DNA of 64,000 nucleotides. Source: Octopus vulgaris (Eukaryota). Where the stretch lies: NCBI GenBank assembly GCA_951406725.2, contig OX597832.1:66836001-66900000 (forward strand), in the 5' to 3' direction. The notes under the pieces are model-generated. The model did no database searches, was not told the DNA's origin, and was given only the letters and a program-made list of their open reading frames with translations. The number at the start of each line of letters is the position of its first letter. Positions within the stretch are counted from its first letter, which is position 1. Positions 1-64,000 of this stretch are shown here, piece after piece. The translations under genes and the position numbers were made by a program.

Positions 1-66
1 CTATTGCCTCGGGCCAGCCAAAGTTCTTTGAGTAGATTTCGTAGAAGGAAACAGAAATATGCCCGT

Positions 67-115
<49 letters not shown>

Positions 116-299
116 AGCAATAAAGGGTTTGGCAACGAATTGCCTTACCACATACCGAATTTAGAAATAGCAGTCAAAGAGTTATAGCTATTTCTTCTAC
201 TAAAAAGGGAGATCTCAGTAAAAACAGCAATTGTAAGGCAGACACAAACAGGTAAGAGAGAATGAATTGACGGCAATCTATCATACAATTTTAAGTTAT

Positions 300-398
300 C
301 TACGGACGTACGTTTCGAAATCAAGTTTTTAGGAAAGTATAAGAATTAAATATTAAATAATTCTATCTTACCAAGAACTTCTTTTCTCTTCAGCGTAG
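300..398 (-). ncRNA. Type I hammerhead ribozyme, canonical core
   Basis: Minus strand reads CTACG-CTGAAGA-G[long imperfect stem II]C-GAAAC-GTAC-GTC-CGTAG. Stem I is CTACG/CGTAG, stem III is the palindrome ACGTACGT, and the cleavage triplet is GUC. Confidence 0.85.
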
Positions 399-528
399 AA
401 TACTATAATCATAAATGATTATATATTGAATTTTGAGATACTAGAAGGCATCATCTCAACTCAGTATCAGAGATGATGCCTTCTAGTATCTCAAAATTCA
501 ATATATAATCATTTATGATTATAGTATT

Positions 529-623
529 CTACGCTGAGAAAAGAAGTTCTTGGTAAGATAGAATTATTTAATATTTAATTCTTATACTTTCTAAAAACTT
601 GATTTCGAAACGTACGTCCGTAG
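529..623 (+). ncRNA. Hammerhead copy in the opposite palindrome arm with a 3-nt deletion in the core (probably inactive)
   Basis: CTACG-CTGAGAAAAG...CGAAACGTACGTC-CGTAG versus CTGAAGAGAAAAG in the other arm. Confidence 0.65.
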
Positions 624-908
624 ATAACTTAAAATTGTATGATAGATTGCCGTCAATTCATTCTCTCTTACCTGTTTGTGTCTGCCTTACAATTGCTGTT
701 TTTACTGAGATCTCCCTTTTAGTAGAAGAAATAGCTATAACTCTTTGACTACTATTTCTAAATTCGGTATGTGGTAAGGCAATTCGTTGCCAAACCCTTT
801 ATTGCTTAGTATTACTTAAATTTTCCTCGAATGAGGCTTTTACATGCCGAAGACTACTTGGTGTAATTGATAATTATTCCAAATTAATTAATTTCACCCT
901 TCATTATT

Positions 909-952
<44 letters not shown>

Positions 953-1174
953 GAGTGTGTTTGTGTTGTCCCCAACCATCGCCTGACAACAAATGTGGAT
1001 GTATTTACGTCCTTACAACTTAGCAGTTCGTCATAAGAGCTCGAGAGAATACGTGGCTTAAAAAGAATGACACCTGGACTCAATTTCTTTGGTAAAAACA
1101 GCCTTTAATTTAGTGCACTCGAATGGTCGCAGTCAAGTGACTGAAACATGTAAAAGAATAAAAGAATAAAAGAT

Positions 1175-1207
<33 letters not shown>

Positions 1208-1208
<1 letters not shown>

Positions 1209-1450
1209 GGGAGAGTTCACGAAAAAAAAACAACAAAAGTCGAAGGCAGGTGGTGTATAAAACAAACAGATATATTAGTATAATGCTCAGGAAATTGAAA
1301 AAGTCTTTTATGTTTCGAGTCTATGCTCTTCTACAGAAAGGGACACAGAACAAAACAAGGAGAGAAACAAGACACACAACAAACCTAATGGCATATATCT
1401 GTATCACTATCTGTGTTTCTCTAACTTTCTCTCTCACTGTATGCATATAT
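1208..1450 (-). mobile_element. (TA)n-adjacent PLE-type terminal fragment with variant HHR (1305-1340); same family as 22141-22400, related to 45604-45800
   Basis: Shares CAAAAGWCGAAGGCAGGT...GCTCAGGAA...GTTTCGAG with the 22141 copy. Confidence 0.6.
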
Positions 1451-3704
1451 GTGTGTGCGTGTTTGTTTGCTTGTATGTATGTGAGTACGTATTTGAAAAA
1501 TCGTTTGATCACATCTGAGGAAAGAAATGTTTGGCCCTATTTAAAAAAGTTACAGACCACGTAGTGGAAGGAGAATTATTATAACTACATGTAATACCAC
1601 TTAATCCATGTAATACCACTTAATCCGAAACATCAGTGAAGATCATTTTACAAACAGCAATCCTTGACTTTTGTTGCAGCTTCTAGGATGGCAACCGACA
1701 TTGAAGATGCAGACTGTAGACTAGTTTAAATCTAGAATAATACGGTGTGTATGATGCACTGGCATTTATGAATATCTTGTGAGAATTGGGAAATTCTATC
1801 GACTGAAAGGCAGATGTCAGTGTAAATTTAATTCTACTAATAATTTACTTCTCAGGAGAAACACTTGTTTTATGTTAAACTCGACATTATGATATACTGT
1901 TTCAGCTACTTTTGTAATATCGGTACAAGCTACAAATTTAGAACTAAGTTTGGCGATAATACAGTTTTTATTAAAATGATGATGATTGGCTAATTTAATA
2001 AAATACATTAGAAAACTAATCCAGAATATTGTGGTGTATAAAACTAAGTCACCTATGGACTATATATGTATGTTTACATGCGTGGAATATCGTTCAGGAA
2101 ATAAAACAGAATGATCTGCAAAAAAGTTGTTAAGAATAAATTAATTAAAAGATATTTTCTTTTCTTTATTTTTTCTTGTTTTTCGAGACTTGAAGATCAA
2201 CACAGCTGGCATTTAATATCAGTTCTTTACAATCATGTCTTTGAAAGACAATGTTCTATCACGGATAAATCGTGTTCCTATCACTTAACATAATGCGATG
2301 CACAAAATAGTGATTTACACAAAGATGAAAAATAAATGAAACAGATCATAAAGAAGATAAATTTAACAGATGTGAACACATAAATGAAAGACTAACAATG
2401 CGATAGTCTTTTCACTCTTTGACTAATCCTTTGTTCTGTTGTATATTATGTGATTTCATGAAATATCAAATATTCTATTGACTAAAATTTATAGTCAACA
2501 CCAATATTTTGGAAATCGGAATTCATGCACAAAACAATAGAAGTTTACATAATTTGTGTAATCGTAAAGGGAATATGACTGAACATTTATGTTTATGGGT
2601 AAAATATATGAATACATCACTCGAGTCAAAAACTGTGTGACAGTGCTTAATTAATATGGGCTTCGGTAGATTGACTCACCTAAATTAGGTAAAGAGAAAC
2701 AAAACTAGCTAATGCAGTACATTGTCATGAATATATTCTGAAACAAGTTAATCGATCGACATCGAGAGCGTACTTGCATCAGATTAAACAATAATTGCAA
2801 AGTGTCAATATGGCTTAATAAATAGCTTTTTACCTACATTTTAATGCTTTATTTTGTTAATAGCGCTCTGTTGAAATCCACTCGTAAACCAGTCCGTATA
2901 TGAGCCAAAACTATTTATTCATTATATAGATTTTCCCTCCCTCACTTCAGATGAGTAAACATTAGGTTAGTCAACGAGGTTATACCAGCAAGATTTGAAT
3001 CATGTACTGCTCACCAGGTATTCAGAATAATATAGTTTAATAAAACAAAATCCGAAAGTAAAACGAGATTGTCCTGAAAGGATATCGTTTGGGAATAGAC
3101 CTATTTCCTCATAATTAACCTGGATTAAACTAACTTAACAACAGAGACACTACACTGCTACGGCTTATTCATCTGAAAGATCAACAATGAAGGCGTCTCA
3201 ATATGGCGAATTTCGATTAGAAGTCAACTATTCTATTTCAAATCTCATAGACGTATCGTAAATAAAGGATATATTCCATAAAGTAGTCCATGTCTATGAA
3301 AGAAAGAAAGAAGACTGCAATGAAGCACCTGAAGGCATTTTAATCAGTGACGCTGTTAATCAAAAGGGCAAACTGAGTAAATGAGCAGCAAAAATATCGT
3401 AGTCTAACTGCTACACCAACATTATTAACACCAACACGAAGATCAGCCTTCACAAGAGGCAAAGAAGTAGCCCTACATAAATGTATGGCATGCAAATGCA
3501 TAACAGAAACGATAGAAGACAGTAAGAAAGACTAAAACAGCTACTCGATGACTGAGAGGTTGAAAAGCTTACCTGCAATTATGAGTGATTGAAAGGCGTT
3601 AACATCTTTGTAAGATCATTCACTCGCAATAAACTACATTCATACACAAGAACAGATGTACACACATGCTCATATATAACATAATACATATATATTTTTT
3701 TCTT

Positions 3705-3981
3705 TTATTCTTTTATTTGATTCAGTTATCTGACAGCGGCCAGTACTCACTCTATCGGTCTCCTTTGCTGAACCGCCATGTTACGGGGACGCAAACACAC
3801 CAGCATCGTTTGTCAAACCATGGGGGAATAATCACAGTAATACAAACACAAACACGCATACATATATATATATACATATATACGACGGCTATAGTAGAAG
3901 ACACTTGTCTATGGTGCCATGCGTTTGGGACTGAACCTGTAATCATGTGGTTGGTAAGCAAGCTACTTAACACACAGCCAA
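3705..3981 (-). mobile_element. tRNA-derived SINE family A (internally deleted)
   Basis: Reverse complement of GGCTGTGTGGTAAGTAGCTTGCTTACCAACCACATG...; 3' part matches the other family A copies. Confidence 0.75.
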
Positions 3982-4202
3982 TCCTATATATAAAATTAAC
4001 AGAATGCGATAAAAATACAAGGTTAGATTTTTTATCTCATTCTGGAATTTTTTATATACACGCATGCTAATATATGACCTACATTGAACTCCTCATTCGC
4101 CAAATCACCCAACCTGGAGCTTAACTATAGTCTGTCCATAGCACTTGCTCAGCATTACCTGACACCTGTGGGTCTTCCTCACACGATTAACTCTCATAAC
4201 CT

Positions 4203-4259
<57 letters not shown>

Positions 4260-6085
4260 CCATTATATCCTTTGGGGGTAAATACCCTGCAACTAGGCTG
4301 CAGATGCCAGACCAGCAAACAGAAGGGGCTGATCTCCCCTGTTCGGAGGTTATAAAGGACACAGATTCGTGTGTCACATAGCTAGCTAGAGGCGATGGCC
4401 TCTTGGAGCTAATCAACGGTATCATTCGTCCTATTTATCTGGACTGCCATGTTAGCTTGGCGATAACTATACATATCTTTCCATATATAGATATACATAT
4501 GCACATATACATGAATACATACATACACATATATATATGTTATTATTAATTTATTTATCTACATCTCATTCATATATGTGATTTTTTTAAGTAGGTGCAG
4601 AGCTTATACACACACAGACACACACACACACACACACACACACTAACACACATATATTTAGCGACAGGAGCGTTTTAATGGAGCAGTCAGTAACGGATCA
4701 AATGCACTTCAAAACATGTCAATGGAACTGTTACTTCTCTATAAAAGTCAGCTGTGATATTAGAGACCACACAAATAAACTGAAGGCAATGAATGAGAAT
4801 TTGGGGGCGGAAGTGAAGGCGGAGGTAGAATCACCAATTTTCTTGAACATGCTTAGAGCAGCGTCTCTTTGTTTCACCTATACGGTCACGCAAACTCTTA
4901 TGCTGTTATACTGTTATACGGGACTAGGCCGATGTGAAGGCCAGGTGAATGAAAGACGTGAAAGAATTCTATCGCTTGTTTGCGCAGTGCAGTCAATGAA
5001 TTGATGTGGGAAATGTGGGTTATGAAGAAAATTACACGACGTATGAAAGGGCACACGCAAACACACACACACATGGTTACAACACTCACACACAAACACA
5101 AATACACGCCTACAAATTCACACGGTCATATGCAGAGAAATACATTTACGCTTTACGATATGTTTATATAACCACACGCACACGCTCTTAGATACAATAT
5201 ACACACCTGTGTGTATGTGTGTGGTGAGTATGGTGTTAGTTGTGTGCGTGTGTGTGTTTGTACGCGCGCGTGTGTATGAGACGTACAAATGCTAGTCATA
5301 CCTGCACACAATGAATTATCAGGAAAACAAACACAACATACATACATTGCTTATGGCTGTGCGTATACTCAAACATATTAGTGCTTGTGTGTACGTGTAT
5401 GCATGCGTGTGTATGTGTATGTGTGTGCTTATGTGTATATGCTTTGAGTTCAAGAAAAGACCAGTAATTTGATAGAGATGTTTTTCTATTTCTACGTGAA
5501 AATTCAAACAATACCCAGGAGGAGATGTGACATTTCATATGATTAAATGTCAACAAAACTGTGAAAAAGGAAAATGAAGTGAAATGAACTTAAGACAAAC
5601 AAATAAGAAACGAAAATAAAAGAAAAGCGGTAGGTGTTCATTTGTATTAAAGTGTGTCTTTGACACCCTCAGATTTTATTGAAATGTATTGCTTATATAT
5701 GTATATATATATTCCCACACCGACACACGCATGCAAACACACACATACATATTGCTATAACGCTTTAACGAATGACAAATTGGCCTATTTAACCCGCTTT
5801 GGAATACTGCTTACCTAATATTAAATCACTGGTATGCGTAGAATGTTTCTATTCTTTACTATGATATAATTAAGAAATAGAATATATGCGTGAATATGTT
5901 GGTCACCAATCAGTGTTTCCTGAAATAGAAATTACACGTCCATTTTAAATATGTTTACAGAACATACATGAGCATGAGCACACACGCACACGCACACGCA
6001 CAACGCTTAATGAAAGCTACACTACTTAACAAAATATATATATAAATCCTTTCGTAGCTCTAAACACACCACATTTCCAACAAAA

Positions 6086-6121
<36 letters not shown>

Positions 6122-6529
6122 ATCTCAGGTCTTAAAATATGCCCCATATTCTATCCTGGTCCATAATCTGCAGAAATTTTCCAGTTCAATCCTAACCTCA
6201 GATTTTGTAATTTGTAATTTAAGGGACCGTTATCCATCATCCGCATTCACAAGCCTCCATTACTCAATAGATTTCCGGATGTAATTTTTTTCATACAAGC
6301 CCAAATTTTACTGATTGTTTACCTATTACGTCAAATCTGCATAATCCCGCTATTTATTAAATATTAAATTACCACTTAGCTGTGCTAGCAAGGTATTCAT
6401 TCTATTTATCCTATTCTGTCTGTCTATATATATATATATATATATATAAACCAGCTTAGAGAAGAAGAAGAAACGAAACGAAACCAAACGAATCGAATCG
6501 ACCCGAAGTCGCTCGGTCATGCAATAGTG

Positions 6530-6905
6530 TAATAAATAAAATATATGCATACATACAAACATATATGTACGTACCTACATCTACATGTATATATACATGC
6601 ATATATAAATATATATACGTGTGTACAGGACACCACAAATAGACGTAGAACTCAACGAGAAACGAAAACGTAAAAACAGCATGGAACTGACCATTTTTTT
6701 ACAACGAAAAAACAGAGTACAAGACAACGGCACAAGGAAAAATCCCCTTCATCAGCTGTCCCTAGTTTAACTCTAGCGTGAGAACAGAACACGTCTCGTC
6801 GAACTAATCCTTCCTGCGAAATAATTAAATAAAATTCCTTTGCAGAAGGAAATGTGACAAAAACAGGACGTAAAAACAATAGAATTAAAAACAAATACAA
6901 AATAA
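6530..6905. repeat. Dispersed (TA)-associated repeat; second copy at 30843-31200
   Basis: Shared blocks ATATGTACGTACCTAC, GTGTACAGGACACCA, AAAAATCCCCTTCWTCAG and CCTTCCTGCGAAA. Confidence 0.7.
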
Positions 6906-7117
6906 AAATATATATATAATATTTTCGGACTAATGGGTATATTTAGATTGGTGTGTTGAAGCTGTTAGTAGAGCACTAGCACAGTTAGTGCTACTGGTGT
7001 CATCTCGTTAATTAAGAAGTTGCTATTATATATGTATATATATATACATACATACATTTAGAAGGGAAAATAAGCACATTTACATATAATATAATATAAT
7101 TTAATATAATCTTTAAT

Positions 7118-7152
7118 ATATCGACAGGTTTCGCTATCGCTATTCATGATAT
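7118..7152 (-). ncRNA. Minimal hammerhead-like fold with A3-U8 core variant
   Basis: Minus strand reads ATATC-ATGAATA-GC-GATA-GC-GAAAC-CT-GTC-GATAT: 5-bp stem I, 2-bp stem II, GUC site. Confidence 0.5.
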
Positions 7153-7355
7153 TATGTTTTACTTATTTGAATATTCATTTTTTCTTAAGAAGAAATTTTG
7201 TACATGTTGTGTGTAATGATATTTACGAGTGAATTACTTCACAAGCAGAGAAATAAGGGGAGATAATTGGTTATCGTTATTATTTTTATTTTTATGGGTA
7301 AGGGAGATAACTGTTCAGCTTTCGGTAATGGGAGGGGAATATATATGTACAGACA

Positions 7356-7403
<48 letters not shown>

Positions 7404-7467
7404 ATAGTATTACAACAATAGAATGAATGAGACCGCGATATTATGTAAATAGAGGAATTTAACTGTA

Positions 7468-7687
7468 ATATAATATGTGAAAATTATTCGGTTGCTATAA
7501 TAAAACACCGAGTTTCGGATGTTGGGGCGCAAAACTGCTCCGGCATGTCGCCATTCATCAATGCAATCAAAAATATTTTCATAGCATTTCTCGATTGCCT
7601 CAATAACTGACACGGAGCAGTTTTCCGCCCCGATATCCGAAACTCAGAGTCTTATTATGGCAACCAAATAAATGTCACATATTATAT
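7468..7687. repeat. ~75-bp imperfect inverted repeat (7468-7542 / 7613-7687) between (TA)n tracts, containing a damaged HHR (7602-7656, +)
   Basis: Arms are reverse complements. The plus arm reads AATAA-CTGACAC...TCC-GAAACTC-A-GAGTC-TTATT. Confidence 0.7.
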
Positions 7688-7695
7688 CGCATTAT

Positions 7696-7783
<88 letters not shown>

Positions 7784-8771
7784 GAGAGTTTACAATTTAA
7801 AAGAAAAAACTAGGGGAATAATTACAAGATAGCTAAACGTTGCTTAAGTGTTCCAGGATTTAAATCCGGAATCGTAAGTCGTCGTATTTAGTAGTAAATA
7901 GGAAGAGTGAATAAGGACACAAACTCTCGGGATGTTGTTAGACCATATATATCTTGAATTTGTCAACATATGTTTCGATGGATTCACTTCAAAATTCCCG
8001 ACAGTGTAAACCATGGTCAGCAATTCATCAATCTTATGAAGAAGGCTATTGAATAAGGAGACGAAGTCTAGGCATATTGTTAAATCCTTTGTCTTGAAAT
8101 TCTTCTAATATCTATCGACGGATGCACTCCAAAATGTGTGTGTGTGTGTATGTGTTTGTATGCGTGTGTGCGGCGTATGTGTGCATAAATGCATCTATAT
8201 AGATTCTCTTAACTCATATAGTATATTCTTAATTATATATTCTGTATCACTGGGCATGTGATAGATACACAATACTTAATCTATAAGTGTGCGTTTTGGA
8301 TTGATGTTCATTGCGGCAACATATTTTCAGGTTAAATTTTTTTTACGTCTGGAAAGAGTAACCCTTGTCTCCAAGTAAATTATCACCATTTCAAAATCAT
8401 CAGTTTGTTACATGAGATTTGAAGAAACAACAATTACATAAAATTTGAAGCTATTGAAGCAATATTTGATAAAGGAACATCTTTAGAAATGTGTTAATAT
8501 GAAATCTTGAGAGAAAGTAAACCTGAAGGTTATCATGTTTTATGATTTCTACATCGAATGTTATACATTTACAAGAGAAACCTTGAAAGTAAATTAAAAT
8601 AATATTTTGTATCAAACACAATGGAATAAATAGGATAAATATTTTTAGAAGATTAAGAAACGCACAAACTCGCATTAAGATTGTTATCGATGTCATCATC
8701 ATCATCATTTTCATCATCGTCGTCGTGGTCGTCATCATCGATGTTTTTGTTATCATTAGTATTGTTATCAT

Positions 8772-9270
8772 TGAGTCAAACAGCAGCACATGCCATTGAA
8801 GTGGTACTAGGGTATAAGCGAAGGCCAAAACACCATTTATGACTACCTATCAATATATGCTACACCGCGAAGATGCATCACATTCATGTATTCGTGGCAT
8901 GGGGATCTCTTATCAAGATAAACAGCCTATCACCTTGCCGGTGAGACTCAGAATATACTTCAGCCGACTATCTCATCCCGCAAAAATTCCTTAATAAGAC
9001 GGAGCATCCATGTTTCCAAAGGTGAATTATTCAAAATCCAAAGAAATCCTCTAAGCACATGGCTATGATGTACCCCCACTACTCCTGCTTGTGATTCAAT
9101 ATGCAAATATCGTCAGCCAAGTGACAAACAAATCTGTGGTATTGAGCAGAGTATTTGCTGAAGCTCTTCATGTACACTATGAAAAACACATGTACATGAT
9201 AACACATCCTTCCATTTAAGATGAGAAGCCATAAGAGTCACTGATAGGTATTGCGTCAGAGCATGAATGT
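8772..9270. mobile_element. Non-autonomous ~500-bp element, diverged copy of 10124-10680
   Basis: Collinear shared blocks ATCAAGATAAA, CATGTTTCCAAAGGTGAATTAT, AAATCTGTGGTATTGAGCA and AGAAGCCAT; flanked by ATC/TTA triplet repeats. Confidence 0.75.
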
Positions 9271-9304
9271 TGCTGTCATTGTTGTTATTATTATTATCAT
9301 TATT

Positions 9305-9850
9305 TTTATTTTGTCTATTATGAAAGAATGTCGGATAGATCTTAATTACCGGGCTTGAAATCAGGCAATAACAAATCACCATAGGTTTCATGTATTGCGT
9401 TCTCCTGTGACTCAAAGAGGCAACACTCTCCTTAGAATGCGAGCTGTACCCAACAATGTCGTCTTCTGGATGACCTCGAGCCTGAGAGCAGCTCCAATAT
9501 TCTTAATATGTTTTTCAAAGCCTAATGCTCCAATTATCACCGCTATCATCATTATTTCCCTCCGCGCTATCACCATTAATTCCCCATGTCACATAACTTT
9601 CTTATCTCGTCCGCATTGGGTGGTATTTCTCAATATTTTCTATTTCCTTAATTTTCACCCTCGAAAAGCCTGCTATTGTAACATCGATTAACTTTACTTA
9701 TTTTCTAATTTTTATAGAATAGATAGATATATGGTCGTCCCGCCTCTATGACATGGTAGCACTGCATGTTAAAATCCCAGAGTATTTTCTATTGTTCATT
9801 TCTTATTACTCCATCTGGCTTCAGTTCATACCATTGTTTGGCTCTCTAGA
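9305..9850 (-). mobile_element. R4/Dong non-LTR retrotransposon 3' fragment (degenerate RLE domain + 3' UTR)
   Basis: Manual translation of the minus strand gives RAKQWYELKPDGVI..KILWDFNMQC..EAGRP and ...LEVIQKTTLLGTARILRRVL*, homologous to the C-termini at 10862 and 15484. Confidence 0.8.
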
Positions 9851-9871
9851 GTAGAAAGGATAGTAGAAAGG

Positions 9872-9902
9872 ATTATTGTTGTTGTTATTATTATCATTAT
9901 TA

Positions 9903-9996
<94 letters not shown>

Positions 9997-10005
9997 CATC
10001 ATCAG

Positions 10006-10096
<91 letters not shown>

Positions 10097-10123
10097 ATTA
10101 TCATTATTATTATTATTATTATT
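9872..10123. repeat. (TTA)n/(TTG)n microsatellite
   Basis: Direct. Confidence 0.95.
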
Positions 10124-10680
10124 GAGTGAGAGAGCAGTGCATGCCATCAAAGTGACACTGGGGTAAAATATACGAAGCCCAGTATACCCATCATGACTAC
10201 CCGTCTGATAAGGATACACTAGGCACATGCATCACAACCATATGTGCGCGACGTGGTGATTTCATATCAAGATAAATAGCACATGACCTTACAGGTGGGG
10301 GCCCAGTTAGAATTTTCTTCTGATCAAGTAACTAATATCGCTCAAAAGGTCCCTGAATAAGGGTTGTTTAAGGATGTTGAAGGAAACACACATGTTTCCA
10401 AAGGTGAATTATCCAATCCTCTAAGAATTCTTTTCAACACACGGTTATGATGCTCCCCCACTACTTCTGCTCGTGATCAGAGATGCACATATCGTCAGCC
10501 ACTAAGGGACATGCTCATCTGGTTAAGGTCAAACAACCGAGAAGCAAATCTGTGGTATTGAGCACAATATTTGCTGTAGCCCATCTTTTATACCAAGACA
10601 AAACAATGTACATGAAAACACTTCCAATCAGTTAAGATCAGAAGCCATGAGAGCCACTGTCTGGTACTGCATCAGGGCAT
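10124..10680. mobile_element. Non-autonomous ~557-bp element embedded between (TTA)n tracts
   Basis: Bounded on both sides by (TTA)n; second copy at 8772-9270; no meaningful ORF. Confidence 0.75.
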
Positions 10681-10707
10681 TTATTATTATTATTAATGTT
10701 GTTGTTG

Positions 10708-10802
<95 letters not shown>
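10681..10802. repeat. (TTA)n microsatellite
   Basis: Direct. Confidence 0.95.
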
Positions 10803-13800
10803 GTCATTTACTTTTAATCTGCATGTTTGATGCAATCCCTTCCCGGGGCACACCCAGCGACCTAGGGCAAGTGAAGGTTAAGAGTTGTTGAAATATAGCT
10901 GAAAGCTTGTGGATGGGGAAGTAGAGAAATATCTCCATGTAATACAAACACAAACATTTGCATTGATAGGGTTTTTCTAAGGATGTGGGCAGTACTTGTT
11001 AGCACAGTCTTCTGGATTTCCTTGAGACATGGTTCTCCAGGGATATTGTCTAGGTGTTTCTGACATCCCTTTTTTATCATACCTAGGGCACCTACAATAA
11101 CAGGAACAGTTTTTGTTTTAAGATTCCACATCTTTTGTATTTCGATTTCCAGGTCCTTATATTTACTAAGTTTGTCAAATTCCTTCACAGATACATTTTT
11201 ATCAGTGGGGACGCTTACATCTATTAGTCTGCAGGTATTTTCTTCCCTGTCTTTAACAATTATGTCTGGTCGATTAGCCTTGATCGTTCTGTCAGTGTTG
11301 ACTGGAAAATCCCAGAGGATGGTGACATTTTTACCTTCAACAACTGGCTGAGGATGGTGTTCATACCAGTTAGCAGGAGTGCCGAATTTGTAGTGTTTAC
11401 ATATCTTCCAATGTATATACTGTCCAACTCTATCGTGGCGATTTTTGTATTCGTTTGGTGTCAGCACAGGACATCCCGAAACGAGATGGTCTATTGTTTC
11501 GTCAAATGTGTCGCAGAATCTGCATTTAGGGTCAGTACCGTTTCGGAGAACGTTAGCCTGGTAATTTCTGGTAAACAAGCTTTGATCTTGTGCTGCCAGT
11601 ATGAAGCCTTCAGTCTCTGCTTTCAATCCAGAACTTTTCAGCCACTGATGGGTTGTTGCTTGGTCTACATCAGCATTTTGGCTTCGGAGAATATATTGTC
11701 CATGCAGGTGCTTTTGGCTCCACTGCCTCTCAATTTGATTCTGCCCGTTCTTTTTTGCAGTCTGCTTGATTCGCTTTGCTTGCTTGGTAGCAGTGGTTTC
11801 CGGCTCTTCATCTGATTCAAGGTTAATGTCTAGTTCCCTTTCGAACTTATAAGCTTCCTTGACAATAGAATGCAGCTTTTTGCTGCTTTCGTGTTCGCAC
11901 ACAAGTCGCAGCATCCAGTCCTTTGTACTAGATAGGTACCTGTTCATTCCTATAGTAGAGGTCTTATAGCACAGCTCTAATTGCATCATTCCTCTCCCCC
12001 CGCTGCTTCTAGGTAGGTACAGGCGGTCTACATCTGCCTTAGGGTGGTGCATGCTCTTAGATGTCAGTAATTTTCTTGTCTTCCTGTCCAAGCGTTGGAG
12101 TTCCGTATGGTTCCAGTTAATGATGTTAAAACTGTACTGGACTACTGGAAGTGCCAGGGTGTTAATGGCCTCAATGCAATTTTTGGAGTTGAGTTCAGTC
12201 TTCAGTAGAAGCCTTATTCTCCTATAGTATTCCTTTCTTATTTTTTCCTTCATAGTAGCATGATGTATACCATCTCCTTCGTTGATTCCTAGGTATTTGT
12301 AACTTTCTTGTGGGTCAAGTTCCTTGATGGTAGTGTCAATATCTAATTTAACAGAAGGCCTCTTACAAAAGTTGCTTTAGCACACTTTTCAAGGCCAAAA
12401 TCCATTCCGATATCATTGCTAAACTCTTTAACAGTTGTTAGCAGCCGTTCTAGGTCTTGGTCATTCCTGGCAAACAGCTTTAGGTCGTCCATATAGAAAA
12501 GGTGGTTTATTGAGTTACTAAAAACTTTGTACCCATATCTGGTACTATCCAATTCGTTTGAGAGTGGGATCAGTGCCATGCAAAAAAGTAATGGAGAGAG
12601 GGAGTCACCTTGAAAGATGCCTCGTTTGATGTTGATGCTGTTGGACTGGCTCATTCCATTACTATGGCTTAGAAAGAGACGTGTGTTCCATATGGTCATG
12701 CTATTCTCTAAGAATTTTGAGACGACAGGAGAGATCTTGTATATCTCAAGGGCCTTGAGTATCCATTTATATGGGACACTGTCATACGCTTTCCTGCAGT
12801 CTATCCATGCCATACTCAGGTTTTTGTTTTTGCTCCGGCAATTCTCTACAATCATTCTGTTTATGAGCAATTGGTCTTTGCACCCATAAGAGTTTCTTTT
12901 ACAACCTTTTTGAGCTTGTGGAAGGATAGAGTTTTGTTCAAGGAAAGCGTACATTCTCTCCGTTATTATGGATGTGAGGATTTTGTAGGTGGTGTTGAGA
13001 CATGTTATTGGCCGGTAATTCTTTGGGGTTTTTTGTGTCTTCGGTTTTAGGTAATAGGTAGGTGGTTCCTTCAGTCAGCCAAGCAGGTATTTGCTCTGGG
13101 TTCTGAATGACATCAGACAGAGCTGCAGCGGGATTTTCGTGTACCTCTGTCAAACAATTCAGCCAGAAGTTAGGGATCCGATCCAGTCCTGGGGATTTCC
13201 ATATATGAGCCTTCCTAAGGACACACCTTAGCTCCTCTATTCCTATTGCTTCCCATTTCTGTTCTTCAAGTTCATCCAGTCTCTCTTTCTCACGTTCTAT
13301 CCAGTCTTCTAGAACTTCTCCACTTCCTCAATCTTAGGTAGATCTTCTATGTGTATTTTATTTTTGCCAATTTCCCTATAAAATTTCTTTGCATCTATCT
13401 TAAAAAAATTATTTTGTCGATAAAATTTGTTTCTTTTGTCATACCTTCTAAGCCGTTGGGCTTTCAACTGTATCCGTTGTTTCAACAGTTCCTTAGTTGC
13501 AGGGAGGTTTATGAGATCTTTGATTTTATATTTTTGCTTGATTTTTCTAGCTTTTCTCGACTTAATATTCACTCCTCTAGCAAGCTCATCGAGAATTGAA
13601 ACATCCGCCCGCAGAGATTCAATCTCTTTTTGTATCGCTACTTTCCACTTAGGAGGTTCATTGACATGCCTGGCTTTTTCTTTGTCATCTTAATAACTAG
13701 TTGGGTAGTTAATACTTTAGCAGTGGAATAGATGAGATTATTTAAGGTTGTCAGATCATTCCCTTTATTTCTTAACATCTGTCGAAGGGCAACGTTATAT

Positions 13801-14325
13801 GTCATGATTGTGTTGTTATTTCTTGTGCCGTTTGAAAACTTTGGTAGCGGTTCTCTATTAACCATGTCAGTGAGCTCAATCTTGCCGAGTTCTCTCATAA
13901 TGTCCACTTTTGCTTCCATAATCTTTTCTCTATTATGCACCTCAAATTCTATGTCATATCTATTTTGGTTTTCTTGAGGAAGGTCTACGTTCTCCTCTTT
14001 TTTCAAATCTCTCGTCTTCGCTATTCTTTGTTTAACTTCCCCATTGGGAAGTTGATTTGCCGCTTGTACACTGGCTTCTGTGCTACTGTTACCTATTTCG
14101 TCTACATTGTTGCTGTTTTCTTTTGGTCTACCATGAGCTATTAGTGTCCTAATTTTGTCAATTTCAGCGTCAGTTAGTCTTTTGTTTTTAATTATATCTC
14201 TGCGTACATTACTTAATTTATTTGCGTCTATATATATACGTACGTCATTGCCTACTGAATTTCTCCATGAGATGTGTGTTTGTACACTGAGGTTATTATG
14301 TATGTTTGTACACTGAGGTTATTAT
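10803..14325 (-). mobile_element. R4/Dong-clade non-LTR retrotransposon A, near-complete but disrupted ORF (N-terminal domain, RT, CCHC finger, restriction-like endonuclease)
   Basis: ORF pieces 13638-14006, 13309-13572, 12938-13153, 12343-12954 (QKGC, GIFQGDSLSPLLF, HLFYMDDLKLF) and 10862-12253 (CRFC..ETIDHLVSGC, RHD, RPDIIV..IDVSVP..K..KY, TAHILRK). Flanked by (TAA)n, the known Dong target. Confidence 0.93.
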
Positions 14326-14342
14326 TATTATTATTATCATCA

Positions 14343-14401
<59 letters not shown>

Positions 14402-14451
14402 ATTCTTATTCTTATTCTTATTATTATTATTAATATTATTATTATTATTAT
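14320..14451. repeat. (TTA)n microsatellite
   Basis: Direct. Confidence 0.95.
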
Positions 14452-15362
14452 AAACATCGCATAGTATACAATAACGTGAGGTTGTTGATTGAAGATATTG
14501 TGTCTACTGGGAGTTTGGACAGTTTGTCAAGCTACAAGTATCTTACACAGGACTTTACGCAATATGCGTGTGGCGACTGATGCAATACATCTAGGTTGTA
14601 GGGTATTTCAAATTTTTTCAGATGTCATTTGCCCTTGTTCTTGTCTGGCAAGGCTTGTTCGTAGCACTGGTTGTTCAAGGCTTGTTCATGGCCATTTGGT
14701 TCATGTGAGCAGACCATATGCGTTTGCGAAGCACGCTGCATAATTTGACCAGTACAAGGACTATGTCTTTTAGTATGGCTAATAGTCGTTGAATTACGAC
14801 CAGGTCCACCCTGCGGCACAGGAGGGACATATGCCGGGTACGGCACCTTCACCATTGGTGCTAGTCCCGTTCACACCATTATTGTCATTCATGTTTCTTG
14901 ACGTTTTCACTCAGTAATGGGGTGTAAGTTTAGGTTACTACCAAGCGCTATTATATTTTTCGAGACACCATCTCTATCAAGTTAGTCTGCCAAGGTGGCA
15001 CAGTCTTTGTTCCTCCTAGTTTTGGCATAGAGTATTCCTTCTCTTAGGCTGCTTGCCACACAAGGGTAACGAGAGCCTACCCGAGGACAATTTATTTCGA
15101 GCCGAGTTCGACTGTCAGGGGACAGGTTGTGACCACTGTGACTAAAGAGTCTAATCTACCCCAGTTGTTGAATCAGAGTATTCCGCCTCCAAGACAGACT
15201 TTCAAACAAGGCTCACGAGTCCTGTCTACCTGTTTTTGGAATGGCCATTCACTTTTTTAAGTTCATCTGCCCTTTGCCGGGTTTTGTTTTTAATCCCGCA
15301 GGGTTTCGAAAACCCGGCCTCCTCAACAAGCACGCTTAGTGGGGTTGCCGGTTTAGTCGCCG
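14452..15362 (-). mobile_element. Probable internally deleted Dong-like element: 5' UTR and ORF start joined to the last codons and 3' UTR
   Basis: Minus strand ~14540-14590 encodes ..ATRILRKVL.., like the TAHILRK C-terminus. 15030-15232 has two copies of a CCTTG...GGAATACTCT motif. (TAA)n lies on both sides. Confidence 0.55.
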
Positions 15363-15380
15363 ATTATTATTATTATTATT

Positions 15381-17761
15381 CAGTAGTTTTATTTTTATTT
15401 TTATAGCGTGCTTTCACTTCACTACCGAGCGCAGCTCTGTGTGCCTTGGGTATGTGCTGTGATTTGTTGTGATGCTCTGATGGTTATTGTATGGAAAGTG
15501 TTCTGCGTAGGATGTGGGCAGTGCCTAGTAGTGCAATTTTCTGTATGTTATATGTGTTTGTAAGTCCTGGTGTTTTTGTTATGTATTTGTCTGAATATTT
15601 TTTTATCATGCCTAATGCACCTACTATGATAGGAATTGTTTCTGTTTTCAGATTCCACATTCTAGTTACCTCTATTTCCAGGTCTTTGTATTTTGAGAGT
15701 TTCTCCATTTCTTTTAGAGACACGTTGTCATCTGCCGGTATTGATACATCAATTAAAAAGCATTTTTTTTCTTCATGATCTCTGACAACTATATCTGGTC
15801 TGTTGGCCTTAATTTCTCTATCTGTGTGTATCGGCATATCCCAAGAGTATGGTTGCTTTCTCGTTTTCTGTGACCTTTTCTGGTGTGTGCCTATACCATC
15901 TTTTTTCTGTTGTTATTCCATAATGTTGGCATAGCTTCCAATGTATGTAGGTTCCAACTCTGTCATGTCTGTGAATATATTCCTTCTTAGCCAGGACTGG
16001 GCAGCTAGAGATGATATGATTTATTGTTTCTTGTCCATCTCCACATATTCTGCAGTTACTTGTAATATTTCTTTTCATTACATGTTTTTGGTAATTTCTG
16101 GTGGGGAGGCTTTGGTCTTGTGCTGCAATTAAAAATCCCTCTGTTTCTGCTTTGAGTCCTGAGCTTCTCAACCATTGCTGGGATTTTTCTTTGTCTATTT
16201 CTTTTGCGTTTAGTTTAGTGCAGTATTTACCATGAAGGGGCTTTTCTTGCCATCGTTTTATCATGGTTCGTTGCTGTTCTGTTTTTAGTTTGGATTCCAT
16301 TTGTTTTATAGCTTTTGTTGTTTCTTCATCTTCTTCTTCTTCTTCTTCTTCAGGTGGTATGATTTCTTGTTTGTATTTGTCAGCTTCCTTAAATACTGAG
16401 AACAGTTTTTTGTTTTGCTCGTGTTTTGCCGCTATCTGGATCAGTTTTCCTTCCTTCTGAAGTAGATATTTTTGCAGTCCTATGGTGGTTATTTTATAGT
16501 AGTTTTCCAGCTGTATAAGGCCTCTACCACCTTCTATACGTTGTATATATAGTCTTTCTATGTCAGATTTTGGGTGATGCATCCTAGATCCTGTCATTAT
16601 TTTTCTTGTTTTCCTATCTATTTTGGTCAGTTCATTTCGTGTCCAGTTAAGGATATTGTAGCTGTAACTTATAACTGGGACAGCTAAAGTGTTGATACCT
16701 ATTATCTTGTTTTTAGCATTGAGCTCTGTGTTTAGTATTGATCTAACTCGTCTATAATATTCTTTTTTTATTTTCTCTTTCATTTGTGTGTGTTGTGTCT
16801 TATCTAGTTCATGGATTCCTAAGTATTTGTAAGTTTGGCTTTGGTCTAATTCTTTTATTTCATTGGTTTTATCTAGTGTGATGTTGTTACTCTTAACTAG
16901 TTTTCCTCTTTTCATGGTTACTTTGGCGCATTTTTCTAATCCACATTTCATATCTATTTCTTTGGTAAATCCATGAACTGTCTTTAATAGTGTTTCCAGC
17001 TGTTTGTCATTTGCAGCGTATAGTTTGAGGTCATCCATATATAAAAGGTGGCTGATCGTTTTGCCGTAACATTTATATCCGCATCCAGTTCTATTTAGCA
17101 TATCAGATAGAGGTGACAGTGCCAAGCAGAAAAGGAGTGGAGAGAGCGTGTCTCCCTGGAATATTCCTCTTCTAATGGGGATGTCTTTGGTTTTCATGAG
17201 TCCCTCTTTTGTTTGGAGGTGTAGGACTGTTTGCCATTTATTCATAGAGTGCTCCATGAATTTTATGATTGTTGGTGCTACTTTGTTAATGGCTAGTGTT
17301 TCGAGGATCCATGTGTGTGGGATGCTATCAAACGCCTTTTTGTAGTCAATCCAGGCCATACTGAGGCCTTTCTTCTTTCTGTGGCTGTCTTCAGTTATGG
17401 CTTTATTAATCATTAGTTGATCTTTACAGCCATATGAGCCTTTGCGGCATCCTTTTTGCTCTTCTGGGAACAGTTTGTTTTCGTCCAGGTGCTTGTTCAG
17501 CCTTTGTGATATCACTGCAGTAAATGCCTTGAACATAGTAGGGAGGCAGGTTATTGGTCTGTAGTTTTCTGGTTTTTCTGTTTCATTTGATTTGGGAATT
17601 AAGATGGTTTTCCCTTCGTGAGCCATTCAGGCATTGTCTCTGGCTCTGCTAGTACGTTGTTAAAGTTTTCAGCCAGCTTTTTGTGCATTCCTGTTAGATA
17701 TTTCAACCAGAAGTTGGGGATCTTGTCATGCCCAGGTTCCTTCCAGTTGCTTAGTCTTTGC
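15381..17761 (-). mobile_element. R4/Dong-clade non-LTR retrotransposon B, 5'-truncated at RT domain 0; 602-aa ORF plus frameshifted RLE tail
   Basis: NYRPITCLPT, EQKGC, WIDYKKAFDS, GIFQGDTLSPLLF, HLLYMDDLKLY, CRIC..ETINHIISSC, RHD; 15484-15837 has RPDIVV..IDVSIP..EKLSKY. (TAA)n at both ends. Confidence 0.95.
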
Positions 17762-18030
<269 letters not shown>

Positions 18031-19734
18031 ATTATTATAAAGGCGCTGAAATGACAACCGTCGGTTCGTCGTACAAACTGTAAGGCAACATTTGCCAAGC
18101 TTATCGTTCTCAATCAAAATTCAATTATTCATTGCAGGCTTTTCAGTTTCAAGCTTTAGCGAAGAAAAAAAGAGAAGAATTTCGACAGTATCACGTAGTT
18201 AATTTAATGAGATTTTCGGGTACTCTCCCCATTAATTCTATTATCAAAAAAAGGAGATATCCCCAAACAATGCGGTGGGAATATACTTTCCAGCCTGCCA
18301 TTTACTTTTTACATACATTACGTAGGGAAACGAGCAGACTTTTTTATCATACACTCCTGGTATGTTTCCGTACTAACAGCGTAATGCACGTGGGTGTTCT
18401 ATTATCTGTCGTTAGAGATTTCCACTACCATGTTAGTCCTGGCTTAAATTAACATGAAACCTTTCTTGATAGGATATAATTCCATGCTGATCTACACAAA
18501 TGTTAGCGTATACAAAGCTCAATATGTTCTCGGCAGATGGAGTACATGGATACATCCTCAGTGGTTTATCATTGAGTCAGTGGGAGTTTCGGATGTTAAA
18601 AAAGACATCCTTATCCACGAGAACACAACCTAAATTGATCGAGCTTAGGTCTGTATCCAAGTGACATTTTACTGACCCTCCAACAATGACCTCTTTTCAG
18701 TAGAGCCATTTTACTGTTGTCTCAGTAATCTCGTTATACTTGGCGGCCCTTCTACTAACCGTTCATGCAATGCACAGACTTTCATATGATTTACTCAGAG
18801 TAAATTTCTGGGAACAGTAGCATTTCAACGTAGTGGACATACACGAAGCTGTAGGCTGGGTCTGCTTACCATCTTTAGGAGACAGTGGATTATACGAGGA
18901 ACTTTTCAGATACAATTTGCATTTGATAACGATGTAGCAAAGAATGAATGGATGAAAATTAGATTTAAAGAAAATACTCTGTATCCATATTCCATTTCCA
19001 GTCAACGGCTATTCTTCTCTCTTTTATTCCCAGTGCATTGGGCTCTATCCAATTTACTCTATCTAATTCATTTTACGTAATTTCATAACTCTTTTACGTA
19101 AATCTAAAGTCTGTGTGGACTATAGTGCATCTACCATTCCACGCATCCAATACATAACATTTTTGTGTTCATACACCTGTTACCAAATATGTCCATTCTT
19201 TTTAAACACTGAAACACTAAACCTCAGAAATACTACACTTCTGTATTCGTTTCATCTACATCTCCAGAAAACATTTTATTGCATGAAATATGAAGCATGA
19301 CATTGTTCTATAGTCATTATGTATCCCAGAGTAGCTGATGGATTTATCGAGAATCGTAGAGACCTTCGAAACATCAACGACCACTTTTCAACCACAATTA
19401 CTCCGCTTGACGAATATCTGTACCTGATCTTGCATTCTATATAGACGCTTGGATCTGCCGCGTCCGGTGTAAAATACTCATCATCCAACTTGAAAATTTC
19501 GAAATAGACGAAACGAATTATCGACATCGTATTGTATAACGGCACACAACATACACATAAACTCACATGTAATCGCATACACACACATACACACACAGAG
19601 AGAAACACACGTATACCACACATGCACATAAACAAATACACACATACATAACAGAACTTGACTTGTGACACGAACACAAGCTATATCAGTACATTCACAT
19701 GTAATATATGCGCATATGAAAGAAAATGGCAGCA

Positions 19735-19895
19735 GGCGCAGGCACGTTTTAGAGGCACAGCCTTGAGTGTGTTGCAAAAACTTTGCTTGGTTCCGGGTTC
19801 AGTCCCACTGCATGGCAGTTTTGTTTCCTACTATAGCTTCGGGCCCAACAAGGACTTGGAGCGGACATGGAAGGCAGAAAATAAAATAGGCCCGT
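19735..19895 (+). mobile_element. SINE family A 5' half; a matching 3' half lies at ~22790-23007
   Basis: GGTTCCGGGTTCAGTCCCACTGC B-box region. The 3' half reads CGCTTGACAACCGGTGTTGGTG...GCATGGCCGCAGTCAAA. Confidence 0.7.
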
Positions 19896-19906
19896 ACATA
19901 TGTATG

Positions 19907-19971
<65 letters not shown>

Positions 19972-20028
19972 AAAAAATGAGGTTCGAAAATGCTGCTGTA
20001 TTATACAATTTTTAATTTTTATATATAC

Positions 20029-20072
20029 ATTATAACATGTTTCAGTTCCTGAAATGAACTTTATCAAAAAAA
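20029..20072 (-). ncRNA. Hammerhead-like motif near the PLE 3' end, U3-A8 core
   Basis: Minus strand reads TTGATAA-AGTTC-atttcag-GAACT-GAAAC-AT-GTT. Stem II is a perfect 5 bp and stem III is the palindrome ACATGT; stem I is weak. Confidence 0.45.
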
Positions 20073-20447
20073 GTTATATATAAAAAAAGACAGCTCATGC
20101 CGTCAAACACAAGAAATTCATTTATAATACACAACGGAGTCAGACATCTTAGAGTTCATGTATAGTTGATATATAGTTCATGTATAGTTGATATATATTT
20201 TGAAGTATATGTTCAAAGTGTTCGATGCAGTGGCCCACGTTGGCGATACGTATTCAATACAAAAAACAGATCAAAGTGGTGGAAAGCGGTCAATACAGAA
20301 GATTGATGTTTCCGAAAGAGCGAGGAATTCATTTTTACCTTAAGCAAATGTGATGACCCATGGTGGATGTTCGCTGGGTGGTTCTAATGAGTTTTTGTGA
20401 AAGCGCTCGGTTTTATAATGCCTGTTAGGTGGTCAATCCAGCGTAGC

Positions 20448-20875
20448 GTGACGTCATCAACGTTTTGACCAATCGTTTCGTTAGGTGGCTTTAGTCAAGT
20501 AGAACGGGACGTCATCATTATTTTGACCAATCGCTGCATTATAACTGCCTCTTGTTTGTTTCCTGTTTTGACCAGTCGCTTCGTTAGTCAAGTAGAACGG
20601 GACGTCATCATTATTTTGACCAATCGCTGCATTATAACTGCCTCTTGTTTCTTTCCTGTTTTGACCAGTCGCTTCGTTAGTCAAGCAGAACGGGACGTCA
20701 TGCAGATTCTGCCCAATCACGACTTATAGCTACATTAGATCTGCCCCCTGTCTCTACTTGTTAGGTGACTATTCAAGCAGAAAAGGACGTCATCAATATT
20801 CTGACTAATGACTGTCCCCTGTTTGTATCCTGTCCATTCTAGCTGAGCTAGACGTCATCAACTTGTTGACCAATC
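20448..20875 (+). promoter_or_regulatory. Array of six GACGTCA-N12-CCAAT composite motifs, including a 93-bp tandem repeat (~2.3 units from 20491), in the PLE 3' UTR
   Basis: Motifs near 20449, 20508, 20601, 20694, 20786 (CTAAT variant) and 20851, all with a 12-nt spacer. Confidence 0.6.
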
Positions 20876-22055
20876 AGAATCGTGTCTGACCCTTAGCTGT
20901 ATCGTATGTATCAGGGTCAGATTTGCACGAAATAATTTTTTTCCTTTTTTACTTAGGCATATTTCCGTCAGAGTGAGTGTCTGTTTGAAGTAGCGGCCGT
21001 GGTGGAATTTTGCTTCTCCTTTTCGGAGGACTTATCTTTTGTTTTAGTATTCCTGGCCCAGGGTGTTTAAACTTGGTCTAAATTTTTTTATGAAATATAG
21101 TTCTTTATTTTGGCGTTGTGTGAAGGTTGCGTTGTCACTGAATTTATAGAGCGGGTTAGTTGTAAATTTCGGATTTACATTTCCAGCACATCTATCTATG
21201 TGTCCGCTGACCGGAATTTTGCGGTAATCAGGGTTTCTAATTTGTGATTTATGCACCGCCATCCTGTTACGTAAGCTATTTTTTGTATGGCCTATATACT
21301 GCCTATTGCAGCCTGCGCATGTTATGACGTAAATTAAGTTTTCTGATGCGCAGGTGAAGTTTGTTCTAATGGTGAACTGGTGGCCTTGTTCCAGTATAAA
21401 TTCTGATCCTTCTTTCAAGATGACACAGATTCCGCAGTTGGGCCTTCCACATTTTCTAACTGCTGGTTTTGTGGTTGATGTTGAGTGCAGTGTAGCTTGG
21501 GTTAAAATCCTTTTCAAGGATTTTGGTTGCTGTTTACTTTTAATGATGGTGGGTGTTTCGAGGATCCGGTTCATCTTTGGGTCTCCCTTTAGTAGGGCTG
21601 TGCTTTGTAGTATGGTGTTGAAGGCCTCATTGTTGAGTGTAGAGATGTAGGGAAGGGTTTTTAATTGTTCTTTCTTTTTTGGTTTTGTTTGTCTCAGGTC
21701 TTCTATACTTAATTTAAAGTACCCGTTGGATTGCACTGTCTATTAGGGGCTGTGGGTAGTTTCTATTTGTGAGTGTGGTTCTAAGTTCCTGGAGACGTGT
21801 GTGTCGGGTGTTTGTGTCTGATATTATGGTGCAAATCCTTCTAGCTAAACAAAAAGGGACATTCATTCTAGTGTGTCGTGGGTGGCATGAATCAAAGGGT
21901 AGGTACTGTTTAGAGTCTGTCGGTTTATAGTAGATATCTGTCTCTATTTTGTTGCCGGTTTTCTTAATGAGGATGTCTAAAAATGGTAATTCTTTATCGT
22001 TGTGGTCCATCGTGAATTGTATATTGTCATTTATTCCATTTAATAGTATTTTAAA

Positions 22056-22140
<85 letters not shown>

Positions 22141-22142
<2 letters not shown>

Positions 22143-22400
22143 CGGGAAGCTTTATGAAAACAGACAAAAGACGAAGGCAGGTTTATGGAAATAAACAAAA
22201 TACGAAGGCAGGTGGAATACAAACAAACAATTGTATTAGTATGGCGCTCAGGAATATAAATAAAACAAGTCTTTGACGTTTCGAGCCTACGCTGTTCAAC
22301 AGAAAGATACACAGAGAAGAAACGCAGAAAGAAGGAGAGAGAGAGACATAGACAGACAGACAGACGTGTGTTAACACAATGAGAAAAACTAGAATTCAAA
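22141..22400 (-). mobile_element. PLE-type terminal fragment with variant HHR (22270-22307)
   Basis: Minus strand reads TCTTT-CTGTTGA-A-CAGC-gtag-GCTC-GAAAC-GTC-AAAGA; homologous to 1208-1450. Confidence 0.6.
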
Positions 22401-22629
22401 ATATGAGTATATGTATATTTTTATTAATATTTAGCAGAAGCAACAGAGTGACTCAAGGTCCGAGATTTTCCTGTGTAAGTACTTATCAAACATTTATGTT
22501 TGAGTAGGCACAATGCAAGAAACACTTAGACTTGGGGCACGAACTTGCTACTGTTAAAATATATATATATATATATAGATATAGATATATATATAGATAT
22601 ATATATATATACATAAATATATACACACA

Positions 22630-22772
22630 ATTGCAGCGTGGAAGGTGTTTATAAGCCATTTAAGAAACACACAAAACCGTTAGATTCACTTCAAAATTTT
22701 AATTTAATTTGTCGAAATATTTTCGTCGCTTTGAGATCGCGACCTGTTCACTGACAAAACTTCGTACTGTTA
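22630..22772 (-). mobile_element. Short repeat with G3-C8 hammerhead variant (22708-22758); second copy at 41055-41200 (+)
   Basis: Reverse-complement match to 41055-41200. Minus strand reads TTTGTCA-GTGAACA-G-GTCGC-loop-GCGAC-GAA-AATATT-T-CGACAAA. Confidence 0.65.
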
Positions 22773-22789
22773 TATATATTATATGTATA

Positions 22790-23007
22790 TATCTATTTGT
22801 GCTTGAGGCGCTCGTCCACCTCCACCGCTTGACAACCGGTGTTGGTGTTATTTACGTCATCGTAAATTAGCGGTTCGGCTAAAGGGTACGATATAATAGT
22901 TACCAGGCTAAGAATAAAGTATAACTCCTCGGGTCAATGTGTTCGATTTAAAACAAACTTCAAAGCGGTACTCTTGCATGGCCGCAGTCAAAGGATTAAA
23001 ACAAGTA
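22790..23007 (+). mobile_element. SINE family A 3' half
   Basis: Matches the 3' halves at 950-1175 and 57320-57486. Confidence 0.7.
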
Positions 23008-23272
23008 GATCATATCATGGTGGCCTACTCATAGCGGCTTTTCACAATAATTTGGAAGGACCCAGCCTACGACATGAGAATAGTCCTAGCCTTTTTCAAT
23101 TGAAAGTTGATATATGTTAACCCCATGCTGGTAAATATTTACCTAAGTGGCGCTTGTGCATACAAACACGAACTTAGACCCGAAACCTCGTTGTGCCATG
23201 TTCAGTACCGCTCCGTAAGAACTTGAGAAGATGTATATATGTATACACGACCACGCACACTCACACACACAC

Positions 23273-23340
<68 letters not shown>

Positions 23341-23378
23341 GCACGAACACACACACACAAGTATATATATGACATACA

Positions 23379-23525
23379 TAGCTGTGTGGTAAGAAGCTTG
23401 TTTCCAAGCCTCATGGTTCCGTGTTCAGTCTCACTGCGTTGCATCTGGTGCCTTCCATCATAGCCTCGGGACGACCAAAGTCTTTTGAGAGGATTTGGTA
23501 GACGGAAACTGAAAGAAGCCTGACG

Positions 23526-23526
<1 letters not shown>
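23379..23526 (+). mobile_element. SINE family A 5' half ending in (TA)n
   Basis: GCTGTGTGGTAAGAAGCTTG...GGATTTGGTAGACGGAAACTGAAAGAAGCC. Confidence 0.8.
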
Positions 23527-23600
<74 letters not shown>

Positions 23601-23689
23601 ACATACATATACACGTATAAATGCAGAAACACAGGTGTTTATATATTGAGAAATATATACGCATTAATCTGGAATTAAGTGGAAATGTA

Positions 23690-23743
<54 letters not shown>

Positions 23744-23754
23744 ATATATATAAT

Positions 23755-24763
23755 ATAATAAATATAAGAGAGTGGTCACTATATTGCTCACTCTAGCACC
23801 AGTTAATCCAAAAGGTTTCAACCACGAAAATACATGCTTACCATGAAAGTCAGTACGATTGTTAGCTCACACGGACAGGGCAAATAAAAAATAACAAAAA
23901 TACAGATTATTTTGGGACAATTGTTTCGCTATTAATGAATTAAATGTAATTTTACTTACAAAAAAATCCATTTGTACGTCAGCCAAGACTATCTGGATGA
24001 AATCCACTCAATCACACGCCAGATTTTACCATAACGATAAATACGCGTGTGGTTCAATGATTACATCCGACGTTATAATTCAAATGCCCCAACCAACAGC
24101 GCGCCAAATCACGGAAAACAAATAAGCATTTAGAAATAAATGCAGCATAATTATAATTAATTAATAAGGGTGAGAAAATTAGATATAATTTAATAGTATA
24201 TTTATTCAACACCAAGTGGCCTAGTGCTTCGAGAAACCTGGATTATTATAATATTTTATAACATATTATAATATTTTTACAAAATAAATATAAGAGAGTG
24301 GTCACTATATCACTCTAGCACCAGTTAATCCAAAAGGTTTCAACCACGAAAATACATGCTTACCATGAAAGTCAGTATTGTTATCACACGGACAGGGCAA
24401 ATAAAAAATAACAAAAATACAGATTATTTTGGGACAATTGTTTCGCTATTAATGAATTAAATGTAATTTTACTTACAAAAAATCCATTTGTAGCTCGTCA
24501 GCCAAGACTATCTGGATGAAATCCACTCAATCACACGCCAGATTTTACCATAACGATAAATACATGTATTTTCGTGGTTGAAACCTTTGGATTAACTGGT
24601 GCTAGAGTGAGCAATATAGTGACCACTCTCTTATATTTATTTTGTAAAAATATTATAATATGTTATAAAATATATAATAATCCAGGTTTCTCGAAGCACT
24701 AGGCCACTTGGTGTTGAATAAATATACTATTAAATTAGTATCTAATTCTCTCACCCTTATTAA

Positions 24764-24772
<9 letters not shown>
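23755..24772 (-). mobile_element. Non-coding HHR element: ~1.5 tandem copies of a ~520-bp unit followed by an inverted 210-bp terminal copy, in (TA)n (PLE pseudo-LTR / retrozyme-like)
   Basis: 23760-24044 is repeated at 24286-24563. 24563-24772 is the reverse complement of 24152-24358. Each direct copy has an HHR. Confidence 0.85.
24429..24505 (-). ncRNA. Type I hammerhead ribozyme, canonical core
   Basis: Minus strand reads TTGG-CTGACGA-GCTA...TAGC-GAAAC-AATT-GTC-CCAA, with palindromic stem III ACAATTGT. The sister copy 23912-23986 lacks 3 nt at the core/stem II junction. Confidence 0.87.
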
Positions 24773-24801
<29 letters not shown>

Positions 24802-24883
24802 TATATACACATATATATATATGTATGTATAGGCACGTTTATGTATATACATAAACATAATTACTTTACATTTACACACACAC

Positions 24884-24957
<74 letters not shown>

Positions 24958-25384
24958 CTTTATATATATGTATGTACGTAGATGAGGATTTAGAAAAATG
25001 TAACGTGGTAGGTAAACTTGTATGCTAGCAATGAATTTAAAGAGCAAAAGAATTAGGTCGAGCTAAACAGAGGCACGGAATTACAATGACACTCTTCACT
25101 TGACATTGATGTTGCCTTGGGGATATTAAGTAAAGGATTAACAGAGAAAAAATAATGCATCTCACACGAAAACATAGAAAAAAACCCATAAACTATTTTA
25201 TCATGGATTTTATATAGTTTCATGTTATTTTGCTGAAATATTGATAAACAATATCACAGCTTTTTTAGTATTTAAATATTTGAAAGAGTTAGACGCACAT
25301 GCACAGACAAGCACAAATACATGTACAAACACATACATATAAACACATATGCGAACACTCAAAATTTTATTACGTATATGATTG

Positions 25385-25424
<40 letters not shown>

Positions 25425-26800
25425 GATTAAAGTAAGAAGTAAGAAAGAAAAACATTTGAGATCTCTCGAAAATAGATGATTCACTTTAGATAGAGAACAT
25501 GATCACCCACATGCACTTTCTGACTTCTTTCGACAAGCATAGCCACATTATACAGACTAGTATATATCTACTTTACTACCCTGGCCTTTCTGTTATACCC
25601 ATACACTGTTGATACTGCAGTATAATATTCCAATTCAGTCCTCATTCACTCAGTAACTTTCATTATTCTTTCCATGAATTATCATTGAACATTCTCATTT
25701 GAAATTGCAAATGGACCTTATCAATAAATTTATTTGATCACTTTATCATTGAACAGCTAACATATACATATCGTATACTTATGCTTTCTTCATTTTTGAT
25801 TAACTGGAATACACTAATATTCTCGACGGGAGATATTTCTTCATTTTTACATGTTTCTGACATCTACCTCTCTGATGATAGAATAGTCAGCCTTTCGAAT
25901 CTTCATTCAACATCATGATCCACATATTTGGCTATTCTAGAAACAGGTTTAAGTGACATTATAAATTTATATTCTTTGTTCTCTCTCTAAATTAAGTGTT
26001 TTTCGGGTGATGCCAACTGTTATAATTTCTGCTCGAGCAGAAACCACTTCTAGTTGCCTCTAATATGCAGTTTCAATGCCACATATTTCAACTGCTTTAC
26101 AAGGCAAAGTTTTAGTGGATATAAACACTCATTCGTACATTTATAACATCTAAAGCAACATATTAGTCATCTAATAACATTTATAACAGCTAATACAACA
26201 TATTAGTCAGTTACAGATGCACTAAAGTAGAGCACTTCCTTTAAACTTTATTTAGTAACAAAATTTCGGCTTTCCAACAGTGACAATTTCACTGACACTG
26301 GCCAGTGCTGCAACCGCAATAGTGCCAGCTAGTTGGTCACATTTAGTGCGACGAAACGTTTGACGCCAAAAGATGAATTTAAATTTTAACTCCAAAAAAG
26401 TGAAGTAAGCAATTTTTCTGTTTTTGAATAGTTAATATGTGTCTTCTTTGCAGTGAGTGTGTATTTTCAATGCACAATAAACACAATTTAAGAAAGATCT
26501 GATAAAAGTTTGATGCTCTAGAGATACAATAATTTGGCGTATCTATGTAACATGGCATGTGTTTCTAAGCTGGTTCTTGAAATAAAGTCTAGCAGTATGT
26601 ACTGAGGCTAACAAAATGCTTGGAGACATTGTATTTTACATGAATTTGTTGTATGTTATATAGAACAATTAGTAATTGTTTCGTTTTCAAACTCTACATA
26701 TTATTTTATACTTATTTCACATGGATAGAACACTTTGTGTTCATCCTAAGTATATCGGAACAGTGAACTTATACATACATACATACATACATACATACAT

Positions 26801-26885
<85 letters not shown>

Positions 26886-26890
26886 GATAT

Positions 26891-27272
26891 ACTAGCAGTA
26901 TCGCCCGGCGTTGCCCAGGTTTGTAAGGGAAATAACTATAAAGCATTTTTAGAGAGTTATAGCCAAAAAATAGCAAAAAAATGGGAAAAAAATTATGGTA
27001 AATTTTTTTTGAGTTAAAAAAGGTGGTGTTGCGTCCCCTAGACGGTCTGTGGTTTGGGTTTCTGATTCTCGACCCCATGTCGAATTTATCGATCTTTTTC
27101 AGAACTGGGGGAACTTTTCAAAATTTTCGCTGTGTTAGTTTTGAATTATGACATTAGGCTATGTGTGTGTCAAGTTTCATCAGAATCGGTTGAAAGCCGT
27201 GGTCAGAGTGAGGGTACGAGAAAACAGACACACAGAAAACGCAGACAAACTGCCGTTTATATATAGAGAGAT
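26891..27272. mobile_element. Non-autonomous Helitron-like element (Lep1/HINE-like)
   Basis: Starts ACTAGCAGTATCGCCCGGCGTTGC (short hairpin) and ends AAGTTTCATCAGAATCGG..ACAGAC repeats..TTTATATATAG. Second copy at 37533-37923. Classification is by recalled resemblance. Confidence 0.6.
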
Positions 27273-27551
27273 ATATATGTATATATATATAAACAGACAC
27301 ACACACACACATATATGTATATATGTATATATATACACACACACACACACACGCATATCCAGTTTTAGGGGTTGCATTGAGTTGTACCGATAAAATGTAG
27401 GATTAATATAGTAATAATAACAATAATCTTTTGATGAGATTTATGAACATTTAATGCATCTCTACGCGCGTTTACACACATCATATGTCTCTAAAGATCA
27501 CAGTCCGTATTCGTGGGATGAATACAGTGCAGTCGTTGAATCCTTGGGCAT

Positions 27552-27599
<48 letters not shown>

Positions 27600-27639
27600 C
27601 ACACACAAAGAAACAGATAGATAGAATTTGAATATATAC

Positions 27640-27765
27640 ATAGTCATGGAGCGAATTGTCAGGAGAAAACTGATCACGTTCCTCGTAGATAATAACTTGC
27701 TCCCTAACACTCAGTATGGTTTCCGGAGAGGTAGACGCTGCCTCTCACAGCTTTTGCAGCATTAA
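27640..27765 (+). pseudogene. CR1/Jockey-type RT fragment
   Basis: Manual translation IVMERIVRRKLITFLVDNNLLPNTQYGFRRGRRCLSQLLQH*, containing the QYGFR motif. Confidence 0.75.
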
Positions 27766-29354
27766 GCCTTCCTTACATTTTCTGAGGAATTTCTTAGTTG
27801 TAAAGAACCCCTTGAAGAGTATCTATAGCGGTCTTCTAGAGCCCCTTTGCATTTCTTAAGGAGGATTGGGCGGAATCTGTACAATTGTAAGTTCCTGGTC
27901 GTTTGTCCAGAGAGCACGTTCACCACGTATTGCTATCAGGCGTCTTTCCAGGAATTCGAGAGCTTTCCTTTATGCTCCAGGTGGTGCGCTTTGTTGTCAG
28001 CTTGCCGTTTATCTTGAACGAATGTAAAAATGAGCCATCTCTGTAACTGTCTCTGATCTAACCAGGTGAGATCACAAGTTAGGAGACAAATACAAAAGGT
28101 ATATTTATATTCCCTTTTATGGTAACAGATGTGCAATATTTTGATGTTGTGCTTTGTTATGTGCATCACTTGTATCATCAAATGTCTATTATACATCAGT
28201 AGATACGGATGTGATTTGGTTCATTGTTTTCTAATATACTTTTTGTTCTGTTTCATATTATGTAGTGCATTGTTATTTATCGATGTTATGAAAGTGTCTT
28301 CAAAAGATAAGTGAGTGAAGCAGTTACGTAGTTAAAATAGCAGGTAGTGTTACACTGTTTGCGACTTAAAATTTGAAGTTAAATTTAAAATCCTATTGGG
28401 AGTTGGTATCTTGTCTTTATCTAGACACGTCTGTGATTAAATATTTCCAAACTTACCATTCAGATAGTACGTCAACAGTGTTGATATGTGGCTTAGGGCA
28501 ATAGATTTTGTTATTCTTTACAAAAGCATTTGGTAATGCGGCATTCTTTTGCACAGTTAATCTACTTCTCACTCAACTAATACTTTTTATGTATGGTTTG
28601 TGCGTTTTAATACTTGTGAGATGCGATATATTTGTGGCGGTACATAGCTTATTATTTCTTGTTCTGTTAGTTTATTATAATAATTTATTGACAAATGAAT
28701 GTTTAATTTTGTATATTTCTTAGCTAGTGCACCGTTTTATATGACCATTGTAGGGACAATGTGTAATCTATAACATAGATCAATCTGTTTGAACGCATAA
28801 GTGCGAGGAGATACGTAGCAAAAGTAAATGAAGTCATTGATATTCTTCAGGTTTTGACATGTATTGTATCTATTACACGACCCTCTTTTGGAACCACTTA
28901 TAATTAACCTTTGTGTTGATAGTTCTAAATTCGTTAAACATTGCCGAATGTGACATATGTCGTAAAGTTATGGGTTGGTGAAGAGATTTGGAGCAATATT
29001 CTATAGTGTTTTAATTTATATCATGTGTCAAACACTTTTATTATTTAATATTGTACGGCGACAGCTTTACAATGGAACGTTTCAAATAAGCATTGGCATC
29101 GTTGAAATAATTTAATCAATACAAAGCCATTAGATTCCAAACAGGTTATATTGTCTTCCATGAAGTTTTATGTATGAAAGGCATGGATGGTTGCTACAGG
29201 CGGGTAATTTAAATATTATGACTAAGGAATTATTCTCTACCACTATGCGTTCAGTGAGAAAGATCTGTGGGATACTACCTGAACGTTTGCCCCTTCAGTG
29301 ACAATTTAAAACGTGCGTAAAATGATATGATTAATATATAGTGTAACGACTCGC

Positions 29355-29400
<46 letters not shown>

Positions 29401-29755
29401 TAGATATATACGTAGATAAATAGATACACACACATACACACACACATATATGTTTGGCAAAATAATGCAGAGATTTCTTACCCATGCCTGAATTATTACC
29501 ATATTCTTATAGAAGTGAATTTATCCATGGTTTTATACACACAGGATACTCACATATACCTATCTTCTGACATACATACATACATGCATATACGCATACT
29601 TGCAGATTTTTCTATAGTATTTATGTATCGCTGTATGTGTGTGTGTGTGTGTGTGTGTGTAGTGTGTGTGTGTGTGTGTGTGAGTATGCGTGGTATATAT
29701 ATATATGAAAAAACAAGTCAAGATAGAAAATGCTAAAATAATTTTATAAACAACA

Positions 29756-29798
29756 TTTTAGTACCGGTTTCTGTCATTTGAGACCTTTTCAACTGTAA
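29756..29798 (-). ncRNA. Hammerhead-like motif, U3-A8 core
   Basis: Minus strand reads TTACAG-TTGAAAA-GGTC-tcaaat-GACA-GAAAC-CG-GTA-CTAAAA. Stem III is the palindrome ACCGGT with a GUA site; stems I and II each have mismatches. Confidence 0.45.
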
Positions 29799-30164
29799 CA
29801 ATTAAATAATTAAATTTAGAAAAATTAAAAGAAAAGGTTTTTTCAAATAATATTTGTATAGTGTTCAAATATAAGTGGCATTTCCTTTGTTTCTGCCTTT
29901 CTCTGTATCTCTTGTTTACACTTGTGGGTTCGAGGTCGTTGTGAATTCTTGGTAGGGAAGAAGAAGAAGGAGGAGGAGGAGAAGGTGGGCGAAGAATTTG
30001 GGAGTATCTTGATTGTCGTATTTTGAGTGGTCAGTGGCGGCTAGCAGTTGCTGTTCAATTCATGAGAATATTTCTATTGAAAGGTTTGTTTATAGAATTT
30101 GCGTAGGTGTTATACTATAAAGCATTAGTGATAAAGTTAGGAAGTAGAAGGGAGAGAAGAAGAA

Positions 30165-30384
30165 TAATAATAATAAGAAGAAGGAGAAGAAGAAGCAAAA
30201 GAAGAAGAAGAAGAAGAAGAAGAAGAAGAAGGAGAAGAAGAAGCAAAAGAAGAAGAAGAAGAAGAAGATGATGATGAAGGTGATGACGATGATGATGATG
30301 ATAATGATGATGATGAAGAAGAAGAATAAGAAGTAGAAGAGGAAAAAGAAGAAGAAGAAAAAGAAGAAGAAGAAGAAGAAGAAG

Positions 30385-30416
<32 letters not shown>

Positions 30417-30437
30417 GAAGAAGAAGAAGAAGAAGAA
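30165..30437. repeat. (GAA)n/(GAT)n microsatellite
   Basis: Direct. Confidence 0.95.
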
Positions 30438-30809
30438 GGGAGAATATGAATGAGTGGAAGTAGTGAGGTGTTGTATGGCTTAAACTTCGCACGTTATGAG
30501 TTATAGCTGTAATTGGGGTTTATGATTTCTTAGGAATGTATTATTTGCGTGTGTATTTGTGTTATTCTAAAGCCGAGGTAGATATATCGTCCGTCGTAGA
30601 CCCGTTCAGAAGAGGCCTGTTTTTTGTAATAAAGAGAGTTTCTTTACTTATTCGTTGGCTCGAGGTTGTATCGTCCTGAATTGGTAGAGGGGGAAAATCC
30701 TGAATCTTGGTGTTTTGTTGTTGGTGCAAATATATATGTGTTGGCTGAATGCTATTTTTCTGTTTTGGGTAATTTTTATCTGGGATCTATCTATCTATCT
30801 ATCTATCTA

Positions 30810-30840
<31 letters not shown>

Positions 30841-30842
30841 GT

Positions 30843-31200
30843 TAATAAAATAGAACATATGCATATATATAAACATATATGTACGTACCTACCTCTACAT
30901 GTACATATACATGCATATATGTGTACAGGACACCAAAAAGACGTCGAACACATAGAGAGACGAAAAACATAGACACAAACCAGGGAACAAGACAAGCAAA
31001 AAAAAGAGAGATACAGGACAATAAGCACAACGAAAAATCCCCTTCTTCAGTCGCTAAGGTTTCATCTACTAAACGTTTCGAAGGATAAAAGCGAGACGTA
31101 TACTACGAAGAAAACTTCCTTCCTGCGAAAAGCAAATCAATTAAAATTCTGAGATCTTTTCGCAGAGGGGTAAAAAAAAAAAAAAGCAAGACGGTAACGA
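30843..31200. repeat. Dispersed repeat, copy of 6530-6905
   Basis: See 6530-6905. Confidence 0.7.
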
Positions 31201-32121
31201 CAGTATATATATATATATATATATATATATGTTTACATATCCATACGCGCTCAGGCAGATCTAAGCACTTATTCACACATTTATAAATGAAAGTCTTCAG
31301 TGTCAATGACAAGTATTTACATGTTCTATCAACTACAAACCAGCTCATAGTTCCTGAGGTCATTGGTTAAGTATTCCACAGTCAAGTCTATGTTTCGCGC
31401 TATCCTCGGCAAATAACCATAAAAAAAACGAATGTCACGACTAAGTATTATTAGAATGTCCGATCGACTCAATCTAATTGCTTGCGCCACAGTTCAGGCA
31501 AAACTGTTGAACTCTCAAAATATATGTATACACGGATCTGCACCATAAGAAAATGGCCTAATGTAGGATTGAGCTCTGGACTAAGGAGTGTGTTATTGCC
31601 AGGCAGATATTTTAGACAACAGCTCCGCAACAAATACGAATGCACATATGTTGTAACCACACATGAATGCATACAACAATAACAAAGACGCGTGCGCGTT
31701 GTTCAGATATACTCACACAGACACACACGCACACACATACACACAAGTACACATAAATCCTCTGTAAATACGAGAGTTTGCATTTTTCGTTGTAATATAT
31801 GAAGAGCTAACATTTAGTTAGGTGAGAAGCAAAAACAGATGCTAGAAAGATCCTTCATTTAAATTCCATTTGGACTTGAAAATCTTTGCCAAATCATTTA
31901 CTGGAATTAGTATCGAATGATGTGGCATTCGAATTTATTATAAGAATTAATAACGAAAAATGCACGCCGAAAAAATCCCCACATGCGCTGAAACACATAT
32001 ACAAACTTATTCGTACTTACACACTGTCAGATATTGTTGCTCCTTAACAACGTTAACGGCAATCTGTTCCGGGTCCCATAACAGTCGGACTACGAATGTA
32101 TTGCGTTCCTGTCCCAGTTTG

Positions 32122-32220
<99 letters not shown>

Positions 32221-32227
32221 ATACATG

Positions 32228-32550
32228 AACGTGCTTGCCTCAGAGTTTTGAGCGTCTGGATTTCAATCGTGAGATTGTGAGGTGAGTTTGATTCCCAGAC
32301 TGGGTTGCGTGTTGTTCTCTTCAGCAAGACACTTTACTTTACGCTGCTCCCGTACACTTAGTTGTAGTAATGAGTTATGATGTCATTGGTGCAAGCTGTA
32401 TTGGCCTTTGATTTACTCTTGTATGTCATCGTTGGCTTAGATTGGGGAGGCTGTTATGCATGAGCGACTACTGCTCTTCCACAAAGAACAATCTTGCCCA
32501 GCCTCGTGCCCCCGGGTAGAGTGGGAGAACATTCTTCCCATCCTCATTTT
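32228..32550 (+). mobile_element. Degenerate tRNA-derived SINE (family C)
   Basis: GAGTTTGATTCCC B-box and GCGTGTTGTTCTCTTCAGCAAGACAC, shared with 44500-44812 (-). Confidence 0.55.
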
Positions 32551-33574
32551 CCCACTCACACAAAAACACACACATATATGTGTATATGATGCACGTATAC
32601 CTTAATAAGTATATAGATACACACACAACGCCTATGCATAGAGCACGCTCAGTCACATATATACTTATATAACACATATTCATACAAATTACCCGCACGC
32701 GTTTGAGTGTCTACGCATAAGTATGTGTTCGTAGAATCTTATACTTCCTAATATATGTTTTGCGTCTTTTAAATTGAATCTGGGCTGTATTTGTCATCGA
32801 ATGATTAACATTCCCCTCCTGTGTCTCCTTTTCACCCCTCCACCTATCTCTCACATAGAACATAACTCTGCTTCACTTGAAGCAAATTATCGCACACCAC
32901 AAAATTTTATTCGGCTTACATAAATCAGATGGTATTAAGAATTGGTAAAATTAAAACCAGCTTTGGAATGTCACCAAAGTATTGGCTACCAACCAAAACA
33001 ATATTCTTGAATCCTGGAACTTAATTCCCTGATCCAAATTTGTTTCTTTACTATATTTTGTTTTCTTTTTCCATTACTTTTTCAAACCTGCAATGTATTT
33101 CGAATACATGAATAGGCAGATAATACTAGAAATATCTTACAATAATTTTTGTTGATGCTGCTGCGGTGGTTGTGTTTCCTTTGCTTATCTCTTGCCGAGA
33201 GGACTTTTACTCTGCAGTAAGAAGGTAAAAAGGAATTATAATAAAATAAACTTTATTTTTACAAGTTAACAAACGATTAAACAACAACCAACAGATCCAT
33301 ACCATGCTTATTAGTGAAAAAGAAAGAACAAAGATGAACCATTACCTACCTAAGGTCACCATCATCCACTGCCTAGTTCCCTCACAACCATACTAGTGAG
33401 ATATGAGAGGATATCTTTATTATTGCTACAGCCTATATAATCACTTTTCTTATTCAACCATGCGTGCAACGTGTTAATACGTATTTTAAAAACAAGCGGT
33501 AGTGTGACATGAATGAGTTTTAGCTGCTAATACTTGCAGATAGAAAGACCACAGTTGACACGTTATTATTCTTG

Positions 33575-33785
33575 GTGAACTGGCAGAAACGATAGAACGC
33601 CGGTGAAATGCTTAGCTGTGTTTCATCTGTGTTTACGTTCTGAGTTCAAATTCCACCTTGGTCGACTTTGCCTTTCATCCTTTCTATTTCGATAAAGTAA
33701 ATACCAGTTGTGTACTGGTGTCGATCTAATTAAGTGGCTCCCTTCCCCCAAATTTCGGTCCTTGTGCCTTGAATAGAAACGATTA
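33575..33785 (+). mobile_element. tRNA-derived SINE family B
   Basis: CTGGCAGAAACG...GAGTTCAAATTCC...GTCGACTTTGCCTTTCATCCTTTC. Confidence 0.8.
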
Positions 33786-35249
33786 TTCTTGATTCAGACT
33801 GTGATGATGGTGATAGTAATGGTAGTGTTGGTGGGGAGGTGATGCTTAATATGGTGGCTCCTAACTGAAATTTCATTTTAACAGAATCGTTTGAGCGTGC
33901 GATAGAATGTCTTCTGCTAATAGTTCTTACTAGTATATTACCGCTGCTCTGAGTTCAGATAGTATCATGTTCAGCTCGGCCTTCCAATGTTTCGGGAACA
34001 TAATCTGTCTGTGTCACTCCCTCTCTTTCGCTCTCTGTCTATCTTCGACTCTCTCGCTGTTTATTACTCTTTTGATTCTTTCTCTCCTCTCATTATTCAT
34101 CTGTTCCTTCCCACCCCTTATCTCTCATTCTTCTGCTGCTCTCTATCTCTTTATCTCTTTCCATATATGGCACTTGCTTTTTCCACGAAAACCGGTATTG
34201 TTCTTCATTGTAGTGGGCTCCAGTAGAGAATACCGAATACAATAAGAATGGTCCTCAATTTTTATCAAGATTTGAGGGCCAAGTCATTTGAACTTAGCCG
34301 TTTGAACTGTCCTGAAACTGTACGGGTATAAGAAGCACCGTCACTATACATCGAGGTGTTTATGTGAAATGCGAGGGTATAATTTGACTGACATGAAACT
34401 ATTATTTCTGTTACATTCACTGATGCTGCTGCCGCTCCTGCTGCTGTTTTGTTGTCGTCGTTGTTGCAGTTGTTGAGACCACACCAACCCGAAACGAACA
34501 CATGTAAATATGAGTAGCAATCATATCTACACGCTAACGTTCTTTTCTTCAAAGTCGGGAAAACGGGCCAATATTTGGTAAGCAGTAGTATTTTAATTTC
34601 AGTGTGATTTGACTGCTGTTTCTAGTTGATTGAGCTTCCCTCGTCGATTAGTAATACTTTTGGAGCTGGTGTTTGTTGGAAGATGTGTATATGATCGTAG
34701 CGCTGCGTTTTAGGACCGTAGCCATTTATGTGAGTGTGGACCTATGATCAAAGCTATCCTGTTAGTAAACATTCAGTCATATTTTAAAGGCATAGCACAT
34801 CTAGGATTACACTTTATTATGAAACACATTCCGTTTACAAAAAACAAAAAAGACAGCATGATATTGCTGATGGAAATGTGGTTGATATTTCTCACTATTG
34901 AATTGACCTAGAAGGAAATGCTACTCACCCCATTATTTATTAGCAATAGTTGGATGAGCTAGGATTTGTAGAAAGTATGGCTACCCAACTATTCAGAGAA
35001 ACGAATGAAAAATAAAAAAAAAGACAAAAAAGCAGGACTGTTGCAATAAATGTAAGCAAAGGAGACGATACAAACTCGATTAGAGGAATATAATATGATA
35101 ACATTAACAAGAATTGACCAGTTTGCACCGGTCTGCTTTCAAATGATTTGCTGCTGTCTAAGCAAATGGTTGATTACTTCGATTGTTATATAACTTGATG
35201 TAGGCACGTATAAGTGGATATATTATCTTGATAATAGCCAAACGGTGTT

Positions 35250-35419
35250 CACGAAGAAGATAGGGGTAGTGATGGTGGTGGTGTGGTGATGTTTGGTAGT
35301 GATGAGGTTGGTGGCAGTGTGGGGGATGGTTGAATTGATGATGATGAGGATAACGACGATGATGATGATAGCACTACCCTTGCCATAGGCGGCTTAACCA
35401 CCACCACCACCACCACTAC

Positions 35420-35451
<32 letters not shown>

Positions 35452-35525
35452 TCATCATCATCATCCTATTCATCATCATCCTCCTCATCATCATCACCGT
35501 CATCATGAGCAGCAACAGCATCGTT
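35250..35525. repeat. (GAT/GGT)n and (CAC/CAT)n low-complexity tract
   Basis: Direct. Confidence 0.85.
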
Positions 35526-36709
35526 TTCAATACCCTAATTCTGTCTACATGTATAGGAACTATTCTTGAAAAGATAGAAAATGAGAGTCATATGAGAGTA
35601 TATATGTGTGTGTATGTGTGAATGTGTGTGTGCATGTGCGTGCTTTTGTGTGTGTATGTATGTGTACGGATGTGTGTGTGCGGGTTTGTGTATGTAAATT
35701 TATATGGACATATATTTACATACATAAATATGTCTGCGCGCGTAATTTTATGTATATATGTGTGAATATATACATACATGTACACATACACATATGGGTA
35801 TACGTGGGCATAAATAGAAGGAGGAAGAGAGCGAGCGAGAGAGAGAGAGAGACAGAGACAGGGAGAGACAGAGAGAAAGAGAGAGGAGATAAACGTGCAG
35901 ATGTAAAAGAAAATTTTATCTAGAATTGTGTTGACACCGACACACTGTTGATCTTTAATGCTCAGAGTTGTAGACATGGAATATTTCTTCCGGATTGTAG
36001 TTTGGTGAGTTTATAAAATATTTAATGGACGCTATTGAGAGAAGAAAATGGTGTTTAATGTGATTTTTCTTTCGAACCTGGTAACGACGTCTGTTTATTT
36101 ACATTTTTCATAAAACTTCAAAGACTTATATATATAGATATTATTTCGTTATATGAGAATTGACTTCTATAACACATTGTACTTATACAAACTGATTCAG
36201 TTACCTGACTTGGCATCGGGACATTGAATTAGTTAGCATATTCTAGTAAGAATATAATCTTAATCATAAACTAAACAAGTCAAGACTATTGCCATGTAGT
36301 TCATATCTACATATATCCCATCTCCCTGAAGACAATTTGTATGAATTTTATATATAGACATATTGTTATTTACGATTTTGTCCATTTTAGCGGCATTTAT
36401 GTTAGATTTAGCTAACATGTAATACGATCTAATATGCAATACATATGTGATACAAAAAAATAAAACGTAATTCTTTAAAAATTGCATAATTACATAGCGA
36501 ACCACATTCAGGAAAAATCTGTCCAGGCTTCATCAGGAGGAAAATATTAAAAATAACTGCTTCTACTATTTTTAGTAAGAATTCTTTCTACCATAAACAT
36601 GAAGGCAGGAATATGTGGACAGTATTAGTTGATATCATTAACAGCAGTAAATTTTATTATTGACCCCGGACTCAGAATATAAAGAACAGAGAACTTTTAT
36701 TAGCAATAA

Positions 36710-37145
36710 TAGTTTTAAATTTTGGCGCAAGGCCAGAAATTTCGAGGAGGGTGTACGTTGATTGTAAGTTAATCCTAGTACTCAACTGGTATCTATTTTA
36801 TCGACGTCGACAGGGTGAGTGACAAAGTGGATCGCGTTGGAATTTGAACACAGAACGTAAAGACAGACGAAATGCTGCTTAGCATTTTGTCGGGGGTGTT
36901 AAAGATTCTGACGGCAGATTATTAATAATAATACTTTCTCCTGTAGGCACAAGGCATGACATGTTTTGTGGGGAGAGGAGTAGTCGATTACAACGACCCC
37001 AGAATTTCACTGGTACTTCATTTACTACGAATACAATGGAAAGTCGACCTCGGCGGTATTTGAACTCAGAACTTGAAGACGGACGAAATACCACTAAGCA
37101 TTTCGTCCTGTGTTCTAACGATTCTGGCAGCTGGCCACGCCCTCA
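36710..37145 (-). mobile_element. Two tandem degenerate SINE family B copies (36710-36920, 36930-37145)
   Basis: Both contain TTTGAACWCAGAAC..AGAC.GACGAAAT, as in 40153-40387. Confidence 0.7.
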
Positions 37146-37532
37146 TTCTTAGTAGTAATGATGGCACAAATATGAACAAATCACCTGGCATAAAATGTAA
37201 GGCAGTGGAGAGAGGAAGTCGATAGCGGAACTTACGAGAAGTTGAATGATAATAAAGGTGTTGAACACATACATTGGTAACTAATGAATGCCTGAATGAA
37301 ACACTGCGCTCATTAAAATGCCAATTAAAACGCATCAAGCCACTACTACAATTAAAGCAAGAAAATTTAATTAATAGATCTATCATAAAGAAGAAAAAAA
37401 TATAGAAAGAAAAGAAACATCCAAATTAAATAAAATATGGTGTGTAACTAGTTTTCGAAAAATAACTGGCTTGCGTCAGCGACCAGGTCACAGAAATGCT
37501 GCGGTAGACACTGGCAGTTCCCATTATATCCT

Positions 37533-37923
37533 ACTAGCAGTATCGCCCGGCGTTGCTCGGGTTGTAAGGGAAATAACTATATAAGCATTTTTATAGCCAA
37601 AAAATAGCAAAGAAATGGATTAAAAATTGAAAAAAAATTAAGGTAAATTTTTTTTTTTAATCGTTGACACATCGTAGATATTTTTAGAGAGTTACTTCCC
37701 TTATATAAAAGCGAAAAAAATGCATTAAAAAGGGAAAAATATGATGGTAAATTTTTTTTAAATCGTAGACTCATCGTAGACGCGCGCTAATACCCAGAAG
37801 GGCTCGATATGAATCACGACTATAAGATACCCGCTTTTGGTTAAACTGCACGGCAAAATGTGGGAGTAGTTACGAATCTAAATCGAAGGGGACAGACACA
37901 CAACTTCACTCTTATATAAAGAT
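37533..37923. mobile_element. Non-autonomous Helitron-like element, related to 26891-27272
   Basis: Same 5' end ACTAGCAGTATCGCCCGGCGTTGC..GTAAGGGAAATAACTAT; ends GACAGACACACA..CTTATATAAAGAT. Confidence 0.6.
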
Positions 37924-37929
37924 GCTTTT

Positions 37930-38251
37930 TTTTTTCAGTCATAGAGTTAGATTTATGAAGGTCTTCAGTAGAAAATCCTTCGAATTCTGACTCGCTGCTT
38001 GATATAATGAAATTCGTATCCATTTTTTGTCAGAATTACAAATTTTGAAAACACAATAGGAACAAATTTCGGAAAAAAATCTCCCATAATTCATGGAATT
38101 AAAATTACACTTCGATTTTTGTACAAAACTATATTTGAAGTGTTTACGAAGTATAATACGTGTTTTCACGAATGTACTAAAGAGATTTACTCTGATATTC
38201 TCATTTAAATATGAATAGGTAAATTCGGGCGGTTTGGTAACGAAAGGGTTT
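37930..38251 (-). mobile_element. Possible piggyBac-like DNA transposon end
   Basis: Minus strand begins TAAA-CCCTTTCGTTACC (TTAA-CCCT-like terminus), followed by acidic MDTNFIISSSESEFEGF. The partner TIR was not found. Confidence 0.35.
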
Positions 38252-39055
38252 ATATAAGTGTTGTCTGTTTATACATAAACACTGTTTCATACTTTCAGTT
38301 TAGTCTTCCTCAAATCACTCTATCGCTAATTTACTCTCTTCCAAGAACATTTTCACTCACTGTTATCTGTTAGCTTCCCATACATTTTACTCATGTATCT
38401 ATCAGCGTGATAGACAGAAACAAATATTACATTTACTTTCATTTTATTCGTCGCACACTGTGTGTGTGCGTTTGCGTGTGGTGTAAACCAGACTAAGAAA
38501 AGCATTTGACACACACACAAGAATGTGAGTTTTCTGTAAATTTTGCTTAATTGGAGTTTAAATTTTAAAAACTGGACCTGGCATGACGCGATGCATTGTA
38601 CTCTTAAAAATGCTAGGTAAATTGTAATTGAAGAAATGCTATATTGTAGATTTCTATAACTCCCAAAGGGAGGCAGATAAAATCTGCCTTTTATAATAAG
38701 AGATATAGACAATACACGATGGCGAAGGTAAGCATCTCATATAAGGAAAAATAACTTTTCTTACTCTGTTTTTTTTTTACTATACTTTCAGCGTACTTCA
38801 TCGCACCAAGTCTTTTTACACGAAAGAAATGTGTCAGATATATAGAAAAAATATCTGTAGTTATAACTGCTGGAGGGTTCTCTAAACGCTGATCATAAAC
38901 GTCAAGTTATATGAATAAATAATGTTATACAAGCACGCGCAAACACGTACACACACTCACGCATACACACACACACATATATACATACATGTTTGTGCGA
39001 ATGTATGAATAAACGTATACATGGATATTCACACGCCTGAATTAATAATGATGTA

Positions 39056-39126
<71 letters not shown>

Positions 39127-39188
39127 ATATGTATATATGTATATATATACATGTGTATATATATTCATATATATATATATATATATTA

Positions 39189-39238
<50 letters not shown>

Positions 39239-39303
39239 GTGTATATATATTCATGTATATATATATTCATATATATATATATATATATATATTATATAGT
39301 TAA

Positions 39304-39453
39304 GTTAAGTTAAACATCCTATCACCACATCCCACCGATGCAATGATGAGACGGGTCACAGAAGTTGTTTGTATACAAGAATACAAACCTACTCTCAACC
39401 GAAAATCCGAATGGAGTAACATCCAGATCCCATTCAGGAGGATCATTCTATAA
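39304..39453 (+). pseudogene. Penelope-like GIY-YIG C-terminal scrap next to (TA)n
   Basis: Manual translation VKLNILSPHPTDAMMRRVTEVVCIQEYKPTLNRKSEWSN..*, fitting the R..E...I....P.LN.K.EW pattern. Confidence 0.6.
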
Positions 39454-40028
39454 CCACCCTTCTCTCTCGTTTACATGTAATCCTTACATACACGTTGCAA
39501 TGCGTGGTGCTAAAACACTTATGTGCAGTTATACATAACCGTATAAGCGTACTTTGTTTGTTACGTATGTGCGTGTGTGGTGCTAAATAAATGCACATGC
39601 ATGTGTATGTATGGGTGTATGTATTTATTGTATATGTATGCGTTTATGCATATATATATAATAATAAATAAAAGAGCAGATCGGTTAATATAATGCATGT
39701 TCGATTTTTAACCGTTGCCCTTGAATACTGTGTCATATATTTTGTATGTATGTGTGTGTGTGCGTATGCATGTTTATGCGTGTGTGTGCATGTGTGTGTG
39801 CATGTGTGTGTGTGCGCGCGTGTGTGTGTATGTGTGTAATAGGTCATATGTATGTTGAAGTGGATAAGCATATATGAGTATATAATTTAAGGTTATAAGT
39901 GTATTTATGAGTATGTCTATATGATTGTGTGTACTTGTTTATATGTATATGGTTATATGTGCACTGTTGCACCTAAACGTTGTATCCATTCACCGTTAGA
40001 TGATGATGAGAGGAACAAACACACACCC

Positions 40029-40065
<37 letters not shown>

Positions 40066-40152
40066 CGTCTATACAAACATATATGTGTGTATATATATAT
40101 ACAACCTTCAACAAGGTAACAGTCATGTACACAACTTAGACGGGCACATACC

Positions 40153-40387
40153 TATTTCTTTATTACCCACAAGGGGCTAAACATATAAGGGACAAACAAG
40201 GACAGACATAGGTATTAAGTCGATTACATCGAGCCCAGTGCGTAACTGGTGCTTAATTTATCGACCCCAAAAGGATGAAAGGCAAAGTCGACCTCGGCGG
40301 AATTTGAACTCAGAACGTAACGGCAGACCAAATACCGCAAAGCATTTCGCCCAGCGTGCTAATGCTTCTGCCAGCTCGCCGCCTTCA
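40153..40387 (-). mobile_element. SINE family B, full length, 13-bp TSD (ACGGRCACATACC at 40140-40152 and 40388-40400)
   Basis: tRNA-like head GGCGGCGAGCTGGCAGAA with GAGTTCAAATTCC B-box; TSD visible. Confidence 0.88.
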
Positions 40388-41069
40388 ACGGACACATACC
40401 AGTACACGGACATACGTTCACATGCACATACACATGTACACACACACACAGACGCGTCTGCCCGTTCTCCTAGATACTCACATGCATACGTAGCACATAA
40501 GTACAAACATACATACATACCTGCGTATGTGCATACACACGTACATACGCACGTACATGTACACACACACATACATACGCACATGCATACGTGCGCATAT
40601 ACATATATACGCACATGCGTACGTACGTGCATACACACATACATACATACATAAACACATACATACGTATATATATATATATATATATAACCTGGGGGGA
40701 AAAAAGAGGTAAGTAATAGTAAAACAAAAGTTTTGTGATATAGAGATAAGTGACTGATAATAGGTCTTAGAGTTTTGTCGTGGGGGTGAGGGTCGTAAAT
40801 CACTTCCTAGCTTCGGCGGGGGAGGTTGAAATTTGATATTGTTGTGATGAGTGGTCAGTCTACATCTATCCCTCACTACAGGTTCATAGCTTTCAGTTTA
40901 TAGTGTGTGTGTGCGTGCATATACACACATACATATATATACATACATACACACGTGCGTACATACATACATGCATGCTTACATACATGCGTGCATACAT
41001 ACATACACACATACATACGTACATATATATAACGAACTAACTGTTACTTTCTCAGATGCAGCACGGATT

Positions 41070-41120
41070 TTTGACAGTGAACAGGTCGCGGTCTTAAAGC
41101 GGCGAAAATATTTTGACAAA
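41070..41120 (+). ncRNA. Hammerhead-like fold, G3-C8 core variant
   Basis: TTTGACA-GTGAACA-G-GTCGC-ggtcttaaa-GCGGC-GAA-AATATT-T-TGACAAA. Confidence 0.55.
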
Positions 41121-41304
41121 TTAAACTTAAATGTTGAAGTGAATCGAACGGCTTTTGTGTGTTTCTTAAATGGCTTACTAACACCTTCCATGCTGCAATT
41201 GTTTTCGTTTCAGCACACGATCTCAGATCAAATCACTTGCTATGCAGGTACATCTCCCTATATTATATATATATATATATACATATATATTATTTATATA
41301 TATG

Positions 41305-41383
<79 letters not shown>

Positions 41384-43356
41384 ATATGTATATATATATA
41401 TATTCATATATATATATATACATGTGTGTGTTTGTGTTTTTATGTGTAAGTATCTGTGCACATTGTGTGTGTGTGTTAAAGAATTGCTATATATTACATA
41501 TATGCAAAAACGATTGCAAAAAATCTATTCACTCTAATACATAGTCCATATCACTGTCATATCAGAGTAAATAACCTAAAATGCAGCAGAAAATTAATCA
41601 CCATTTCTTGGAATGCCGATGAAATTATTTGTTTGGTAAACTTTCAGAAAAAAAAAACCCAAACCTAATGACGTTTAATTCATTTTTGTTTCGAAATACG
41701 GAGTCGGGAGTCTCCGACTTCCCATTCAGTGTTGAACAAGAATCTCATTGACAACTTATTCCAAATGTTGGTTTCAAATGGCGTTAGTAAATATGCTTCT
41801 CATATTTACTTCGTTAACACCTCGTTTATTTATGTTTACATTTCTTATGGCAGTCTCTCAGGTTAAACGTTTCAGTCGATGCAGTTAAATGGCTGGTGCG
41901 GTATTTAGAATTGTTGTTATACAAGTTAAAAACATTCAAAAAGTTATGTGGTACAGAGTGATGCTAAATAAATTATTTCACTCATTTTCGCTAATATTTC
42001 GCCTCAAAACATTCTCGTCAATGCTGAAATTAAATAAAGACTTGATGTTCTTTGGGTTTTCCTCTCTCACTGAAACCATCAGGACATCGTCATTTTGTAT
42101 TCTGTGTTTGACTAATATACTCATCAGAATAAAATACTTCACTAATTTACTTTTGTATGGGTGTCGAACAAACGATATTCTCTGGAATTTCAGTTGACGC
42201 TCTTTCCGAATATAGAATAACAATATTTTCTTTTACTTCTTATTTTCATTCATTGAAAGAATGAGTGAGTGATTGGGCGTGTGTGTGAGAGAGAGAGAGA
42301 GTGAGTGAGAGAATGATAGAGAGGCAGACAGAAAAACAGACACAGAGAGACATATATAAGAGCTCGCAAATAATGTAGCAACTTTACTAATGAATAAAAT
42401 ATTCGTTACACAATATGGTTAATACAGATATTAATATATTAGCAGATTGATATTATCCGTTCTGATTATCACCATATCATTATATAATATATACAGTATG
42501 ACGTCTTCTGACATTTAACTTAATGAGAGCCTATTCAACAGAGCAGAATATCACGAGGTTTTTATTATATAGAACTCCAAATTACATTTTGTTAATTTTC
42601 CCAAGTTATACAAAATATTTCGAAATATAACTTTCGCAGACAAAACACGTAGCCACGATATAAACACTGCTTAATTGTCTGTGGTATGCGCTAAGTCGCA
42701 CACGTATGAGATATTGAAATCTTTCCTGTTGACAGCCGGTCCTTGGAAATTGGAGGAGATTAATGCTGAATCATGAGCGGGTGCCACGGCCTAATAAGAA
42801 GAGTTAAGATGTCACCTTTTTTTTGACAAAATTACCGTCCCTCTCTAAAAATTGATCATAAAAACATTTACTTACATATATAAAATTTAATTTTCAAAGA
42901 GCTTCCCGAAAATGTAGCCTTTCCTCGGTGTTATATACACTGATTTGGTAAATATAAATACAGAAGATTTACGCACCAAAAATTTGCCAAAAGCTGAAAA
43001 AAGAGCAATGCCAGTATGAACATTAATCTGACATTCTTTCCTAAACAAAGGCTAAGAATAATGGCCTAAAACCAGTCTGAAGGATCTGTCCTACGACTCG
43101 AGACTATATGAGTAGCCACTAAAGATCATGTCTTCATTATACATTTCATCTTTTACAGGAACGTTACCAAGAGTCAATTTGCATTTTGTCATTGCTACCA
43201 CAGTTCGTGGGCGTGAAATGTCTTAGGAATGAATGATAGCTCTTACTTCTATGTTGCCAATTATTGCATAATCATTTACAGATTTAAAATATCTCAGTGC
43301 AGAGAATCGATCGATCTAGTGATCTATATACCTCTCCTATACTATGATCATTATGA

Positions 43357-43512
<156 letters not shown>

Positions 43513-44499
43513 TGATACCCTTTAGTTACAGGTTTATCTTTAAATCAACAATATATCAAATCACGCTTTTATATAATATTTATTGAAGTAAATATTACTT
43601 TCTTTCCTCAGCACTTTTTAGGTCTAGCAGGTATATCACGACGATATTCAGATTATCCTGATTCTTACACCAAATGAAATATAGTTTCATCTATAGGATC
43701 CCTTCTATCATTAACCTCTATTATATCCTTTTATATTTATTGTATGAGAAATATTAATTTAAAAGAAAGGAGTCGATACATGAGCGCTCACAAGCGTAAA
43801 CTCACTTCATCAGTGCCATTAGCATCAGTGGTAGCTTGAATCTTGAATCCCACGAGCAATATGCTTCAGTTGAGACTTCATATTATCAAAAGATACTCCG
43901 TGGCCACCACATTTTGGAAACTATACTAGCGGAACACTGACGCTATTTTCATCCTACCAGTACTCATGATATATTGTAGCATACTCTAGAATTGGTGCAT
44001 CAGGGCTGGAAGTGATTCCAATAATCATATTTAATTTAAAGGAAAGTATATCGCTTACATAAATATCAGACGTACATTCATGAATCGTCAATTTAGAGGA
44101 ACTGAAGACTATTCTACATACATAGATATTTCAGAAGTGAATGCAAAATAAAAGAGCACCAAAGTTTGGCTCATATTTCGGTTTCCTTTCGATAAATGTA
44201 GCCGTCCCATCAAAACCCTTATCAAACTGACAATTATATTTCAGACGAATCCCAGAGTGAGTGGTGCCTATCTATTCGTACAACTGTAACTGTTCTCTTA
44301 GAGACTAGGCATATTCACGAGATATTTACATACCAAGAAGACATTTTTTAATTTCTTGAGAGGTAAAATTGAACGATCCTGCAGTAAATGAATCGCAACA
44401 ATGCATTTAGTGAACAATAAGGGGTGGGGGACTTTACACATACACCCACAAAAACCCACGCATATATATACATATATTTAAGTAAGCATATATTCACAT

Positions 44500-44812
44500 G
44501 CTAAAAACTGACGGTGTCGGTTACAATGACAAGTATTTCTGTTGATCCGATGAACAGAGCAGCCTGCTCGTGGCTGAGAACTCAACAGGCACATTTACCC
44601 ATAACGAAGTTCTCGGGGAGAATCAGCGTGACACAGGATGTGAGAAAGCTGGCTCTCTTCTATTATAGGTACGACACATTCTTCACAGCTGAGTGAACTG
44701 GAGCAACGTGAAAAAACGTGTCTTGCTGAAGAACACAACGCACCGGCGGCAATCGAAAAGACGATCTTATCATCGCGAGCTGAATGCCCCTAACCACTAA
44801 CCCATGCGCCTT
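44500..44812 (-). mobile_element. tRNA-derived SINE (family C)
   Basis: Minus strand GGCGCATGGGTTAGTGGTTAG (A-box)...TTCGATTGCC (B-box). Confidence 0.65.
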
Positions 44813-45366
44813 CAATTACACATATGTATCTAAATTGTAAGTATTTCATATTATATTCGTATTGGTATACATTTACACGCATTCGCACGCATACATACAT
44901 ATACGCACGCACACACACAGCACACACCACACACAAACATACACATGCACACAGAGGCGCGTGCAACCTCATAAATATATGTAATGAATTGTTAGATATA
45001 AAACATCTAGGCCGGTACTGTTCCAGCACTCAGTTATAATCCAACATATGGCGAAGTGTATCGAACAGTAAGGAGCACGTAGGGTTACTTGAATTAAGCG
45101 ATACCAGTGAATTTCATTCGATGTATAAATCCTGGGTTCCCTTCACTGGATTATAAATATCTTACAGGAGTGTATATCAACGAGAATGACAATGAATACA
45201 GAAATTAGTACATCTACATGTTTGTTATTTTCTTATTTCTAAAGTCCGTTTCGCAGCATATATATTTTCGAAAGTAACACAATGCTTCATGAAATTCGAG
45301 GTGTTTGTCAACAGAAATGTGCATTGGACGTTTTTTATATCAAGTATGTTGTGTAATTGACTGTAG

Positions 45367-45412
<46 letters not shown>

Positions 45413-45476
45413 TTATATATCTAAAATATATAAATGTTCGTATTCATTGCAATTGTCTTAGCTGTATATATATATA

Positions 45477-45544
<68 letters not shown>

Positions 45545-45603
45545 TGTATCTATATACCTTTGGGTATAACATTATAACGCATGGAATTTTATGTATATAT
45601 ATA

Positions 45604-45800
45604 TAGTTAATCCAAACAAGAAAACACAAAAGCAAAAAAACACAACAACGCGAGGACGTGGAACAAATAAAGTATTATTGGACGCTCAGGAAAGAAGGGA
45701 AGAAGGAGAGTTTAACGTTTCGAGCGGAGCTCTTCGTCGGAAACATAGGAGAAGGAAAGATCCCGAGAAGGGAAGCCAGAGGAAAAGCAATATATGCATA
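45604..45800 (-). mobile_element. PLE-type terminal fragment with variant HHR (45710-45744)
   Basis: Minus strand reads GTTT-CCGACGA-A-GAGC-tcc-GCTC-GAAAC-GTT-AAAC; starts at (TA)n. Confidence 0.55.
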
Positions 45801-46149
45801 TGACCCCGTGGGTGGACAGAGGAAGATGCGGAGCCTCATTCGTATGTTTTGAATTCGTTAGTATTGGATGTCGCAGATGGTTTGCCTGAAGTTACCCAAA
45901 TCAGATGGGTATGTTCGATTTTTAGTGCTCTCAAACTTAAATTTAATGAAATCTCTGTGCTGATGACGGGAATGTTACAATAGGGATGCATTTCTAGCAT
46001 CGCTATATCTGACTAACCCAGAAAGGCGTTCACAAGTAATATAATTTCGAGTGAACTATAGTTAATTTTCCCTCTATACCTAGGTGAATTGTTTTTGAGT
46101 ATACATTGTCTGGGAGACGCCTCTTATAGTAGACGAAATAGCTAAATTT

Positions 46150-46335
46150 TTGGCTGCTATTTCTAAAAGTTCGGTATGTGGTAAAACAAATTTCTTTTGC
46201 TAAACCCTAATTATATAAAGTAATGTTTAAAGTTACCGTAAATGATCCTTTTACATACTGAACACTCCTTGGTGAAATTATTAATTACTAAATAATTAAT
46301 TAATTTTGCCCTTTATTATTTTATTATTATTGACA
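46150..46335. repeat. Homolog of the right end of the 112-913 element, ending in (TA)n
   Basis: CTATTTCTAAA..TTCGGTATGTGGTAA..AAACCCT..CTTTTACAT..CTTGGTG..AATTAATTAATTT..CCCTT. Confidence 0.7.
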
Positions 46336-46363
46336 ATATATATATTTATATATATATATGTAC

Positions 46364-46426
<63 letters not shown>

Positions 46427-46456
46427 TATGTATATATACATATAGATATACGTATG

Positions 46457-46515
<59 letters not shown>

Positions 46516-47898
46516 ATATATATATATACATACTCAAAATAAGCAACAATGATATCCAAGGTAGTGTAGTACAATCGTTTCATGCTACTTCATTTTATTA
46601 AACAATGTAAGTATTCATCTGAATCTAAATTTTGCTGAACTTATATATATATATGTATATATATTTATATTTGTGTTTGTGTGTGTGTGTATGTATACAT
46701 ACGATACAAATTAATATATAATTAGACACGAACGTGCGCCCACACATAATTGGCAAGTATACAAATGGATAGAGATAGAGAGACACAGAGAGTGGATGCT
46801 GGTTAGCAGTTGACATGCTTCTTGCATTGATCCATTACGAAGATTCTTTGAAGCAATGAATAGCCAAAAAAAATTGTGTTGCATAACAATAATTTAAGAA
46901 CCAAGCAACAAATATATATTATAATATTATCAAGGGAGTATTTTCAGCCACAATCGAAAAATATATTTCACAAAATGTTAATAGAATTCATATGAAATTT
47001 TGGGGAAAAAATAACAACAAAACAAAATCAACAGTTATTATGAATTCAGAACTCTGGAATATTGGAATGAAAAAGGGGTAACCAAAACAGTACAAACAGA
47101 AAATCTGTATGTTTATTGGAAAAATATAAATATATTTGACAAAAAATATATATAATGATATTCATTAGTATTATCAATTTTACACATCATTGCTCGTAAC
47201 CCAGATACAGAGCTTTGGAAAACGTTCGGGGAATAAATGAACTCCCTTTATTTGAGGTTGTCTTATTTCTAAAGGAATATCTCCAAATTGTTGCATAGCG
47301 ATGAGAAAACAAAAAGAAAATATACGAAAAAAGAAAAGAGGAAAAGAAATACAAGAAATAAAAGAAGGCCAAAGAACAAAATATATTACTCATTGTTTGA
47401 CCTCAGATTCATAAACGCACAAAGGAACAGGAAAATGCACGCATATAAAGAAAACCGAACACTCATACACATACAATAGAAACAAAAGCATATATATAGA
47501 TACATATATATATATATATGCATATATGTGCGTGTATGAGTGTATGTGTGTGTATACATGCACAAAGTGTGCATGCACGTGTTTAGGATATATATATATA
47601 TATGTGTGTGTGTATGTTTGTATGTATGAAGATGTATATGTATACACGTCTCTATGTGCACATTGAATAATAAATGAGGGAGTCACTTAAAGTAGCCAGT
47701 CAATATGAACATATTAAAATGCAAATTTGTCGTGTTATTGTCATGCGTAATCATATGTCACCAACCTAACTGGGGATATAAAGCTACAAATAAATGTATA
47801 GTTATTATTCTCTTAGCAGCCACCTTAAAATTCATAGCTACTTAAGTCATTCCCCTTTTCGTTCTCTGTGCATGGTGTATAAGGCTACACACACACAC

Positions 47899-47999
<101 letters not shown>

Positions 48000-48601
48000 T
48001 TATATGTACTTCATACATTATGATTGCTTTAACCTTGTTACATGATAGCCGTCTCACATTCGGCCTAATTGATCGGATTTCCTTTCATTTTTGCATGTGC
48101 GTGGATATGACTTTCCACACCAATCATCTATAGACGTAGGATTCAGAAATTAGATGATAGTGAGGCAAACTGTACGTCTTTCAACGTAAGTCACAAAATC
48201 TTGTACAACGATTTTGCAAATCTCTCCCTCGCCACAGTACCTCCCAATGACAACCATTGTAAGATAGTTGGTACTATTTTGATTGCAAAAGTTTTTGTTA
48301 GAGTATCATTATCTTAGAAGGGCTGCGTTCACCACGGCTTTGTTAAAAGTAACGAGACCGTCCCAGTAAGCAAAAGATGGGAATTAATTTGACGGGTACG
48401 TCCATTCTGGCTCAGAACGGACCTGGAAGTAATGGTAAACTCCGCGCATTCTACAACTCTAGAACTCTCGAATTTGAGCCTGAAATATGAATGCAGTTTA
48501 ATATGTTACCCTGAGCACAAACATATATGCATGCATACATACATGCATACATACATCTGTATATATATTACTATATACATACATACCTATATATATATAT
48601 A

Positions 48602-48773
48602 GATAAATTAAGAAATGGAGTCGAACTCAGGTGTTATTCAAATCATTTATACTTCCAACATATGTATCGAGGAAAGCATTGAGATTATTACGGCGGGAAT
48701 AATCTCAATACATATGTTGGATATATAATTGATTTGAATAACACCTGCGTTTGACTCCATTTTTTAATTTATC
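48602..48773. repeat. 172-bp foldback (outer arms ~68 bp, inner hairpin 48678-48709) adjacent to (TA)n
   Basis: GATAAATTAAGAAATGGAGTC...CCAACATATGTA pairs with TACATATGTTGG...GACTCCATTTTTTAATTTATC. Confidence 0.8.
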
Positions 48774-48940
48774 CATGTTATAGAACAACATTTCAATTAA
48801 CCCTGAAATATCTACCGTTATAAGTAGGTTGTAAACTTCTTCGCATTTATGTGAATTTTTGCTACCATGGTAACTATTCATTATTTTTTTCCGTGTTTTC
48901 TGTATGCGTTGAAAAAACTCAAACACACACACACACACGC

Positions 48941-48983
<43 letters not shown>

Positions 48984-49015
48984 CACACACGCACACACAC
49001 ACATACATATATATA

Positions 49016-49063
<48 letters not shown>

Positions 49064-49378
49064 CTTATATTAACATTAATAATAATAAAAAGTATGGAGA
49101 CTTGTACATCCACAAAATTTATTTCATATTTATATACATCATATCATAATTATCTACACGTGTTTCCGCTGCAGCTACAAGTCACTGTTGCAAATGGAAC
49201 ACTGCAATATTGTCGGTCCCGCTTCATCACGGTCTCTTCATTTGGTCATCCTCGAAGTGAACTGATTGGAAGAATGTATTGTTAGTTAGTGTTCTGTGGG
49301 AGGTGGGGGTGTTTTTATTTCGAAATACGTGTTCTTCAGCTCAACATCATTCTAGTCACTGTCCTAAGTTAAGGCTTG

Positions 49379-49425
49379 GTTTTAAAATAGGCTAAATTCC
49401 AGATTGTTGTTTTCGTGTGTCTATG

Positions 49426-49465
<40 letters not shown>

Positions 49466-49598
49466 GACACACATACATCCACAAATACTAAGCAGCCCAA
49501 CAAAAAAGATATAAACAAACTGGCATCCTTTAATACAAGCACCACAATAGTAAGATCCTTGCGAAAAAAGCAATCTGGAATTTAGCCTATTTTAAAAC
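49379..49598. repeat. 28-bp perfect inverted repeat (49379-49406 / 49571-49598) around a (TA)n tract
   Basis: GTTTTAAAATAGGCTAAATTCCAGATTG and CAATCTGGAATTTAGCCTATTTTAAAAC. Confidence 0.8.
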
Positions 49599-49741
49599 TA
49601 TATTAAATAATGAAGGTAGAACTTGATATCAATCAATTAACATCAATTTAAACGAGTGGTCTAGCATATAAAAAAAATCCGAAGATTTAAAAATTATATT
49701 ACAATTAATAAGAGGAATTCCTCTTATAAATTGCATATATA

Positions 49742-51080
<1,339 letters not shown>

Positions 51081-53897
51081 GAAAAGATGTGTGGAAAATA
51101 AACAAACGATATCACGTATCCTGGATGTAGATACAAACGGGAGACAATCAGAAGGTCCGTAATTCTTCATCAGTTATCAACCAATTGGTAATGTTCATTT
51201 CGGCACCTTTAATGATAAGACTGAGCTCTATCCAGTTGGTGGTGCCTGCAAAAATAAAATGCTTTCTTGTGGAGAATTAGGGACAAGAACAAACAAAACA
51301 AATCAAGCAAAACGATACAGAGTGGGATTGAAGACGGTGGACAAGGACTAACAGTGAAACAAAATACGGCCCTGAAGCCAAGGAGACGACTGTAGTGATA
51401 GAATAACTCGAGGTAGAATTACAGAAGTCAGTTTTGATTACTTAATATATATAATTCACGCAAGAAAAGAAGTTGTGGGATTTCAATATTTTCTTTCGCT
51501 AAGAAATATCATTGAAATGTTAGTTGCCCTCCATTCTATCAAATTGGCCATGGGGTAGTAAGAAGTTCAAGTATAATAACAAGATACCAAGTCATGGCAT
51601 CAGCTTTCATAAATATCTTTATGACAATTGGAAGTGTAACTTAGTTCGGTGTCTCATACTAAAGGCATACAAACTTCAATAACTTTATGATTCCTTGCGC
51701 TAATCAAGAACATAATCAAGAATAATGATTTCACTTTGGAATATAATCAAAATCAGTACCACTTACTGGTTATTTTGATCTCGAGAAACATACTAATATT
51801 GAAAGTGGCATCTACTAGAAACGAAGAAATATTTGATTTTTACTTAGATATATCTAGCAGAAGCATTTGAATAGCTGTATCGATTTAAGAAACTCGAAAT
51901 AGGATCTGCTAGAAACACAGTCTCCTGTACTCTTAATTGAAATCGAAATTGCAAAAGCAACGGTGTCTTTGCTGCTAGAATTAGTAGATTTCTTTAGCTA
52001 TAACTTACCGTCTAATACGAGAAACAATTTTAATGGCCACCTTTGCTGAGAGCTTTGCATTCCGAAAGTGTCTCAAGCCTAAACCAAAAATATAACAATC
52101 ATTGCAGCTTCTATGTTGCTATTCTACCTGATAGAAAGAAGAGATATTTCTCTACAAAAAGCTTTCAAATTCCCTCAATGTATTATGCAAATATCTATTA
52201 TTCATAATTTTCATTGATTGAATACATTTGATGGATGATCTGCTTGTTGGAAGGGGATAAATGACTACACCACACCCCACCCAAAAAACTGTCTGCATCT
52301 TTAGTGGAGTGTCCAAAAATAGCTGTCCATTCTCTGTTTCAAATATGATCCCTTCTTATTACTATTATTACTTATTATTATACTTATTATTATTACTTAT
52401 TATTATTATTAAACTTAGAAATGTCATTGATCGGCTGTCTTCGACGCGAGATGAGTAACGATTAAACTGAGACGCTTCAAAAGAGCAGCTACTTTTTTTA
52501 CTACAGTTAACAGCCAATTGTGCCTTTCATGTTTGCAATGTGTCTCATAAAGGTTGGAAATCGCATTGCTTAGTTACGTTTGATGATGAAAGGGCAATTG
52601 CGATTTAAGCAACAACACTATAATAGCGGCAGTTTCTGTAAGGGCAGAAATAGCTGCTGAGAAATGCAGCTGCTTCTGCCTTAACTAACATTGTGTCTTC
52701 ACTGGAAAGGAAGGACGTAGAGGATAATATTGTAAAAGATATACATAGGAGCCTATTACAGATACACAATATCATCTATATCATCTCTTACATTCCAAAT
52801 CGATATGCTTTGACTTAAGTATAACAAAACTAATCTAGCTCTCTCAGATTTGATTGTAATCTGAGTCTGTTATATCATTTCGAATATACCTATAAAGGTC
52901 ACAGGTATTCGAACTTGCTATCTACTATTTGTTTTCAACACATTCACTGCAGTATATTTTTAATCACACGATTCTAAACAAAATACAGTGATTTTTTCCT
53001 CACTCCAATGGTTATAAAAGAGATATATGTAGATTAAGCCCAACAGTATTTCCCACATTATCTCTCTGTTGTCAGTGACAATATGATTTCTTCATAGTCT
53101 CTACATTTACTTGACTTGTTGTGCCAGGTCAAAGAAAGAATTTCCACAAACTTTTGGCATCTATACAGACTCCTACTCTATTCTCTTGTTGCCATGCCGA
53201 TCCTATCAATGTAAGTAATTATTACTTATATTAATGGTACATACAAAACTAATCTAAGCTCTTCTATGCTTATTGTAATGGTCTTTCTCACATCAAACAC
53301 TTGCTGCTCAATAATAAATAACAAAGAAGGAAAAAAAACAGCCAGATATATCGTATCTCTTATATCGGAAGAATATCAATACATGAGAGCAAAGGACAAA
53401 ATTACATGAAATAAAATATTTACAAATGGAACGTGTGTGATCTGTATTACAACAGATTGATCTGATATATGTCCTATTTCTGTTCATTTACATTGGCAGA
53501 CTTCCAAATGATCGCTCAACAGAATACACAGATATCGATAAATTTTTCTGTAGGCATACGGCCAATCATACGCTTTTTTCACCTTGTGCTTTTTTCCCAT
53601 CGAAGCTGGTATAGCTGATTCCCTCAATCCCCTTTTGTATTTCTGGTATTTATTAGATAACCGACGAAGGGAGTTAATTCAAATTCACCTCTTATAGTAA
53701 CTCCATTCATTCTTTTGTTTGGTAGAGGAACTGCTTTCTAAATAATATTTAAATACAAAAGAAAGACTGTCTTAGTGCTTGGCCAAATACATGTGCATAG
53801 ACGTGCTCAGTTAGTCAAACAATCAATCAGTCAGTCGGCCACTCGCTCATGCAGTCACTCAATCACGTACTTACACAGAAACACACACACACAGGCA

Positions 53898-54040
53898 CAG
53901 CGTAGCTGTGTGGTAAGTAGATTGCTTCCCAGCCACATGGTTCTGGTTCCAGTTTTACTGCGTGGAACCTTGAGCGAGTTTCCTCTACTCTAACCTTGGG
54001 CGGATCAAAGCCTTGTGAGTTGATTTTGTAAACGGAAAAT
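53898..54040 (+). mobile_element. SINE family A 5' half
   Basis: GCTGTGTGGTAAGTAG...AAAGCCTTGTGAGT. Confidence 0.7.
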
Positions 54041-54540
54041 AACTAAGGAAGAGACATGCTCAAGACGAGGAAAAATTCCCATTGAAGTATTCTGTGAAAT
54101 ATCCGACGTACCAGGTCTAAAATTAATAGGGTCCCGTAAAACCAGCGTGAGGAAAAGGGAGCAGACTGAACGCCTTGCGATAATACCTAAGCAGAACAGA
54201 TACTAAAATGAAGAAATAACTAGATAAAAAAGTTCCTTATTCCGTTGGAACACTAAACTCAAAAGGGGGAGGGGCGCTGTGCGAGAGTACGACGCCTCCT
54301 GGCGGGAATGGACTGGACTTCTCCATATAAATAGTAGCGGTGTGAGTAAGTGAGGTATTTGGTGTTAGTCCCATAGTTCGTGTCTTGATAGTTGAAAATT
54401 GGTGTTCCAAGTTTACAGTTCCAGTTAGCGTGTCGGATTGGTGGTTCTTAAAACATTGTTGTTACTTTCCGTGTGGTAACTGTTTTTTTGTTCCGAATAT
54501 ATTGTTATTACACTGTTGTTATAGCCATAAGGATATAACA

Positions 54541-54590
<50 letters not shown>

Positions 54591-54834
54591 TGCTCCTGTA
54601 TGATAAAACTTAATATTTATTTAATCAGTGAGATATTAGACTAAGTCAATTGAAGATCAGACAACAGACTCAGTAGTTGTCAGTTTGTATTCTGTCATTT
54701 GTAACTTCAACACAAGAGAGTCTCTTTCTCAAGTATGGACTTTATGAAATTTTACTCATCATACATTGAAGGACAAATCTTTCAATTTACAATTCAATAT
54801 AGTGGAGCATTTAGTATATATATATATATATTCT

Positions 54835-55133
54835 TTTCTTCCGACCAGGCTATCAGATGTTGTTACACATCGCTGGTCACAATGCGCTTTGCATTGTTTT
54901 AGCCTTCAAATGACGCCACCCCGCTGGCCAAGCGAGCAGGCCAACAGAAGAAAGAGTGAGAGAAAGTTGTGGCGAAAGAGTACAGCAGGGAACGCCACCA
55001 CCCCCTGCCGGAGCCTCGTGAAGCTTTAGGGGGTTTCGCTCAATAAACACTCACAACGGCCGGTCTGGGAATCGAAACCGTGATCCTACGATCGCGAGTC
55101 CGCTGCCCTAACTACTAGGCCATTGCGCTTCCA
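54835..55133 (-). mobile_element. tRNA-derived SINE (family D) flanked by (TA)n
   Basis: Minus strand GGAAGCGCAATGGCCTAGTAGTTAGGGCAGCGGACTCGCGATCG...GGTTTCGATTCCC (A and B boxes), followed by a non-tRNA body. Confidence 0.75.
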
Positions 55134-55144
55134 TATATATATTA

Positions 55145-55247
<103 letters not shown>

Positions 55248-56151
55248 CCATATATATATTAACTATTATATACATTATATTATTTTTGTAATTTACTTAA
55301 TCTTTACTTTTTAATTGTTATTTTAATTTTAACTTTTCTATGATATGTAATTTTCTAGATGGTGTAATTTAATTATTAATTTTGAATTGATAACTGTGTT
55401 GTTTTCTAATATTTTTTATATATATATATATAGTGGTATAACTATCAACACAATTATTTCTCCTCCCTTTTTTTCTCTTCTCCTTTCTTCCCTTCTCCAA
55501 ACTCACAGACACTAACACACACGCGAGCGCACACACACACACACCTCCACAAAATAATAATAAAAATAATTCTTCTTCTCTAAACCCCAAAAACCATTTG
55601 ACCAGACCTCATTAAACACACACGCACACACACTCTCTCACAATGATAAAAATAAATATAATTAATGCTCTACCTCCCCGCCACCACACACTCAATAACA
55701 CTATGAAATGATCAAAAGTGAAATTCTTTTCCCCCAAGATCTTAGACCTCCCCTTAGAGTAAGCATGCTGTCCAGCAGAGCAAAAAAATTATTTTCTTCT
55801 TCTTCCCTCTCCTTTCCCCTCTTTTTCTTTAGCACTCATTCCAAATACAAAAGCACACACACACGCACGCACACACACACACACACACATGCACACATGC
55901 TCTCTCTCTCTCACTGTCTCCTTATCCATCACCCTCTTGTACTGTCTGATATTCCTCCCTACCACTACAAACTGAATACCACTATAAAATGGTCAAAACT
56001 TTTCACACAGGAACTTAGTTTGATTTGAAAACCCCACTAGAATGCGAGAAAGCGCTAATACATGATCTAAGTTATATGATGTATAAAAACATGTAATGTA
56101 CAAATAAATATCTGTAAATATAAACCTTCCGATTTTCTGAGTACCCCATTT

Positions 56152-56208
<57 letters not shown>

Positions 56209-56608
56209 CAATTAAGGACAACTTCTTAATAACGAAAACTTAACAAGAAATTATCGGGTAGATAGCGTGAAAGACCTCATGAGAGAAAAAATTTCGAAAA
56301 AACTCTTCCTTTCCCGAAATGCAATTCGTAAAAGTCTGCCATTTACCGGATGTAATATATGTAAACTCACCCATGTACTTCGTTGATGTTGATCAGTTAG
56401 CTGCTCGGCTTAGACGAGGTAGGGTCGTTTATTTATAATACGTCCAGGCTTGCTGATGAATACAGAGGTATGAAATCACAGGTGATACAAGTCCATATTT
56501 TTAAATGTCTTACTTTGAAAAATTGCATTCGGTGGGATTAGTAAAATTTTTAGTAGAAATGACTTATTTTTTCACTCTTAGCGTGTGTCATGTATTTATA
56601 ATAATGCC

Positions 56609-56665
<57 letters not shown>

Positions 56666-56691
56666 ATATTAAATTAGAGACATATATATAT

Positions 56692-56734
<43 letters not shown>

Positions 56735-56741
<7 letters not shown>

Positions 56742-56847
56742 TTAGTGAATTGAAGAAATGGAGTTGAACGAAGATTGAACAGAAATCGTTTTATTGCATT
56801 CTACACGTGTTTCGAAAGGCACAATTCTTCAATTCACTAATAATATT
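56735..56847. repeat. 23-bp inverted repeat enclosing an HHR half-motif (GAAAC-ACGT-GTA, minus)
   Basis: AATATTATTAGTGAATTGAAGAA and TTCTTCAATTCACTAATAATATT. The start AAGAAATGGAGTTGAAC resembles 48610. Confidence 0.65.
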
Positions 56848-57000
56848 AAAATTCAATTATCCGCACCAACGCACGGTTGCAACACCACATGGTTGTATCT
56901 CCAACCGTGCTGTCTTCTGCTGTGATTTTTGCTACCAAGGTATCGGTTAAACTTTTGATTAATCTGCAACAAGATTATTCATCTTTCTATTTCACAAAAA

Positions 57001-57074
<74 letters not shown>

Positions 57075-57109
57075 TATAATTCATATATATACTATATATA
57101 CGTAATGTA

Positions 57110-57267
57110 TGCGCAGGAGTGGCTGTGTGGTAAGTAGCTTGCTTACCAACCACATGGTTTCGGGTTCAGTCCCAATGCGTGGCACCTTGGGCAAGTGTCT
57201 TCTACTATAGACTAAAGCCTTGTGAGTGGATTTGATAGACGGAAACTGAAAGAAGCCCGTCGGATAC

Positions 57268-57318
<51 letters not shown>

Positions 57319-57486
57319 TGTATGTTTGTGTGTCTGTGTTTGTCCCCCTAGCATTGCTTGACAACCGATGCTGGTGTGTTTATATCCCCGTCACTTAGCG
57401 GTTCGGGGTCGAGTTGCTCGACTAAAGGCGGTGTTCCAGCATGGCCGCAGTCAAATGGCTGAAACAAGTAAAAGAGAGTAAAGAGT
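57110..57486 (+). mobile_element. SINE family A with internal (TA)n
   Basis: GCGCAGGAGTGGCTGTGTGGTAAG...GGTTCAGTCCC...GAAAGAAGCCCGTCG-(TA)n-...GCATGGCCGCAGTCAAATG. Confidence 0.88.
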
Positions 57487-57761
57487 ATACATATAGTATA
57501 TCTGACTATGCACGTATGTATGTGTATGCGCAAGTGCGTGAGATCGTACGCTTATATATGTGTATAATCTGAAACTGTACTAATATACATCCATATTTAC
57601 GTATATATAGATATACCTAATACTCTGTCTCTCACAAAGCACATGTATCATATCTCTCTCTCTCTATCCATCTATCTACCCGTTTATCTATATTCCTATA
57701 TATTTATCTATACATATATACATACATATATACATACATACTTTCATATATACATACATGC

Positions 57762-59130
57762 ATTCTGCTTCATCGGACGCTTGATGTGATCTGAGCCATT
57801 GATATGAAAACCCGAAAAATACTAACAAGCACACATAATATCCACATAAACAGTGACGTTGACCGCCCCTACCTAAAAGGAAAATGAGGCTTAACATTGA
57901 TCCAAAATGCTTTTGTATATGGCATCATACTCCTTCGGCAACCTCTTTTAACCACGAAGTGTCGAAGTGCATTGCTTAACCAAGTTGCGTACATGAGGCT
58001 GATAATATCATTAGACATGCAAGGCAGCTCCTTGAGCAACGCTCTTTGTCTGATAACCTAACATACATGCCCAAAGAAGTAGCACGACTCTGCCGCAACA
58101 TATCATCAGATGAAAAGGTGAGCCTATATGAGCAGAAGACAATGGGTAGATATATTAGTAGAAAGCGCGTAGATTATAATAACATTGATAATCAAACCAG
58201 TTTATCATGGTCCAATAGCCGGTTTACTACCTCCCATTTTGAAGGGTAAGCGTTTGCAATCTCGGAACAGGAAATATCAACCAGGTACCTGATGCACAAA
58301 AGGGATAGAGATGCAAGAAAAGCCGTAAAATGTGACAACCGATGCAGACTTTGTGGAGTTCACACTGAAGAAATCACCCACATCATAAGCAATTATCTTA
58401 AAATGTCATCACGGTATTATCTACTGATGAGACACGATGTAGCTAGGACGCTCTATAATGAAATCCATCGGAAGGATAATCCCGGGAACAAAGAAATAAG
58501 AACCCACAATATGATAAAAGCCATAACCACTCACAAGAAAGAGGAATACTGCTACAATGTACCAGTAAAGACTTCAATATAATGTAAGCACATCAGACCT
58601 GATATAGTGATTTGGGATTTAGAAGAGAAACTATGCACAGTTGTGGGCATTTTCTGCCCAGTGGATTTTAACATAAGTGGAAGATCAGTGAAAAAGCGAA
58701 CACTTATGTTAAACTATTGAGAAATCTGCAGTTACTCTATCCATATTACAAGTTCAGGTTTATACCCGTATTTATTGGGACACTAGGATATATAACAGAC
58801 TGCCTAAATACTAATCTTGAGAAATTAGGCTTCTCAAAAAGCTGAAAGGAGAAAGCTAATTCGAAGTCTACAGATCCAATCCATAATTGGAACTGCAAAG
58901 CTCTATAAAACTTTCCAGAAGTTTATCATTTAAATACATGAGCATGTCTAGATATGCAGTTATATCAATGAGATCTAAAGCAAAATATAGAGATCTGCAC
59001 ATGTACATAAATACAAACCAAAATACCCTGTTGTTGATGTTGAAATTCCAATGAAGGTGCTTTGGTTCTAGGTTAGAAACCAGCTTTTTCTCTATTGGCA
59101 AGAAACCTGGAAATAAAACTGAACAATGAC
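57762..59130 (+). mobile_element. Degenerate R4/Dong-like element, 3' part (distinct family)
   Basis: IDMKTRKILT..DVDRPYL; HFEG; CRLCGVHTEEITHII; RHD; RPDIVIWD; multiple stops and frameshifts. Confidence 0.8.
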
Positions 59131-59408
59131 AGATGTGCATGTGTGTGTTTGTAAATGTTATGACATAAGTGGACATGTCGGTTGTAAGAATAGCATTACA
59201 CAAGTAAATATTTGGATATGGTCGTCTCGAATAAGCTTTCTTAGAATTAATATTTTCCCATAGAAGGCACTCCTTACTACTCCGAACTTAGTGACGATAT
59301 TAATCTAACACTGTAACCAATACGGACAATCAACGCTGCCAACTGTATTGCTGGCGACTACTGACAGTTTCCACAATTTCTTTATTTTATTGAAGAGTGT
59401 TAGTCCAC

Positions 59409-59410
<2 letters not shown>

Positions 59411-59498
<88 letters not shown>
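59411..59498. repeat. (TG)n microsatellite
   Basis: Direct. Confidence 0.95.
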
Positions 59499-59506
<8 letters not shown>

Positions 59507-60062
59507 TGTATCATGGGAACAAACGAACGAATTTAAATTCAATGAACTGGTTTCATTCTGCCGCCTTGCAGGAATAAATTTTCCATAACTTTAATATTAT
59601 TCACTTTCTTCATTACATGCGACATGTTAATTGAAGAATATTTCCGCCTCATACTCCTCAGTCACTTTGTCTTCTATTTCATATCACCCTAAGAAAATTT
59701 TGAAAAGCCATCATTTCAATTTGCTAAATCACTGAATTTTCTTCATCCAAAAAGAAAAAAATATACTGGACTTATTCGCTCTGATGTCTAGTTAGCCATG
59801 GAGAGAACATTGCTTCCCTGAATTTGCCTATTGAAACTAATTTCCATCCATTTTGTTACAATGATTATCGATGTTCAGGTTCACATGCACAACGCCATAT
59901 TATCATTAAATTAATTTTTTTATGATTTTAATTTCTGGAGTCTTCCCACGCCATCCTTATGAGAATAAATTTTTATTAACACTAATGAATTTTTACTCAT
60001 GAGATTTTAATTTCATTGAATGAAGAATATTATCGGCTCAATATCTTCTGTATAATATGCTT

Positions 60063-60096
<34 letters not shown>

Positions 60097-61084
60097 CACG
60101 CATATATATGCACATACCTACATATGTATATATATATGTATGCTCTATAGTTTATAGGTTAGAGGAAGGTGTAATCTATATAGACTAGACTTCAAAGTTC
60201 TCGAGAGATATGAATTCGAACGGTTAGATGAATAAATGTAAAGACAAGCAAACCAGGCAAGTCAAATTACACAAAATATTAAATACATTTAATAGAAAAA
60301 ATATACATGTGCATGGATATAAAATAGTGCGACTTACAGATGTATATATATTTACACATGCATACACATCCTTACAAACAACGCAGACACACACAAAGAA
60401 GCACACAGACACACATATACATATATGTATACAGCTTTGTGCGTGCCTGTATGTATATATGCACATGAATGATTTAAATATGAGCACACGTATGAGTGTG
60501 TGTATATGTAAAACTATGTGCAATGTTGTGTATAAGTATGCGCTTACGAAAATGTGAATAATACTTGTTTATTTTCTGCGGTGGTGGCGTAAATTTGGCA
60601 GTGCTATGCCTGGCATAAAAACTACAGTATTGAGAATCTCATTTGAAATGTATGTAGACGGTGGCTTCTAACGGCATTTTCATGTCACATCCTATTTACA
60701 GAACATTACTGCAAAGAAACTGTCAGGAAAATATATTGCTCGGAGTAATCTTCCTATATAATAAACACATAATACATTACATATCTATATTCCTTGCGTA
60801 ATAATTCACTGAAAAGATGACAGATGAATAACAACTTCGAATTTAAGTAGTCTGGTTGGGCTTCTAAAGTATGTGTTTTCGTGAGCGTATAAAATTGTGC
60901 AATGCTCAGTTTAAGTTGATAAACGTCTGTCTTTGGAAACAACGTATGAGGACCTTCTATAGGTGTGATACGGTTAATGGAAAGAAAAGTTATATCATAA
61001 TGAACATGAACTTTAATGGGAAAGAAAATAACATCATTGAGCATCTACATCGGACGAGTGATATATATAACTGAGACATTTGCA

Positions 61085-61606
61085 ATTCAAAATCTCTTGT
61101 CAATAGAGAAAAAGCCGGTTTCTAACCTAGACGCAAGGCTCCTTTATTGGAATTTCAATATCAATAACAAGGTACTTTTGTTTCTATGTATGTATATATG
61201 TATGTGCAGATCTGTATGTTTTATGTAAGTATTCTCATGTATATAGCTGCATGTTTAGACATGCTCATATATACTTAAATGATAAACTTCTGGAAAGTTT
61301 TACAGGCTTTTACAGTTCAAGTGATAGATTGGATCTGTACTCTTCGAATTAGCTTTCTCGTTTTTGGTTTTGAGGAGGCGAATTTTTTAAGATTGGTATT
61401 TAGGCTGTGTGTTACATATCCAAGGTTCCCAATAATTACAGGTACAAACCTGAACTTACAATCTGGATAGAGTAACTGCAGATTTCTCAATAGGTGTTCT
61501 CTTTTTCACTGATCTTCAGTTTGATGTTAATATCAGTTGGGCAGCTAATTTCCACAACTGTGCACAGTTTCTCTTCTCTATCACAAATCCTTATATCTGG
61601 TCTGGT
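61085..61606 (-). mobile_element. Second copy (3' end) of the 57762-59130 family, inverted
   Basis: RPDIRICDREEKLCTVVEISCPTD; reverse-complement match to ~58590-59110. Confidence 0.82.
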
Positions 61607-61659
61607 GTATATGCATGTATTTATGCATGTATCTCTATCTATCTCTCTGTATGCATGTA

Positions 61660-61699
<40 letters not shown>

Positions 61700-62478
61700 T
61701 GTGCGCGCGCGCATCGTGAGAGAGTTTAGTCCATTTCACTGTGCTGGTTGTTCTCATATGTAGACCAGCTATCACCTCATCATAGCTAAGCACATCTTTT
61801 TGTTTCACATGTTATTCGAAAGTATTCAAGTTGGATATTGGTTGTTTGAGTGAATCACTCAAGGTTTTACCTCTCATCTGTCCCCAGTGATTAAAATACA
61901 TTAAAAAATTTCTGAGTTTTAGAGTTAAATTTAATTTGGTATATTCGATTAGTTTTAGTGTTCGGTATTTCATTATGGTACATTTTGATGGAAGCAGTGT
62001 GCGTTTTAACTGGAAGAAACTAAGAATGAAATGATAAATGTTCAGTTACTTAAGTTAATTAAATTCCTGTTAATTATATAAATTGATTTAAACGGTGGAA
62101 CTCGAAGTATATAAAGCTATAAATAATAGCATATAACATATTTGATTTAAAAGCTCAATGAGCAGCCTCATAATTTTTCCCGCTGTTAGATAAAATATTC
62201 TACTTTCATTTACTTCGAGTTTCATCGTTAAACGATTAATTTCATAAACGCTGGGCAAAGCATCTTTACGTTCAGTGTTCTAATTTTATCATTTCGGGAT
62301 CAATAAATTAAGTACCAGCTGAACACTGGTGTCAACGTAATCGACTTAAAACCGAACTTCCTGGTCATATGATAAAGTTAGAAACCACTATTTATCGCTT
62401 TATTTATTTCTGAGTTGAACCGTTAAAATCATTTTACACGTCTCCCGAAGTTCCTAAAATATATGTACTCACAATATA

Positions 62479-62727
62479 TATTTCTTTACTTTATATTTCT
62501 TTACTACCCACAAGGGGCTAAACACAGAAGGGACAAACAAGGACAGACAAAGGGATTAAGTCGATTATATCGACCCCAGTGCGTAACTAGTACTTAATTT
62601 ATCGACCCCGAAAGGATGAAAGGTAAAGTCGACCTCGTTGGAATTTGAACTCACAACGTAGCGACAGACGAAATACGGCTACGCATTTCGCCCGGCGTGC
62701 TAACGTTTCAGCCAGCTCACCGCCTTA
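62479..62727 (-). mobile_element. SINE family B, full length, 16-bp TSD ATGTACTCACAATATA (62463-62478 and 62728-62743)
   Basis: Perfect TSD; tRNA-like head. Confidence 0.9.
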
Positions 62728-63109
62728 ATGTACTCACAATATAAACTTCATATGAGTAGTATTTTGCTTTTTAAAAATGCATAGAAATATATTCCAAGTC
62801 CAAACATAAAATATGAAATCCTTCAGTATAGTATTTGATATTGCCGTAAAGCAGGGCAGCAGTAGATGTTATTTAATACATGGTTGTCAATGTAAACTAT
62901 AAACTGAAATACCTCTATCATTAGATGGATTCAAACAGGAACACTTAAATTCTATATCACTACTAGAATAGCATTTTTCATACAAAATCTATGAAATTCA
63001 TACGAATACATAAATACATACAGGCGACAGCTGTGCAACAATAATTAGGTACATTAGGCACTGCTTGGTGGAGTACATACCAATGATGGTAGCTACAATG
63101 AGCAACAAA

Positions 63110-63345
63110 TATTTATCTCTTCATTGCCTAAAGGAGGCTAATCATAGCAGGTACAAACAAAGAAAAGCAAAGGGATTAAGTCGATTACGACTCCAGGGCA
63201 TAACAGGTACTTATTTAATCGACCCCGAAAGGATGAAAGGCAAAATCAACCTCGGTGGAATTTGAACACAGAATGTAAAGACAGACGAAATACTGCTAAG
63301 CATTTCACCCAGCGTGCTAACATTTCTGCCTGCTCGTCGCCTTGA
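63110..63345 (-). mobile_element. SINE family B
   Basis: TTTAATCGACCCCGAAAGGATGAAAGGCAAAATCAACCTCGGTGGAATTTGAAC. Confidence 0.82.
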
Positions 63346-64000
63346 AAGAGCCAAAACTATTGAAATTAAACGGAATCTACTTTGCTCATTTCTGCTAGTA
63401 CCACGAATAGGATGTGGATGATTGCACTCAATGTGGTAGCTTCTCACACTGTTATAGCAACTAAATTTCCTTCAAAACATACCTAACAGTTTTAAGAGAG
63501 TGGGACGGGCATATGACATGACATAAGCTGAAATATACAATGGATAAACGATTTTCTGATATATAAACGAATTAGATTAGCAATGGAAGAGCTTGAGTTT
63601 GCATTATTACTCTAAGATGTCCAGATAAAAGTATTGAATAACTGGATATTGGGAATAATAGATTCTTGTTAGCTGTCTACTTGTTCAGTCAATTTGTTAT
63701 GTGCTATAGATCTAGTTTATCAGGGACAGCTAGAGTTATGCAAGATGTACAATTGTAGCAAGAGCAACGACAACCATGGCAATGACAAAAAACAAAAAAC
63801 AAAACAGCAGTTTTACCAACACCGCCACCACTAACGAAGGACAGTGGAAAACTGATGAATGGTTTGTCGCATCACAATGAAGATTTGAAATCATTCCATG
63901 TCTCTGTATTATTAGTGTATGAAGATCTTTGAGCATTGCCCTAGACAAGTATAGTGCAAGAATAGAAAAGCATTTTTGTGCTATATGTAAAAGACGATAG

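Follow-up and report, generated by a model that had tools for sequence, protein, structure and literature searches.

A repeat family of Octopus vulgaris carries a hammerhead motif in which the 3-8 pair is inverted. G3-C8 is a real, family-wide variant of the minimal hammerhead of Penelope-like elements (PLEs): the family has G3-C8 in place of the canonical letters C3 and G8. In hammerheads, the 3-8 pair belongs to the active site, where the 2'-OH of position 8 plays a role (in part after PMC8495972). The motif lies in the pseudo-LTR of a putative Neptune-type PLE. With moderate confidence, it is read here as a weak, dimer- or protein-assisted G3-C8 hammerhead that is likely self-cleaving after its UUU triplet.

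Two copies in the window

The window, a stretch of 64,000 nucleotides, contains two copies of the motif, on opposite strands. The features to which the text refers are the following.

22708..22758, minus strand: G3-C8 minimal type I hammerhead motif, copy 1 (read from the sequence)
22758-22752, minus strand: 5' arm of stem I, copy 1
22751-22745, minus strand: core GTGAACA, copy 1
22744, minus strand: extra G after the core, copy 1
22743-22739 with 22729-22725, minus strand: stem II, copy 1
22724-22722, minus strand: GAA, copy 1
22721-22716, minus strand: AATATT, copy 1
22715, minus strand: U17, copy 1
22714-22708, minus strand: 3' arm of stem I with one mismatch, copy 1
Between 22715 and 22714, minus strand: cut of copy 1, predicted from sequence alone
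22628..22769, minus strand: short copy of the family's pseudo-LTR, flanked by TA-rich tracts
41070..41120, plus strand: G3-C8 hammerhead motif, copy 2, of a different subfamily
41077-41083, plus strand: core, copy 2
Between 41113 and 41114, plus strand: cut of copy 2, likewise predicted
39297..41257, plus strand: 5'-truncated PLE copy bearing the copy 2 motif
39310..39453, plus strand: remnant of the parent PLE's GIY-YIG endonuclease (C-terminal end)
41034..41055, plus strand: candidate branch-point-like and 3' splice-site-like signal directly 5' of the copy 2 motif
41170..41257, plus strand: first codons of the PLE ORF, which recur in the pseudo-LTR, with the ATG at 41170

Both copies show the same order: stem I, GTGAACA, the extra G, a 5-bp stem II, GAA, AATATT, U17 and the 3' arm of stem I. 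The core GTGAACA can be read at both places and on both strands for which the original prediction had given it. The same prediction placed the stem I mismatches of the two copies at different positions, and this is indeed the case. The single mismatch of copy 1 is the pair adjoining the predicted cut site; that of copy 2 is the third pair, and copy 2 additionally has one G.U in stem II. The consensus that had been built from the two copies is matched in full by genomic copies, among them L023, L065 and L157. The two window copies themselves, bearing these mismatches, may be inert.

The two copies had also been called independent, which turned out to be wrong. They are 88.9% identical over 144 nt and are paralogous insertions of one repeat family, that of the putative Neptune-type PLE. 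Because they share one master lineage, the two window copies alone cannot show selection; the argument for selection is supplied instead by covariation in sister families. Of the two 3' ends seen in the family, the pseudo-LTR copy around copy 1 has the shorter one (without the tail). Copy 2 represents the 3' end of a truncated element that reaches the longer 3' end (41257), is interrupted by at least one unrelated insertion near 40160-40380, and encodes the end of the GIY-YIG endonuclease in its 5' part. Head-to-tail tandem units that each bear a hammerhead, as in a non-LTR retrozyme, are not seen in the window: each of the two copies stands alone, with 18 kb between them and in opposite orientations.

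Some further features were observed in the window. Directly 5' of copy 1, positions 22770-23015 belong to another dispersed repeat, which is 67-80% alike to 928-1152, 50539-50711 and 57293-57470. Positions 401-525 form a near-perfect inverted repeat with arms of ~57 bp, possibly a MITE, and gave the top Rfam match, under its gathering score. In a loose scan, canonical CUGAnGA cores with a 4-bp stem II were found at 24501 (minus strand) and 56453 (plus strand); these may be other hammerheads or chance matches.

The parent element and the extent of the swap

The parent PLE that had been proposed for the motif exists, as an RT-endonuclease ORF was recovered from copies of the family. These yield frames that stay open for as many as 1,025 aa and comprise an RT region, a CX3CXXC linker and an endonuclease. 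The GIY-YIG domain is matched with E=1.7e-4 and 22.2 bits, slightly below the cut-off of 22.6. Pfam gave no family on the RT part of the translation of the element; homologues of the ORF product are named reverse transcriptase by their source. The copies of the family sit in (TA)n, often as inverted pairs. Within the pseudo-LTR, the motif follows the endonuclease stop at a distance of about 1.0-1.5 kb. In tandem copies it is found a second time, 5' of the ORF, with 56 nt between the predicted cut and the start of the ORF. With the ORF beginning this far downstream and the frames through the motif closed by stops, a protein constraint on the motif was rejected.

A 3' splice-site-like signal stands ~15 nt before the motif, and the branch-point-like and acceptor-like signals just 5' of stem I suggest that splicing may take place there. 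Two 3' ends of the family, about 55 nt apart, lie inside the start of the ORF (window 22628 and 41257). They resemble the PLE "tail" that is tied to two RT start sites in the available text of PMC11167929. According to the available part of PMC8557442, the element has the following in common with C-terminal EN+ PLEs of the Neptune clade: the RT, the Cys-rich linker (CX3CXXC, within the CX2-5CXXC of the clade), the C-terminal GIY-YIG and the (TA)n targets, and also the tandem and inverted pseudo-LTRs and the optional tail. The parent is thus probably a Neptune-type PLE, a clade label that rests on these features, the tree being one without named references. As a side observation, a PLE insertion at L114 is flanked on the minus strand by two mutually alike hydrophobic open frames (380 and 218 aa), which look like tandem membrane-receptor genes.

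A protein of a sister element is 99% identical to one that is assigned to Octopus vulgaris by its source. The genome (2.8 Gb in 227 contigs) was searched with a 20-nt exact pattern having G at position 3, with the same pattern having C at this position, and with the backwards pattern as control. The G3 pattern gave 6,861 exact matches and the backwards control 0, and C8 is present in 98 of the 100 G3 matches listed (of 6,861). The C3 pattern was found 21 times, all 21 with C8 (0/21 with G8); these copies are single-site decay. A second sample consisted of 30 loci chosen by their 3' sequence alone. The core is kept in 20 of these loci and is G3-C8 in every one of the 20, while the other 10 are truncated, deleted or inverted at the core. 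That the swapped core is a family trait and not decay, as had been proposed, is therefore borne out by the 6,861 G3 against 21 C3 matches and by the loci that keep the core. A C3-G8 subfamily within the G3-C8 family was sought and rejected: apart from the 21 C3 matches just described, none with G8, there is no C3 among the 100 listed of the 280 copies that deviate at position 8.

G3-C8 is common to at least three subfamilies that differ in loop II, copies with long open ORFs included. In the contigs of all four of four sequencing runs (four organism labels), the core shows no change at 5% or more; such contigs do not reveal RNA ends, and a search for expression listed no RNA records. U4 G5 A6, A9 and G12 A13 A14 are all in place in the motif. 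Stem II has G10.1-C11.1 plus one extra nucleotide after position 9. A15.1-U16.1, the NUH triplet and the palindromic stem III are found as well, in the form of AAUAUU followed by U17. These other core positions, the 7-bp stem I and the 5-bp stem II are intact across subfamilies in which loop II and the flanks have changed.

Sister families and the origin of the swap

Sister family B has C3-G8 at the same place. This family is very young, is 57-58% identical in the RT and stands as sister of the G3-C8 family in the tree, with a support of 98/96. Its motif shows compensated changes in stems II and III compared to the G3-C8 family. Position 9 is C in the young copies of family B and A in the older ones (L176, L182, L187 and L190). 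Since the youngest sister family has C9, the core constraint is loose in this clade. The distant relative L164 likewise has C9. Family B (L152-L154, L159 and L160, for example L153:2772-6701 and 7218-7266) is further characterized by many near-identical open frames of ~1,310 aa, with a long Asn/Ser-rich insertion before the RT.

A related pattern that excludes G3/C8 gave 1,935 genomic matches, mostly canonical among the 100 matches listed. L180, one of these matches, agrees with the G3-C8 family in four pairs of stem I and in the 5' strand of stem II, yet its core is C3-G8. Among metagenomic relatives, with a protein identity of 33-50%, the motif was found behind the ORF in 5/15 loci, two of them with C3-G8 (L161 and L162) and three with U3-A8 (L164, L166 and L167); the motifs of L161 and L167 were recognized by visual inspection of the flank. 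Most of the 10/15 loci without the motif are cut short or lack the 3' flank. The motif of L161 (4966-5017) apparently has U15.1-A16.1, not A15.1-U16.1, within its palindromic stem III.

Hand-picked family representatives and both window copies were combined in an alignment of 17 rows. The 3-8 pair is Watson-Crick in all 17 (CG in 9, GC in 5, UA in 3, unpaired in 0), and stem II is 100% paired in the alignment cells with letters. The covariation score of the alignment is 0.461, compared to 0.201 when shuffled and at most 0.133 when slid. For stems I and III, the counts are lowered by a partial misalignment of L162, L166 and L167. The five G3-C8 rows represent one lineage, and the swap counts as a single event. 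In the tree, which is midpoint-rooted and has many open forks, G3-C8 is apparently derived within a clade of C3-G8 and U3-A8. A swap that arose in a single event could be inherited without selection.

A possible trace of how the swap arose is found at position 8. This position is not C in 280 copies; the 100 of these that are listed comprise 45 with T, 39 with G and 16 with A. The background spectrum was taken from non-CpG C and G in 96 genomic copies only and consists of 61 transitions, 25 changes of the C>A type and 9 of the C>G type. Compared to this background, G8 is ~4-fold in excess (39 of the 100 deviants listed vs 9/95 expected, Fisher p=2e-6). The G3-G8 copies (L206-L265) occur in all loop II subfamilies. 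An older G3-G8 subfamily is not supported, as the 39 G8 copies have a median divergence of 6.3% vs 7.4% for 25 T8 copies. The excess hints that elements without the 3-8 pair transposed too. The G3-G8 copies may be relics of a stepwise path that were shuffled between subfamilies, they may be small lineages that transposed without the pair, or they may reflect a mutation hotspot. That a working natural G3-C8 hammerhead was reached from C3-G8 via an unpaired G3-G8 step, the copies of which would be those still in excess in the genome, with cleavage tuned down and not lost, is a tentative proposal and rather unlikely. If it were true, the family would preserve every step by which a pair in a ribozyme active site was compensated.

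Cleavage and comparison with known hammerheads

For the self-cleaving G3-C8 hammerhead, the following course is proposed. Two transcripts, or the two pseudo-LTRs of a tandem, would pair through AAUAUU and thereby form stem III; as AAUAUU is self-complementary, it would allow such a dimer, the formation of which may be helped by the protein of the element. The 2'-OH of C8 would then stand in for the 2'-OH of G8. Only a minority of the RNAs would be cut, by which tandem or read-through transcripts would be trimmed, and most insertions would be copied from uncut RNA. Against activity stands the uncut motif, which thousands of copies, most of the family, retain. According to the available text of PMC4209133, cleavage by minimal PLE hammerheads is weak and requires a dimer or a closed stem III. 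For a lizard PLE, the accessible part of PMC11167929 reports that cleavage needs the protein, that uncut RNA is the main insertion substrate, and that an engineered C3G/G8C double mutant regains part of the cleavage activity.

For truncated copies with TA flanks, the 5' junctions were tallied by hand, with +1 being the first base after the predicted cut. The 120 rows were reduced to 109 loci by dropping four within-list duplicates, five rows shared between lists and two of three identical rows. Three junctions lie left of -10, 14 at -9 to -2, 18 at -1 to +2, 53 at +3 to +12 and 21 at +13 to +20. The junction rate steps up at the predicted cut, from 14 in the 8 nt directly before it to 18 in 3 nt; the p of 5e-4 for this step is uncorrected and inflated by the under-detection of positions far from the anchor. 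A spike of junctions is not present, with 18 in 3 nt vs 53 in the next 10 nt (p=0.37). In a control window further 3' (33 loci), the junctions likewise cluster at the anchor, from which it follows that edge and microhomology bias is real. The junction step is explained equally well if a part of the templates is cleaved, by AT microhomology, or if the RT stalls at the hairpin. In the folding predictions (ViennaRNA, with tertiary contacts outside the model), G3 pairs with U17 with a probability of 0.67-0.71 in three of four monomers, thereby extending stem I. This pairing resembles the C3-G17 trap discussed in the available text of PMC3884650.

The predicted G3.U17 pairing and the missing spike of 5' ends at the site, together with the excess of G3-G8 copies and the single origin of the swap, would fit a hammerhead descendant that is catalytically dead or irrelevant. 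Drift would then have brought the swap to fixation in a single successful master lineage, with the pseudo-LTR carrying it into new copies. Hammerhead mutants without effect on insertion in vitro (PMC11167929, available text) and Naiad PLEs that proliferate while lacking canonical hammerheads (PMC8557442, available text) point the same way, and this alternative is a serious possibility, although clearly the less probable one. It is improbable, however, that drift alone would bring about two transversions that restore exactly the 3-8 pair. The intact stems and other core positions in subfamilies with altered loop II and flanks also argue against it, as does the Watson-Crick pair in every row of the alignment.

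The fold could also serve a purpose other than catalysis, for instance in protein binding or as a folding signal, beside a putative intron end in the pseudo-LTR and the start of the ORF, with the 3-8 pair being structural. The position of the motif, between the 3' splice-site-like signal and the ATG at the distances given above, would suit such a role, and Cervera and de la Pena allow for functions other than cleavage in the available text of PMC4209133. The conserved G5, A6, G12, A13 and A14 and the cleavable H17, in elements that are only 33-58% alike in protein, nevertheless fit catalysis better, and a purely structural role is considered quite improbable. A chance look-alike, or a canonical hammerhead decayed in two copies, is scarcely credible: Rfam gave no hammerhead among the best 150 of 163 matches at E<=1 in the window, and the loose scan finds other hammerhead-like matches there, but the match counts (6,861 vs 21 for C3 and 0 for the backwards control), the expected position in the PLE, the direct sequence homology to canonical motifs and the covariation over 17 rows refute it.

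The self-cleaving hammerhead thus remains the preferred reading. With canonical sister families in one genome, a matched set of C3-G8, G3-C8, G3-G8 and C9 motifs is at hand, which lets one ask how much cleavage a Penelope element needs. If the G3-C8 motif does not cut, it would be a clean case of a ribozyme fold that is kept without catalysis.

To our knowledge, inversion of the 3-8 pair is known only from laboratory mutants. The survey of Lünse 2017 is reportedly the largest of PLE hammerhead variants. No natural G3-C8 was found in the literature searched, which lay outside Lünse 2017, Przybilski and Hammann 2007 and supplements. The usual search descriptors (CUGAnGA, as in the available part of PMC8557442) would miss the G3-C8 motif.

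The octopus motif is similar to the min-HHR of metazoan PLEs (Cervera and de la Pena 2014, PMC4209133, as far as the available text goes) in its pseudo-LTR site, the extra nucleotide between 9 and 10.1, G10.1-C11.1, the short palindromic stem III that implies a dimer, and the thousands of solo copies. The intron would end just before helix I, as it does in the D. virilis element of the same source. In contrast to the min-HHR described there, the octopus family has G3-C8 and not C3-G8, and its stem I has 7 bp instead of 4-5. The sole natural 3-8 change reported in the available text of PMC4209133 is U3-A8. Natural U3-A8 hammerheads are described by Perreault 2011 (PMC3088659) and for the Schistosoma PLE Cercyon (PMC4209133), both sources being available in part; like these, the octopus motif shows a natural compensatory change at the 3-8 tertiary pair. 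Whereas U3-A8 keeps the pyrimidine-purine order and takes two transitions, G3-C8 inverts this order and takes two transversions. G3-C8 itself has been described as the engineered C3G/G8C mutant, which gives partial rescue, also in a PLE hammerhead (available parts of PMC11167929, PMC8495972 and PMC3884650). These engineered mutants have C17, whereas the octopus family has U17. The octopus family has the same core letters as the engineered mutant, but in a natural motif present in several thousand copies.
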